A stretch of 60,488 nt of DNA, filler included. It is 9 parts of 9 records of this genome, joined end to end, with 100 filler letters (N's around TTAATTAATTAA, not from the genome) between each part and the next. Parts side by side here need not be neighbours in the genome. Positions count along the whole stretch, not along the records: positions 1 to 8,844 come from SRR31147125_91904; 8 more parts are not named here. The stretch is one strand, 5' to 3'. The position numbers were made by a program, and so were the translations under genes. The notes beneath the pieces are model-generated. The model saw only the letters and a list, made by a program, of their open reading frames with translations, searched no databases and was not told the origin of the DNA. Position 1 is the stretch's first letter, and each line of letters begins with the position of its first letter. Shown here piece after piece: positions 1 through 60,488 of the stretch.

Positions 1-140
1 CAGGGCAAGGCCCCCAGAGATCTTGTCTGTGGAATGTATTTGCCAATAAAAATGGCATGTCTGTCAATTTTGTTGGCTTCATGCAGGGCATTGCCGCCCA
101 TTTGGGCTTAAATATCCCGGGATTTATCGGTTTAAAGATC

Positions 141-156
141 TGGCATAATAATTGAA
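141..156 (+). promoter_or_regulatory. Possible sigma-54 (-24/-12) promoter
   Basis: TGGCATAATAATTGAA matches TGGCAC-N5-TTGC except GA for GC at -12; about 210 nt upstream of the first CDS. Confidence 0.35.
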
Positions 157-369
157 TAAGGTTGTGGGGTGAACAGCAAGGCCAGGTCCTTGCCAAGGAT
201 TTTTTAAAATATTGTGAAACCAGGGTTCAAAATGGTCAGAACCATTGCTTATTGTGTGAAAGTTTACTATAGCTAAAAGCGAAAGTTCTGATTCTACTAA
301 CAGCCTTGTCGCATACTAATAAAGAGGTATGATTCTCTTGATAGTTGAACCCAAAAACGCCCAGGGAAA

Positions 370-1524
370 ATGCTTATGAAAATAAAGGTCTGTCTGATCG
401 TCTTGACCGCCTTGGCCCTGATGCCCGTTCCCCGGTCTTTTTCAGGGACTAACCAGGATCTTCCTAAAAAAATACTGGCGATTCAGCACCAGGCCTTTGC
501 CCCTTACGAACGCTCTTTTCAAGGGTTTAAAAATGGGCTTGAAAACAGTGATTACTCAGCAAATATAGAGGTGGAGCGCTTTAATGCGAAAAATGATCTT
601 GAGGTACTTGAGGCCAAGTTCCTTGAAATAAGACAGGGAAAAGGTCCGGATTTGATTTTCACCGTAGGGACCCGGGCCACCCGGATGGCCATGGAGATGA
701 TCCATGATATCCCTATTGTTTTCACCGATCTGGGGGCACCCGAATATTCCGGTATAATTAAGGACTGGAAGAGTTCAGGCGCCAATCTTACCGGTGTGGA
801 GACCCCAAAATACCTTGGCAAGGGAATTGATCTGCTCCACCAGCTGATCCCCTTTAAAAGAATCGGCCTGATCTATCTTAAGGGGTCTCCCAGCCATGAG
901 GGTGCTGTGACCCAGATGACGTTGATTTCAAAAAATCTGGGAACAAGTTTCGTCTACGACGGGTTTTCCTTGACCGGCGCTGACGGCCAAAATTTATCCG
1001 ACCAACGAATTCGGGAATTGATCGCGGAAAAGCTTGGGCACCTGCTTCCCCGTGTTGACGTATTTTTTGTTCAGCCGTCTAAAACCTTTTTTGACCATTT
1101 TGATCTGTTTTTAAAGGGATTTAAAGAGCATAAGGTGCTGAGTGCAGGCGACCCCATCTATATAAAGCGGGGCATTGTTCTGGGCTTGGATCGAAGTAAA
1201 TTTGAGTTTGGCACCCAATGCGCCGACTATGCAATAAAGATTTTTAGGGGAACGCCTCCGGCCCAACTTCCCATGGATGTGGGGCAGCATTTTACCATCT
1301 CCTTTAACCTTAAAGCCGCTGCTTTTGTGGGCTTTAGACCGCCCATGGATCTTCTGGCGGCTGCAGATGCCATTTACCAGGATTTTGAGGGCATAAAAAT
1401 CAGTGACAATAGTGTGGATCTTCTGGATGAGTTCCAGCCTAAACTGAGGGTGGTGTCAGGGGCTCGGCCTGGGCAGGAGGAATGGGCAAAGGACAGCAAG
1501 TATTTCACCATCCTTGCCGAATGA
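370..1524 (+). CDS. ABC transporter substrate-binding protein (ABC_sub_bind-like, periplasmic binding protein fold)
   Basis: Signal peptide; family motifs PDLIFTVGTRA, IPIVFT, GANLTGVE, G..CADYAIKIFRGTPPAQLPM, FNLKAA. Confidence 0.8.
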   Translation: MLMKIKVCLIVLTALALMPVPRSFSGTNQDLPKKILAIQHQAFAPYERSFQGFKNGLENSDYSANIEVERFNAKNDLEVLEAKFLEIRQGKGPDLIFTVGTRATRMAMEMIHDIPIVFTDLGAPEYSGIIKDWKSSGANLTGVETPKYLGKGIDLLHQLIPFKRIGLIYLKGSPSHEGAVTQMTLISKNLGTSFVYDGFSLTGADGQNLSDQRIRELIAEKLGHLLPRVDVFFVQPSKTFFDHFDLFLKGFKEHKVLSAGDPIYIKRGIVLGLDRSKFEFGTQCADYAIKIFRGTPPAQLPMDVGQHFTISFNLKAAAFVGFRPPMDLLAAADAIYQDFEGIKISDNSVDLLDEFQPKLRVVSGARPGQEEWAKDSKYFTILAE

Positions 1525-1619
1525 TCCCATGGGACGTTTAAGTTGGTGTAACCATAATTTTTAACCAAAGTGGTTTCCGGTTGAGATACTCGGTAATCCT
1601 GCCGATAAGAAGGAATTCG

Positions 1620-2156
1620 ATGAGCTTGGGTTTTTATTTGAAAACGAACAGCAAAAAAGTGGCAGCCGTGTTGGCGGTCGCCATTATTTTACTTGTTCTT
1701 ATGAATCCCTTTAAAAAGGACAACAGCGCCTGGGATTTCTACGAGCAGATGGTGGCGGGATATGCAAAGATTAAAGGGGTTGAATTGTCAGAACTCGGGG
1801 ATGAACTCACGGTGGCGGTAGAAGGTAGAAAGGTCTGTTATGCCAATTTTTCCAATCTGTCCTCCCGCCTGAGCATATGCAGAAAGCAATATTTGTCAGA
1901 TATCCTTGGTCTTGCGCGTCAACATATCAAGTCCGCCCCCAGCCAGGGGAAATTTATGCTTTGCATTCGCGAATGCCCTCTGGCGTATTCCATGTGTCGG
2001 GGGACAAAGGAAAGCCCGGTGGATGCCAATGGGGAATGCACCGTGGAAGAGGTTCAATGTATTGAATCCTGTCTGGATATTTATTGGCGCGGAACCGACA
2101 ATTTCACCCCTAAACAAGTTATCTCCAGAATGCCTTCTAAAAGGTCTTATCAATGA
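1620..2156 (+). CDS. Hypothetical membrane-anchored Cys-rich exported protein
   Basis: ATG at 1620 after AAGAAGGA RBS; N-terminal hydrophobic helix; 8 Cys; stop overlaps next start (ATGA). Confidence 0.7.
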   Translation: MSLGFYLKTNSKKVAAVLAVAIILLVLMNPFKKDNSAWDFYEQMVAGYAKIKGVELSELGDELTVAVEGRKVCYANFSNLSSRLSICRKQYLSDILGLARQHIKSAPSQGKFMLCIRECPLAYSMCRGTKESPVDANGECTVEEVQCIESCLDIYWRGTDNFTPKQVISRMPSKRSYQ

Positions 2157-3228
2157 AGATTAAGCAATTCGTCAAAAATAATGCTGGCCTGATCATCACC
2201 GCTCTTTTGATTCTATTATGCCTTGTGCTTTTCTTTTGGGATATGATTTTTATCACCATTTATCCCGGACATGCCGGGGTGCTTTTCAAGCGGGTCTTCC
2301 AGCGGGGGACCGTGGTTGACAAGTCCTTTCCCGAGGGGCTGAATATTGTCTGGCCCTGGGATGAAATGTATATCTATAATGTAAGGATCCAGGAAAAAAA
2401 GCAGGTGGTCAACGTCTTGAGCCAGAATGGGTTGACCATACAGGTCAATGTGTCTGTCCGCTATTATCTTGACCAGGCCAGGCTCCCAAGGCTTCACCAG
2501 ATGGTCGGCCCGGATTACGAGCGAAAGATTATCACACCCTCGACCATTTCCTCGGTAAGAGAAGTGGTGGGCGAATATCTTCCCGAGCAGCTTTACACCA
2601 CTGAGCGGTACCTGATTCAGGATAAGCTTCTCATCGAAGTGATTGAGGAGACCGGACGCATTCCCATTATCTATGATGCCCTGATTGTGGAAAATATTAA
2701 ATTGCCGGAACTGATCAACAGGGCCATTGAGGCCAAGTTAAACCAGCAGCAGCAATTTTTGGAGTACCAGTACAAGATTCAGCAGGCCGAAGCCGAGGTG
2801 ATCCGCAAAAAGAATGAAGCCATCGGCATTCGCCAATACCAAAATATTGTGTCCGAAAGCCTTTCTCCCGAACTTTTGAGGTGGAAAGGGATTATGGCCA
2901 CCCTTGAACTTGCCAAATCCCCCAACAGCAAAGTTATTGTTGTGGGCGGCGGCGAGGGGGGCTGCCCATCATCTTTAATGCAGAAGGGACTTTGAACTCA
3001 TCTGCTGCCCCGGCAGAAGCGCCCCGGGCAAAGACGGCTCCGACAATGGCGTCGGGTTCGGAGTCTGATCGCCAGATCTCCTTATCAGACCGGTTAGGGG
3101 CACAGACTGATCTGTCTTTGCCAGAGGACTCTGAAACCACCCGGGAAAAATCAACGCCTGTCCCAAACGACAACAAGGTTGGCCCGGACCTAAAGAATAA
3201 ACCGGCCGGTTCTGAACCGGTTCAGTGA
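2153..3228 (+). CDS. SPFH/prohibitin (Band 7) family protein, split by a 1-nt frameshift at the G-run 2956-2961
   Basis: TM anchor, GHAGVLFKR, EGLNIVWPWD, coiled coil, LRWKGIMATLELAKSPNSKVIVVG; adding one G restores GGLPIIFN and joins ORF 2992-3228. Confidence 0.85.
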
Positions 3229-3241
3229 ACGGAGGAAAGAT

Positions 3242-3424
3242 ATGTTAGGGGCACTTTTTATCATTGTTATACTCAGCGCGATCATAGCCTTGATGGGGAT
3301 AAACCGGAAGTTGGGATTCTGGGGGTATTTTTTCGCATCAATGCTATTAAGTCCTCTTATCGGGCTTTTTTTAGTACTGGCATCGGACCCGCGGCCACGA
3401 CCTGACGCGGATGACAAGGCCTGA
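3242..3424 (+). CDS. Small 60-aa two-helix membrane protein
   Basis: GGAGG RBS; two hydrophobic segments around GINRKLGFWGYFFAS..LSPLIG. Confidence 0.7.
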   Translation: MLGALFIIVILSAIIALMGINRKLGFWGYFFASMLLSPLIGLFLVLASDPRPRPDADDKA

Positions 3425-3555
3425 CGGCCAAAAAACCCAAAAAGAAGGGGCAACCCTTCACAATGACTATGGTGAATGAGGCAGGGGCAGAATGTATTTT
3501 CCGGGAAGCATCGGTGCTGCCCTAAATATCCAAGAGTAAAAAAAGGAGAATTCTT

Positions 3556-4092
3556 ATGGTAGTAAAAGCCGAAGAAAAAGCCGAAGCAAAAGCTGAGGCC
3601 AAAAAAACTGAAGAAACAGTGGAAGAAAGTGTTGTGGAAATTGACAAGTACACCGAAGGCAAACGGATGGTTAAGAACCGTGTGATTGCTTCTGTGGGAC
3701 TGGGCCTGGTTCCCATGCCCCTGGTTGATGTGATCGGCCTGACCTCCATCCAGCTGGAAATGGTCGCAAGGCTGGCCAAGCTGTATGATGTGCCTTTTCG
3801 CAAAAACGTTGGAAAATCCATTATCGCAAGCTTGGTTGGCGGGGTGCTTCCGGTCTCCATGACCCCGGGGATCTTTTCCCTGCTCAAGGCCATACCCGTG
3901 ATCGGGTGGACTGCAGGGGCCATGACCGTCTCTGTTCTTGGCGGTGCCACGACCTATGCCATTGGCAGGGTTTTTATCCAGCATTTTGAAGCTGGCGGAA
4001 CCCTTCTGGACTTTGATCCTGAAAAAATGAAGGAATACTTTGCCGAGAAGTTCGAAGAAGGCAAAAAGGTGGCTGCCGAAGCCAAGAAGTAA
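3556..4092 (+). CDS. DUF697/YcjF-family membrane-associated protein
   Basis: AAGGAG RBS; GLVPMPLVD...IQLEMV..LAKLYDVPF, KAIPVIG, ATTYAIGRVFIQHFEAGG. Confidence 0.85.
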   Translation: MVVKAEEKAEAKAEAKKTEETVEESVVEIDKYTEGKRMVKNRVIASVGLGLVPMPLVDVIGLTSIQLEMVARLAKLYDVPFRKNVGKSIIASLVGGVLPVSMTPGIFSLLKAIPVIGWTAGAMTVSVLGGATTYAIGRVFIQHFEAGGTLLDFDPEKMKEYFAEKFEEGKKVAAEAKK

Positions 4093-4113
4093 GCGGTTGC
4101 AGGGCATTATCGG

Positions 4114-4157
4114 GGCGGCTGGCCGGAGCCTGTCATCGGCCAGCCGTCTTCTTTTTA
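4114..4157 (+). terminator. Rho-independent terminator/attenuator after DUF697
   Basis: GGCGGCTGGCCG / CGGCCAGCCGTC stem followed by TTCTTTTT. Confidence 0.65.
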
Positions 4158-4200
4158 AGGCGGCCTAACCCAGGCGGCCTGCTTTTAAGGTGACGCATAA

Positions 4201-5839
4201 ATGAGTTTCCAGACGATTAAACTTCTCATCTCGTTTTTTAGTAAATTTTCCGGGGCGCCAAAGGTGAAAATTGCCCTTTTCAGCCTTATCTCGGGAATCA
4301 CTTATGCCCTGGCCCTGGCGGCTATTAATGGTACGATTCAACACGTTTCCGCCGGGAACGATACCTTGAAAGTTAATCTTCTCATTCTTTTTCTTGCCTC
4401 TTGTCTGATCCATGTGTTTTTCAAAAGGCGCTCCGTAAATATGGGGACAATGGCTGCGGAGAATGTCATACGAAATATTAAAGTGGATATCACAGGAAAA
4501 ATTCGCAACAATGAACTTTCCTTTATCGAAACACTGGGCAAGGGAACCCTTTACACCCGCCTGACCGAGAGCACTGACACCATCTCCCCAGGGGGCCCCT
4601 CCCTTGTTTTTGATTCTGGAGTCTGCATTCTCCCTTGTGGCCCTGTTGTGCTATGTTGCCTATCTTTCGGTTACAGCCCTCGGGATGATTCTCATTGTCG
4701 GTTTCGTGATGTGTTTTTCCTATTCAAAATATGTTGCCTCAGCCACAGAAAAGCTTAATCAGTCCGATGTCAAAGAGGGGCAGCTTTTTGACGCAGTTAA
4801 CGATATCCTGTACGGATTTAAGGAAATTCGACTAAACCATAAAAAAAACAAGGGTCTTTTTGCAGATCTCCAAGCCCTGTCCGATGAAGCAACAACCTGG
4901 AAAAGCCTGGCATCCAAAGCCCTTGATGCCAATATGATTTTAATGATGTCCTCTTATTTTATTATCGTAATGGCTACGATTTTTATTCTGCCGATTCTTG
5001 GGGTGACGGAAAAAGAGACCCTTACCTCTCTTGTCTCTTCCATGCTCTTTCTCTGGGGACCCATTGTCATGATTTTCATTCTTTCCAGGCAGTTTACCAT
5101 GCTTGTGGTGGCTGTGGAGCAGGTGAATGAACTTGATGCGATGTTTGGAGATATTCAGCCTGACTATACCGACGAACCTGCCATGCCGCCGGCATTTGAC
5201 CAGATCCGGTTTAATGGGGTTGAATATTGCTATAAAAGCCAGGACAAGGAGCCCTTATTCAAGGTCGGGCCCATTGATTTTTCTGTCAAAAGGGGGGAGG
5301 TGGTTTTTATCACCGGTGGAAACGGAAGTGGAAAATCCACCCTGATGAAGCTTTTAACCGGGTTGTATTACCCCGAGTCCTCGGGTGGCATTTCTCTGGG
5401 AGACAAGGGCTTGACCCGTGAGACTTATCCGGCCTACAGGGAGTTGTTCTCCACCATTTTTACCGATTTTCATATTTTTGAAAAATTGTACGGCCTCGGG
5501 CACATTGAAGGGGGCAAAGTCAACGAATTGCTTTACCAGATGGAGATTGACCACAAGACAAGCTATGCCAAGGGCAGGTTCACCAATATTCGACTGTCAA
5601 CCGGACAGCGGAAAAGAATTGCCTATATCTCGGCCGCCCTTGAGGAAAAGCCGGTATATGTATTTGATGAGTGGGCTGCGGATCAGGATCCCGAGTTTAG
5701 ACAAAAATTTTATACGGTTTTTCTAAATGATATGCGCGCCATTGGGAAGACGGTGATTGCCGTCTCCCACGATGATCAATATTTCCATACTGCGGACCGG
5801 GTTGTTAAAATGGATGAAGGGAAAATCGTGGCATCATGA
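4201..5839 (+). CDS. Cyclic-peptide export ABC transporter (SyrD/PvdE/YojI family), frameshift near 4586-4589
   Basis: TMD + NBD; GGNGSGKST, LSTGQRKR, DEWAADQDP; removing one C gives ...TISQGAPPLFLILES and fuses ORFs 4201-4758 and 4604-5839. Confidence 0.88.
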
Positions 5840-7455
5840 AAGAGATTCCAGAATTTATAGACCGGCATACCCAGGCACCGAAAAAATCCATCCTTGCCCA
5901 TGCCGCCATTGCAGGCGTTACCTATGCACTGATTCTGAAAACGGTAAATGACTGCATCTCAGGAGAAGAGGTCGCCTCGGACCCCATGCATTTTTTAATG
6001 ATTTTTATGATGGCTGTCTTGCACATCCATTCCAAAAAAATCTATATGAACCTGACCTCTGCTGCCACAGGAGATCTTGTCAGCAATGTGCGAATGGGGA
6101 TACTAGAAAAAATTCGTTTCACCGAATTGCGGTTCATAGAAAATACCGGAAAGAGTGAAATCTTTAACCGGCTGACCGAGGACCCAGGCGTTCTCTTCCG
6201 GACGCTGCCCACCTTGATTATGGCTGGTGAAGGCATTGTCTCCTTTATCTCTATTTTTATTTATATGATGTTTATCTCCTTTAAGGGGGCCTTGCTCACC
6301 CTTGGCCTTCTGGCCGTGGCCGGGGTGGCGTATTCCCTGTCATTTATTCCGGTTAAAAAGAAGATTACCCAGGCAAAAATCAAGGAGGTGGAGCTTCTTG
6401 ACCGGCTCAACGATGTCCTGGCCGGATTCAAGGAAATCAAGATCAATCGGGAAAAAAATGAGGACCTCTACAGGGATTACACGGCTGTGGCAAAAGAGGT
6501 TGAACAACTCAAAAGCCAGGCCATGATAAAGTTCAATGACACCTTTTTATTGATCAATATTTCCTTTTTATGTCTCATCGGCGTGATTGTTTTTCTGCTC
6601 CCCCTGGTGGATGTGATTGAAAGCGACCACGTGGTGGGTCTGGCTTCATCCCTGCTCTTTCTCTGGGGACCCATGATGATGGGCATCAGTGTCATGCCCC
6701 AGGTCCTTCTTGTCTCTGTTGCCATTGGCAATCTTGATAAGCTTGATACCCTCATTGACGAGTTTGAGTTGAATGTTCCCCAAACCGAACCCGCATCCCC
6801 TGAGTTTGAATCCATTGCCCTTAAATCCGTTGAGTTTCACTATCCAGGCGCAAATAAAGACGTTTTTTTTCAAATGGGGCCGGTGGATGTCACCTTTAAA
6901 AAAGGTGAGGTGGTGTATATCATCGGTGGGAACGGCAGCGGCAAATCAACGCTCATGAAGTTGATCACAGGCCTGTATTACCCCAATCAGGGCAGCATCT
7001 GCCTGGACAACCAGGCCTTGTCCCGGGATGATCTGTCTGATTTTCGGGAGCTTTTTTCCACGGTGTTTACCGATTTTTATATATTTAAAAAGCTCTACGG
7101 GTTGGAACAGATCGATGCCGGCAAGGTCAACAGCCTGTTGGACAAAATGGGGCTTGGGAAAAAGACCCGGTATGCAGATGAAAAATTTACCCATACCAGC
7201 CTTTCCACAGGCCAGCGAAAACGCCTGGCCTATATCAGCTGTCTGCTTGAAGACAAGCCGGTTTATGTCTTTGACGAATGGGCAGCAGATCAGGATCCGG
7301 AGTTCAGAAAACGATTCTATACCACCTATATTAACGATATGCGGACCCTGGGCAAAACCGTGGTGGCCGTATCCCATGATGACCGGTATTTTGATACGGC
7401 AGACAGGGTCATAAAAATGGCGGAGGGAAAAATAGTTTCAGATACCCGAACATAA
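5836..7455 (+). CDS. Second cyclic-peptide export ABC transporter (SyrD/PvdE/YojI family)
   Basis: GGNGSGKST, LSTGQRKR, DEWAADQDPEFR, VSHDD; paralogous to the upstream gene; ATGA overlap. Confidence 0.92.
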   Translation: MKEIPEFIDRHTQAPKKSILAHAAIAGVTYALILKTVNDCISGEEVASDPMHFLMIFMMAVLHIHSKKIYMNLTSAATGDLVSNVRMGILEKIRFTELRFIENTGKSEIFNRLTEDPGVLFRTLPTLIMAGEGIVSFISIFIYMMFISFKGALLTLGLLAVAGVAYSLSFIPVKKKITQAKIKEVELLDRLNDVLAGFKEIKINREKNEDLYRDYTAVAKEVEQLKSQAMIKFNDTFLLINISFLCLIGVIVFLLPLVDVIESDHVVGLASSLLFLWGPMMMGISVMPQVLLVSVAIGNLDKLDTLIDEFELNVPQTEPASPEFESIALKSVEFHYPGANKDVFFQMGPVDVTFKKGEVVYIIGGNGSGKSTLMKLITGLYYPNQGSICLDNQALSRDDLSDFRELFSTVFTDFYIFKKLYGLEQIDAGKVNSLLDKMGLGKKTRYADEKFTHTSLSTGQRKRLAYISCLLEDKPVYVFDEWAADQDPEFRKRFYTTYINDMRTLGKTVVAVSHDDRYFDTADRVIKMAEGKIVSDTRT

Positions 7456-7615
7456 AAATCCGGATAACCCCGGGTTTAGGCGCAGAAACAAGGTGGTTGT
7501 CACGCCCCCTTTTGGGCATGGAATCCCATTGATCCCCCCGCTGTTGCCTCACCTCAGATTACCAGTATTCCGTGAACCCACTTTGAACAATTCAGGAGAA
7601 TAACAGGGAGAAAAA

Positions 7616-8844
7616 ATGTCATCCGAATCCAAATCCAAGAAAACCGACATCGCAATTATCGGTATGGCATGCAGGTTTCCCGGAGCGGACAATTATACTG
7701 CCTTTGGAAAAAATTTAGAAAATGGTATCAACGCCATTAAAGAGGTACCGCCTGAGCGCTGGCAAATGCACAGGCATTACTCTCCGGACCCGGACGCCCC
7801 CAATAAGAGTGTGAGTAAATGGTACGGACTGATTGAGGGGGCAGATCAGTTTGATAACCGGTTTTTCAATATTTCTCCGGCAGAGGCCCGGGCCATGGAT
7901 CCCCAGCAGCGGCTCCTTTTGGAGGAGGTCTGGCATTGCATTGAGGATGCCGGGGTACCCTTGGAAGACCTCCAGAAAAAGACAACAGATGTCTACGTGG
8001 GAACCGCAGACTGGGATTATATCATCCGGTCCCTGGCAGAGGATGTGAATCTTCATACCATGCTGGGAAACCACAGCAGTCTGCTGGCAAACAGGATTTC
8101 CTATGTCATGGGGTTGAGAGGGACCAGCCTGACCATGGATACGGCCTGCTCCTCCTCTTTATTTGCCGCAGATAAAGCCTGGCAGGCCCTTTTATCCTCC
8201 AATGCGGATTATGCTTTGGTGGCCAGCGCCTGTATTCATTCCCACCCCCTCAAGTATATCGGTTTTTCAAAGGGACATATCATCAGCCCCCAGGGTCAGT
8301 GTAAAGCCTTTGACAAGGATGCCGACGGGTTTGTCCTGGGTGATGGTGTCGGGGTGCTGCTTTTGCAGCGGCTTGAGGATGCCCTTAAGGGTAAAAGGCA
8401 TATCCACGGGGTTCTCAAAGGGGTGGCCACCAATCACAGCGGACACGGCAGCACCATTACCACCCCCCAGGTTTCGGCCCAGGCCGAGGTTCTCGCAGCC
8501 GCCTATGACAAGGCCGGCCTGCCCCCTGAGTCAGTCAGCTATATTGAGGCCCACGGAACCGGCACCCTTGTCGGGGACCCCATTGAAGTGGCTGCGCTGA
8601 CCCGGGTGTTCGGGCAGAAGGTCGGTAAAAACCAACGCTGCTACCTTGGGTCTGCCAAGACCAACATCGGTCATACCGGCGGGACTGCAGCCATGGCCGG
8701 GATTATCAAGGTCCTGACCATGATGCAATCCAAAAAAATGGTGCCCAGTCTCCACTTTAACACCCCCAATCCTGTGATTGACTTTAAGGCATCCCCCTTT
8801 AAAGTGCCCACAAAATTGTCCCCCTGGACCTCGCCGGATAAAAA
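7616..8844 (+). CDS. Type I polyketide synthase, N-terminal ketosynthase domain (truncated by contig end)
   Basis: DIAIIGMACRFPGA, MDPQQRLLLE, DTACSSS, EAHGTGT..GDPIE, KTNIGH: intact Cys-His-His triad. Confidence 0.95.
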
Positions 8845-8944
8845 NNNNNNNNNNNNNNNNNNNNNNNNNNNNNNNNNNNNNNNNNNNNTTAATTAATTAA
8901 NNNNNNNNNNNNNNNNNNNNNNNNNNNNNNNNNNNNNNNNNNNN
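8845..8944. other. Artificial contig linker (N-run with TTAATTAATTAA); identical linkers at 15875-15974, 22203-22302, 28585-28684, 35679-35778, 42091-42190, 47915-48014, 54644-54743
   Basis: 100-nt spacers with stops in all six frames; composition and gene content change abruptly across each. Confidence 0.98.
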
Positions 8945-9306
8945 AAAAATGTATCCAAAGTCATACGACCAAACCATATAAGCACACCAATTAGACCAAT
9001 TGGAACTGCAATAGCAAGAGCAGCTTCTGTTTCTAAGCTGGATGTAATTGCTAGTGCTGTACCCAAGATACCTGCTAAACAAGGGTCACCAGGCAAAGCT
9101 CCTCCTGCTGAAATAAATCCGATATACATAAGATTTATTGTGCCCCCTACAATAGTTCCAGTTACTGGGTCTCCTAAAACCAAACCTGCTAAAAATCCTG
9201 CAACCAACGGGCGGTAGATAGTATAGTACCCTACTGGACCCGCTACTACTGAACTATTACCAAGGTAATAAATGATACCGAGTAATATCGCTTGTAAAAT
9301 TGTCAT
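8945..9306 (-). CDS. PTS mannose/fructose/sorbose family IIC (3' truncated)
   Basis: RPLVAGFLAGLVLGDPVTGTIVGGTINLMYIG...GGALPGD; AIAVPIG. Confidence 0.9.
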
Positions 9307-9338
9307 TTTGATATCTATCCCTTTCTAAAAAAATAATA

Positions 9339-9821
9339 TTATTTATGCGTTAATTTTCTGATGTTTACAGGTCTCTCATCAGGAACCATTTGAGCTTGAA
9401 TTGTTGACCCATTATCAATGATGCTCTTCATGCAAGCAACCTCATCGACACTTGCATAAATGTTTTTATGAAATTTCTTTCTCCCCGCTCTTTGTCCCAT
9501 TCCACCTAAAACAATAGTCTCAATCACAACGCCAGCGTCAATCAGTGCTTGCAACGGTTGAGGCGTTTTGGTTAAAATAATGATATTTTCTCCTTTTACA
9601 GCATCTTCTTTTAAAACTTTCGCTGCACCTTCTACCGAATAAACTTCTACCAATATGCCTGATGGCGCCGCTGTTTTTAGAATCCTCTGCATGAAAGCAT
9701 CTTTAACCAACTTCTCGTCTACGATAATGATTCGATTTCCATCAGTTTGTTTCACCCATGCGGTTACAACTTGACCGTGAATCAAACGATCATCAATCCT
9801 TGTCAAAACTACATTCCTCAT
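9339..9821 (-). CDS. PTS mannose family IIB
   Basis: RIDDRLIHGQV signature with phospho-His. Confidence 0.95.
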   Translation of the reverse strand: MRNVVLTRIDDRLIHGQVVTAWVKQTDGNRIIIVDEKLVKDAFMQRILKTAAPSGILVEVYSVEGAAKVLKEDAVKGENIIILTKTPQPLQALIDAGVVIETIVLGGMGQRAGRKKFHKNIYASVDEVACMKSIIDNGSTIQAQMVPDERPVNIRKLTHK

Positions 9822-10225
9822 TCTCTCACCTCCTTCATCAGTTCATTAACATCTACAATTGTCGATTTTCCTTGGTCGACAATGTTTTTACAAAGTTCTT
9901 CTACTGTGGAAAACTCACGAACACTTAAGATTTCAAGAAGTGTCGGTAAATTTACGCCAGCAATATGTTGAAACTCTATCTCTGCCATTGCTGCAGCTGT
10001 GACATTAAATGGGCTACCAGACACCATATCTGTTAAAACCAGCACATCTAAATTTTCTTTTGCTTTAGCAATAGCGTTATATACTTGCTCTCTCAACATA
10101 TCAACATCTTCTCCTGGATGTAGTCCAAATGTTGTGATATGATCCTGCTCACCTATAATCATCTCTGCGCTACCAAGCATTGCTTTTGCATAATCACCAT
10201 GTGATACCATAATAATTTCAAACAT
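9818..10225 (-). CDS. PTS mannose family IIA
   Basis: IIMVSHG, LTDMVSGSPFN, AGVNLP; likely ATG at 10225. Confidence 0.93.
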   Translation of the reverse strand: MFEIIMVSHGDYAKAMLGSAEMIIGEQDHITTFGLHPGEDVDMLREQVYNAIAKAKENLDVLVLTDMVSGSPFNVTAAAMAEIEFQHIAGVNLPTLLEILSVREFSTVEELCKNIVDQGKSTIVDVNELMKEVRE

Positions 10226-10391
10226 ATTTTTATTCCTATCTATTTTTTTGTACGACAAATAAGCGTCTTTGAATCTACGTTTAAATTGTCAATTTTTAAT
10301 TGTTTATGTAAGTGTGTTTAGTTAAAAGATCAACTGCTACAAATTGAAGTTTTTCCTGTTTGTTTTCTTCGCAGTTTCCTTGTTTAATTGT

Positions 10392-10420
10392 AGTATAAAA
10401 GAGTCTTGACCATTTGTCAA
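10392..10420 (-). promoter_or_regulatory. Sigma-70 promoter of the PTS operon
   Basis: TTGACA-17 nt-TATACT on the minus strand. Confidence 0.8.
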
Positions 10421-10421
10421 G

Positions 10422-10455
10422 AAAATTTTCATTTATTTTAATTTATGAAAATTTT
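10422..10455. promoter_or_regulatory. Inverted repeat, candidate RpiR operator
   Basis: AAAATTTTCAT-N12-ATGAAAATTTT directly upstream of the -35. Confidence 0.5.
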
Positions 10456-10482
10456 TTTCTTTTTTTATTATCTGTTATGTTT

Positions 10483-11323
10483 TTAGTTTTTATCCAAGAA
10501 TAATGTTGCTCCACTATTCTCCTTTGATTGCTCATATGTTTCCTTAAAATACTCCATAAATAGCACATCCATTATATAGAGTTGAGACGCTTCAATAGAA
10601 AGAGCTTGCCCCAAAAATAATCTATCTCGGGTATTACAGATTAATGTAACGTCTGATGACTCAGTTAGCGGAGATTTAACAAACCTTGTGATACATATAG
10701 TCTTTGCTTTATTTTTTTGCTATTCGAGCAAACTCAACAGTTTCTTTCGTTGAACCAGAAGCCGAAATAATGATCGCAACGTCATTTTCTGAAAGTAGCG
10801 ATGCGGCAACATATTGCATATGTGTATCATTGTTAATGCTTACTTTAGGGGTAATCCTCATAAATTTGTAGCAACCTATCAACGCAGTATGGTTTGATGT
10901 CCCTACACCAAAGAACATAATCCTATCAGCTTTAATAAGCCATTCAATGGCTTTTTCAATATCATCTTCCTTTAACATATTACCTGTTTCGGTTAAAGCT
11001 TCAATATTCTCAGCTAATATTTTTTTTGTCATTATAGCAACAGAGTCTTGTCTAGACATTATATTTTCATTTGTTTTAGAGTCGTTATCATTTATAGAAG
11101 AACTTTGGGCTAGCTCCATTTTAAAGTCCTGATACCCTTTAAAGCCCAAATCCCTACAAAACCGATAAACTGTAGCGTCAGCGATTTCACAGACTTCAGC
11201 AAGTTCGGTAATTGATTTGTATAACATGGATCTTGGATCATTTAAAATCAAATCAGCTATTTTTTTTTGAGACTTCGTAAAAGTATTGTATTGCAATCTT
11301 ACTTTTGTAAAGATATTTTCCAT
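10483..11323 (-). CDS. MurR/RpiR family regulator (HTH + SIS), frameshift at the A-run 10712-10718
   Basis: SITELAEVCEIADATVYRFCRDLGFKGYQDFK, FGVGTS, ISASGST; removing one A continues KTICITRFVKSPLTESSDVTL to a stop at 10483. Confidence 0.88.
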
Positions 11324-11809
11324 AATACCCTCCCTTATGCATATATTGTTATTTGTAAATAGATTCTATCATTTCAAAGCTTTAATAACAAGCTAAGGTT
11401 ATGCTTAAGAGCATAAAAAAGCTCTTTCCACATGATTTTCAGAACCTTATTATACATAATTAAGGGTGATCATTTTCGTAAAATAAAATATATTAGAACT
11501 TTACTTTGGTATTAAGTTTATTGAAAAAAATATTTTCATCCAGCTCTAATCTGTGTAATCAGGATGATATAATTGAGTACGTAAATTTAGATATAATAGT
11601 GCATGCATTTATTGTAATAGCTTTAAAGTGCGCAAATAAAAGCAGAAGACTGGGCTAATATTAAGCCTCTGAAACACTCTGAACATAAAAATATAACCAG
11701 AGTGTACTAACTTTTTTAAAAAAAAGAGACTCTAAGAATGAAAAAGATGTTGATTTTATAAACTTTCTAGCAAAAATTCAGATGTTAAGCTAATGCCACA
11801 AATAATTAT

Positions 11810-12610
11810 TTATATAATTTGTTCCAACAACTCTTTAAAGCGCAATGAGCTAGTCTCTTTTAAAATTCGAACTGCATTATCCCTCAAAATCAAACGTTTT
11901 GCACCACTATCAATTTTAGAGAAATATACTGCCCCAATCAAATATTCAGGAGAAAGCCACGGCCAGTCGGTACCAAATACTACTTTTTCTTCACCTGCTT
12001 TTTCGACCATTTTTTCTACTACACCGCTTAACCTTCCGGTATCACATATGTCAAGGTATGCGTTTGGATAGGCTTTAGAAACTTCTATCGCTTCGTCTAC
12101 ACAGCCCTGAATAGAATGTCCCATTAGCAATCTAATATTCGGATATCGATCTAAAACATGGACAACTTGCTTAACGTTGTTGTTTTCCCCAGTTCCCCAC
12201 GTATGTACTAAAACCAACATGTTGTTTTTATTTGCGTATTCTAATACATGTTCGTACCCCGTATCATCCAGCGGCGTTTTGTGATAGTCTGGTAATAATT
12301 TAAGGCCAGCATAAGGAAATCTAGTAAACGAATTTTCAATACGTTCTATTCTGTTCTCTAAAGAAGGATTTATCGAATAGTATCCAAATATCCGTCCGCT
12401 ATGTTTCTGCATAGCGCCTTCAATCATCTCAAATTTCTGTGGCACAGTAAACAAGTCCTCGTTTGGTGCACTCAGCGAGAATTCTATACCACCTCTATCC
12501 ATATATCCAACCATATCATCATCAGAGTATGCCGAGTAATACATGCAGTATATTCGCCCCATATGAGTATGCATATCTATAACCTTATAATCTAATCCTT
12601 CTAGCCTCAC
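11810..12610 (-). CDS. Amidohydrolase family (Amidohydro_2-type) with intact metal ligands
   Basis: IDMHTH, GLKL, VLVHT, LMGH, FGTDWP. Confidence 0.88.
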   Translation of the reverse strand: MRLEGLDYKVIDMHTHMGRIYCMYYSAYSDDDMVGYMDRGGIEFSLSAPNEDLFTVPQKFEMIEGAMQKHSGRIFGYYSINPSLENRIERIENSFTRFPYAGLKLLPDYHKTPLDDTGYEHVLEYANKNNMLVLVHTWGTGENNNVKQVVHVLDRYPNIRLLMGHSIQGCVDEAIEVSKAYPNAYLDICDTGRLSGVVEKMVEKAGEEKVVFGTDWPWLSPEYLIGAVYFSKIDSGAKRLILRDNAVRILKETSSLRFKELLEQII

Positions 12611-13392
12611 AGTCTAATCTCCTTAATTACTCGCATTATATTGTTTGACGCAATATTTTCTTTTTCTTCGTCTGAAATATTCGCCATTAATAATGCCGCT
12701 TTGGCACACCCCATACTATTAGAAGAAAAATCCGTGCCAAAAAGCAACCTCTCACTTCCAAGCTCTTTACAAGCCTTTTCGTATCCTAACACTTCTTGAA
12801 AACCGCCTGTTTCATAATAGACATTTTTATATCTGTGTATCAAGGGATATATATACCTTGAAGACGACCAGCAACCCGTATCACAAATAATGACCGTAAG
12901 TTTAGGAAACTCTCTCAATACGTCATAAATATATTCAAAGCCATTTTGTATTGATAAATATAGTGGCACTTTATAATCTTCCATTGCTTTAAGCTGTTTT
13001 CCCATCGTGACTTCATTCAGTAGATATCTATTTTGAAATGGAAATGCACGAAGAAATCTAATCCCATGCTTCAACATATTTTCAAATAGAATCTCAATAT
13101 TATAAGCCTTATCTGTAATCGAAGGAAGGATTGTCCAAGAGCCGTATAGTCTATCCTTATGATTCTCAAGCTCTTTAATCATTTGTAGGTTTCCATCATC
13201 CGGAGATAGATCATACATAGCCCTACACCAAATAACCGCCTTATCTATACCGTAATCATCCATAAATTCAATCAAATTATCTGAACTTTCAGCACATTTG
13301 GTGTACTCATTCATTGTAAAATGCTCGTGGTTGACAATTGTACGCGAATTTAAGCTTCTTCCTATTTCTGCGTTTGCATCAAAAAATAACAT
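12607..13392 (-). CDS. Amidohydrolase-fold protein with degenerate metal ligands
   Basis: FDANAEIG in place of DxHxH; retains RLLFGTDF and EEKENIASNN. Confidence 0.8.
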   Translation of the reverse strand: MLFFDANAEIGRSLNSRTIVNHEHFTMNEYTKCAESSDNLIEFMDDYGIDKAVIWCRAMYDLSPDDGNLQMIKELENHKDRLYGSWTILPSITDKAYNIEILFENMLKHGIRFLRAFPFQNRYLLNEVTMGKQLKAMEDYKVPLYLSIQNGFEYIYDVLREFPKLTVIICDTGCWSSSRYIYPLIHRYKNVYYETGGFQEVLGYEKACKELGSERLLFGTDFSSNSMGCAKAALLMANISDEEKENIASNNIMRVIKEIRL

Positions 13393-13412
13393 AGTATTAA
13401 GTCCTTATTCTG

Positions 13413-14383
13413 CTATATTGCTCGCGCAATTTTTTTATTTCGAATCAAGTCAAGTACTACTGCTAAAACAAGTACTATGCCAGTTATTACATCTTGCCAA
13501 AAGGTCTGAATATCAAGCATTGTCATACCATTATCTAATGTTCCTAAAAGTAATGCTCCAAACATTGCACCAACAATCGAACCTTTCCCACCTGACAAAC
13601 TAGCGCCACCAAGGATAACAGCCGAAATAACCTTGAATTCAATTCCTGTCCCACTTTGCGGCATTGCAGCACCAATTTGAGAACAATATATCCATGTTGC
13701 TACTCCACATACAAGCCCATTAATTACAAAAAGCATCAATATTGTTTTTTTCACATCAATACCACTTAAAAATGCCGCTTGCTCGCTTCCGCCAATTACA
13801 AAAATTCGACGTCCAAAAGCAAAGTATCTAGCTATAACTGCAAATAAAACAACCATTAATAGCATAATTATTCCCGCATGCGGGATACCAAAGGTATAAC
13901 TACGACCAACCAATTTTAAAACTTTGGATGATGCAATAGACATTGTTTTACCATCAGAAATCAAATATGCAATTCCCCTAAAAATCTGCATTCCTGCCAA
14001 AGTAGTGATAAAAGCATTAACCTTTACGTATGCAATCATTATTCCGTTATATATGCCTGTTAAAGCAGCTACCAACATACTTGCGCTTAGCGCAAACCAA
14101 ATATTACCGCCGCTTTTTAAAATTATACCAATCACAACACCAGAAAGTGCAATAATTGCTCCTATCGATAAATCTATATTCCCAGATATTATAATTAACG
14201 CCATTGTACACGCAAGCACTCCTGTTGTAGATGCATACAATGTTATATTCATAAAATTATTCCATGTAAAAAAATGTTCTGTTGAGAACCCAAAAAAATA
14301 ATCACTATAATATATGCAATAACTAAAGAAAAATAATCTAGTTTCCTAAGTTTTGTAAACGTGTTTTTCATAATACTAATCAT
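13413..14383 (-). CDS. Sugar ABC permease (RbsC-like), frameshift near 14292-14298
   Basis: SGNIDLSIG, FITTLA, FGRRIFVIGG, ISAVILGGASLSGGKG; one extra T joins the upstream ATG at 14383. Confidence 0.88.
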
Positions 14384-15874
14384 GAACAATTCCTCCTATA
14401 GCTGCAGACATTATATTTTTTTGGTTAATCTCATCTTTTGTAAGCGTCGCAATAATTGATCCTTCATGCATAACAATTACATGATCTGACATCGCCATCA
14501 ATTCTGGCATTTCAGATGTTATCATGATGATACTAATTCCTTCTTCTGCAAGTTCATTTAATATCTTATATATTTCTGTTTTCGCACCAACATCAATTCC
14601 TCTAGTTGGTTCACTCATAATTATTATTTGAGGTTTTACCTCAAGCCACTTCGCAAGTACAACTTTCTGTTGATTCCCTCCAGAAAGCGCCCCTACAAGC
14701 GTGTCTTTAGACGGTGTTTTAATAGCTAGGTTTTTAACCCATTTATTAGAAACGAGCTTCTCCAATTTTCTGCTGATGATTTTTTCATCTACGTTTTTCT
14801 CATAGTAAGGCGTCATAATATTCTCTTGAACACTTTGAATCAATACTAACCCTTCGGTTTTTCTATCACTCGGTAAAAAGCTAATGCCATTTGCTATACA
14901 TCGCCTCGGGCTATTAATGCTAACTTTCAGGCCATTAATATAGACATCACCACATGTTTTCTTTACTGCTCCAAACAGTGTTTTACCCAGTTCCAAATGT
15001 CCAGATCCCATCAGTCCATAAACACCTAAGACTTCGCCTTTTCTTAATTCAAAGGAGATATCTCGTACATACTCATTTGTAATATTACAAACTTTCATCC
15101 TAACATCATTAGGCTTGTTTGTTTTCTGAGGATACATATTTTTTATTTCGCGACCAGCCATAAACATGATAAGTTCTTGCGGATTAGTCTCGTTGATTTC
15201 TTTATTTGCAACAAGTTCTCCATCGCGCAATACAATCACTCTATCCGAAATCGAGAAAACCTCATCCATTTTATGAGAAATAAATATTGTAGCCACCCCT
15301 AATTTTTTGAGTTTCTTCACTAATGATAAAAGCGATTCAGTCTCTTGATCGTTAAGTGCTGATGTTGGCTCATCCAATATCAATATCTTTGCATCTTCAT
15401 ACATAGCACGCGCTATTTCAATCTGTTGTTTTTCTGCAACAGAGCATGTTTTTATTTTCTTTTCGGTGTCAATTTTTAAACCAACAGCTTCTAGTGCTAA
15501 TTTCGCTGATTCATTTATTTTTTTCCAAGAAACGGTAATATTTGATGATAGACCGTATTGATTCGAAAATAGGTTTTCAGCTACTGTTAGCTCTGGTATA
15601 AATGTTAGCTCTTGATACACAACACTTACTCCCTTTTTCTTTGCATCAATCGGACTGGTTAACTTTGTTTGCTCTTCGTTTATTCTAATCTCTCCACTAT
15701 CAGGAAACTGTGCTCCAGCAAGTATCTTTATTAAAGTTGATTTGCCAGCTCCATTCTCTCCTACAATAGAAAGCACTTCACCTTGATACAAATCAATAGA
15801 AATACCAGACAAAGCCTTAACGCCTGGAAATTCTTTCGAAATATCTTTTGTTTCTAAAACAACTTTCTTTCCCA
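14376..15874 (-). CDS. Sugar ABC ATP-binding protein (RbsA/MglA type, two NBDs)
   Basis: GENGAGKST, LDEPT, LSGGNQQKV, EPTRGIDVGAK; frame continues to the contig edge (GKKVVLETKDISKEFPGVKAL). Confidence 0.95.
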
Positions 15875-16067
15875 NNNNNNNNNNNNNNNNNNNNNNNNNN
15901 NNNNNNNNNNNNNNNNNNTTAATTAATTAANNNNNNNNNNNNNNNNNNNNNNNNNNNNNNNNNNNNNNNNNNNNAGTTCATGGAGGTTTTGTGTAGTTTT
16001 TATGTAGTTTCTTGTATTTCGTGTGTTGTTACTTGATGAATTTACGATTTCCCATAATATTAAGGTT

Positions 16068-16781
16068 ATGAAATTGATATACATAGTCGAAGACAACGAA
16101 ACAATTCTTGATGGAATAACCAGCTATCTGCAGCTTTCAGGATTTTCTGTTAAAGGATTCCCTAATCTGACATTAGCGGAAAAAGCATTGCAGACAAGCA
16201 GTCCGGACTTAATGCTGCTTGATGTTATGCTGCCGGATGGAGACGGTTTTTCATTGGCACGAAAAGTACGGAAAAATCAGGATTTCCCGATCGTTTTCCT
16301 TACAGCCCGCAATTCTGAATCAGATCGAATACTTGGATTTGAGCTGGGTGCCGATGATTATATAGTTAAACCTTTTTCCCCTAAGGAACTAGTTATGCGA
16401 ATTCATGCTATCCTTAAGCGGACCAAAACAATTAATGAGAGTGTGGCAGATTCAGAAAATACAAAATGGAAAATGAATGAAGATATCCTCGTATGCGATC
16501 AGAAACGCCATATTATCCATATAAATAAACAGCAGGTTCAGTTGACGGCTGCTGAATGGAGGATTCTTACCTACCTCCTCAATAATAATGAAATAGTTAT
16601 TTCACGAGAACAAATTCTGGAGCATTGCCTGGAGTACGCTTTTGACGTTTCAGACAGAATTATTGATACACACATAAAGAATATTCGGGCAAAACTTATG
16701 TCCTCCATGTGGATAAAGACAATAAGAGGTTATGGATATCAATTCTCCGCAGAAAAATTTGAGGGAGAAAGTTCGCTATGA
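16068..16781 (+). CDS. OmpR/PhoB-family response regulator
   Basis: IVED, LLDVMLPDGDG, LTAR, GADDYIVKPF, winged helix DTHIKNIRAKL..KTIRGYGY. Confidence 0.95.
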   Translation: MKLIYIVEDNETILDGITSYLQLSGFSVKGFPNLTLAEKALQTSSPDLMLLDVMLPDGDGFSLARKVRKNQDFPIVFLTARNSESDRILGFELGADDYIVKPFSPKELVMRIHAILKRTKTINESVADSENTKWKMNEDILVCDQKRHIIHINKQQVQLTAAEWRILTYLLNNNEIVISREQILEHCLEYAFDVSDRIIDTHIKNIRAKLMSSMWIKTIRGYGYQFSAEKFEGESSL

Positions 16782-18178
16782 GAACGCTGTTTAACAAATT
16801 CCTAGGTGTCATGCTGCTGCTCACTGCGACAATCCTTATCACTCAGACCGCAATAAATTACGCGAATCAGATTATCTCCACATCAACCTGGCATGAAAAA
16901 ACTGCTGATGAGTATTACAATCTGTTTACTGAAAGACTGCAGGAAACAGTTGATTTTATTAAGGACGGGGATTCCTTTAATCTGCAAACTTTAGTTGAAG
17001 AGTCTTTCATCGACAACAGAGTTCAATCCGTTACTATAACTGCACCTGATGGGACAGTTCTGGCTTCGGCACAAGATAAAAATATACATAACCAGGAATA
17101 TGAAATTGAACCTGACAATAAACCAATCTTTTCATTCACAACATTTTCATCATGGGAAACAATATACCAGATATCTCTCAACAACACGAATTTGGGAACT
17201 ATGACACTACTGACTCTGGGACCTTCCCGATACAACCTGACACAGGAGTTTTTCAGCAAGAGTATAAATACATTTCTCATTTCCATCCCGGTTTCTTTCA
17301 TTATTGCACTCATTCTTTCATATGTATTTTCCCGCAGAATGGCAATTATACCGATAAAGCTCTCCAAGGAGCTGAACCAGCTGGCAAAAGGTGATAGAGA
17401 TATCGATTTCTCCACAAGCACCGTAAAAGAGTACAACCTAATATCCGAGTCGGCTAAAGGCTTACAAAAAGAGCTGCTGCGAAATCAGCGCAGCAGGTCT
17501 GAACTGCTCTCAAATCTTGGACATGATCTGCGAACACCTGTTACGGCAATGAAAGTTCTGGTTGACGGTACAATTGAAGGTGTTTTCCCTCTAGATCTGG
17601 AAATATTCAGGAAAATCAACAAACAGCTGACTGATTTACAGCATAAAAGTGATGCCTTTCTGCGGATATTTGAATTGGAATCAATAGAATTCAAGTTGGA
17701 TTATGCTGAATGTGATATCCTTAGCCTGTTGAATGAGTGCGTCAGTATACATCATGATCAGATTGAAGCCGGGAATATGAGCATACAACTAACTCAAGTT
17801 GAAAAGACATCCGATTTTATCATTCAAGCTGATCGATCCCTATTGAAAATAGTAATCAATAACCTGATCACCAATATGATTCAATTTTCTCCGGCAGGCA
17901 GTAATGGTGTTATATCTCTTAACAGACAAACCGATGAAAACATTCAGTTGACATTTGAGAATCCCGGAAAAATTGATGGTTTAAATCCAGATGCTCTCTT
18001 TGATCATGCCACTAAAGACAGTTATGCTCGATCAACTCCGGGCGCCGGGCTGGGTCTTACAATTGCACGGGAAGTAGTAACAAAACATGCCGGAACTATT
18101 GAAATAGCAAATAATGAGGTGAATGATGCGGCTTTGGTACAGGTAGTCGTAACGTTACCGATAGCTCCTGCCTCTTAA
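16778..18178 (+). CDS. HAMP-containing sensor histidine kinase
   Basis: Two TM helices, H-box GHDLRTP, N-box NNLITN, GAGLGL; ATGA coupling to the response regulator. Confidence 0.92.
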   Translation: MRTLFNKFLGVMLLLTATILITQTAINYANQIISTSTWHEKTADEYYNLFTERLQETVDFIKDGDSFNLQTLVEESFIDNRVQSVTITAPDGTVLASAQDKNIHNQEYEIEPDNKPIFSFTTFSSWETIYQISLNNTNLGTMTLLTLGPSRYNLTQEFFSKSINTFLISIPVSFIIALILSYVFSRRMAIIPIKLSKELNQLAKGDRDIDFSTSTVKEYNLISESAKGLQKELLRNQRSRSELLSNLGHDLRTPVTAMKVLVDGTIEGVFPLDLEIFRKINKQLTDLQHKSDAFLRIFELESIEFKLDYAECDILSLLNECVSIHHDQIEAGNMSIQLTQVEKTSDFIIQADRSLLKIVINNLITNMIQFSPAGSNGVISLNRQTDENIQLTFENPGKIDGLNPDALFDHATKDSYARSTPGAGLGLTIAREVVTKHAGTIEIANNEVNDAALVQVVVTLPIAPAS

Positions 18179-18780
18179 TGAGTCAGACTTTTATGTATAC
18201 GAATTCCAAGAAATTGAGATAGTATCTGGGCTGTGTTCTCAAGTTCATCTGGATAGGTGCTTTCCTGCAGCATAATCTTCTTTTCCGCAGTTTCTACAGA
18301 CAATTGGTATAAATTGGCCCGGCTCCCAAACAAACCGTTCTTTCTTGCATTTTCTACCGTTTTACCGGTAAGATCGTATTCCTTACCCTGATTTTGCCTG
18401 GTTTTGCCTGATCGCATCAACTGTATCTGCAAAAAACTAATTGTTGAAATTTCTGAAAGATTCGCAAGTTGCTGGATCGGTGAAACGGGGAAAATAAGAA
18501 ATTTTCTCTGCAGTGTAAGATTACCTTTATGTTTATCAAACAGCATTATCCGGTCATATCCGGCAGAACCGATCGCCCCCGCAAGCAGCAGAAAAATAAA
18601 AATTGTACCTGTCAACCTGCTTCCTGAAAAATCGGTATCTCCATCAAACCCTACAATCGTGGTGATCAGAAGCAGCAGAGCGACCACACCAAATATAATC
18701 CTCCTGCGGGAGGAGGTTGTTATGGCCACTGCCTCCTGGCTGATGATTCTGATTGTCGAAGTCGATTTAAATGGTATCAT
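18175..18780 (-). CDS. Hypothetical membrane protein
   Basis: 201-aa ORF with two N-terminal TM segments, downstream of the oppF-like gene. Confidence 0.6.
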   Translation of the reverse strand: MIPFKSTSTIRIISQEAVAITTSSRRRIIFGVVALLLLITTIVGFDGDTDFSGSRLTGTIFIFLLLAGAIGSAGYDRIMLFDKHKGNLTLQRKFLIFPVSPIQQLANLSEISTISFLQIQLMRSGKTRQNQGKEYDLTGKTVENARKNGLFGSRANLYQLSVETAEKKIMLQESTYPDELENTAQILSQFLGIRIHKSLTH

Positions 18781-18830
18781 TCGACACCCTCATACGTTAG
18801 ATACTGTTCAGGTAGTAACATTTCCTTGAG

Positions 18831-19994
18831 CTATTTTGCCTTTCCCAGAGGATTGAAGCAGGCATAGTAATGATCATCACCCGTACCGTCTGTAAACTCA
18901 GGTCTTTTCTCCGAACAGATTTTTGTTGCCTTAGGGCAACGTGGATGAAATGTACATCCCGAAGGGGAATTTACAGGTGATGGCACATCTCCCTTCAATT
19001 CAGTTCCCTTGAATGGCACTTCCGGATCCGCTACAGGTACAGAACCAAGCAGTGAATCGGTATATGGGTGCTGGGGGGATGAATAGACTTTTTCGGCATC
19101 GGCCAGTTCGGCCATTCTTCCCAGATACATAACACCAACCTTGTCGGAGATATACTGCACAACACTCAGATCATGTGCGATAAAAACATAGGTAAGGTTC
19201 AGCTCTTCCTGCAGATCAATCAGCAGATTCAGAACCTGAGCCTGAATTGAAACGTCCAGAGCTGATACCGGTTCATCACAGATAATCAGTGATGGATCCA
19301 GAGCGAGAGCACGTGCAATACCGATCCTCTGGCGCTGACCTCCCGAAAACTCATGGGGATAGCGTCTTTCCGCGTTACTGGGTAGTCCTACAATTTCTAA
19401 AAGCTTTCTTACTCGCTTATCAATCTCTTTGGAGTTCCAGATCTTGAATTCCATCGGACCTTCCGCGATCAGATCTCTGACCAGCATCCTCGGGTTCAAT
19501 GATGCCCATGGATCCTGAAATACCATCTGGATATGTCTGCGGTTTCGTTTCAGAATATCCTTCGGCATTGAAAGAATATCGTAATCAGCAGCCAGAATAT
19601 CGGCTTCCCGCTTTAAAGAACGGATATTCGCTGATAACGCTTTAATCTCGCTTTTCACACTGCCAGATGCTGCGGTGATATCCAATTCTAGTTCAGCTCT
19701 CTTTAATTCAAGTTTTTCCCGTTCGGCATCAATTTCCAGTATCGGCAGAATTTTCTCTTCCACCGGGTTGATAAAAACACGACCACCGTCCGGTTCATAC
19801 AGGCGAATAATCAATCTGCCCAATGTGGTTTTACCACATCCCGACTCACCTACAAGTCCAAGAGTCTCACCTTTTTTCAGATCAAAGGAGACACCGTCAA
19901 CTGCTTTCAGCATCAGCTTCTTGCTTGAAAACGCGCTCGCTTTTACCTGAAATATCTTTGTCGCTTTATGCACTTTCAATAATAGGTCGTCCAT
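18831..19994 (-). CDS. Oligopeptide/dipeptide ABC ATPase (OppF/DppF-like)
   Basis: [27 protein letters not shown]-terminal GCTFHPRC. Confidence 0.93.
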
Positions 19995-19996
19995 TT

Positions 19997-21070
19997 TTAT
20001 CCTCTTCTCCTGCGAGCAGTAAGTCCCTTATGCTTCTTCTCAGCCATATATTTAGCAGCTAGGTCTATTTCTTCCCGTACTTCATCATGATAGAGAAAAC
20101 AGCGCACTTTATGATCCTTCTCTACCTCAACCAGCTGCGGCTCTACTTCGAGACATTTCGGCATAACCTTGCTGCAGCGCGGCGCGAATCTACATCCTTT
20201 GGGGAAATTTGCATGATCGGGAAGATTTCCCAGGATTGTGTTCAGCTTCCTGCGGGTACCATCGGCATGTGCTTTCCCTTCACCCAGAACTGGTATTGAT
20301 GTCAGCAATCCCTGTGAGTAGGGATGCATCGGTTTCTTGAAAATGGATTTTACATCGGTACTTTCAACCGATATTCCGGCGTACATAACCATTACCCGGT
20401 CAGTAAATCCGGCAATAACCGCTAGGTCGTGCGTGATAAATATGATGGAAGTCTCATGCTTGTGCTTCAGATCTCCCATAAGACGCAGAATCTGAGCCTG
20501 GATGGTTACATCCAGTGCTGTTGTCGGTTCATCGGCTATCAGGACCGACGGTTCGCAGGCCATTGCCATGGCTATCATTCCGCGTTGCCGCAGACCGCCT
20601 GAAAGCTGAAATGGATACTCATCGACACGTTCATCCGGGTCGGACATTCCAACCATTTCCAGCAGCCGGATACTCTCTTGCCGCGCTTCCTCTTCAGTCA
20701 TATCTCTATGCAGCATCAGAACTTCAGATATTTGATTACCCAATGTATAGAGCGGATTCAAACTGGTCATAGGTTCCTGAAATATCATCGATATACTGTT
20801 TCCCCGAATCTTCCGCATATCCTGCTCGGGCAGTTTCAGAAGATCGGTTCCGTTAAAAAAAATCTCACCCGTCTCAATTTTCCCCGGAGGAGTCTGAACC
20901 AACCGCATAATTGACATGGATGTCTGTGATTTTCCGCAGCCGGATTCACCTACAATCCCAAGAATCTCGCCTTTATCCAGGGTAAAATCCAGGCCGTCAA
21001 CGGCCCGTACTATATGTGTATGATGATAATAAAATGTTCGTAAGTCCTTTACTTCTAAAAGGTGACTCAT
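19997..21070 (-). CDS. Oligopeptide/dipeptide ABC ATPase (OppD/DppD-like)
   Basis: [42 protein letters not shown]. Confidence 0.94.
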
Positions 21071-21116
21071 AATATATATTCTCCCTTATCGGCAGCTGTT
21101 ATACGCATGTATTTGA

Positions 21117-22202
21117 TTAATGCTTACTCTTTGGATCCACCGCATCCCTGATTCCATCACCAAAAAAGTTCCAAGCCATGATAGCGATGAAAATTGCGAA
21201 TCCAGGTACCAGCAGCCAGGGTGCGTTCTGCACTGTACCGTAGTTTTTAGCCGCGGCAAGCATTAGACCCCAAGAAGACTGCGGCTCCATAATTCCTAAA
21301 CCAAGCAAACTCAAGGCCGATTCACCAAGTATATAACCGGGTACGGTCAGTGTTGCCTGAATGATGACAAATGAAAGTGTATTCGGCAGAATATGCCTGC
21401 TGATAATTTTCCAGTTTGATAATCCCATAGTCCGGGCACTGAGTACAAAATCCTCATTCTTGAGCGATAGAACAAGACCACGAATAATACGTGCAAGCCC
21501 AGCCCATCCGATAAATGAAAGAATGATGATGATCAGCATATATACCTGGCTGGATGTCAGACTGGATGGAAATGTCGCACGCAGCGCGAACAACAGATAA
21601 ATTGATGGGAATGCCATCACAACCTCGCCGAAACGCATCAGTAAAACATCGATTCGACCTCCAAAAAATCCCGCTATACCACCGATTGTCAATCCAAGTA
21701 TAAAAGTCAACATGGCACCTACAATACCTACTGTCAATGAAATTCGGGCCCCATGCAGCATTCTGGAGAGAATGTCTCTTCCGTGCTGGTCAGCACCCCA
21801 GAAATAGATACCTCCCGTTTTCGATCCGATAAAATGCCGGTTTGTCCTGAACAGGTTCAGGAATTCATAGGGAACTCCTTTATCGAAGAACTTCAAGAAA
21901 TTTTTGTTACCCTTGACCAGATAGAGTGTCAGTTCCTGCATCTCGCCTTCCACAAGAAATTCTCCCATGGAAAACTCAACCAGTTCATCTTTTACCGTCG
22001 AGTTTTCGAGTTCCCACAACACCGTTTCCAGGCGCTGCAGTGCCTCATGATCCTCATCAATACGATAATGTTTACGGACATTATCAATGGTCTCTTCAAT
22101 TCGTACAGTCGGGTCAGAATCGTATGTTATCGATCGCAGCTCACGTTTTTCCAGCAGAATTTCCTGAGAAATTGCCCTGATGGTATAACTCGGTACAATT
22201 TT
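21117..22202 (-). CDS. Oligopeptide ABC permease (OppC/DppC-like), 5' truncated
   Basis: GADQHGRDILSR, EDFVLSARTMG, RHILPN, GDGIRDAVDP. Confidence 0.92.
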   Translation of the reverse strand, partial: KIVPSYTIRAISQEILLEKRELRSITYDSDPTVRIEETIDNVRKHYRIDEDHEALQRLETVLWELENSTVKDELVEFSMGEFLVEGEMQELTLYLVKGNKNFLKFFDKGVPYEFLNLFRTNRHFIGSKTGGIYFWGADQHGRDILSRMLHGARISLTVGIVGAMLTFILGLTIGGIAGFFGGRIDVLLMRFGEVVMAFPSIYLLFALRATFPSSLTSSQVYMLIIIILSFIGWAGLARIIRGLVLSLKNEDFVLSARTMGLSNWKIISRHILPNTLSFVIIQATLTVPGYILGESALSLLGLGIMEPQSSWGLMLAAAKNYGTVQNAPWLLVPGFAIFIAIMAWNFFGDGIRDAVDPKSKH

Positions 22203-22302
22203 NNNNNNNNNNNNNNNNNNNNNNNNNNNNNNNNNNNNNNNNNNNNTTAATTAATTAANNNNNNNNNNNNNNNNNNNNNNNNNNNNNNNNNNNNNNNNNN
22301 NN

Positions 22303-22330
22303 GCGCTCTATCCGTCTGAGCTACAGGGGC
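22303..22330 (-). tRNA. 5' part of a tRNA, probably tRNA-Arg (cut by contig end; anticodon not visible)
   Basis: Minus strand GCCCCTGTAGCTCAGACGGATAGAGCGC: acceptor arm plus D-arm typical of tRNA-Arg. Confidence 0.7.
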
Positions 22331-22344
22331 GATAAACAGTCGCT

Positions 22345-22373
22345 ATTATACCCATTTTTAAAAAATAATACAA
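22345..22373 (-). promoter_or_regulatory. Sigma-70 promoter of the tRNA
   Basis: TTGTAT-17 nt-TATAAT. Confidence 0.65.
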
Positions 22374-22393
22374 TTGATTTTTGTTCTGGAAGA

Positions 22394-22423
22394 GAGACGT
22401 CCCGAAATATTTCGGGACGTCTC
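22394..22423. terminator. Perfect 30-bp palindrome, terminator/REP-like
   Basis: GAGACGTCCCGAAATATTTCGGGACGTCTC, 25 nt after the stop of the 718-aa gene. Confidence 0.65.
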
Positions 22424-22448
22424 ACGTTTTACGTTTTACATTTTACGC

Positions 22449-24605
22449 TTAACGAATAACGATGAATTTCTTAAAGGCTGAATCACCTTCTTTTAAAATA
22501 CCAAAATCTTCTTTCACAACGATCTGAGCAATATAAATACCACTTTGGATCAACTGATGTGTATCGGTCGTCAAATCCCAACTTTCATCACCGGTGGGAT
22601 TAATATGTTCGATCGTTTTAACCAAATTTCCACGTTCAGAATAGATCTTAATATCACATCTTTTCGGTAATCCGTAAAAGTTAATCCTGTATTTGTCTCC
22701 GGCTTCACTTCCATACTGAAGACCGATAGCACGTGAATTATAGGGATTCGGAACGATGCGGACATCATCCAGAATATCACCAGGCATTCTCTGCAATGAA
22801 GCTGCCTGTGAACTCATGGTAGCAAATTTACTGCTCTCCATAATGTCACCGCTACCATCATCAAAAAGTGCCGTTACATAATAAAAATAGCTAAATCCTC
22901 TGACCGCTTCACGATCAGTGTAGGTTCTGGCAACTGAAACACCGGAATTGGCGCCGCATTCAAAGATATTGTAGTATGTTGAATCAGTAGATTGTATAGC
23001 TCTATAAACTTTATAACCGGTGAAATACGGATGAGTTTCAGCATAACTGTCCCATGAAATATTGATCTGGTCGCCTCCGGGGATGATCTCAACAAAACTT
23101 GGAGGTGGTAAGACATCCAGTCCATCACCTGTATATTGGTCTATAGCGTTCTGAAATGCTTTAAACAGTGAATCTTTACCGGTATAGAACCAAGCTGCTT
23201 TGTATTCATCAGCATTGGTCGTTGTACCGCCATTTGGAAGGTCTAAAGCTCCGGAAGCATTGTTATAAAGGTTATTACCGGTAAATTGAGTTCTTTCACA
23301 CCAATTCAAACCGACTTCAAGCCTTTTTTCCCAATCAAGTGTTCCGACCGCTTCGGCAAGAACGATATTGATCGTATCGCCTTTTGACATATCATAAGGA
23401 CCACAAGCAAATCCAACCGAAACACCTGCACCACCCGGATCCCATGCATCGGGATTCTGTCCGGCTTCTTCTATAAGATCTTTGTGAGATTTACCCGTTC
23501 TACCTTCTCCAACTGGAGTTCCCGGATCCGGCATACTGGTATTGGCGGGATTGTCTTCCATATGCTTATAACGATATTGCATCATAGACGGAGTAAAATC
23601 ATCCGGATCCCATGCGCAAATGGCGTTGCTTCCCATCCAGCGAAAAGTACTGGGTTGATCAGGATCGTCTGTTTTATCCGAAGCTGAAGCATCAGCATGT
23701 ACAATTGCCGTACCGACAATATGAGATGCGGCTAAATGTCCGTTATCGCGGCCCCATGCTTTTGGATCCTTAAATGCCGGTGCACCGAGTCTATCTTCTG
23801 TATCGGCACTGTGATTTCCATTCCATGAAAATGCTGCACGAATACCATCATATCCGGGAAAGTCTTTTCCGGGATAAACCCAGTCATTGACTTGGTTTTC
23901 ACCCCATTTTGCACCATAATCGGAGAGGAGTCCCAATTGATAATCGGCCGCTTCGTAAGTCAGGCCATATCGCCATTGCCAATGAAAATAGACATCATCC
24001 AATTCGTTTGTTGCCACTTCATCGCCATCGGCATTGTATATACCGGTATTCACGAATGAATAATCATAAATGAAATAGTTTTGATGTCCGGGGTAAGTAT
24101 AGGCATAAACCCTTCTTATAACCGTAACACCCATTGAAGTATTTACAACATTGTAGATCATTCTGTCCGCTTTCAAGTCTGTATCAAGCTCATCAATAGC
24201 ATCAAGGTACAGGTTTCTTGAACCGGCGGAACCACCAACAAGCACGATAGGTTGAGGATATTTACCCACGAGTTTAAACTCTTCGCTCATCCACCCGCTG
24301 GATTCATCAACCTGTCTGGGACCGTTTGCTGCCACTTTATAAGGAAAAGTAACGCCCACTGTGGGATCATCGAAGTTCTTACATCCGATCCAAAGCCCTT
24401 TGGCTGCCTGTACATCCTGATACTTATGGAATTGCGGATAAGCAAGTCCATCCACCTGAGTGTCTTTGGGACCTTCGGACTCCAATTCATTACCCGGTGA
24501 TGCGAACCAGTTATACAGGTCAGAAATTGCAAGGTGTTTCATTTCTGCAGAAAACAAAAATGTTAAACATGTCAGTACGAAAATTATCTTTTTGATCAAA
24601 TTCAT
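22449..24605 (-). CDS. Secreted 718-aa protein with FN3-like domain and T9SS-type/FlgD-Ig-like C-terminal domain
   Basis: Signal peptide; GDQINISWD..GYKVYRA..YYVTA; C-terminal VRIVPNPY..INFYGLP..IKIYSERGNLVKTIEH..WDL..SGIYI..KFIVIR. Confidence 0.75.
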   Translation of the reverse strand: MNLIKKIIFVLTCLTFLFSAEMKHLAISDLYNWFASPGNELESEGPKDTQVDGLAYPQFHKYQDVQAAKGLWIGCKNFDDPTVGVTFPYKVAANGPRQVDESSGWMSEEFKLVGKYPQPIVLVGGSAGSRNLYLDAIDELDTDLKADRMIYNVVNTSMGVTVIRRVYAYTYPGHQNYFIYDYSFVNTGIYNADGDEVATNELDDVYFHWQWRYGLTYEAADYQLGLLSDYGAKWGENQVNDWVYPGKDFPGYDGIRAAFSWNGNHSADTEDRLGAPAFKDPKAWGRDNGHLAASHIVGTAIVHADASASDKTDDPDQPSTFRWMGSNAICAWDPDDFTPSMMQYRYKHMEDNPANTSMPDPGTPVGEGRTGKSHKDLIEEAGQNPDAWDPGGAGVSVGFACGPYDMSKGDTINIVLAEAVGTLDWEKRLEVGLNWCERTQFTGNNLYNNASGALDLPNGGTTTNADEYKAAWFYTGKDSLFKAFQNAIDQYTGDGLDVLPPPSFVEIIPGGDQINISWDSYAETHPYFTGYKVYRAIQSTDSTYYNIFECGANSGVSVARTYTDREAVRGFSYFYYVTALFDDGSGDIMESSKFATMSSQAASLQRMPGDILDDVRIVPNPYNSRAIGLQYGSEAGDKYRINFYGLPKRCDIKIYSERGNLVKTIEHINPTGDESWDLTTDTHQLIQSGIYIAQIVVKEDFGILKEGDSAFKKFIVIR

Positions 24606-24618
24606 TTATTTACCTCTT

Positions 24619-27600
24619 TCAGAAATCAAATGAAATATTCAGGCCAACATAAATATCTCTTGGATACATAAGTCCAAGTGAAGTGAAATTCGGCATATCT
24701 ATATAAGCTTTTGTTTTTAGCACTTCATCAACGCGAGTATCATCTTCGAGGATAAAAACTCCATCCTCGAATTTGTAATAATCCTGATCGGCTGCGTTGT
24801 AATAGAGGTATCCTTCGGAACCTGAGGAAACGCTTGAAATATCCTCGACATGTTCCATGGGTACATAATCAACATTGTAATCACGATATGTTCCCGGTCT
24901 GTCATTACCGGGGATATTACCATAATCACCGATCTCGTCTATAACTTCCTGTGGCAGATGCAAGGAATAATAGTAGGATCTGGAATCATCGGTATCATAA
25001 AATGCGGATGTATACAATCTTTTAATGTTCAGGAGATTAAAGCAATCAGCAAATATCTTAAGTGAGAAGGATTTACCTAACTTCAGTGATTTCGACACTT
25101 TCATGTTAAGTCCGTAAGAATCTTTCCATCTGATATTATTCTGGATCTTTACTCCACCTTCATCGGATGTACTGTTCGGGTTCCAGGTTATATATGAACC
25201 CTGGCTGTAGTTACCGAGTAAAGTTAAATGCCAGTCTCCCAGCAGATATTGTCCTGCAACCTGAGGTCCAAAATTGACCGGCGTATGAAGATCAACATTG
25301 AACTTCACAAGAGAGATGGGCTGTGCAACTCCTTGATTTGGCTCGGATTTCAAATAATCGCGCATAGCTGTGATATCCTGGTAATAATGCTGATATCCAA
25401 ACTGTCCCCATGAATTAACACGATATTCGTAGTTTACATTACCGGTAAACCAGTCACCGTAGATCTTTCTCAATTCAACCTCAAAACCGCGGATATCTTC
25501 GTAACTGTTGGCAGTAACAAGTCCGTAATCGGCTTTTCCGTCAACAGAAGTGTAATATGTTCTATCCTGTTGATCGGTAACATCTTTGTAATAGGCTGAT
25601 AAACGGATAAGATATTCATCCATAATTGCCTGGTCGAAACCGATCTCGTAAGAGACCGTTTGTGCAAGCGGAACAGCTGGGTTTCCGAGGGTAATGAGTT
25701 TACCGTTCGTATAACGCTGAATTCTGTACATGCTTTCAGCTGCAGGCAACTGAACGTAATGTCCATAGTTAAAAAACAATTTCGATACGTCTGATATCGG
25801 ATGTGAGATACCGAGACGAGGACTTAAATAGAATTGAGCGGGAACATCGACCATATCGATCGCATATGCAGGATCACCAAAATAACCACTGTAAGGATTT
25901 CCTGAGTATATATCGTTTTGGCTTGAATCAATGACATTGTACCATTGACCGTTCGGATTGATATACTGAGCAGTTACACCCAAGATAGCGACAAGTCCCT
26001 CAAATTCCAGTTTATCTTGAACATATCCGATAAAGCGATAAGGGTTTTGTGTGTATTCCGTCCAGTACTGTCCGCTTGGAAGTATGGTATATGATCCGAA
26101 ATCGATATGAAGATTGTCATATTGAAATTCCAGACCGCCTTTAAATTGGTTATGAGCATCAAACTGGTTGGTATAAGTACCTTTGATCCTGTAAGAAAGT
26201 ATCTCACTTGAATCACGTCCCGTACCGAAAGCTCCACCCATTGACATACCGTTAATACCGACATCACTGAAATCACCACTGAAACCGAAAGGAGCTTCAT
26301 CGGCAAAATAACCCGGAAGCACTTCGTAGTTTTCAGTAAAATCACGTGCATCCATAGGGCCGGTCTCATATCGGATCGCTTGTAGCTGAGCCGTAACATC
26401 AAGACTAGACCTTTCGTTGAACATATTCGTATATTTCAGCGAATAAGAATTGTCATATTTTTTGGAAGGTGAAAAATAACCTTCAGCAAAAACCCTTGCA
26501 TCAAAAGTATTAGCGATCGAGACCGCCGATGCGGGACCATAGATCGGGCTCATCATTCCTGAGTAACCACTTCTTGAAGATGCAGTTCCTGAAGTTTGAC
26601 TCATCATCCCGATAAATGACAGTTTTTGAGATGTATTAATATTTGAAGTGACTTTCAGCATTCCAACTTCATTCCAAAGAGCGTCAGTAGCCATTGGGAT
26701 GCTGTATTCTTCATTATTTCTCATGTATGAAAAGTAAAAACGCATATCACCCAGCGATTTACTTACAAAGGGTACCGGGCCACCAAAGCCCATATCGATA
26801 TTATAATCCCAATCATCAATGATCCCATGACGACGATGCTCATATTCAAATAATCTTTGAGCTCCGGCTGAGGTCAAGTCATCATCCGGATTGTCGTTCG
26901 TTATAAGAGCCATTGATTCACTGTTCCATCCGCTGAAATTTAGATTTTGTTCCTGAATATAATCCGGCAGTGGAGCATCATCATATCTGTTATTGTTATT
27001 TATATCCTGATAAGGTTCATAATCATCCCAAACACCGTTTCCATTGATGTCCGTATAGAATTCACCATAAGTGCCATCCCAGCAAAGTTCATCATCAAGA
27101 TAAGGATTAAGCCAGAAAGAGTCTTCATCATATGGAGAAATATAAAAATTCTTGGCCGCGGGAGAGCTGCCCTTCAAATTCATTGAAAACTCATATTTAT
27201 CGGTGGAGCCTTCTTTCATCGCGACGTTCACAACACCTGAACGAACATTGTTATACTCGGCATTCATACCACCGCTCTGAACTGAAAGCGCCTGAACAGC
27301 GCTAAGAGGAATATTAGAGACCGGTGTATTAGTTCTGGCATCTCTTTGAATGATACCGTCAACGATGAATGATACTTCATCAGAGCCGGAACCACGAATA
27401 CCGTAAGCAGATGTAACACCTGGACTTAAAGCGACAACTTCACCAACAGTTGTTGCGGGCAAAGCTTCAATTTCACCTCTTGAAATATTTGCCATTGAAC
27501 CGGTAACGTCGACTTCAACGACTTTCTGTTCAGCTTCAACAACAACACCTTCAAGGCCGATCACATCAGCCTGCATTGCATAATTAATTCGCTTTGTCAG

Positions 27601-27888
27601 ATCGATCTTTACGATGACATCTGTCATTGTAAATGTTTCGTATCCCATATAACGTGCTACAACATTATAGGTACCGGGAGGTACATTCATGATCACATAG
27701 TAACCTTCAACATTTGTCGCAGCACCAAAAGAGGTCCCCTCAATAAGTACGTTTGCACCGGCAAGAGGCTCGCCGGTCTTTTCGTCCGTAATTATTCCTG
27801 TAACTTTTCCCGTAATACCGGCAAAAGCAAAACCAATTACGAACAATAAACACAAAATCCGTCTAAGTTTGTTCATTATCTGCCTCAT
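24619..27888 (-). CDS. TonB-dependent outer-membrane receptor with N-terminal carboxypeptidase-regulatory-like domain
   Basis: GITGKVTG..D.KTGEPLAGANV, plug IRGS..DEV..VDG, SPRLGISHP, SYEIG, terminal Phe. Confidence 0.92.
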   Translation of the reverse strand: MRQIMNKLRRILCLLFVIGFAFAGITGKVTGIITDEKTGEPLAGANVLIEGTSFGAATNVEGYYVIMNVPPGTYNVVARYMGYETFTMTDVIVKIDLTKRINYAMQADVIGLEGVVVEAEQKVVEVDVTGSMANISRGEIEALPATTVGEVVALSPGVTSAYGIRGSGSDEVSFIVDGIIQRDARTNTPVSNIPLSAVQALSVQSGGMNAEYNNVRSGVVNVAMKEGSTDKYEFSMNLKGSSPAAKNFYISPYDEDSFWLNPYLDDELCWDGTYGEFYTDINGNGVWDDYEPYQDINNNNRYDDAPLPDYIQEQNLNFSGWNSESMALITNDNPDDDLTSAGAQRLFEYEHRRHGIIDDWDYNIDMGFGGPVPFVSKSLGDMRFYFSYMRNNEEYSIPMATDALWNEVGMLKVTSNINTSQKLSFIGMMSQTSGTASSRSGYSGMMSPIYGPASAVSIANTFDARVFAEGYFSPSKKYDNSYSLKYTNMFNERSSLDVTAQLQAIRYETGPMDARDFTENYEVLPGYFADEAPFGFSGDFSDVGINGMSMGGAFGTGRDSSEILSYRIKGTYTNQFDAHNQFKGGLEFQYDNLHIDFGSYTILPSGQYWTEYTQNPYRFIGYVQDKLEFEGLVAILGVTAQYINPNGQWYNVIDSSQNDIYSGNPYSGYFGDPAYAIDMVDVPAQFYLSPRLGISHPISDVSKLFFNYGHYVQLPAAESMYRIQRYTNGKLITLGNPAVPLAQTVSYEIGFDQAIMDEYLIRLSAYYKDVTDQQDRTYYTSVDGKADYGLVTANSYEDIRGFEVELRKIYGDWFTGNVNYEYRVNSWGQFGYQHYYQDITAMRDYLKSEPNQGVAQPISLVKFNVDLHTPVNFGPQVAGQYLLGDWHLTLLGNYSQGSYITWNPNSTSDEGGVKIQNNIRWKDSYGLNMKVSKSLKLGKSFSLKIFADCFNLLNIKRLYTSAFYDTDDSRSYYYSLHLPQEVIDEIGDYGNIPGNDRPGTYRDYNVDYVPMEHVEDISSVSSGSEGYLYYNAADQDYYKFEDGVFILEDDTRVDEVLKTKAYIDMPNFTSLGLMYPRDIYVGLNISFDF

Positions 27889-28077
27889 TATTTAGATGAG
27901 TTATTACTCTTTCCCTAACCTTTATCATGCTTGTTTCAAAAGCTTTTTAAATTAAAAGAAATGTTGAAGATATACAATCGATTTTATGTTTTTCTTTGCA
28001 TATTTTTATCGAATCTTAAGTATGAATTTAAAAGCAGCAAATTATCATTAACTCTCTGTTTTTCAGCATAATGAAAA

Positions 28078-28109
28078 AGAGACGCTTCGAAAAGTTTCGG
28101 AGCGTCTCT
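28078..28109 (-). terminator. Terminator hairpin after the MFS gene
   Basis: AGAGACGCTTCGAAA/TTTCGGAGCGTCTCT with a T-run on the minus strand; related to the 22394 palindrome. Confidence 0.65.
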
Positions 28110-28152
28110 ACTTAATACGAAAAAATTCGTCTTACATCTTAGGTTTTAGGTC

Positions 28153-28584
28153 TTACTTGAGATACTCAACCTGTTTCTTGCCTTCTTCAATATCAACCTT
28201 ACGTAACAGTAAGCCACCGATGATAAATAGAACAAGAATGGACAAGACTCCATAACGTATGCCCATATTTTCCAAAGTCATTGAACCAATGGTAAGATCT
28301 CTGGCGTTTTTCGTCAGTAAAGCAATAACAGCCATTAATGACGGACCGATCACGGCAGCGAACTTTCCAAGTAGATTGAAGAATCCGTAGAATTCAGCTG
28401 ATTTATTTACAGGTATGATCCTTGAATACAATGAACGAGAAATCGCTTGAATACCGCCCTGGAACAATCCAATAGCAACAGCGAGGGCATAAAAATGCCA
28501 AACCTGGTTCATAAAGAATCCTACCATGGTAATAACTGCATACCCGGCAATACCAATGTATAGTGATGGTTTTGCACCGATCTT
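28153..28584 (-). CDS. MFS transporter (UMF1/Atg22-like), 5' truncated
   Basis: QGGIQAISRSLYSRIIP..SAEFYGFFNLLGKFAAVIGP. Confidence 0.85.
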   Translation of the reverse strand, partial: KIGAKPSLYIGIAGYAVITMVGFFMNQVWHFYALAVAIGLFQGGIQAISRSLYSRIIPVNKSAEFYGFFNLLGKFAAVIGPSLMAVIALLTKNARDLTIGSMTLENMGIRYGVLSILVLFIIGGLLLRKVDIEEGKKQVEYLK

Positions 28585-28684
28585 NNNNNNNNNNNNNNNN
28601 NNNNNNNNNNNNNNNNNNNNNNNNNNNNTTAATTAATTAANNNNNNNNNNNNNNNNNNNNNNNNNNNNNNNNNNNNNNNNNNNN

Positions 28685-28991
28685 GGAAAATGAAATAATC
28701 GTTTTGAACGAAGATGAAGTTGTACTGTTTTGTACGCAAGACAAAAAGGTGATTGCAAAAACAATAGACGGTAAGCGTTATGTCATCAAACAAAGACTGT
28801 ACGAACTGGAAGAGGCGTTTACAAGTGCCGGATTTATACGTATTTCCAGCGGAGCATTGGCAAATGCGAAAAAAATCAGGAAGCTTGATATGTCGTTGGG
28901 CGGCACGATGAGCGTTGTTTTTTGTGACGGTACAAGAGAAGTAGTATCAAGAAGATGTGTCCAGGCGATCAAAAAGCATTTTAAGATTTGA
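28685..28991 (+). CDS. LytTR-domain regulator, 5' truncated
   Basis: RLYELEE..FIRIS..N..KI..VVSRR. Confidence 0.85.
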
Positions 28992-29001
28992 GGTGAAGAA
29001 A

Positions 29002-29442
29002 ATGAGTTTGGCAAAGAAATTTTTTCTCAGAGCACTGCTGGGTATTCCAATAGGTATTGCGATTAGTGCAACGATATCGTTAATTATCAATATTTCGATG
29101 CATGGACAACCACGGCTAGAAAGCTATATGTCATTATCGTTTTATATCAGAAGCTATATTGCGGCGGCCATCATTGGCGCGGTCAACGGCGGAGGTTCTG
29201 TCGTTTGGGACGTGGAAAGATGGGGATGGATGAAAAAATCGGTGATTTATTTTGGAATGATCTTTCTAATTTTTTATGTGTGTTCCACTTTTGCTGGATG
29301 GATAACCATTGAATTATCGGCATTGCTGATATCGGTTGGAATTTTTATTGCAATCTACATTGTTATTTCAATTGTGATATATCTTTTCTATAAAGGAAAG
29401 CTGCAAAGAGTAAACGAAAAGCTCAGCAACAAAAGAGAATAG
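29002..29442 (+). CDS. DUF3021-type membrane protein (LytTR regulatory system partner)
   Basis: GAGGTG RBS; RALLGIPIGIAI, W..ERW, four TM helices, basic tail; follows LytTR. Confidence 0.75.
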   Translation: MSLAKKFFLRALLGIPIGIAISATISLIINISMHGQPRLESYMSLSFYIRSYIAAAIIGAVNGGGSVVWDVERWGWMKKSVIYFGMIFLIFYVCSTFAGWITIELSALLISVGIFIAIYIVISIVIYLFYKGKLQRVNEKLSNKRE

Positions 29443-29469
29443 CGATTCAGTGACATAGAAGAAGCCGAC

Positions 29470-29502
29470 TGCCGTTTGTATTTATGCAAGCGGTATTTTT
29501 TT
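29470..29502 (+). terminator. Rho-independent terminator
   Basis: TGCCGTTTGTA/TGCAAGCGGTA stem plus T7. Confidence 0.65.
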
Positions 29503-29513
29503 ACGAAAAGTGC

Positions 29514-29540
29514 TAAAGATTGAAACGAACTTGCCGATAA
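29514..29540 (+). promoter_or_regulatory. Sigma-28 (FliA/SigD) promoter
   Basis: Exact consensus TAAA-N15-GCCGATAA. Confidence 0.85.
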
Positions 29541-29592
29541 ATAGAGTGAGAGAGAAATGCGCATAGAAGCGTATTCGGTAAAAGGAGAGATA

Positions 29593-30498
29593 ATGGCGGT
29601 ATCGGGTATAAACGCACAGTTGTTGGCGGCGCAGATTATGAATTCCGGATTGACGGGAAGCGATTCCTCCGATAGTTCGTTTTCGGATATATTATCGAGC
29701 GCGCAGAGCGAAGAGGATACGTCGCTTTCAAGCAGCGATTATTCCGCGCTATTAGGAAGCACAAGTACCAGCAGCTTGTTGATGTCGATGATGGATAACA
29801 GCGCCGCAAGTGCGGCGATGATGCTGAGCCTGAATACGACGCTAAACTCATCGGGGACAACTACGGCGCTGCAGGCATTGCTGTCGGTTGTTAGCGGTGA
29901 GTCGGATGGATACGATTACTCGGCAGACGGTACAATACCGTCGTCACCGGGCAGCACGGCGAATCCGTCAATCACGAGCAGCGAATCTAATCGTAGCGCG
30001 AATTTATACACTGCGGTGATTGATCAGTTTAATGTGGAAGAAAACCCACGTTACGAGGTAAATCAAAAGGGTACGAATGACACGTACTGTAATATTTTTG
30101 TATGGGACGTAACAAGTGCGATGGGTGCAGAAATCCCCCATTATTATAATGCGGAAACAGGCGAGCCGAGCACGGAAGGTGCCGGAGCAAGCGAAATGAA
30201 CGCAAACGGTATATATGACTGGCTGCACGAATACGGGAGTGAATACGGATGGACGGAAGTGACGGCGGAAGAGGCTCAGCAGATGGCCAACGAAGGTCAT
30301 CCGGTGGTGACTGCACTTAGGAATGACAGCGGAGGACACGGGCACGTGCAGGTGGTTTGTCCGTCAGAAGACGGCGCTTATGACGAAGAACGAGGCGTAA
30401 CGATTGCGCAGGCGGGGCGAACGTTATCGAGCTATAAGCCGATTACGGAAGTGTACAATGCAAGCCTTTCGAAGGTAAAATATTTCGCACACATGTGA
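29593..30498 (+). CDS. Ser-rich N-terminus plus putative papain-like (CHAP/NlpC-like) Cys-His hydrolase domain
   Basis: AAAGGAG RBS before ATG 29593; TYCNIFVWDVT...GHGHVQVV...IAQAG. Confidence 0.65.
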   Translation: MAVSGINAQLLAAQIMNSGLTGSDSSDSSFSDILSSAQSEEDTSLSSSDYSALLGSTSTSSLLMSMMDNSAASAAMMLSLNTTLNSSGTTTALQALLSVVSGESDGYDYSADGTIPSSPGSTANPSITSSESNRSANLYTAVIDQFNVEENPRYEVNQKGTNDTYCNIFVWDVTSAMGAEIPHYYNAETGEPSTEGAGASEMNANGIYDWLHEYGSEYGWTEVTAEEAQQMANEGHPVVTALRNDSGGHGHVQVVCPSEDGAYDEERGVTIAQAGRTLSSYKPITEVYNASLSKVKYFAHM

Positions 30499-30512
30499 GT
30501 GCGCAGCGGAGA

Positions 30513-30539
30513 TTAAGTTTTTTCGGTATATGCCGATAT
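30513..30539 (+). promoter_or_regulatory. Sigma-28 promoter of fliDST
   Basis: TTAA-N15-GCCGATAT. Confidence 0.75.
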
Positions 30540-30609
30540 AGTAGATAGTGTAATGAACGATAATTAGGCGCGAAGGACTCGTGCCGGTTGTAAAGCAAAG
30601 GAGTGTATT

Positions 30610-32124
30610 ATGTCACTGGATTCGTTAAACAGCAGTATGCTGCGCCTGACCGGACTTTCTTCCGGCTTAGATACGGATACGATTATTGAAGGTTTGATGA
30701 CGATTGAGCAATCGAAGCTGGATAAGATGGAGTCGGACAAAACCGATCTGGAGTGGAAAGAGGAAGCGTACAGAGAGATTAATAATAAGCTGCGCGCATT
30801 CCGGGAAGAATTCATGAGCGTACTTTCGCCGGATACCAACATGAATACCGAATCGGCGTACAATATTTATGATGTTACAATGATTGACTCGACTACGGCG
30901 GTATCGGTCACCGCAGGGTCAGATGCGCTTTCGGGTACGGTGACAATCGACAGTATTACGCAGCTTGCGGAAGCGGCAGAACTCGAAAGTTCTTCAATCA
31001 CGACAAGTGATTCGTTTAGTTTGGATACGGCACTTAGTGATCTAGAGCTGACACAGGCACTGGAGTTTGATGAAAACGACGAGATATCGTTCTCGATTAA
31101 TGACCAGACGTTCACGTTTTCTAAAACGGACACATTGAATGATATGATTCTTGAGATTAATCAAAACTCGGACGCGGATGTGAAGATTAGCTACAGTACG
31201 CTTAGCAAAGGTTTGACAATCCGCAGCAAGGAGATGGGAGCGGACAGCGAGATCGAAATCGTCAACATATCCGGAAACGCGTTTTCGGCTACAGACAGCG
31301 CGTTTGGCATTTCCGAGGGAACGGTGAACGGGCAGGATGCAATGCTGAGCATTAACGGTTATTCAGTTGAAAAAAGTGACAATTCGTTTACGATCGACGG
31401 TATATCATATTCGCTGAAAGGCACATCAGATTCTTCGATTTCGTTTAGCATTGAGCGTAATGTAGATGACACAATGGATCGCATTACATCGTTCATTGAC
31501 AAGTATAACGATTTGGTTGAAGAACTCAACGAAAAATACACTGAAGATATTTACTATACATATGATCCGCTGACAGAAGATCAGGAAGAGGAGCTCACCG
31601 ACGACGAGATTGAAAAGTGGACGGACATGGCGAAGAGCGGGAATCTTCGAAGCGACTCGTATCTGTCTACGCTGCTTACCTCAATGCGCAACTCGTTTTA
31701 TACAACGGTCGAATCGGTTGGAATGAGCCCGTCGGAAATCGGGATCGAATCCGGGTCGTACAGTGAGCGAAACAAGATAGTTATTGATGAAGATGTATTG
31801 CGCCAAGCGATAGAAAATAATCCGGATCAAGTTGCTTCGCTGTTTGTCAGCAAGTCGAGCTCAGAAGATTCAACAGAATTCTTTAACGAATCTGGTTTAA
31901 TAAAGCGAATTAGTAACGCGATTAACGATTATATTGAGCAAACATCGGATGTTGCAATTGAGGAGCTCGAAAAGAAAATCGATGATGCAGAAGAGCGGAT
32001 AGAGGATCAAGAAGACTGGATGGATGATAGGTTAGAATCGCTGTATGCAAAGTTTACGGTAATGGAGACCGCGCTTTCTACGCTGAACAGCCAGTCAACT
32101 GCGATTGCAGGGTGGACGTTTTAA
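30610..32124 (+). CDS. fliD: Flagellar filament cap protein FliD
   Basis: RLTGLSSGLDTD, QLA, GQDA, FIDKYNDL, YDPLT, KFTVMETALSTLNSQ. Confidence 0.95.
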   Translation: MSLDSLNSSMLRLTGLSSGLDTDTIIEGLMTIEQSKLDKMESDKTDLEWKEEAYREINNKLRAFREEFMSVLSPDTNMNTESAYNIYDVTMIDSTTAVSVTAGSDALSGTVTIDSITQLAEAAELESSSITTSDSFSLDTALSDLELTQALEFDENDEISFSINDQTFTFSKTDTLNDMILEINQNSDADVKISYSTLSKGLTIRSKEMGADSEIEIVNISGNAFSATDSAFGISEGTVNGQDAMLSINGYSVEKSDNSFTIDGISYSLKGTSDSSISFSIERNVDDTMDRITSFIDKYNDLVEELNEKYTEDIYYTYDPLTEDQEEELTDDEIEKWTDMAKSGNLRSDSYLSTLLTSMRNSFYTTVESVGMSPSEIGIESGSYSERNKIVIDEDVLRQAIENNPDQVASLFVSKSSSEDSTEFFNESGLIKRISNAINDYIEQTSDVAIEELEKKIDDAEERIEDQEDWMDDRLESLYAKFTVMETALSTLNSQSTAIAGWTF

Positions 32125-32153
32125 CGCTGGATTCTTTGAATAGGGGGAATGAT

Positions 32154-32558
32154 ATGATGACACCAATGGCAAATGCCTATAATAGATATAAACAGCACGA
32201 TGTGATGATGGCGAATCCTGTTGAGCTGATTGTGATGCTGTATAACGGCTGTATCAAGCAGCTTAAGCTGGCGCACATCGCGATTGAAGAAAAGGATATC
32301 GAGAAGTCGAATACAAGCCTGCAAAAGGCGCGGGATATCATCATGGAATTGATGATGAGCCTTGATATGAGCTTTGATATAAGTTCGCAGCTAATGAATC
32401 TGTACGAATTTATGATAAGAGAGATCCGCAGCGCAAATGCAAGTAAAGACGCGAGCTCGATTCCGCCGATTGTGGACATGCTCACGAGCCTGCGCGATGC
32501 ATGGATGCAGGTGCAAAAGGAGTGCCGTGCGCCGCAGCTCCAGATAACGGAGAACTGA
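32154..32558 (+). CDS. fliS: Flagellar export chaperone FliS
   Basis: ANPVELIVMLYNG, KARDIIMELMMSLD, LMNLYEF, LRDAW. Confidence 0.95.
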   Translation: MMTPMANAYNRYKQHDVMMANPVELIVMLYNGCIKQLKLAHIAIEEKDIEKSNTSLQKARDIIMELMMSLDMSFDISSQLMNLYEFMIREIRSANASKDASSIPPIVDMLTSLRDAWMQVQKECRAPQLQITEN

Positions 32559-32574
32559 GAAAAGGGGCAATCTT

Positions 32575-32982
32575 ATGGATCTGACAGCCAAACTGGAAAT
32601 AAAACAGGCTTTGCTTCGAGATATGCTGGACAGCACCCAGGCGATGGGCAAAATGGTTAGTGAAGACGATTTAGACGCGCTCAGCAAAGAAATGTCGCGC
32701 CGCCAGAAGATAATCGACGAAGTGGACGAATTGGATGTCAGCATGTCTGCATCTACGCAGCTTGAGACGTATTCCCCTAGACACCAGAGAATCAAAGAGG
32801 AAATCGAGCAGATTCTGTGCGAGATTAAAGCGACAGATAAAGAGCTTGTGGACGCTGCGGAGCAAAAGCGTAGTGAATACGGCACGCAATTTAAGAAGGT
32901 TAAAGAGACAAACAAAGTTATTAAGGGATATAAAATGCCGTATTCGAGTAAGGGAAGTATATTTATTGACGCGAAAAAATAA
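32575..32982 (+). CDS. FliT/FlgN-like flagellar chaperone
   Basis: Helical protein after fliS ending ..GY..SIFIDAKK. Confidence 0.65.
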   Translation: MDLTAKLEIKQALLRDMLDSTQAMGKMVSEDDLDALSKEMSRRQKIIDEVDELDVSMSASTQLETYSPRHQRIKEEIEQILCEIKATDKELVDAAEQKRSEYGTQFKKVKETNKVIKGYKMPYSSKGSIFIDAKK

Positions 32983-33003
32983 TGCTGTAATTTAAACAGA
33001 CAC

Positions 33004-33037
33004 AAAGGAGCTGTCCCACAAAAGGGTAGCTCCTTTT
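33004..33037 (+). terminator. Terminator of the fliDST operon
   Basis: AAAGGAGCTGTCC/GGGTAGCTCCTTT hairpin. Confidence 0.75.
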
Positions 33038-33252
33038 AGTATGCGAGGGAAGAGAAAGTGAGCCTCGAAAGACTCACTTAATGGTATAACAATAAACCGT
33101 ATGCCGCAGCGTATAGTCCCAGAATTAATAACTATTTTGAAGTTTGTGTATTAGATACAAATATTACTATATGTTTGGAGTGTTAAAACATATACAAACT
33201 ACAGGATTAAAAATATACTAATTATGTGTGGAAACTGCAATGGCACGGATCG

Positions 33253-33354
33253 GGACGAAAAGGATATATGAAGGTCGCCATGCTCTGCGCTCTTATCGTC
33301 ATGAAATGCGAGAGCATTTCACAGATTGCTGACCTTGTGGATTATCTGGAATAG
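33253..33354 (+). mobile_element. Transposase N-terminal remnant (IS5/IS1182-like)
   Basis: Reads GRKGYMKVAMLCALIVMKCESISQIADLVDYLE*, resembling from memory the N-terminus of clostridial transposases; no complete ORF. Confidence 0.5.
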
Positions 33355-33556
33355 CATTGTGGACACATCGTGCATCGGGTCGGACTCCACTCCGATCATG
33401 GCCGGTACAAGGCTGAATAATCCTATTCAGTGGATCTGTGCTGAGGTGTTTTGCTCATTTTCAAAAGCCGTTATGAAAAGGGATATTAAATAAAGGCAGT
33501 AAATTATTATTTTAATAAATTCTGAACAATGTCAAAAAGAAAGAGGAGGTTCGAAA

Positions 33557-35581
33557 ATGAGTAAATTCCAGAACTTATTGAGTTCAATAACGATTCGCAA
33601 CTATACTTATAGAAACAGAATCATTGCTGGACCCACGATGTTCGCCCATTCAGTGCTCACGTTTCCAGATATTGCGGAAAATGTTTACAGAATGGTTGAG
33701 AGAAGGGCTGCTGGGGGCGCCGCCGAGGTTGCGACGGGTGAAATCTGCGTTAACTTTGAAGAGGGCATATGCATGTTTGTTGCCCAACCAATTGACTTCG
33801 ACAAATACGAGGGGTCTGACTTTGAAGCATTCAAAGAATATGCAAGCCGTATCAAAAAACACGGTGCTATTGCCTTGCTCGAATTCAGCCATGAAGGCTC
33901 GGGAGCGCTGTCCCGGATTCCTACTGGGTACCAGCCGCAAGGCGTCAGCCCCTTGGGACCGGATCATTATGTCCGCTATGACGGCGTTGAGGTGAAAGCG
34001 TTTACGTCGGCTACGATGGAAAAGACCTGTCAGGATTTTGCGAAGATTTCAAAATACGCGATGGCAGCGGGTTCTGACGGCGTTTTGATCCATGGTGGTC
34101 ATGGCTTTCTGTTTCAGCAATTCTTGTCACCCCGTACGAACCATCGTACGGATGAATTCGGCGGTAGTATCGAAAACCGCGCTCGTTTTCCCATGATGAT
34201 TTTGAAAGCGATCCGCGAGGCGATCGGAGAAGACAAGATTATTGAGACGCGAATCAGTGCGGTGGATGGCGTTGAGGGGGGCATGCCCTTTGAAGATACT
34301 ATTGACTTCTGTAAGATCATTGACGGCTACACTGATATCATCCATGTCTCTACAGGCATTAAAGAACTCAGCAACAGCACAGGAACCTTCTCCGATATGT
34401 TTGATGAGCACGGGCTCAATGTGAAATATGCCGAACAGATTAAGAAAGTTGTCAAAAAGTCCAAAGTTGCCGTCATCGGCGGGATTAACAGCCCGGAAAT
34501 GGCTGAGGAAATCATTGCTTCCGGTAAATCGGATTTTATTGTTTACGGACGTCAGGGATTTGCTGATCCCGAATTTCCGAATAAGGCGCGTGATGGGCAA
34601 GAGGATATCATCCGCCGTTGCGTTCGCTGTCATCAGTGCTATCCGGGGTTCCCAGAGCATCCGACGGATGTTAGCCTGATGGAGATGGTGAAGACCGATC
34701 CAAACTTTATGGAGAAGATTTCCCCGACGATGATGGGAATGTGCGCTATCAATCCGGAGACCGGCTTCCTGTTCTATCCCGAAACGATGCCTAAACCGAC
34801 CGGGCGGCGCAAAGTCCTTGTTGTCGGCGGCGGGGTCGCCGGTATGCAGGCGGCGATCACTGCGGCGGAACGGGGTCATGATGTCACTTTGGCGGAAAAA
34901 ACGGAAAAGCTGGGCGGAATCATTAACTTTACTGATAATGACGGCGACAAGATTGACCTCAGTAATTTCAAAGAAGTACTTAAACGCGAAGTATCAAACA
35001 AGGGTGTAAAAATACTCCTGAATAAGGAAGTTGACGAGGCTTTTATTAAAGAATTCAAGCCGGAGGCAGTAATTGTCGCTGTCGGATCCCAGCCGATTGT
35101 TCCCAAAATACCGGGGATAGAGAACGCGATCAACGCGCTGCATGTCTATGAAAACATGGATGAAATCGGTAAGAATGTTGTCATTGTCGGCGGCGGTCTG
35201 GTCGGCTGTGAGGTCGGCTTGTATCTGGCGTTGGAAGGGCGCAATGTAACGGTTATTGAAATGCAGAAACGCATGGCGCCTGAGACGAGAGGCAGTTATC
35301 GCACGGCAATGATGATGGAAATGGGAAAAAGAAACATTCAACAGATGCTTGAAACAAAATGTATCGAGTTCACCCAAAATAGCGTGAAAGTTGCCGGTCC
35401 TGATGGGGAAGAAAAAATCGTTGAAGCCGATTCGCTCGTCTTCTCCATGGGCATGCGTTCCAATCCAACCGATGGCATCAAGGCAGATTGCCCGGTGTAT
35501 TTAGTTGGTGACTGTAAACAAGTCGGGAAGGTCGGCGACGCTGTGCGCGGCGGTTATATGGTAGCGATGGCAATTATCTGA
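33557..35581 (+). CDS. NADH:flavin oxidoreductase (OYE-type barrel + Fe-S + FAD/NAD domains; enoate/dienoyl-CoA reductase/BaiH-like)
   Basis: NRII.GP, HGGHGFL.QFLSPRTNHRTDEFGGSIENRARF, CVRCHQC..CAINP, GGGVAG, GGGLVG. Confidence 0.92.
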   Translation: MSKFQNLLSSITIRNYTYRNRIIAGPTMFAHSVLTFPDIAENVYRMVERRAAGGAAEVATGEICVNFEEGICMFVAQPIDFDKYEGSDFEAFKEYASRIKKHGAIALLEFSHEGSGALSRIPTGYQPQGVSPLGPDHYVRYDGVEVKAFTSATMEKTCQDFAKISKYAMAAGSDGVLIHGGHGFLFQQFLSPRTNHRTDEFGGSIENRARFPMMILKAIREAIGEDKIIETRISAVDGVEGGMPFEDTIDFCKIIDGYTDIIHVSTGIKELSNSTGTFSDMFDEHGLNVKYAEQIKKVVKKSKVAVIGGINSPEMAEEIIASGKSDFIVYGRQGFADPEFPNKARDGQEDIIRRCVRCHQCYPGFPEHPTDVSLMEMVKTDPNFMEKISPTMMGMCAINPETGFLFYPETMPKPTGRRKVLVVGGGVAGMQAAITAAERGHDVTLAEKTEKLGGIINFTDNDGDKIDLSNFKEVLKREVSNKGVKILLNKEVDEAFIKEFKPEAVIVAVGSQPIVPKIPGIENAINALHVYENMDEIGKNVVIVGGGLVGCEVGLYLALEGRNVTVIEMQKRMAPETRGSYRTAMMMEMGKRNIQQMLETKCIEFTQNSVKVAGPDGEEKIVEADSLVFSMGMRSNPTDGIKADCPVYLVGDCKQVGKVGDAVRGGYMVAMAII

Positions 35582-35624
35582 TTTTTTTCAGTTTCGCTTC
35601 TTTCATATTCAGTTCAGCAAATAA

Positions 35625-35671
35625 AAAGGAGTTATCTGCGATTTCTCGGGGGATAGCTCCTTTGTTTTTTT
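35625..35671 (+). terminator. Rho-independent terminator
   Basis: AAAGGAGTTATC/GATAGCTCCTTT stem plus T-run. Confidence 0.7.
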
Positions 35672-35867
35672 ATCCGGCNNNNNNNNNNNNNNNNNNNNNN
35701 NNNNNNNNNNNNNNNNNNNNNNTTAATTAATTAANNNNNNNNNNNNNNNNNNNNNNNNNNNNNNNNNNNNNNNNNNNNCTCCGGTGAATATCTGTCCAGG
35801 TACTTACGCGGGAAATCTTGTGATTTTTCGTGTTTCTCCAGGTCAGGGGCTACTCATATAGCGCTAA

Positions 35868-37112
35868 CTACAACGCTTGAATGGCTTTCAAACGATCCAG
35901 TACGGGGGGGTGTGAATAGTTGAGCCACACATAGAACGGATGCGGATGAAGATTGGAGAGGTTTTGCACCGACAGTTTTTTTAGGGCGGTCATCATGGCG
36001 TTTTTCTCACCGGAGGTTTCTACGGCAAACTGATCTGCCTCATACTCATCTTTTCGTGAGAAGTGTTGCATGATAACGGATATGATCATATCTATGGGGG
36101 TAAATAATAAGCTGAAGAAAATCAATCCCGCATAAACAGATGGCGTTTCCATGAAGAACGCATCAAATAAACCCTGGTATGAGATGAAGAGTGACATGAG
36201 AAAAAAGATGACTCCCATTTGTAAAATTCCGATGATGAGCCGTTTGGGGATATGCTTTTTCTTGTAGTGACCCATTTCATGAGCAATGACAGCCAACAAC
36301 TCTTTTGTTGAATAATCTTTGATCAGCGTATCGAAAAGGGCGATGCGCCTGTTCTTGCCGAAACCGGTAAAGAACGCATTGGCTTTGGTGCTTCGTTTGG
36401 AACCGTCCATGACAAAGATGTTGTAAAGGGGAAATTGGATGGTGTCGGCATATTCAAGAATCGTTGTTTTCAATTCTCCTTCCTCAAGAGGGGTAAACTT
36501 ATTGAACAGCGGCATGATCCAGGTGGGTACAATATATTGAACAATCAAGGCAAACACCGTTGTCACCCCCCAGCAGATTACCCAAGCCCATGCGCCTGCA
36601 GATTCAAAGAAAAGAAGAATGGCGCTCATCAGCAAGCCTCCCAGAATGGCGCCGATAAAGAGGGATTTGATGAGATCTTTAACGAAAAGCATCGGGGTGG
36701 TTTTATTGAAACCGAACCGCTCTTCAATAACAAACGTGGAGTAAATGGAGAAGGGGAGAGATAGAATGCCTTTCAACAGAATCAAAATCCCCATGAAACA
36801 CAATCCCGTCAGGATCGGCCCCATTCCCCAAGATCGTATCCAGCCATCTGCGATGGTAAATCCTTTACAGAACCAAAACAGTAAAAAGATCACCAGATCC
36901 GTTGCGGCGGTGATCATTCCAAACATAGTACATGTTTTCAGATAATCTTGGGATTTTTGATATTTTTCTTCAACGTAGTACGCTTTGAATGCATCTGGAA
37001 GTTGGGTCTTGATGCTGGAAATATTCAGCAGGTCGGCCGTAGCGTTCAAAATAAACCCGATGAACACTGTCGATAGAATGATAGAAGCAACGAGGATTCC
37101 TTGGGAGGTCAT
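35868..37112 (-). CDS. M48 family metallopeptidase (Ste24/CAAX protease-like)
   Basis: DGSKRSTKANAFFTGFG, HEMGH, EYEAD, SHPP. Confidence 0.95.
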   Translation of the reverse strand: MTSQGILVASIILSTVFIGFILNATADLLNISSIKTQLPDAFKAYYVEEKYQKSQDYLKTCTMFGMITAATDLVIFLLFWFCKGFTIADGWIRSWGMGPILTGLCFMGILILLKGILSLPFSIYSTFVIEERFGFNKTTPMLFVKDLIKSLFIGAILGGLLMSAILLFFESAGAWAWVICWGVTTVFALIVQYIVPTWIMPLFNKFTPLEEGELKTTILEYADTIQFPLYNIFVMDGSKRSTKANAFFTGFGKNRRIALFDTLIKDYSTKELLAVIAHEMGHYKKKHIPKRLIIGILQMGVIFFLMSLFISYQGLFDAFFMETPSVYAGLIFFSLLFTPIDMIISVIMQHFSRKDEYEADQFAVETSGEKNAMMTALKKLSVQNLSNLHPHPFYVWLNYSHPPVLDRLKAIQAL

Positions 37113-37180
37113 CGTGTATCCGCCTCGGCCGAAGCCGTAATTGATTTGTTATCCTTTGCGTGTGAAATTTGAATCCGGCA

Positions 37181-37468
37181 TTATTGCTGATTGTTAATTA
37201 AATTTCTGAGTTTACCTGAGCATTTGAACGTGACCACTCGTCTGGCAGGCAACTTCATCTCTTCATTGGTGGCAGGATTCCTTCCTTTTCTGGCTTTTTT
37301 TTCATTGACGCAAAATTTACCAAATCCACTGATCATGACGTCTTCGCCCTGCTCCAGGCTCTGTTTGATGATTTCCAAAAAATCTTCCATGATATTATAG
37401 GATGTGGTTCTTGAAAGATTCAGTTTTCTCTGAATTTTTTCCGTAATTTCGGTTTTGGTCAATGCCAT
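37181..37468 (-). CDS. ihfA: Integration host factor alpha subunit
   Basis: MALTK, VMISGFGKF, GRNPAT, ARRVVTFKCSGKLR. Confidence 0.9.
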   Translation of the reverse strand: MALTKTEITEKIQRKLNLSRTTSYNIMEDFLEIIKQSLEQGEDVMISGFGKFCVNEKKARKGRNPATNEEMKLPARRVVTFKCSGKLRNLINNQQ

Positions 37469-37581
37469 GTATTCGCCTCCTGCTGCCGATTAAATCTCTT
37501 AAAATGTCTGTAAACCAAGTTTTTGATTTCATAATGGGTAATTATGGCGAACCGTTAAATTTTCCACTTTGTAACACGTTT

Positions 37582-37617
37582 AAAAAAACGACAACGGCCG
37601 TGGATTCCGGCCGTTGT
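37582..37617 (-). terminator. Terminator after the acyl-CoA dehydrogenase
   Basis: ACAACGGCCG/CGGCCGTTGT stem with a T7 run on the minus strand. Confidence 0.7.
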
Positions 37618-37712
37618 TTGTCTCTTTAAGTGGTTGTTTTTAATCGCAAACCATAAAAAATTCTAGTTAAAATACTTTACCTGGAGAGGGTTTGTCAATG
37701 ATTTTTATTTGA

Positions 37713-39421
37713 TTATGGGTTCATCTCATAAGTATCCTTAAGTGCCAATACATGATTTTCCCACACGCGATTGAATCGCTCGGTATTCCGCCGAGGTTTT
37801 CGGATGATTTTCAGTGCATAGGCCATCTGTTTTTCGGTGCTGCTGCTCTTTGAGTAGAGCTGGAGGGCATGTTTTGAAAAGTCCCGGATCATGAAATCGA
37901 AAATTTGATCGATAACGTCTTCCGGGATGTTTCTCAGTGGTGCATTCTCGATAATCAGCTGACCATATGGAATAACGGCAAACAATTCACCCAGGATCAG
38001 CAGAAAATCGATATCCTTGGTCTGTTCTTTTTCCGGGGGGGCATTGAGCAGCAGTTCCTTTAGAGCGACAATCTGCTCCTTGAAGATGGTAATGTTTGGA
38101 AGATCCATCGCCCCATAGGCGTTTTCAAAATCATGGAATAGGGTTTTGCCGAGGCCTTTTGTTGTCCCCTGATCAAAAAGAAAATCGTCATTGCCGGGCC
38201 CATCAACCGTTTGAATTTCCGGAAGGTCAGTGGGAGAAAAGAGATAATTGGCCATGAATTTAACCACTAAGGCCATGTTGACGTGGACCGTTCCTTCCAA
38301 TTTGGGCAGTCCCCTGATTTCGATGGCGGCCATCTCAAAGTAGGTGTCTTTTTCAAATCCTTTGGCGGCAATGACATCCCAAATCAAATTGATGACCTCT
38401 TCACCCTGGGTGGTGACTTTCATTTTGGTGAGTGGATTATAGAGTAGATATCGACGATCTTCTCTGGATGCCGTTCGCATGTAATCGGCATTTCTTTTTG
38501 CAAAAACTTCATGGCCATGAGGCGTGCCCAGGCATCGGTCATCAGTTGCTGTACATGGGGAAAATCGGTGACGTACTTTCCGTAAAGATTTCTATGGGCC
38601 GCATGATTCAGTCCTTCCAGGAACGCGTGGCTGCAGATACCGATGGCGGCCCAACCTAAATTGTATTTTCCCACATTCACGGTGTTGAGGGCACAATCCC
38701 ATGCATGACTTCCTCTGGAGAGAATATCGGTCGATTTGACCGGATAGGCATGGAGCCCGAACTCGGCAACATAGGATTGATTGCTGACGACGTTTTTAAC
38801 CAGCTCATAATTTTCATGCGTCGGATCGGCCGTAAAGAAGACATATTCTTCAGTATCCGATTCTTTACCAAATACGGAAACAAGCCCCGCCTTATTGGCA
38901 TTTCCAATATAATATTTCCCCCCGTCGGCGACATAGGTGCCGTCGGGAAGCTCTGTCAGCATCATTTCAGATGAGTAAAGATCTGCCCCATGTTCCTTTT
39001 CAGAAAGGCCGAAGGCAAAAATTTCACCTCGCTCAAGCCGTTCTGCCGTCTCTTTTTTCAACGCTTCGTTTGTACCCATCCAGATCGGACCAAGCCCAAG
39101 GATCGTCACCTGCCAGGTATACCAATAGGGAAGTCCATAAAAGCCCAGGATTTCATTGAAATCGCAGTTCCGGGCCGTATCCCATCGGTATCCTTCCTTT
39201 CCATACTGCGACGGGGTGAGAAGTGTGGCAAAAATTTTCTCTTCTTTTACAAAATCAAGAAAATCGGCATACCAAATTTTTTCGTGATAATCTTTCTTAA
39301 GCTTCTCTTTTCCTTTTTTTTCAAAGAAGTCGATGGTTTTTCTCATGATTTCTCGGGAGGGTTCATCAAGATGATCAAATGTCTCGGATTTTGGATTTAG
39401 AATTTTCATGATTATCTCCAT
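37713..39421 (-). CDS. Acyl-CoA dehydrogenase family protein, frameshift near 38502-38506
   Basis: FGLSEKEHGAD, KYYIGN, GKYNLGW, KLEGTVHVN; one extra T gives MAMKFFAKRNADYMRTAS and fuses ORFs 38420-39421 and 37713-38480. Confidence 0.88.
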
Positions 39422-39699
39422 GAATATAAGTTTTTGATAAAAACGATGTTTCTATTCTTGAAATAGAGGTTCTATTATCAAAATAGGTTTGTCAAGTTAT
39501 TTATGAAAAAGTGGAACAGCTAATGGAAGTGAAGTAAGCGTTCAATAGAAAGTGGAGAGTAGATTGGTTCAGGGAAGATTGAAAATCGAATAAATAGGCG
39601 CAGCAGTGGATGAAAGGGGGAGATAAACGTCTGTTTTTGAAGAGTTTTTTGATGGAGGCGATATGAAGAGGGTGCACGGCTTCAACAAAGAAGGATTCG

Positions 39700-41410
39700 C
39701 TAAAGTTTTGGGAAAAATTTTTGAAGGGTCAATGCCAATGCATTGATGGAGAGGGGTTTGGACAGCACGGCATCAATGGAGGATGAGCTGGCTTTTTCCA
39801 TTGTGGTGATATCACTGAATCCGGTGATAAGTACAATGGGAAGGTCGGGGCGTATCTTCTTAATTTCTTCGGCAAGTTGAGTCCCCTGCATATCCGGCAT
39901 TGTCAGGTCGGTGAGAATAACGTCAAACTCTTTTGGCGCTTGTTTGATAAGATCCAGCGCTTTCTGGGGAGCATTGACAGCTTCAGCCTGATATCCAAGC
40001 TTTTCCAACATCATTCTTCCAAGATCCACCAGCATCATCTCATCGTCAACAAACATCACTCTGCCTTGTCCCGATTGAAGGCCTGCCAAACCGATATTTT
40101 TTTTGTTTTTCCGGCGCATGATTGGGAAAATAGACGGTGATTTTGGTTCCCTTATCCGGTTCACTCTCAAGGATGATTTCTCCCTTACAGTTTTTCACAA
40201 TGCCGTGAACAACAGATAATCCCAGCCCGGTGCCGTCTCCACCGATTTTGGTCGTAAAATATGGGTTGAAAACCTTGTCCTGGGTATCCGGTGGTATCCC
40301 TTTTCCGTCGTCTTCCACAGAGATGGTTACATATTCACCGTAAGGCAGATCCAATTCGATGAATTTTTCATGGGTGGAGGGATTCAAAGTGATACGTTTC
40401 ATCTCAATTGTAAGGGTCCCCTGATTCCCTTTTTCTTGAATCGCTTGAAGCGCATTGGTGCAAAGATTCATGATGATTTGGTGGAGTTGCGCCGGAGAAA
40501 CCAGAATATGCCCACTATCTTTGTCAATGTTGGTTTGGATTTTGATGGATGAAGGGGTGGTTGTCTGCAAAAGTTTGATTTTTTCTTTTAACAGGGCAGA
40601 TGCCGAAACGGGAGTCCTGGGCTTGGCTTCGGATCCCGGCTGTCGACTGAATTCAAGGATCTGAAGAGTCAGATTTTTTGCACGATTGCATCCGTTAATG
40701 ATCTGCTGGGTATACCGCATCCCCTTTTCGTTCTTCTGGAGATCCATTTGAAGTAACTGAGTATATCCTAAAATAGACCCTAAAATATTGTTAAAATCGT
40801 GGGCAATACCGCCGGCTAAGGTACCTAAGGCTTCAAGACGCTGGGCCTCTTTAAGGCTAAAGATCAGTTTTTCTTTCTCTTTTTCCACTTTTCTTCGCTG
40901 CTCCAGTTCTCTTTGAAGGGCGGACTTGACATGGTAAGCTCTCAGCGATGCGGTGACGAGGGTGATGAGTTTTGTTGACGTCAGTTCGGTTTTCAAGCGA
41001 TAATCGTTGATGTCAAATGCTTCAATGACTTTCTGCTCCGGGGCCCGGCCGGGCTGACCGGTTCGGATCACGATCTGCAAAATGCTGTTATTGAGGATTT
41101 TTCGAATATGGTGAATCAGATGAAGACCGGCGTCATCCGTTTCAAGGGTGACATCCAATAAAATGAGTGCGATATCCGGGTGGCTTGCAAGAAACGATTC
41201 CGCTTCTTTGGCGGAGTAGGTATGATGAATGGCAAGGGGTCTGCCTTTAAAAGAGTAGGACTCCAATGCAATTTGGGTGATGTGGTGAACATCCGGCTCG
41301 TCATCGACCACCAAAATGTTCCAGGGATGCACTTCTTGATTTTTTTCAGATCGTGTTTCATCTGCAAATACAATGGTATTCGTCGCGGGTTCATCCGGTA
41401 TCACAGTCAA
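39700..41410 (-). CDS. Hybrid histidine kinase (REC-HisKA-HATPase-REC), frameshift at the A-run 40097-40104
   Basis: N-terminal REC (VVDDE, LLDV), AGGIAHDFNN, GTGLGL, C-terminal REC (FVDDE, TDLTMP, KP). Confidence 0.88.
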
Positions 41411-41569
41411 ATTATATCCTTAATATTCAATGGTTCAAGCATGATAATTTATTATTCGATCAAAACACTTTTTGTCAAATCATTTATGGAAAATGTGCTA
41501 TAAGTCCATGGCATGAGTAGCAGGTGCCTATCATGGCTGTATTTAAAATGAATTTTGGAGAAAAAGACA

Positions 41570-42090
41570 ATGGGAAAATTGAAAGCGCTTTCCGTTCATG
41601 ACGGTCGATATGCAAGAGTCGTAGATGCTTTGACGGGAATCTTTTCGGAATATGGATTGATCAGACAAAGAACGTTTGTAGAAATCGAGTGGCTCAAATT
41701 CATCAGCTCCGATTTGAAACTGTTTGAGCTGAATGAAAAAGGGATTGCCGCACTGGATGCCATTGCGGCTGATTTTGATGAAACCGGTGCTCAACGGGTC
41801 AAGGATATCGAGAAGACCACCAACCATGATGTCAAAGCCGTGGAGTATTTCATCAAAGAAGAGATGGAAAAATCCGGTCTTTCCGACATCATGGAGTGGG
41901 TCCATTTTGCCTGTACATCGGATGACATCAACAACACATCCTATGCGCTGATGGTAAAAGAGGGAAGGGCGGTGATTGTCGATGCCTTGTCCGAACTGAT
42001 AGGTAGTGTGGAAGAAAAGGCGAAGGCATACAAGGCGATTCCCATGATGTCCCGAACCCACGGACAACCGGCAACACCCACTACGGCAGG
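41570..42090 (+). CDS. purB: Adenylosuccinate lyase (3' truncated)
   Basis: DGRY, TTNHDVKAVEYF, HFACTSDDINN, RTHGQPATPTT. Confidence 0.95.
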
Positions 42091-42191
42091 NNNNNNNNNN
42101 NNNNNNNNNNNNNNNNNNNNNNNNNNNNNNNNNNTTAATTAATTAANNNNNNNNNNNNNNNNNNNNNNNNNNNNNNNNNNNNNNNNNNNNG

Positions 42192-42377
42192 GGGAAAATG
42201 GCCCCCATCGGAGTGTGGGTCAAAAACAACAGGGAGTGGGCCCTGATTCACCGCTGCACAAAATGCGGCTTTATTCGAACCAACAGGATTGCCGGGGACG
42301 ATGCGGAACCGGTCCTCCTCTCCCTGGCGGTAAAGCCCCTGACGAAGCTGCCCTTTCCCATGGAAGAGGTAGGTTAA
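42192..42377 (+). CDS. RNHCP-domain protein, C-terminal part (not in the ORF track)
   Basis: Translates GKMAPIGVWVKNNREWALIHRCTKCGFIRTNRIAGDD..LAVKPL..PFP*. Confidence 0.75.
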   Translation, partial: GKMAPIGVWVKNNREWALIHRCTKCGFIRTNRIAGDDAEPVLLSLAVKPLTKLPFPMEEVG

Positions 42378-43492
42378 TGACAACGACATACAATGAGGAA
42401 CAGATGATTAAATTAGAAGATTACGGATTTTCTTCCGGGATGATCGAAAACGGAGAGAACGGCATCGCTGTTGAGGCCGATGAATTATACGGAAGAGTCA
42501 TAAAGGATTTCGGCCGGTCCTGGCTTGTTATCACAGAAAAGGGAGAGCGCTCGGCAGAGCTGCCGGGAAATCTTCTGAAGGCCGGTATAAGACCGGCCAT
42601 CGGAGACTGGCTTTCCTTAAGACAGGTCGATGATGAGAAAGCGATGGTAAAAACCATTCTGCCCCGGAAGAGCCGGATATCCCGGAACAAGGCGGGAGAG
42701 GAGACGGCGGAACAGATTATGGCGGCCAATATAGATACGGTCTTTATCGTCTTCAGTCTGGAAGGGGGACGTCAGTTCAGCCAGGGGGCCGTGGAGCGGT
42801 ACATCACCCTGGGCTGGAACTCCGGCGCCCTCCCCTGCCTTATCCTGAACAAGATAGACCTGGCTTCACCAGAGGATATCGTCTCTGCCATGAACCTGGC
42901 GGAGGAAGCGGCCCCGGGGGTGGATCTCATCATGACGAGCTGTGAAACCGGTGATGGGTTCAGCGAACTCAAGGAAAAACTGGGGCCCGGAAAAACCTGT
43001 GTGGTTATCGGCCCCTCGGGTGTCGGAAAATCCACCATAACCAATGTGCTGGCCGGCGAAGAGAGGATGAAGACCGGAGGAATCCGCGAAAAGGAGAAGA
43101 AAGGCAGTCACACGACCTCCCACAGGGAGCTTATTCGGCTTTCTGAGGGCGGATGCATGATCGACACCCCGGGACTGAGAGAACTGCAGCTGTGGGCCGA
43201 TGAGGAGGCACTGGGACAGACTTTCTCAGATATTGAGGAGTTCGCTGCCGATTGCCGCTTCCGGGACTGCAGTCACCAGGGCGAACCGGGCTGCGCTGTT
43301 CAGGAGGCTCTGGCCGACGGCTCCCTCTCCTACCGGCGTTATGAAAACTATCTGGATCTACAGAAAGAACTGGCCTTCCTTCAGCGGAAGACCGACTACA
43401 ATGCCCGGAAAGAAGAAACGGACAAGTGGAAGCAGATCCACAGCAGTATGAAGGATTTTTATAAAATGAACGGCGGGAAGCGAAGCCGTTGA
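42377..43492 (+). CDS. rsgA: Ribosome small subunit-dependent GTPase A
   Basis: AANID, LNKID, GPSGVGKST, HTT, DTPG, zinc finger CRFRDCSH..EPGCAV; ATG overlaps the RNHCP stop (TAATG). Confidence 0.95.
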   Translation: MTTTYNEEQMIKLEDYGFSSGMIENGENGIAVEADELYGRVIKDFGRSWLVITEKGERSAELPGNLLKAGIRPAIGDWLSLRQVDDEKAMVKTILPRKSRISRNKAGEETAEQIMAANIDTVFIVFSLEGGRQFSQGAVERYITLGWNSGALPCLILNKIDLASPEDIVSAMNLAEEAAPGVDLIMTSCETGDGFSELKEKLGPGKTCVVIGPSGVGKSTITNVLAGEERMKTGGIREKEKKGSHTTSHRELIRLSEGGCMIDTPGLRELQLWADEEALGQTFSDIEEFAADCRFRDCSHQGEPGCAVQEALADGSLSYRRYENYLDLQKELAFLQRKTDYNARKEETDKWKQIHSSMKDFYKMNGGKRSR

Positions 43493-43576
43493 ACTAAACC
43501 GGCCGTCGGGATTCTCCCGGGACCTTTATTAAGAGGCTCCCGGGGAGAACCTTCGGGTTCCCTCTTACCTCGACCT

Positions 43577-44953
43577 TCAGGAGAGGCCGGAAGCGCCCCG
43601 CTCATGGGGAAGAGTCCTCCGGGCCGGCCGGAAATAGGTCCGGGGGGAGTATTCATTCAGTTCCGAAACCCGGGTCATATAAATACAGGCGTACCGCTCC
43701 ACCTGCTCGGCGAATCGGCTCTCCTCCGATCCCGCCCGCAGGATCTCGCCCCAGTAGGGATTGAAAAAGGTATTGTACTTCCCGATATCCTCGGAGATCC
43801 GGCTGTTCAGCCCGTCCATCTTTTTATAGAGCCCGTCCAGAGCCTTTTGGTCGTATTCTTTTCCTTCGAAACGCAGGGTGGAGAGCCGGTTGATTTCAGT
43901 CTCCAGAACGGTCTTCTCCTCCATCAGCGCATCGATCTCCTCCTGGACCCCACGCGCCTTGAGAATCCCCTCTATCTCATGCTCCAGATCGCCCAGGACC
44001 AACGCGGTCCTCCAGTCACACTGTTTCTTGATCGAAACAACATCGCCGTAGATATGGTCGCCCAGATAGAGGATTTCACTTCCCGAAAGGCCCACGTCCG
44101 CCTGCAGCTTCCGTGATGATCCGCCCTGAAAAAGCCCCGAAGTAACCGGCCCCTCATGGTTGGACATCAGTCCGGTCTCCCTATCAATCGAAAGAAACCG
44201 GTTGTTCAATTCAAAGAATTTCGGTTTGTCCGCCAGGGTGATGACAATATCAAACACATCCTGCCAGGTATCATGGTTTCGCAAATAAGGGTTGATCGCA
44301 TAATCCAGGAGTGCCCGGGTGTAGGCGTAGTCAGAGTTGGTAATAATCATCAGTTTTTTACCATACTCCCGAAACCGTTCCAGCATGGCTGTGATCTCCG
44401 GATCCTGAATCACATAGTCTGAAAAACTTTTTCGAATGACACTTTTCAGAGAATCATCCTTATGAAGTTCATCAATAGCACTGACGATATCCTCATCCAG
44501 CTTGTAGTAGGCCGGCAGTACGGCGCCCTTCTTTTTCATCTCCACCAGTTGACCGAAGAGGATTCCGTTGGCAATGGCAAAGGAGGTATCAAGGCTCTTG
44601 AAGTCCGACTCCCTCACATCGATGGCCAAATTCTGGTAGATGCGGTTCTGCTCCTTGAAATCGACCCTTTCGGTCCCGAAGAAGGAGTTCTTCACCTTGT
44701 TGTATCGGTTGAGCTGCAGGATAAAACCGTTGCGTCTGTCGATCACCAGCCCCACAATGGCCCGCTCGAAATCAAATTCAAGCTCGAGGATCTCCCTGGG
44801 ATATCCCCGGGATACAACGAGCCGTTCCAGCGCCAGCCGGTAGGTGAGAGCTTCAAAGGCCCGGGGATCATACCGAACAAGGGTATAATCCATATCGAAG
44901 CCGATTAATTTGATTTTTTTCAGGTTCAGGGTTCTATTGACAAATACGGGCAT
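43577..44953 (-). CDS. HAD-IG family 5'-nucleotidase (cN-II type)
   Basis: GFDMDYTL, ITNSDY, KP.FF, LYLGDHIYGDV, ERYACIY. Confidence 0.92.
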   Translation of the reverse strand: MPVFVNRTLNLKKIKLIGFDMDYTLVRYDPRAFEALTYRLALERLVVSRGYPREILELEFDFERAIVGLVIDRRNGFILQLNRYNKVKNSFFGTERVDFKEQNRIYQNLAIDVRESDFKSLDTSFAIANGILFGQLVEMKKKGAVLPAYYKLDEDIVSAIDELHKDDSLKSVIRKSFSDYVIQDPEITAMLERFREYGKKLMIITNSDYAYTRALLDYAINPYLRNHDTWQDVFDIVITLADKPKFFELNNRFLSIDRETGLMSNHEGPVTSGLFQGGSSRKLQADVGLSGSEILYLGDHIYGDVVSIKKQCDWRTALVLGDLEHEIEGILKARGVQEEIDALMEEKTVLETEINRLSTLRFEGKEYDQKALDGLYKKMDGLNSRISEDIGKYNTFFNPYWGEILRAGSEESRFAEQVERYACIYMTRVSELNEYSPRTYFRPARRTLPHERGASGLS

Positions 44954-45064
44954 AATCCCATCCTTTTGAAACTGTTTTGCGAATGTATTTTACCATGCCC
45001 TACGTTCTTGATGAAGATATAAACTCCCTGAACACTTAAACGCATTCAGGGAATGCCTATTGCC

Positions 45065-46351
45065 CTATTTCTGTTTGGCCCGTTCCCGAAGAAAAGCGAT
45101 ATAAAATCCGGCACCTATGAAGAAAATAATCAGAACACTCAGGACCCCGTAGGGGCTGGCGGCCTTGTCCAGGGCCGACTGGGAGATCCCGGGATTTCTG
45201 TCGGCAATAATCCGGGCGGCCTGAATTCCTGCAAATCCGAAGAGCCAGGGCCCCATGATGGCGGAAAACTTTCCGAAAATTTCAAAGAAACCGAAGAATT
45301 CGTTGGACCTTTTCAGGTCCGGGATCATCTTGGCAAAAAGGGAACGGGAGAGGGCCTGAATACCTCCCTGACTTGTGGCAACCATGGCGGCTATCACCCA
45401 GAAATGCCAATTCTTTGTCACATTGAATCCCATGACGCAGATGCCCATATAAATGACAATTCCCACACCCAGCATACGGTGACCGCCGACTTTTTTGGCC
45501 AGGTTACCGTAGAGGATGGCAAAGGGAAAGGCCAGAATCTGGACCATAAGGAGGGCAAGCATCATCTGGGTGGCATCGATCTGAAGGGCCGATCCGTAGG
45601 CTGTGGACATATAGATGATCGTATTAACCCCGTCGATGTAGAAGAAGTAGGCGATCAGAAAGAGGAACATCAATTTGTTGGAGAAAATATCCTTCGCCGT
45701 TTTTCCTATCTGCCGAAAGCTGTCTCCCAGCATCCCCTTCTTTCGTTCTATATAGTGGGTCTGTTTGACATTTTTGAGCATGGGAATGGTGAAAACCGCC
45801 CACCAGATCCCGGTCAGACCGAAGGAAACGCCCATGGCAATATTGACGGGAACCAGCATATAGAGGACGAGGAAGATCACGAAGGGGATCGTCGAGCCTC
45901 CGATGTACCCCAGACCGAATCCCCAGGCCGAGACCTTGTCCATCCTGTCGTGGGTGGTAACTTCCGGGAGGAAGCCGTCATAAAAGATATTGGAACCGGC
46001 AAAACCGAAGTTCGAAAGGGCGTAGAGTCCCAGAATCAGCTGCCACTTCGGAGCAAAGGGCATCCCCGTCAGAGCCAGACAGGCCATGGAGCCGATGGCG
46101 ACAAAAAAGACGAACAGCCTTTTCTTCATATTCTTGAAATCACCCAAAGTCCCCAGGAGGGGGGCCAGGATGGCGACAAGGAATTTCGAGGCGGAGGTTA
46201 CCGATCCCCAGGTGGCCATGGCCCCGGTGTTGTTTTCGAACAGGGACATGAAAAAGATCGGCAGAACCGTGACAACGACAATGGAGTGGGCGGAATTGGC
46301 CCAGTCATACATCATCCAGCTTTTTTCTACTGTAGTAAATTTATCTCTCAT
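45065..46351 (-). CDS. MFS transporter (UMF1/Atg22-like)
   Basis: SWMMYDWANSA, DKVSAWGFGLGYIG, QGGIQALSRS. Confidence 0.9.
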   Translation of the reverse strand: MRDKFTTVEKSWMMYDWANSAHSIVVVTVLPIFFMSLFENNTGAMATWGSVTSASKFLVAILAPLLGTLGDFKNMKKRLFVFFVAIGSMACLALTGMPFAPKWQLILGLYALSNFGFAGSNIFYDGFLPEVTTHDRMDKVSAWGFGLGYIGGSTIPFVIFLVLYMLVPVNIAMGVSFGLTGIWWAVFTIPMLKNVKQTHYIERKKGMLGDSFRQIGKTAKDIFSNKLMFLFLIAYFFYIDGVNTIIYMSTAYGSALQIDATQMMLALLMVQILAFPFAILYGNLAKKVGGHRMLGVGIVIYMGICVMGFNVTKNWHFWVIAAMVATSQGGIQALSRSLFAKMIPDLKRSNEFFGFFEIFGKFSAIMGPWLFGFAGIQAARIIADRNPGISQSALDKAASPYGVLSVLIIFFIGAGFYIAFLRERAKQK

Positions 46352-46480
46352 TAAAATAGTATACAGGATGAAACCGATCGACTGGTTAAAAAAATATTAA
46401 AAACCCCGCAAACCGGGGATTATAAACAAGAGGGAATCCACTATACTGGAGTTCAAAACAGGAAAAAAGGAGGCCCGCTG

Positions 46481-47530
46481 ATGCCGAAAGAATCCACCCA
46501 CCTCTTCCTCTCCCATAAAATACTCCAGGCCCTTTCAGATCACTCAAGACCGTCTCTAAGACAGCTACCTGAGATCAGCGGAATCATAAACGCAGCTCCC
46601 AATCTCTTCTTCCTGGGCTCGGTTGCGCCGGATTCCATTTACAACTATGTCTCCGGTCCCGCAGGCGGCTTCTTCAAAAAGCATCTGGCCCACTCCCACG
46701 GGGGTGAAGAATCGGGACTCTTTGACTACCTTACCCGTTTCGGCGAACAGAACCTGCCGTTCACCCCTGCCCTCTCCTTCGGGCTTGGTATCCTGTCCCA
46801 TCTGACGGCGGATATGGTTTTTCACCCCCTGGTTTTCCATTTCTGCGGCTCCGACACAACGGGTGAGGTTTCGGAGGCGACGGTCCGACACTATTCCTTT
46901 GAATCCAGCCTCGACAGGCTCCTCCGCAGGCTTTATCCGGAACTGAAGAAAGAGCACCTTTCTGCGAAACTGAAAAGAAAGGAGCTCTCCGATCGGGATT
47001 TTGCCCGGGCCCAGGAGGCCCTCCACACCCCACCGAAGGCCCGGGGCCTTGTTCCGGAGAAAGAATACCTGTCCATGTACAGTCAGCACGCCCGTTTTGA
47101 GGGCTTCTATGGGAAATCCTTCTACAAATACCTGGCCCGGTTTATCAACCTCCTGACCCGCGGTGCCAAACCGGAGTTCCCGGCCCTCTTCTACGCCGAT
47201 GCACGCGATCCGGTGACCTCCGAAGAGAAGGAAGCGTTACTGAACCAACGGTCTTCCTATAAAAATCCTGCATCCGGTGCCATCCTCGAAAAATCGCTGA
47301 ACGAGATGTTCGATGATTACTCCCGCCTCTTCCTCGATTACCTTTCTGTACTCGAAACAGAGCTGAGCAAAGAAGACGGAAAATCCTGGGAGGCCGTTTA
47401 CCGGGCTATTCAAACCTGGACGCCAAGAAGTCCCAAAACAGGTCTCCCCGCCCCCCGGGATGGAAAGATGCACCACTTTGACTTTCGTAGACTCGAAGAG
47501 GTTATGGGGCTTGAGGGTCTGTTTGACTAA
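46481..47530 (+). CDS. Zinc-dependent phospholipase C family protein
   Basis: MP...TH, LGSVAPD, GILSHLTAD..FHP, RH..FE..LD; AGGAGG RBS. Confidence 0.8.
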   Translation: MPKESTHLFLSHKILQALSDHSRPSLRQLPEISGIINAAPNLFFLGSVAPDSIYNYVSGPAGGFFKKHLAHSHGGEESGLFDYLTRFGEQNLPFTPALSFGLGILSHLTADMVFHPLVFHFCGSDTTGEVSEATVRHYSFESSLDRLLRRLYPELKKEHLSAKLKRKELSDRDFARAQEALHTPPKARGLVPEKEYLSMYSQHARFEGFYGKSFYKYLARFINLLTRGAKPEFPALFYADARDPVTSEEKEALLNQRSSYKNPASGAILEKSLNEMFDDYSRLFLDYLSVLETELSKEDGKSWEAVYRAIQTWTPRSPKTGLPAPRDGKMHHFDFRRLEEVMGLEGLFD

Positions 47531-47544
47531 TTTCAAAAACCCTA

Positions 47545-47573
47545 TGGACAAGAATTTTTAACCAAGTTATAAT
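47545..47573 (+). promoter_or_regulatory. Sigma-70 promoter of tRNA-Gly
   Basis: TGGACA-17 nt-TATAAT. Confidence 0.7.
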
Positions 47574-47618
47574 TTAATTCGAATTAAGGAGCTGCTTTAA
47601 GGGTGGTTCTTTCTTCCC

Positions 47619-47689
47619 GCGAGCGTCGTATAATGGTAATACCCAAGCTTCCCAAGCTTGTGCCGAGGGTTCGATTCCCTTCGCTCGCT
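47619..47689 (+). tRNA. tRNA-Gly (CCC), CCA not encoded
   Basis: GCGAGCG/CGCTCGC acceptor stem, CAAGC-TTCCCAA-GCTTG anticodon arm, GGTTCGATTCC T-arm. Confidence 0.95.
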
Positions 47690-48014
47690 TATCCTGTTTC
47701 CGATGGCACCCGGAATCAGGATTTTTTTTGCACTATTAAAGGAAGGGGAAGTATCCCCTTAGCTTCAGCCAGGCTTTTCGACGGCCGTTCTCCGGTTCAC
47801 TGGCGCTTCACCGGAGTCATATCCAACAATTTTTCCATTCAAATTATTCACTTAGAACTTTTCCTCAATTTCAAAAATATGATATTTATTATATCACAAA
47901 CCGCTCAAACTCCANNNNNNNNNNNNNNNNNNNNNNNNNNNNNNNNNNNNNNNNNNNNTTAATTAATTAANNNNNNNNNNNNNNNNNNNNNNNNNNNNNN
48001 NNNNNNNNNNNNNN

Positions 48015-51000
48015 CCTCCTCCTCCTCCTCCTCCTCCTCCCCTTTCTCCCACGCGGAAACCCCACGTCGAGAGCACCACGAGAACCCGGCGTGTGCGTCT
48101 TGCCCGTCTGCGAAGGGCGTGGGCTGCGTGGCGCTCTCTTGTCGATGAGAGGAAACAGTGGTGGACGCTTCGGTGCGGACGGCAAGGACACGTGGAGGTC
48201 TTGTGTGTGAATCGCGTGTCTTTTTACAGGGTCGTAGCGGAGACGTATCGACGGCGTGTGCTTCTCGGTGTGAGTCTTCGTGTCTGGAAGACCTATGTTC
48301 TGTTCTCGCGAGCCAACTATCAGCAAGCCATTGTGGCACTTCATTGGCGTACGTTGGAAGGAGAGATCGCGTGGGATCACAGGGTGTGATGGGTCATTAT
48401 GCAAAGGAGCCGGATGTTTGTATCGTTTGGCGTGGAGATCGTGGCGTATGCGTTTCCACGCTCATATTCAGAAGAAACAAAAGAAGAAGGCGGCTGGTGC
48501 GCATGAAGACCAGATCTATGCCTTGATTCTTCTCATTCGGCGAACAGATACACAGCACCGTATAGTACTTGTCCGACGGTGTTTTGTACATTGGGCCGTG
48601 TGGATGGTTTGTGAATTCCCGTACTGGGGGTGGTATGCCAACTGATTGCGTCCATGGACACAGAGGAAACATACACAAACACGCGCACTTGTGTCCCATG
48701 TTACGCGTCATCACAACACTGTTGTTCTCAGGAATTACCTTCGCGAGTGGCATGCCTACACGTGAGTGTCCGTCTTTGTGGATCCACATTGACGGTGATT
48801 GTCTCTGTAGGTGTCAGATCGTACACCAGCGGAGTGCAGAAGTGCTGGCGGCGCAAAAGGTTCATCACACGCGACGACTCTCCGTTTGGCGTGTCTGGGC
48901 CCACCAACTCCAACGGCGACGGCACGAGCAGTTGGCATGGGGTATGTGTGCGTGTGATACACCACGATATGATATGGGTTGGCCTAGACACGTGGACTGG
49001 GGTCCTTCGACACGGATTCCTTCTCCGTACGTTTGCAGCATGGCGAGCAATCAGGTTGCGGGAACAAGTCGTGAAGATCGCGGCCAGACGCGTTGTTGCG
49101 CGTCAACAACACACAACACAAATGCATGCATTCCAGGAGTGGAGGAACGATATCCACGTACAGCATGCATTTTACTGCTGAATTGTGCTTCTTGACAATG
49201 TCTACCAGTGGCTGTGCGCTGTGCGAAGCGTCGGTTTGAAGCATCTACACTTTCTCTCGCCCGAATGATGCGCATGGTACGGGTAGACATGTGTGTGTGT
49301 GTGTGTGGATGTGATTTCAAGATTCCTACCGCAGCGTCGCGTCCTTCACTGTTGGCGAGGACTTATGACACGAGAACATACACTCGTGGAGCTTGCGTGT
49401 CTGTGTGAAGAGCGAAGACGTATCGGGGTGCGCTTTGATTCTTCCTTCCCGTTCGATGTTCGGATATCAATTCTGAATGGGAGAATGGAAGATCCTGCGA
49501 AGTGTTTGGGGCGCCTGGCAACGTATCGTCCTTGTGCAAGAGGATGAACGGTGTGCCGGTTTAGTGGGTCGTGCGATTGCGTGCTGGCGTCGGCAGCGAC
49601 TGCGAGCCTCGTGGCAGCATTGGAGACAATATATGACGCAACAGACCGTGAAGAAGGTTGACGTTTGACGATGGACTCCTCCCTTCCCCACACGCTCACA
49701 CCGCTACAGGGGATCGATTCCTATGCAAATGAGTATGCAGAAAAACGACGTTTGCAATGTTGCTTCTGTCTTTGGCGGAGGCTGTTCACAGTCAAACGTC
49801 ATCGTGGAGTGATTGAGGTGTATGCACAAGCCATGGGAGATTGTGCTCTACGACGTCGATTTCTAGACCGCTGGGCCCAACTTCCGTCAGCACGCCGTGT
49901 ACGGATGCTGGTGATCCTGCTTTGGGGAGGGGAGAGTGTAACGCCTTTCCTTCCACCACCAGGAGAATCGAATTCTTGCCCGGTCTGCCTTTTATGCGTG
50001 GCGGTGCTCAGTGACTGGCGAGGGACTTGACTGGATGCTTTGCGTGTGTCTATCTATGTTGGGATGTGGCGGGATTGCTGATTGTGACGGGGAACGAACA
50101 GGCCACAGCGGCGGAAACCGGTCGAAGGATGTTTCTGGGTCACTTCTGGGGGCGATGGCGGCACTATGTTCAGAAACGTGCCTGTGCAGAAATGCAGTGG
50201 CGTGAAGCTGTTCGATACTGCTATTATCGTCGTCTTAGACGTGTTCTGGGGGTGTGGAGTGATGTACGTCCTTGCTTGTTTGTTTGTTCGCTTGTGGCCT
50301 GACATTCGTGCAGGCCATAGCTCAGCGGAGGGAGGCCCTGGAACGATGGAGTGGAATGGCTGAGTTGTTTACCCGTGCAGATGGTCTTCGAGCCCTACGC
50401 AAATGGAAGGTGAGTTCACTCGTCTCCGAGTCTGGCTGTTAATCAAAGCTGTTGCACAGCAATTCACTGTCCGTCAACAAGAGAAGCGAGCGCGTCGAGC
50501 CCGTGCAGCCGTGTTCTGGCGAGCCTCACGCCTGTCATGGGCCTTGCATCGGTGGCGGGATGGTGTGGCAGAGTCCGTACGAGTACGAGGGGCCATGGCT
50601 CGTGCGGCGTGGCATTGGACCACCACGATTCGACGGAAGGTGCCAGGCACACGGCACACCGATGGTCCCCTGCTCACGCCGCACTTCCCATTTGTACAGT
50701 ATCTACTGGCTCTACGTGCCGGTTCCATGGCAAGAAAAGAGAAGAGAAAGGCCCTGGTGGCTCGTGCAGAAGAATGCCGACACATTCTCCAGCGTCGTAC
50801 GTTACACACGGATCCGAGACATCACACACCATTCTGACCCTTGAGGGAATCCCTCCGTGTCACCAGATCAGTTACGGCGTGTCTTAGCCGCCTGGTCCAA
50901 TTTCCGTGACACGCGCATCATCAAACGCATGACCCAGACAACTGTAGCTGCGCACTATCGACGTCACCTTCTTCGTTCAGTCTTGAGGGCATGGGCGGAA

Positions 51001-52207
51001 TGGATCCACGAAAAAGAACTCCGCCAAGTATGCGTGTGTGCGTTTGTGGAAGAGAGGGCCTGACACAACCGTCCCACCACTCAGATGACGTGGCGCGTTG
51101 CATGTGTTCATCATCAGCGCAGTACACTGAAGAAGACGTTGCTGGTATGGCGTCTCTGGTTCGAACGTCAACATGCGCGAACACTTCTACACCGAGTCGT
51201 GCGTGCATGTGCCACTGCGGTTATCGGTCAACGTTCTTGGGCGGCATGGGTCGAATATCACCAGCGACATCGTGCCAAAGCCCTTCGTTTTCGTGATGCC
51301 GTAGAGTATCGGCGAAACCAGTTGATTCGAAAGGGTGTGACGCTATGGATTCAGGTGAGAATGGTGCCGTGTACACCGCATTATGTTGAAACGTTCTTCC
51401 CTAGGCGGCCATGGATCTGCGGGCTCGACGAGCAGAGGCCGAGGCAAAACGACGTGCTGTTCAAGCAGAGAGATCATTCCGAGTGACAGAGCGGTGTGCA
51501 CGGCGTTGGAGAACGCGCGTTGCTGCTCTGCGTCAAGCACGAGAGGGACAAGGGGAGCACGATGCACCAGTACCGGACGTACCAGAGTTGGCCATATGTC
51601 GATTCGAGCAAGCTCTGGTCCCTCCTCGTCTGCTTGGATATGCCATTCCGAGTGTTGTGGAACTGGAGGCCGCGATGAATGGAGCGTCTCATCAAGAAGA
51701 AACACCATCACTGGTTGATACCATTCTGCCCCCGCCCCAGCCACGACCTGCTCCACGCAGATCGTCTTGGATACTAGAAGGGGCATCCCTGGTTTTACGA
51801 GACGGCGAAGGAGGGCCCGCGTCACATGAGAAGCAACACTCTTCCCCCGTCTCCGTTGAGGACGAAATGCAATCCATCGAACAAAGATTGCACACGCTTC
51901 ATAGAGAGCGGGAAGAACGTAGAATGGAACGACAGGAATATGAACAGCTTTGTACCCGTGCAAGGGCGTTTGAGGAGGAGGCTAGGCGTGGAGGCGACCC
52001 CCAAACCCAAGAAGCCAGTCGCACCCATCACGCCTTACGTTTGCGCATTCTGGAACTGGAGGCTCGTGAGGAAACGTGTGTGGTTTGTTGAGTTTTCTGT
52101 GAAGAATAACGAAAGACGACAGGCGAATGTGTGTTCAAGAGGCGAAACTCCTTGAGGTACGACAATTGGCCAAACGAATCGAGGTACTGCGCAGTGGACA
52201 AGGATGA
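48015..52207 (+). CDS. SFI1: Eukaryotic multi-exon SFI1-like centrin-binding repeat protein (5' truncated)
   Basis: More than 15 repeats of L..(W/F)..W (LRRAWAAW, LLRTFAAW, LRASWQHW, LLRSVLRAWAEW); GT-AG introns e.g. 48173-48229 and 52076-52122; C-terminal coiled coil; inferred stop 52205-52207. Confidence 0.8.
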
Positions 52208-52245
52208 TATTGACAAGAAGATCCAATACAACACACACAACGGAA

Positions 52246-54643
52246 TCAGCCATGTTTCACCTCCACCGGCTCCGTCAAGATCTCGACCCTCGGTTCTTCG
52301 GACTCTACCTCGGAGCGCCTCTCAAACAGTACCCCCCAGGGCGCATCGTGCTTGGCCTTTGCTGAATCCCCATCGGACACTTCGGTGCGAAGATGCCACC
52401 GCTTGAAGGTGTCTGGAGGTCTCATCTGCATCATGTATGCTTCAGCAATGCACCACACAAAGAAGGTGTACGCATACTTCACGTATGGCAATTTCCTTGA
52501 TTTTGTGTTCAATGTGGCGTTTGGAGATTCCAAGGTCAGAGTGGGCGTTTCGAAACTCGGCGATGAGTTTCGCTACGCCCTCTCTTCGTCCTCGCACAAT
52601 GCGAATCAGATCGGGGAGTAGATCACTGGGAATCATCTTGGGTCTATTCCATCCCTCGTCAGTCCTTGTGCCATGGCACGCACACCATTCAAGCAATACG
52701 AAACGATTTTCCGCTCTTTGGCCGTTCGTTTTCTTCTTGTTCATCACACCTCTGACACTTTTTCAGGTCAATTGGAGGATCTACGATGCACCTTGCATTA
52801 GATAGATAGATAGATATACAGTACGAAGACGCACCAACAAAACAGTGGATTTTGTAAGGACGAAGCGCACACTCCGGGGCCCCTTCATGAAGTGGTTGAG
52901 TCGTGTGTGTGTGTGTGGAGGGGGAAAGTCAATTCCCCTCACCTTCTGCCTGGGGTCCGTGTCCCTCGATGAGAGCTCTATCAAAGACGGGACCAACACT
53001 AGTCACTGTGGGGGGGACAAATCGATCTCGCTGTTTTCTCTTGGTGGATCCTGTTGTGACGGTGAGGAGAGGAGAACAAGGGCCCAGGCAGGAAAGAACC
53101 GGGTTACCTCCATCTGTGGAACTCTCCCTAATAAGTTCCTCGCCTTCGCTGTCAAATCCCTCCCCCTCTGACATGTGACCGTCAGGAACGATGAATCCAT
53201 CCTGTACGGAATGCATGAGTTGGGCTGGGACAGAGACATCCATGCAACGCACATCCTCTTCTTCTGCCTCGGCTTCTTTTTCATCCTCGTCACTGTCGAG
53301 AATGTCCTCTCCCTCGTCCGGTTCTTCCCTGAATGGAGTTGGGAGTGTCACTTTCCTCAGATCACAACAACGTCAACGCACGCACCCCCACTCTTCTTCG
53401 CTGTCATATTCATAGTTGAAAAGGGTCGTATCGCAAGAAAATGGTTTTGTGCCACGAATAACACCACTGGTTCGTCGAAAGGTTCCTGGGGCACGTTGTT
53501 GGAATCGACAGTACTCCATCAAGGAGCAAGGAGCACACCACGGAAGGGAGGTCGCACACTCTTGAACCAACATCCATCCTTGTAGATGGCGTGGAATTGT
53601 AACAGTTTCATGCGCGGAACAACACGTTTGGAGGACACGGGTCGTGTGCCCTTTACCCACGTCAAGAGATCACGACGAAGATCGTCAACAGATTGATCAT
53701 GCCCTGCTGCCACACATGTCATACATCATGAAACAAGGAGAGGGAACGCACCAGTGCAGTCCATCTCGGTTACATGTCGTCGTGGTATCATTGCCAGGGA
53801 TGGCGCCATGGTCACATCATCAGGGACCTGAAAGGGATGAAAGAGTTTTCCATCCTCCTTTTGCTCTGAGGCCCCCTTTTCTGAATTGCGCCGTGGAGTG
53901 TGTATTCTGCCAAGGGGAAATCTAACCGACAACCAACCTTCGGTTGACTTCTCCTTCTTCACCAGAAATCCAAGCAGTAGATTTTGCTGGCGACGAAGCA
54001 GCTGAAATCATATATGAGCGAGCAGATGGTTCGATCCATTGTTATATCGACGTACGTCTTCTTTGCGTCGTTGTTCCTCAGTTTTTTCGTGTGTCTTTTC
54101 CCCTTGTTCCTTTCGTTTCTCACTACGTTCACGCTCCTTGGCTTCGAGTTCTTGTTTCTTCTCCTCTTCCCGCTTTCGTTTCTCCTCCTCGCGCCTTTGC
54201 CGTTCACTCTCTTTTTTCCTTCGCTCTTCTGTCCTGGCTTGTTCCCGTGCGATCTTCTCCTCAACTCTTCTCTTCTTTTCTTCCTCCTTTCTCTTCTTCC
54301 TTTCTTCCACCTCCTTTTGTTTCATTTCCTTTTCACGCTGCTTGGCAGCTCGTCGTAGTTCTCGTTCCTTTTTGATACGCTCTCGTTCTTCATTCTAATC
54401 GATCGCTCCATTAGTGAAACCCATCATCATCATCGCTCACATACTTTGGCGTTTCGCTCCTCCGGTGTCATTCGTTTCCTTCGCTTCAGAGGAGTGTTTT
54501 CCCCTGCTTCATCGGCTACAGGTACAAGGGGATTCTGACAACGAGAGACGACGGTGAACTCGGACAAGAACGACACCAAACGAACCTCAGGTTTCTTGGG
54601 AGAGGAACAAACTAGTTGAATACACCAAGATGAGCGAGGGGGG
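52246..54643 (-). CDS. CHAF1A: Eukaryotic multi-exon chromatin assembly factor 1 subunit A (p150/Cac1), 5' truncated
   Basis: KER coiled coil (54008-54390), MKLLQFH..RPPF.G, NYEYDSEEEW, acidic tract + DGFIVPDGHMSEGEG, C-terminal winged helix (SKRHIEHKIKEIA); intron 54395-54444 GTATGT..CACTAAT..TAG. Confidence 0.88.
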
Positions 54644-54946
54644 NNNNNNNNNNNNNNNNNNNNNNNNNNNNNNNNNNNNNNNNNNNNTTAATTAATTAAN
54701 NNNNNNNNNNNNNNNNNNNNNNNNNNNNNNNNNNNNNNNNNNNAAAAGATGAAAGTTATCTGCGATTTACGCAAACGTTCATATAAATGCATTATGAAAA
54801 AAATCCTATTGTTAGGCGCTTAAAAGTGATTTTCAAATAGGATAAAGATTGATTGATTTTGATAAGAAAATTTTTTATCCTAATCAAAACTTTTTGATTG
54901 ACAAGTTTTGCTTCTTTTATTATTGAATCAATCTACAGATGAAATA

Positions 54947-55112
54947 TAATTAATCAAAACGTTAGACGCCATGGAGTCGAGCACTCGCAAATGAACCGTC
55001 GGGGTTCGGTTTCATCTCGAAGCGTTGTCCGAACAAGATCCTGATCACCAAATACTCTTCAATGCATTTGCCGCTCCCGCCATGCAACACGTCTGACACG
55101 TTTGATTAATTA
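54947..55112 (+). ncRNA. Candidate structured RNA (long irregular hairpin) in the leader of the osmoprotectant ABC operon
   Basis: Nested complementary arms TAATTAATCAA/TTGATTAATTA, GTTAGACG/CGTCTGAC, CATGG/CCATG, GAGC/GCTC, GCAAATG/CATTTGC. Confidence 0.45.
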
Positions 55113-55232
55113 CGGTTTATTTTTTTCACCCTTTACATATCCTCCAAAACACGTTAACAATCCATCGTATACGAAAGAAAATTTATTGATATTATTTTAA
55201 CCACCAAAAAATAAGGAGGGAACAACGCTATC

Positions 55233-55892
55233 GTGGAAACCTTTCAGTTCATTCAAAACCAATGGCCGACCCTGTGGATTCTGATCCAACAGCATGTCTT
55301 TTTTGTCGGGGTTGCCGTGCTGATCGCCATTGCGACGGGAGTCCCCATCGGCATCTGGATCTCATTCAATGCCGAGGCAGCTAAAGTCGTTCTTTATATC
55401 GCCGGCGTAATCATGACCATCCCTTCCATCGCACTTTTCGGCATCATGATTCCAATTTTGTCGGTTTTCGGGCATGGAATTGGAACCTTGCCCGCCATCA
55501 TCGCTTTGGTCCTTTACTCCCAGCTCCCCATCATTCGAAACACCTATGCCGCCATCGTCAGTGTGGATCCCAATATCATCGATGCCGGAACAGGAATGGG
55601 GATGAATAAAAGCCAGCTGCTTTGGAAAGTACGCCTTCCCATGGCCCTTTCCGTCATCTTTGCCGGAGTGCGTGTGGCGGTGGCCATGTCCATCGGAATC
55701 GGTGCCATCGCCGCGATCATCGGGGCAGGGGGCTTAGGTCAATTCATCTATCAGGGGATTGATCGAAGTTACGATGCCATGGTCAATACCGGCGCACTTA
55801 CCTTGGCGGTAATGGCGATTATTGTGGATTATTTTTTTGAATTACTTGAAACAAAACTGGTTAGTCCCGGCCTGAGAGAGGAGACAAAATAA
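55233..55892 (+). CDS. Osmoprotectant (glycine betaine/choline/proline) ABC permease
   Basis: TIPSIALFG, LPIIRNT, EAA-like DAGTGMGM, IGAGGLG; AAGGAGG RBS. Confidence 0.92.
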   Translation: METFQFIQNQWPTLWILIQQHVFFVGVAVLIAIATGVPIGIWISFNAEAAKVVLYIAGVIMTIPSIALFGIMIPILSVFGHGIGTLPAIIALVLYSQLPIIRNTYAAIVSVDPNIIDAGTGMGMNKSQLLWKVRLPMALSVIFAGVRVAVAMSIGIGAIAAIIGAGGLGQFIYQGIDRSYDAMVNTGALTLAVMAIIVDYFFELLETKLVSPGLREETK

Positions 55893-57047
55893 ATGATAGA
55901 GTTCGAACGAGTGACAAAAATTTATCCCGGCTCCAAAACCCCTGCTGTGGATGCCGTGACCTTCACAATCCCTGATGGTGAAATCTGTACAGTCATCGGG
56001 CCATCCGGATGTGGAAAAACCACCATCATGCGAATGATCAACCGGCTCCATCCCATCACCTCGGGAAGCATCAAGGTCAGCGGCACAGATGTCAATGAAA
56101 TGGACGAAATCGAACTTCGGCGCGGCATCGGCTACGCCATCCAGCAGGTGGGGCTCTTTCCCCACATGACGGTTCGGGACAACATTGCCACGGTTCCCAA
56201 ACTACTGGGATGGGACAACAAACGAATTGATGCCCGGGTGGATGAACTGTTGGATCTGGTCAACTTGGAACCTTTCACCTACCGGGACAGATATCCAAAA
56301 GAGCTGTCCGGTGGTCAGGCCCAGAGAATCGGTGTGATCAGGGCCATGGCAACGGATCCACCGGTCATGCTGATGGATGAACCCTTTGGTGCCATTGATC
56401 CCATCAATCGGGAAGTTTTGCAGGATGAATTTCTCAAAATCCAGGCCAAATTGAAAAAGACGATTGTCTTCGTTACCCATGACATTGATGAAGCAGTGAA
56501 AATGGGAGATAAAATCTGTCTGCTGGATGTAGGCCGGCTGGTCCAATTTGCATCCCCTGAAGAGATGCTGACCCATCCAAAAAATCAATTCGTCAAAGAT
56601 TTTGTCGGTGCTGATCGAACGTTAAAACGTCTGAATCTATTGACGGTAAAGGATGTCATGGTGACGGATCCTCTACATTGTCATACCGATCAGCAATGTT
56701 CGGAAGTCCTGGATTTTATGCATGAGGAAGAGATCCGTTACCTGCTGGTTACAGAACCGGACAACACTTTCAGGGGATTTGTCTATCACGAATCTTTGGT
56801 CAATCACGATGGTGTGGTTGGAGAGGTTGCTGCTGATGTTACGGTCACCGTCAACAAATCCTGTAATCTCAAAGACGCTTTGAGCAAAATGCTATCCTAC
56901 GAAATCGGCGTTTTGGTGGTCAAGGATGATGATGACAAACTCATCGGCGTTCTCAACAGCAACACACTCCACTCCGTCGTGGGAGAAACCTATGACGAAT
57001 TCGGCGGCCACTGGAATAAAATCCGAGTGGGAGGACGTATTCTATGA
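55893..57047 (+). CDS. Osmoprotectant ABC ATPase with CBS pair (OpuCA/OsmV-like)
   Basis: [28 protein letters not shown]-terminal CBS domains. Confidence 0.94.
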   Translation: MIEFERVTKIYPGSKTPAVDAVTFTIPDGEICTVIGPSGCGKTTIMRMINRLHPITSGSIKVSGTDVNEMDEIELRRGIGYAIQQVGLFPHMTVRDNIATVPKLLGWDNKRIDARVDELLDLVNLEPFTYRDRYPKELSGGQAQRIGVIRAMATDPPVMLMDEPFGAIDPINREVLQDEFLKIQAKLKKTIVFVTHDIDEAVKMGDKICLLDVGRLVQFASPEEMLTHPKNQFVKDFVGADRTLKRLNLLTVKDVMVTDPLHCHTDQQCSEVLDFMHEEEIRYLLVTEPDNTFRGFVYHESLVNHDGVVGEVAADVTVTVNKSCNLKDALSKMLSYEIGVLVVKDDDDKLIGVLNSNTLHSVVGETYDEFGGHWNKIRVGGRIL

Positions 57048-57784
57048 CACAAGCTCAAAAGAAAAAATCAATGGGAGCAACCCTTTGGAAGGCAGTGGCG
57101 TTTCTTTTTGCCTTCCTTGCCGGGGTGATGTGCGAACGCCTGGGTTTCTTTGCCTTTCTTGCCGAAAGTTGGGAAGATGTTCTCTATTTTCTCTGGCAAC
57201 ATATCCAGCTGGTTATGGCCGGATCTTTTTTTGCCATTATAATCGGTGTGCCCATCGGCATTATCCTGACACGACAATTCATGAAGCCGTTTCGAAAAGT
57301 GTCGTTGGCCTTGTTGGGGCTTTGTCAAACCATCCCTTCACTGGCGGTGCTGGCCATGGTGATGACCTGGGTTGGAATCGGCCCCAAGACGGCTATCATC
57401 GGATTGGTTGTTTACAGTCTCCTGCCCATCATTCGAAACACGGTGGCCGGTATCGACAATATCAACCCCATCCTCATCGATGCCGCCCGGGGAATGGGCA
57501 TGACGCCCATGCAGACCCTCTTGAAAGTTGAGCTTCCCAATGCGCTTTACATCATCCTCACCGGTATCAGAACATCAACGGTTATCCTGGTGGGTACGGC
57601 TGCCCTTTCTTTTCTCGTGGGAGGCGGGGGACTGGGAGATCTCATCTTCACCGGTATCGCCATGGTGGATCCGGGGATTATGCTTGGAGGGGCGATTCCC
57701 ACGGCTATTTTGGCCATTGTCATGAACTGGGCATTGGGGTGGGTTGAGTATTACCTGCTGAGTCCGGGCTTACGGCAAGAGTAA
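57044..57784 (+). CDS. Second osmoprotectant ABC permease
   Basis: QTIPSLAVL, LLPIIRNT, DAARGMGMT, GGGGLGD. Confidence 0.93.
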   Translation: MTQAQKKKSMGATLWKAVAFLFAFLAGVMCERLGFFAFLAESWEDVLYFLWQHIQLVMAGSFFAIIIGVPIGIILTRQFMKPFRKVSLALLGLCQTIPSLAVLAMVMTWVGIGPKTAIIGLVVYSLLPIIRNTVAGIDNINPILIDAARGMGMTPMQTLLKVELPNALYIILTGIRTSTVILVGTAALSFLVGGGGLGDLIFTGIAMVDPGIMLGGAIPTAILAIVMNWALGWVEYYLLSPGLRQE

Positions 57785-57974
57785 AGTAAAAAAGAGGATT
57801 TGAAGTACGAATCCCGATGGAACACTCCGATCGAACACCAGGAACGTTATTATTATGTTCGATCGGGCCTGTTTAATGCGGTATTTATGGGCTTAACGTC
57901 TGGATTTGGCAATTTTTGCTGAATTTCAGCTTTCATGAAAAATATTTTTATTTTCAATTTAATTTGGAGGACGT

Positions 57975-58886
57975 ATGAAAAAGCGATTTGCTGTAGTTGT
58001 TTTGGCATGTTTTGTGTCAATGGTTATGGGATTGAATGCGGCAGTGGCCTCAAAAGGAAAAATTATAGTTGGTTCCAAAGAGTTCACCGAGCAGCGAATT
58101 TTGGGAAATCTACTTATTGAAGTGCTGAACAATGCCGGTTATGAAGCTGAAGATAAAACCGGACTAGGAGGAACCCTTGTGGTTCGAGAAGCGCTGAAAA
58201 ATGAGCAGATCGACATTTACATGGCCTACAATGGAACCATATTGATGACCGCCCTAAAGCACAAAACTCCGATCACCGATCCAGTGGAGTGTTACAACGT
58301 TGTTAAAAAAGAGGATATGGAAAAAAATGGGATTGCCTGGCTTTCTCCCACCACGGTTAACAATACCTATTGTCTGGTCATGCGAAGTGCCCATGCCAAG
58401 GAGCTTGGCATCGCCACACTCAGTGATCTGGGAAGCTATATCAATGCCAATAAAAAAGCGCTCAATGTTGGGCTTAATGCCGAGTTCTATGCCCGTCCCG
58501 ACGGCTACCCAAAATTAAAAAAAGCGTACGATTTTAAAGTACCCATGTCAAAAATCGTAAAAATGAGAAGTGGTCTTCTTTACAACGCCATCAGAGACAA
58601 ACAGGTGGATGTTTGTGTGGCATTTGCCACAGACGGCCGAATCAAGGGATTTGATCTGGTGGTTCTGGAAGATGACAAAAAGTTCTTCCCGGCGTACACC
58701 GTGGCTCCCATTGTCAAACAAACCACCCTTGATAAATACCCGGATCTTCAGGAAGTACTCAAGCCCCTCACAGATGCCCTGACCGACGCTGAGATGACCA
58801 AACTCAACTATCAGGTGGATATTGAGAAAAAACAGGTCAAGGATGCAGCCAAAGAGTGGCTGAAAGCAAAGGGAATCATTAAATAG
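57975..58886 (+). CDS. Osmoprotectant ABC substrate-binding protein (OpuCC/OsmX-like)
   Basis: Signal peptide, VGSKEFTEQ, NNTY, EFYARPDG, FATDGRI, LEDDKKFFPAY. Confidence 0.93.
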   Translation: MKKRFAVVVLACFVSMVMGLNAAVASKGKIIVGSKEFTEQRILGNLLIEVLNNAGYEAEDKTGLGGTLVVREALKNEQIDIYMAYNGTILMTALKHKTPITDPVECYNVVKKEDMEKNGIAWLSPTTVNNTYCLVMRSAHAKELGIATLSDLGSYINANKKALNVGLNAEFYARPDGYPKLKKAYDFKVPMSKIVKMRSGLLYNAIRDKQVDVCVAFATDGRIKGFDLVVLEDDKKFFPAYTVAPIVKQTTLDKYPDLQEVLKPLTDALTDAEMTKLNYQVDIEKKQVKDAAKEWLKAKGIIK

Positions 58887-58924
58887 CGCGAAAAAATAAA
58901 ACCCGATAAAATTCTTTCCCAACC

Positions 58925-58989
58925 AGCGGATATGTCTCTCTTTTTAAAGCAAGTCTATGACAAAAGAAGATTGATATATCCGCTTTTTA
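58925..58989 (+). terminator. Large-loop hairpin/terminator after the binding-protein gene
   Basis: AGCGGATATGTC...GATATATCCGCT followed by a T-run. Confidence 0.55.
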
Positions 58990-59127
58990 GTTGAAGCACT
59001 GGAAAACATGCATTGTCATGGTGATGCGTTAATGCCCTCCTCCCCCAATCATTAGGATGTCGTCAGTGTGAGCGGCATTAAACCATTGCAGACTCAATCA
59101 TTTATCAAGAACCATGGACTCCTATCG

Positions 59128-60488
59128 ATGAATTATACCGACCAAGCCATACAATTTATTCAAGAGCTGAAATGGGAAACGCTTCCTCAGGTGGTAAAAA
59201 AACAATCCAAACGATGTCTTCTGGATACTTTGGGAGCGTTAATTGCCGGTCGCAATACGCCGGTGGGTACGCTGATGGAAGAATTTGCCCAGGATCAGTT
59301 TCCAGGGAATCAGGCAACAATTTTTATTTCCGGCAAAAAGGCGTCCGTATCCGGTGCGGTGCTGGCCAACGGCTTTGCCGGCAATGCCCTTGATATTGAT
59401 GATGGGTATCGCCCAACCATGGGGCACATTGGTGCCGCCACACTGCCGGTGGTATTAGGGGCCGCCGAATTCAAATCCGCATCCCGGAAAAGCCCCGTGT
59501 CTGGAAAAGCGTTCCTGACCGCCATGGTTGCGGGCTATGAAATTGGAGCCCGGGTGGGGTTGATCCGCCATGCCACGTATGAAACCTATCACTCATCAGG
59601 ATCCTGGGGGGCCATTTCCGGTGCGGCCGCAGCATCCAAATTGATGGGACTCTCCCATGAAAAGGTTAAACATGCGCTGGGAGCGGCCGAATACCATGCT
59701 CCCATCGCCCCCATGATGAAATGCATTGATGTCCCCGGCATGGGAAAAGACAGCCTGGGGTGGGGATGCATGATCGCCATGATGTCGACCCTCATGGCCG
59801 CTCGGGGGTTTACCGGTATTCAGCCGCTGTTTGACGATACCCCCCATTCGGAGTGGATCACCTCACTGGGTAAAGAGTGGGAAATTCTCAATATCTATTT
59901 TAAACCGTATTCTGCCTGCCGTTGGGCGCAACCCGGTGTGGACGGTGCCCTCAAGTTGATGCGGGAGCACGCCTTTTCGCCAACAGATATTGCCGCCATT
60001 CGGATCTATACGTTTAAGGAATCTGCTGCGTTGAGTCAAACCTATCCTCGAAACACGGAAGAGGCTCAGTACAATATTCCATTTCCCATTGCCGCAGCCA
60101 TTCTGGACGGAGAGGTGGGACCGGCTCAGAATCTTCCGCCCCGTCTTTATGATGCGGATATTCAAGAGATGATGGACAAAATTGAGATTATCGCCCAGGA
60201 GCGGTTTCAAAATGAGTTTCCTGCCAAAGCAGAGTCTGAAGTGGAGATAGTTACCCAATCCGGTCAAACAGTCAATTCCGGTATCCAGTCTGCCCGGTGG
60301 GATAAAGACGCGCCACCGACAGATGAAGAGTTGCAAGAAAAATTTCAGTGGTTGACGGCGCCGGTTCTTGGAAAAGAGAAGGCTGCGGCTCTCCAAGAAT
60401 TTATTTGGTATCGATTTGAAGAGAGCGGGTCGATTGATCCGCTTTATTCATTATGTATACTTAGGAATCGGTCTTTAATAACTTGCCC
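59128..60488 (+). CDS. MmgE/PrpD family protein (runs off the window end; not in the ORF track)
   Basis: Open frame MNYTDQAIQFI..RCLLDTLGALIAG..LANG..NALDIDDG..GH..GYEIG..H.SG..FKPYSACRW..EAQYNIPF. Confidence 0.9.
   Translation, partial: MNYTDQAIQFIQELKWETLPQVVKKQSKRCLLDTLGALIAGRNTPVGTLMEEFAQDQFPGNQATIFISGKKASVSGAVLANGFAGNALDIDDGYRPTMGHIGAATLPVVLGAAEFKSASRKSPVSGKAFLTAMVAGYEIGARVGLIRHATYETYHSSGSWGAISGAAAASKLMGLSHEKVKHALGAAEYHAPIAPMMKCIDVPGMGKDSLGWGCMIAMMSTLMAARGFTGIQPLFDDTPHSEWITSLGKEWEILNIYFKPYSACRWAQPGVDGALKLMREHAFSPTDIAAIRIYTFKESAALSQTYPRNTEEAQYNIPFPIAAAILDGEVGPAQNLPPRLYDADIQEMMDKIEIIAQERFQNEFPAKAESEVEIVTQSGQTVNSGIQSARWDKDAPPTDEELQEKFQWLTAPVLGKEKAAALQEFIWYRFEESGSIDPLYSLCILRNRSLITC

Follow-up and report, generated by a model that had tools for sequence, protein, structure and literature searches.

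The window is a stretch of 60,488 nucleotides made up of nine contigs of 5.7–8.8 kb each, with GC contents from 0.35 to 0.53, that are joined by N/stop linkers. The genes under study occupy contig 1 (positions 1–8844; Table 1). Because position 8844 is a contig end, the polyketide synthase (PKS) gene is cut after its ketosynthase (KS), and no genomic neighbour follows past this point. The apparent stop of the PKS ORF at 8896 falls inside the linker, and PTS, sugar ABC and other genes located further along were rejected as neighbours because they lie on other contigs. An earlier note on this DNA had described a co-oriented run of eight genes with ATGA overlaps at 2153–2156 and 5836–5839. ORF calls together with Pfam and NCBIfam searches place all eight genes on the plus strand, in the order PF04392 binding protein, Cys-rich protein, SPFH protein, 60-aa protein (TM60), DUF697 protein, ABC 1, ABC 2 and PKS. 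Both overlaps are real, the first between the stop of the Cys-rich gene and the SPFH start, and the second between the ABC 1 stop and the ABC 2 start. As assembled, two genes carry frame breaks in G/C homopolymer runs, namely ABC 1 and, probably, the tail of the SPFH gene. A 305-aa ORF on the minus strand (3190–4107) was rejected as a gene because it matches no family and lies across TM60 and DUF697. A promoter and terminator scan found no terminator-like site between the genes on the plus strand, and promoter-like sites were near expectation (16, versus 10.6 ± 3.2 in shuffled sequence). The lone Rfam match on the contig, Atu_Ti1, lies below threshold (29.6 bits versus a gathering score of 55; E 0.21) and was taken as chance. 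PADLOC returned no defence family for the binding protein, the Cys-rich protein, SPFH, TM60 or DUF697, and generic ATPase matches only for ABC 2.

Table 1. Features of contig 1 and of the linker that follows it (positions along the window).
Feature	Position	Strand	Evidence
Substrate-binding protein, PF04392 ABC_sub_bind, N-terminal signal sequence	370..1524	+	Pfam 96.8 bits vs cut-off 25.9; hydrophobic N-terminus
Cys-rich exported or membrane-anchored protein, no known family	1581..2156	+	N-terminal hydrophobic anchor; 8 invariant Cys
Prohibitin-like SPFH/Band 7 protein, one N-terminal TM helix	2153..2995	+	PF01145 81.8 bits vs 23.6, residues 35–215
Probable SPFH continuation, other frame, low-complexity C-terminal tail	2956..3228	+	Weak tblastn match
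60-aa two-helix membrane miniprotein (TM60)	3242..3424	+	Two hydrophobic helices; motif
Short DUF697 (YcjF-family) membrane protein	3556..4092	+	PF05128 51.9 bits vs cut-off 27.7
SyrD/PvdE/YojI-type ABC half-transporter no. 1 (ABC 1), two frames as assembled	4201..5839	+	47%-identical paralogue of no. 2
SyrD/PvdE/YojI-type ABC half-transporter no. 2 (ABC 2), intact	5836..7455	+	cyc_pep_trnsptr TIGR01194 333.5 bits vs 286.2
N-terminal ketosynthase of type I PKS, truncated at contig end	7616..8844	+	KS N and C domains from residue 10
Artificial inter-contig linker, N44-TTAATTAATTAA-N44	8845..8944	none	Not biology

The binding protein that opens the run is an orphan. Neither an importer permease nor an importer ATPase gene adjoins it, and Pfam and NCBIfam searches of the contig found no importer permease gene and ABC genes of exporter type only. 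The Cys-rich protein ends in ...CLDxYWRG, and its invariant cysteines were identified in alignment A2. Its gene is more likely to start at the ATG at 1620, which has GAAGGA upstream, than at 1581; the close homologues, seven in number, are 145–168 aa long, and 87 representative clusters were found. The AF2 model of the protein is all-helical (pLDDT 72.5) and has no fold match in the PDB with Foldseek at E<=1e-3, and the ESM Atlas gave nothing usable.

The SPFH gene is the only one of its kind that Pfam detects on the contig, and the nearest solved relatives of its product are prohibitins (prohibitin-2, 8rrh_B; E 1.4e-14). The N-terminal helix (residues 11–29) is preceded by three lysines and followed by none. 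Lys or Arg residues likewise precede the helix in 34 of 40 homologues, with the opposite bias in two. The positive-inside rule, a heuristic and the sole basis of the assignment, predicts from this pattern that the SPFH domain faces the periplasm. The reading frame probably breaks at a G6 run at about 2955–2960. In a tblastn search, the SPFH protein of another locus (L006) aligns in frame 2 up to 2989 and then in frame 1 from 2956, where GGLPIIFNAEG of the next frame weakly matches GGLPVILNLEG of the L006 tail (E 7.7e-4). If the break is real, the gene would extend to 3228, leaving 13 nt up to the 60-aa gene, and the apparent gap of 246 nt would be coding sequence.

TM60 belongs to a family of 50–80 aa hairpins that has no Pfam entry and is represented in the ESM Atlas by unnamed clusters only. 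Its members share the motif NRKxGFWGYFFxSxLLxPxIG...ASD, with six invariant positions in alignment A3. The DUF697 protein has 534 homologues (alignment A1, 21 invariant positions), and combines a charged N-terminal tail with the conserved motifs GLVPxPxxD and TYAxGxVFxxHFxxGG. Its nearest relatives, which are 70–85% identical, are on contigs outside the locus sample described below. The AF2 model is all helical (pLDDT 76.9), and the PDB holds no match by sequence or by fold (Foldseek, E<=1e-3); a GMP reductase returned by a profile search of the PDB was set aside as chance-level (E 0.0038), the same weak match being seen in NCBIfam.

ABC 1 is assembled as two frames (4201–4758 and 4604–5839) with a switch at a G5C4 run at about 4591–4599. 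Its N part matches ABC 2 over residues 1–128, and its C part matches over residues 132–535 with 47% identity. Its TIGR01194 score of 271.7 is explained by the split of the gene, as the C-terminal frame was scored alone. The paired paralogous half-transporters probably form a heterodimer. The PKS ORF extends for about 409 residues before the contig end, scores 268.7 bits with PF00109 and 129.4 bits with PF02801, and has type I PKSs as its best NCBIfam matches. It contains DTACSSS, EAHGTGT and KTNIGHT, which we take to be the Cys-His-His active-site motifs of the KS. The best matches are at most 52% identical, and most have KS, ACP and ECH domains without PF00698; from their domain content, the longer of the nearest relatives appear to be mostly AT-less (trans-AT-like). 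The description of the host as a likely sulfate reducer is not supported: its basis is the Thermodesulfobacteriota affiliation of relatives only, and a search of the whole window, whose contigs do not necessarily represent one organism, found no dsr, apr or sat gene.

Genome loci were fetched via DUF697 with flanks of 10 kb or less. The 79 loci obtained stem from the top-ranking 80 of 601 relatives, a choice that biases the sample toward the subfamily of the window. SPFH genes are present in 36 of them, TM60 homologues in 31, binding proteins in 28, cyclic-peptide ABC genes in 23 and megasynthases in 39. The gene set spans at least five named phyla and adopts at least six gene orders. One locus (L001) keeps the block of binding protein, Cys-rich protein, SPFH, TM60 and DUF697 in the same order as the window, with a homologue of the PF04392 protein. 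DUF697 occurs in unrelated contexts too: in 30 of the 79 loci, SPFH and synthase genes are both absent.

The spacing within the set is tight. The SPFH gene is directly followed by a binding-protein gene in 26 loci (gaps of -29 to +23 nt), and directly preceded by an ABC gene in 14 (-17 to +83 nt). The spacing to the ABC gene is looser for DUF697 and TM60 than for SPFH. TM60 directly follows SPFH in five loci, and the Cys-rich gene is immediately 5' of SPFH in four (L001, L006, L023 and L056), the two genes overlapping in the window. The ABC genes of the window do not adjoin its SPFH gene. Across the loci, the binding proteins have signal or lipobox-like N-termini, and some are fused to SBP_bac_5, OmpA or MscS domains. 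The usual binding protein of the module is of the Peripla_BP_6 family; the window has instead the PF04392 protein and the disulfide-rich helical protein.

In a second collection, 20 records were hit, and the four plasmid or chromid loci examined, all from cultured Alphaproteobacteria, carry DUF697, ABC and SPFH together. Three of them lie beside NRPS or probable PKS genes, and the Azospirillum locus has no thiotemplate marker within 12 kb. The names assigned by NCBI in these loci are "cyclic peptide export ABC transporter" and, for the SPFH homologues of L080 and L083, "prohibitin family protein". No literature tying L082 to a known product (didemnin cluster, Tistrella pTM3) was found. The presence of the same gene set in other genomes indicates that the arrangement in the window is more than chance.

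The uncharacterised genes had been proposed to form a set tied to thiotemplate synthases, and the loci agree: 26 of the 36 SPFH loci have an NRPS or PKS gene within flanks of at most 10 kb, and 29 have a megasynthase, a type II thioesterase or a PPTase. Where the flanks are full, a megasynthase is found in 17 of 21 SPFH loci, and these loci carry 12 distinct taxon labels. A cassette equally common without PKS/NRPS neighbours, as the earlier note had allowed for, was looked for across the DUF697 loci and was not what they showed. Loci with and without a megasynthase number 26 and 10 when SPFH is present, versus 13 and 30 when it is absent (odds ratio 6.0; Fisher p 2.8e-4, a test that ignores kinship). 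A single lineage, the Chlorobiaceae, contributes 13 of the 36 SPFH loci. A kinship-aware test on eight independent pairs gave a weak result (median p 0.0625), with the megasynthase following SPFH in 5–6 pairs, going against it in 0–1 and unchanged in 2–3; resolution of the DUF697 tree is poor (15 of its 87 inner branches have support). Seven of the 36 SPFH loci have no thiotemplate marker, three of them with full 10-kb flanks (L065, L070 and L072) and four with flanks that are not full (L025, L049, L059 and L077); the cassette is not strictly bound to synthases. The synthases themselves include pure NRPS, KS-AT-ACP-aminotransferase-C-A, PCP-C-A-PCP-KS, cis-AT PKS and trans-AT PKS types, and because these differ, the module is not tied to one product.

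Judged from the genes, the most likely role of the set is to handle the synthase product at the cell envelope. We hold with moderate confidence, as one joint reading, that contig 1 covers the edge of a polyketide biosynthetic gene cluster (BGC), probably of trans-AT type, from a Thermodesulfobacteriota-like bacterium, that the genes before the PKS are one lineage's version of an accessory module that is widespread and accompanies diverse NRPS/PKS genes, and that this module moves or handles the product at the envelope by means of its ABC, SPFH, binding protein, miniprotein and DUF697 components. The topology, physical assembly, direction of export and cargo that we infer are as follows. The core would comprise five parts: a SyrD/PvdE-type ABC exporter, a periplasm-facing SPFH protein, a tethered binding protein, a two-helix miniprotein and a short DUF697 protein. 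The finished product would cross the inner membrane via the ABC exporter, and an SPFH oligomer would gather this exporter together with the membrane-tethered binding protein into a single patch of membrane or a chamber in the periplasm, where the binding protein would take up the product and either hand it on or shield the producer's own membrane from it. The miniprotein and DUF697 may be inner-membrane subunits, and in other loci the onward recipient could be a DUF481 outer-membrane barrel, whose gene is found in 10 of the 79.

The module resembles several known systems in part. As in SyrD/PvdE/YojI exporters (TIGR01194), ABC 2 scores above the cut-off, is a fused permease-ATPase half-transporter and is sited inside or beside a thiotemplate cluster; unlike them, the window has two tandem paralogous genes with 47% identity. 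To our knowledge, described exporters of this type are not associated with SPFH, DUF697, a two-helix miniprotein or a tethered binding protein, and a literature search for such an exporter returned none. With the HflK/HflC-FtsH and mitochondrial prohibitin cages, the module shares the SPFH domain, the single N-terminal helix, the predicted periplasmic-side orientation and prohibitin relatives. It differs from HflK/HflC-FtsH in having one SPFH gene on the contig rather than a pair, and in its conserved neighbours, which encode an ABC exporter and a binding protein; no AAA+ protease client of the FtsH type, nor any other protease, is found among the recurrent neighbour families. The order of SPFH and a small membrane-protein gene (SPFH then TM60, in the five loci mentioned) recalls the SPFH-NfeD operons QmcA-YbbJ and YqiK-YqiJ. 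By contrast, TM60 is a hairpin with a motif of its own, Pfam detects NfeD in no ORF of the contig, and the SPFH orientation predicted for the window is opposite to that of QmcA. An inner-membrane ABC, a periplasmic binding protein and, in some loci, the DUF481 barrel are reminiscent of Mla or Lol-type routes, but the families are unrelated and the likeness would be one of analogy only.

A bolder version of envelope handling is put forward tentatively, as a possibility we would not bet on: a periplasmic, prohibitin-type SPFH ring might enclose the natural-product ABC exporter and its tethered binding protein as a private secretion chamber that would receive toxic or amphiphilic NRPS/PKS products and hold them away from the membrane of the producing cell. 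If true, such a chamber would add a second type of client-specific SPFH cage to the FtsH protease cages, and unrelated biosynthetic clusters across phyla would share it as a portable export device.

Other explanations were weighed against handling at the envelope. In the one that survives best, although we consider it unlikely, the ABC transporter exports alone, and SPFH, DUF697 and the miniprotein act like a membrane-stress system, stabilising or repairing the inner membrane of a producer whose own product is membrane-active. SPFH proteins are general membrane organisers, the synthase architectures at L006 (FAAL start) and L066 (KS-AT-ACP-aminotransferase-C-A) suggest lipopeptide-like or amphiphilic products, and DUF697 and TM60 are indeed less tightly linked to the ABC gene than SPFH is. 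Such self-protection leaves unexplained, however, why SPFH is linked most tightly to a periplasmic binding protein and an ABC exporter, and why some binding proteins are fused to SBP_bac_5, OmpA or MscS domains; moreover, neither Psp-like nor protease genes figure among the recurrent neighbour families of the 79 loci.

Less probable than self-protection is a role in sensing or re-uptake, whereby the binding protein would catch the released product, a metallophore or signal, and pass it either to a kinase or to the exporter-fold ABC transporter, which would then import it, and SPFH would organise a receptor patch. The family name of TIGR01194 designates its members of known role as exporters, no TonB-dependent receptor is found among the recurrent neighbour families of the 79 loci, and hybrid histidine kinases, which do recur (11 of 79 loci), are mostly not adjacent to the core. 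This has to be set against the orphan binding protein as the most tightly linked partner, against L083, where MbtH and PvdE-like genes fit a siderophore-type cluster, and against the precedent of exporter-fold ABC importers of siderophores, YbtPQ and IrtAB.

The first option of the earlier note was an apparatus that anchors the megasynthase, in which the SPFH/DUF697 set would dock a cytoplasmic PKS or NRPS at the membrane beside the exporter. The co-occurrence with megasynthases, the long, charged and probably cytoplasmic N-terminal tail of DUF697 and the position of DUF697 directly 5' of the first PKS gene in L003, L021, L022, L040, L042, L043 and L054 are consistent with such docking. This proposal is not borne out and appears slightly less probable still than sensing, as the prediction for 34 of 40 homologues puts the SPFH domain outside the cytoplasm, and SPFH is coupled to exported partners, most tightly to the binding proteins. 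Export or handling of the product at the envelope is likelier than anchoring given this predicted orientation; in addition, the synthases are so diverse that a shared docking surface is unlikely, and the module is also present without a nearby synthase. Finally, the idea that these are ordinary neighbours without joint function, co-located on the contig by accident, could appeal to the frame breaks in two genes and to a promoter and terminator scan that favours neither view, but is very improbable in view of the joint recurrence of the families, in shuffled order, in many bacterial families and in the second collection.

The module had been thought to lack a functional description, and indeed none was found in print, where only two incidental mentions, each of a single cluster, were encountered. 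For the palmerolide (pal) BGC, a SyrD-like ABC is named together with a "Band7" protein (Fig. 3 legend and section 3.2.5 of PMC8739492), and the NRPS/PKS cluster of Thalassobaculum OXR-137 has a cyclic-peptide ABC gene beside a prohibitin gene (PMC12016528). In the parts of these sources just cited, both clusters resemble the module in that the ABC gene adjoins the Band7/prohibitin gene within a PKS-NRPS cluster; they differ in being single clusters noted in passing, with DUF697, a miniprotein or a binding protein not mentioned in those parts.

It is poorly understood how NRPS/PKS products, which are large and often membrane-active, get out of Gram-negative producers without harming them, and the transport genes of biosynthetic clusters usually receive an annotation and no further attention. 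If handling at the envelope is the true role of the module, SPFH/prohibitin biology would gain a new bacterial client, and DUF697 and the unnamed miniprotein family a first functional context. The module would then also be a genomic marker for clusters in poorly studied anaerobes, and in heterologous production its parts may improve export or tolerance. Among cultured bacteria, it is carried by Pseudoalteromonas citrea DSM 8771, Skermanella sp. TT6, Tistrella mobilis and Azospirillum.

All genes that the earlier note had listed as one co-oriented run were found on the plus strand of contig 1 by ORF calling and family matches, and both ATGA overlaps, of the gene for the Cys-rich exported protein (CysRich) with the SPFH gene and of ABC 1 with ABC 2, were verified. 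The two tandem half-transporters belong to TIGR01194, the family of SyrD, PvdE and YojI, and in pairwise alignment the Walker A (GGNGSGKST), Walker B and H-loop motifs are canonical in both paralogues. The ABC 1 reading frame is split in two at a G5C4 run near 4591-4599. The SPFH frame is probably also broken, in a G6 run near 2955-2960; the frame that follows reads GGLPIIFNAEG and weakly matches (E 7.7e-4) GGLPVILNLEG in the SPFH tail of L006, one of the genome loci collected through DUF697 homologues. With this break the true stop would be at 3228, 13 nt upstream of the gene for the two-helix miniprotein TM60, as in L006 and L023. Both breaks sit in homopolymers, as is typical of errors of sequencing or assembly, so such an error is as likely as decay, judging from one assembly only. 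An Rfam match to the sRNA Atu_Ti1, spanning the 3' end of the DUF697 gene and the following spacer, was rejected as sub-threshold and probably due to chance.

Features of contig 1, with the cut gene of contig 2 and the linkers between contigs
Feature	Position	Strand	Remarks
Substrate-binding protein (PF04392)	370-1524	+	signal-like N-terminus
CysRich	1581-2156	+	start 1620 likelier; without family; N-terminal hydrophobic anchor, eight invariant cysteines
SPFH/Band 7 protein	2153-2995	+	prohibitins are the closest solved relatives
TM60	3242-3424	+	60 aa, two helices
Short DUF697 protein	3556-4092	+	
Match to Rhizobiales sRNA Atu_Ti1	4060-4147		29.6 bits (gathering score 55), E 0.21
ABC 1	4201-5839	+	half-transporter, TIGR01194 cyclic-peptide exporter family
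ABC 2	5836-7455	+	half-transporter, TIGR01194; 47% identical to ABC 1
Ketosynthase (KS) of PKS	7616-8844	+	KS from residue 10; active-site motifs intact; best NCBIfam matches are type I PKS
PTS mannose-family IIC	8945-9306	-	contig 2; cut by contig edge, 137 aa, profile positions 1-116 of 233
Linkers	8845-8944, 15875-15974, 22203-22302, 28585-28684, 35679-35778, 42091-42190, 47915-48014, 54644-54743		

The 60,488 bases of the window are nine contigs of 5.7-8.8 kb, not continuous genome, and are joined by N44-TTAATTAATTAA-N44 linkers. ORFs that reach a linker end in an artefactual stop; that of the PKS apparently stops at 8896, inside the linker, and the true ORF leaves the contig after about 409 residues. 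Individual contigs have GC contents of 0.35 to 0.53 (0.48 in contig 1, positions 1-8844), so they may stem from a mixed bin or from several organisms. Genes past 8844 were rejected as neighbours of the run, as they lie on other contigs whose organism may differ. They include the cut PTS IIC gene, sugar and peptide ABC importers, FliD, a BaiCD-like flavoenzyme and RsgA, among others. On contig 2, whose GC of 35% is strongly unlike that of contig 1, IIB and IIA genes and an RpiR regulator precede the cut gene. Of the named relatives of the window DUF697 protein, the nearest (72% identity) belongs to a Desulfobacterales MAG, and on the tree the window protein falls in an unresolved Thermodesulfobacteriota group beside L001; contig 1 thus plausibly stems from a Thermodesulfobacteriota-like organism. 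Nothing in the window shows sulfate reduction, which the earlier note had thought likely for the host.

The recurrence of the gene set was examined with 25 DUF697 homologues, aligned with the window protein, in a scan of bacterial and archaeal genomes, one for each species. The best 80 of 601 relatives gave 79 loci with at most 10 kb on each flank, and the closest match in the scanned genomes is only 54% identical to the window protein, so neither the source genome nor close kin is among them. According to tblastn with the window proteins and with reference proteins drawn from the loci, a megasynthase is present in 39 of the 79 loci, SPFH in 36, TM60 in 31, a binding protein in 28, the cyclic-peptide ABC exporter in 23, a type II thioesterase (TEII) in 17, a PPTase (PPT) in 16 and the Cys-rich protein in 4. 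Independent clustering of all ORFs returned the same recurrent families, and further a DUF481 outer-membrane barrel (10/79) and hybrid histidine kinases (11/79).

The gene order varies by lineage. It is DUF697-ABC-SPFH-PBP-TM60-TEII-PPT-DUF481...PKS in L015 (PBP, binding protein; <, reverse orientation), NRPS< DUF697-ABC-SPFH-PBP-TM60-DUF481 in Pseudoalteromonas citrea, NRPS< f11< SPFH-PBP-DUF697-TM60-PPT in Chlorobiaceae, and DUF697-TM60-ABC-SPFH-PBP-NRPS/PKS in L044, L057 and L069. The window block, from the substrate-binding protein (SBP) through CysRich, SPFH and TM60 to DUF697, is kept in order in L001 (Syntrophobacteraceae), where an ABC gene precedes it and the PKS is divergent. Because the families stay together despite this shuffling, a shared function is well evidenced.

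Two recurrent proteins lack a family: f11, of ~430 aa and without Pfam family, which lies between NRPS and SPFH in the version of Chlorobiaceae and Desulfuromonadaceae (L002:6114-7424 and nine other loci), and f16, of ~433 aa, in L015 (7468-8769), L053 and L055. Two or three DUF697 paralogues occur in L040, L077, L061, L038 and L051; of those in L040 (2742-3293 and 10001-10519), one adjoins the ABC gene and one is immediately 5' of the PKS. DUF697 was also found in three types of conserved context that have neither SPFH nor synthases, namely behind a sigma-54 response regulator with five conserved genes (L011, L030, L036), behind the ~520-aa family f19 (L046, L049, L064) and beside ParA/MinD-like ATPases (L012, L035, L055, L073).

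The earlier note had named, as a refuting outcome, that the cassette is equally frequent away from PKS or NRPS genes. This is not so: an NRPS or PKS is in view in 26 of the 36 loci that combine DUF697 with SPFH (absent in 10), against 13 of the 43 without SPFH (absent in 30), an odds ratio of 6.0 (Fisher p 2.8e-4) when kinship is ignored. With a type II thioesterase or PPTase counted as well, thiotemplate clusters accompany 29/36 SPFH loci; among the seven that lack any such marker, flanks are full in L065, L070 and L072 and short in L025, L049, L059 and L077. Where both 10-kb flanks are complete (30 loci), a megasynthase is found in 17/21 loci with SPFH versus 3/9 without. Among the positive loci, 12 taxon labels are represented, from Thermodesulfobacteriota (four orders), Chlorobiota, Gammaproteobacteria (three families) and Ca. 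Electryoneota to unclassified 'Deltaproteobacteria' and 'Pseudomonadota', and in a Brocadiaceae locus the module is accompanied by TEII and PPTase. Chlorobiaceae, a single lineage, account for 13 of the 36 SPFH loci. A kinship-aware test over eight independent pairs on the DUF697 tree is no more than suggestive: the megasynthase tracks SPFH in 5-6 pairs, shows the opposite in 0-1 and does not change in 2-3 (median p 0.0625, with a poorly resolved tree and false absences from short contigs).

In a second collection, the plasmid and chromid records of PLSDB, tblastn with DUF697 matched 20 records, four of which were examined. Skermanella sp. TT6 encodes an NRPS, MbtH, proteins named 'prohibitin family protein' and 'cyclic peptide export ABC transporter', a hydrolase, a hypothetical protein and DUF697, and Tistrella mobilis pTM3 has the order NRPS< ... 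DUF697-ABC-SPFH, TEII<. In Rhodobacteraceae SC52, two genes of 7.2 kb ('SDR family') and 3.9 kb ('PPTase superfamily'), a probable PKS although with only weak PKS hits, are followed by ABC, prohibitin and DUF697. Azospirillum brasilense has DUF697 ... ABC-SPFH-ABC and no synthase inside 12 kb. The cassette is thus tied to synthases, but not strictly.

The synthases beside the module have widely different architectures. They include pure NRPSs, with three A domains and a methyltransferase in P. citrea and A-PCP-C in Chlorobiaceae; hybrids, KS-AT-ACP-aminotransferase-C-A-PCP-C in L066 and PCP-C-A-PCP-KS in L044 and L057; a cis-AT PKS in L040 (GNAT-KS-AT-MT-KR-ACP); FAAL-KS-KR-MT-ACP-KS with AT-AT-ER on a separate gene in L006; and, in L001, a PKS without AT. 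The set is therefore accessory and portable, and does not belong to one product family. Among the longer proteins found, none exceeds 52% identity to the window KS. Its best hits mostly have KS, ACP and ECH domains and no AT domain, a few being named PksL/PksN, and the PKSs of L001 and L006, the two loci that share the SBP and CysRich variant of the window, are AT-less. On these grounds, the window PKS is probably of the trans-AT type.

The tightest links in the set are SPFH to binding protein, adjacent in 26 loci with gaps of -29 to +23 nt (mostly 3 nt), and ABC to SPFH, adjacent in 14 loci (-17 to +83 nt); DUF697 and TM60 lie nearby with wider gaps. Instead of the usual binding protein, Peripla_BP_6, the window and the variants nearest to it have a PF04392 protein and CysRich, whose gene overlaps SPFH in the window and is immediately 5' of it in four other loci. 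The SPFH proteins have a single N-terminal helix, preceded by a mean of 3.05 K/R residues and followed by 1.03, and this bias holds in 34/40 homologues (reversed in 2/40); the positive-inside rule thus predicts a periplasmic SPFH domain. The binding proteins have signal-like or lipobox-like N-termini and, in some loci, a fusion partner, which is a family-5 peptide-binding domain, an MscS channel, or an OmpA peptidoglycan-binding domain with TSP3 repeats; these are all envelope features. CysRich combines an N-terminal anchor with a predicted helical domain that contains its eight invariant cysteines. In DUF697, the N-terminal tail is charged, and hydrophobic helices flank invariant GLVPxPxxD and TYAxGxVFxxHFxxGG motifs. 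No likeness to solved structures was found for DUF697 by sequence and fold, or for CysRich by fold.

Long Peripla_BP_6 fusions occur at L041:11453-14170, L065:1806-4847 and 12702-15467, L070:13479-15719 and L077:3628-6387, and L041 and L065 contain as many as three copies of the SPFH-coupled protein in tandem. Many TM60 homologues of Chlorobiaceae and Desulfuromonadaceae (L002:10625-10843, L015:4755-4958, L028:10574-10792 and others) carry an additional C-terminal tail with KCPxCxY that is absent from the window copy.

That these genes form a functionally linked, synthase-associated module is, in our judgment, highly probable, and a role in export or handling of the product at the envelope is somewhat favored. 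The ABC exporter, as expected from its family membership and the known role of that family, would move the finished product across the inner membrane. A periplasm-facing SPFH oligomer might keep exporter and tethered binding protein together, in line with the gene coupling and by analogy with SPFH cages, although an actual cage around the exporter is doubtful. The binding protein, or SBP with CysRich, would receive the product and either hand it outward, via DUF481 in some loci, or protect the producer membrane. The module could instead serve membrane self-protection as such, or product sensing or re-uptake. Anchoring of the synthase, as the earlier note had proposed, would agree with the probably cytoplasmic tail of DUF697 and with the position of DUF697 immediately 5' of PKS genes in several loci, but is a poor fit to an SPFH domain predicted to be periplasmic. 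Of that proposal, the general form of a dedicated membrane apparatus tied to the megasynthase is supported, with its details corrected: the apparatus is conserved across phyla, centered on ABC, SPFH and binding protein, predicted to face the periplasm, and portable between unrelated synthases.

Individual components have known relatives. The exporter is a TIGR01194 member, and the window SPFH protein is a prohibitin-like member of its superfamily, predicted to have the topology of HflK/C, whose SPFH domain is periplasmic, and of prohibitins. Unlike HflK/C-FtsH, the system has one SPFH gene and no protease among its recurrent families, and unlike SPFH-NfeD operons it has no NfeD match on contig 1. 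PADLOC defence families gave no match. Full-text searches of openly available papers (DUF697 with polyketide, nonribosomal or SPFH; SPFH with NRPS/PKS) found no description of the gene set, in agreement with the earlier note, which knew of no functional account, and mentions of DUF697 alone were incidental by title. As far as these sources go, the module is undescribed save for two incidental mentions of its parts, in the palmerolide cluster, where a SyrD-like ABC transporter is listed in a figure together with a 'Band7 stomatin-like integral membrane' protein (PMC8739492), and in the Thalassobaculum OXR-137 cluster (PMC12016528). The module is testable in cultured carriers.

On the DUF697 tree, the Chlorobiaceae sequences (L002, L008, L009, L013, L017, L024-L029, L037) are nested in a well-supported clade (SH-aLRT 99) with those of Desulfuromonadaceae/Pelobacter (L015, L028, L034, L053; L028 is listed in both groups), which suggests that the module was transferred as a whole between these phyla. 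Identical DUF697 sequences in MAGs with different phylum labels (L044/L045, 'Deltaproteobacteria' vs Thermodesulfovibrionia; L060/L062, Peribacteria vs Dependentiae) point to mis-binning or very recent transfer.
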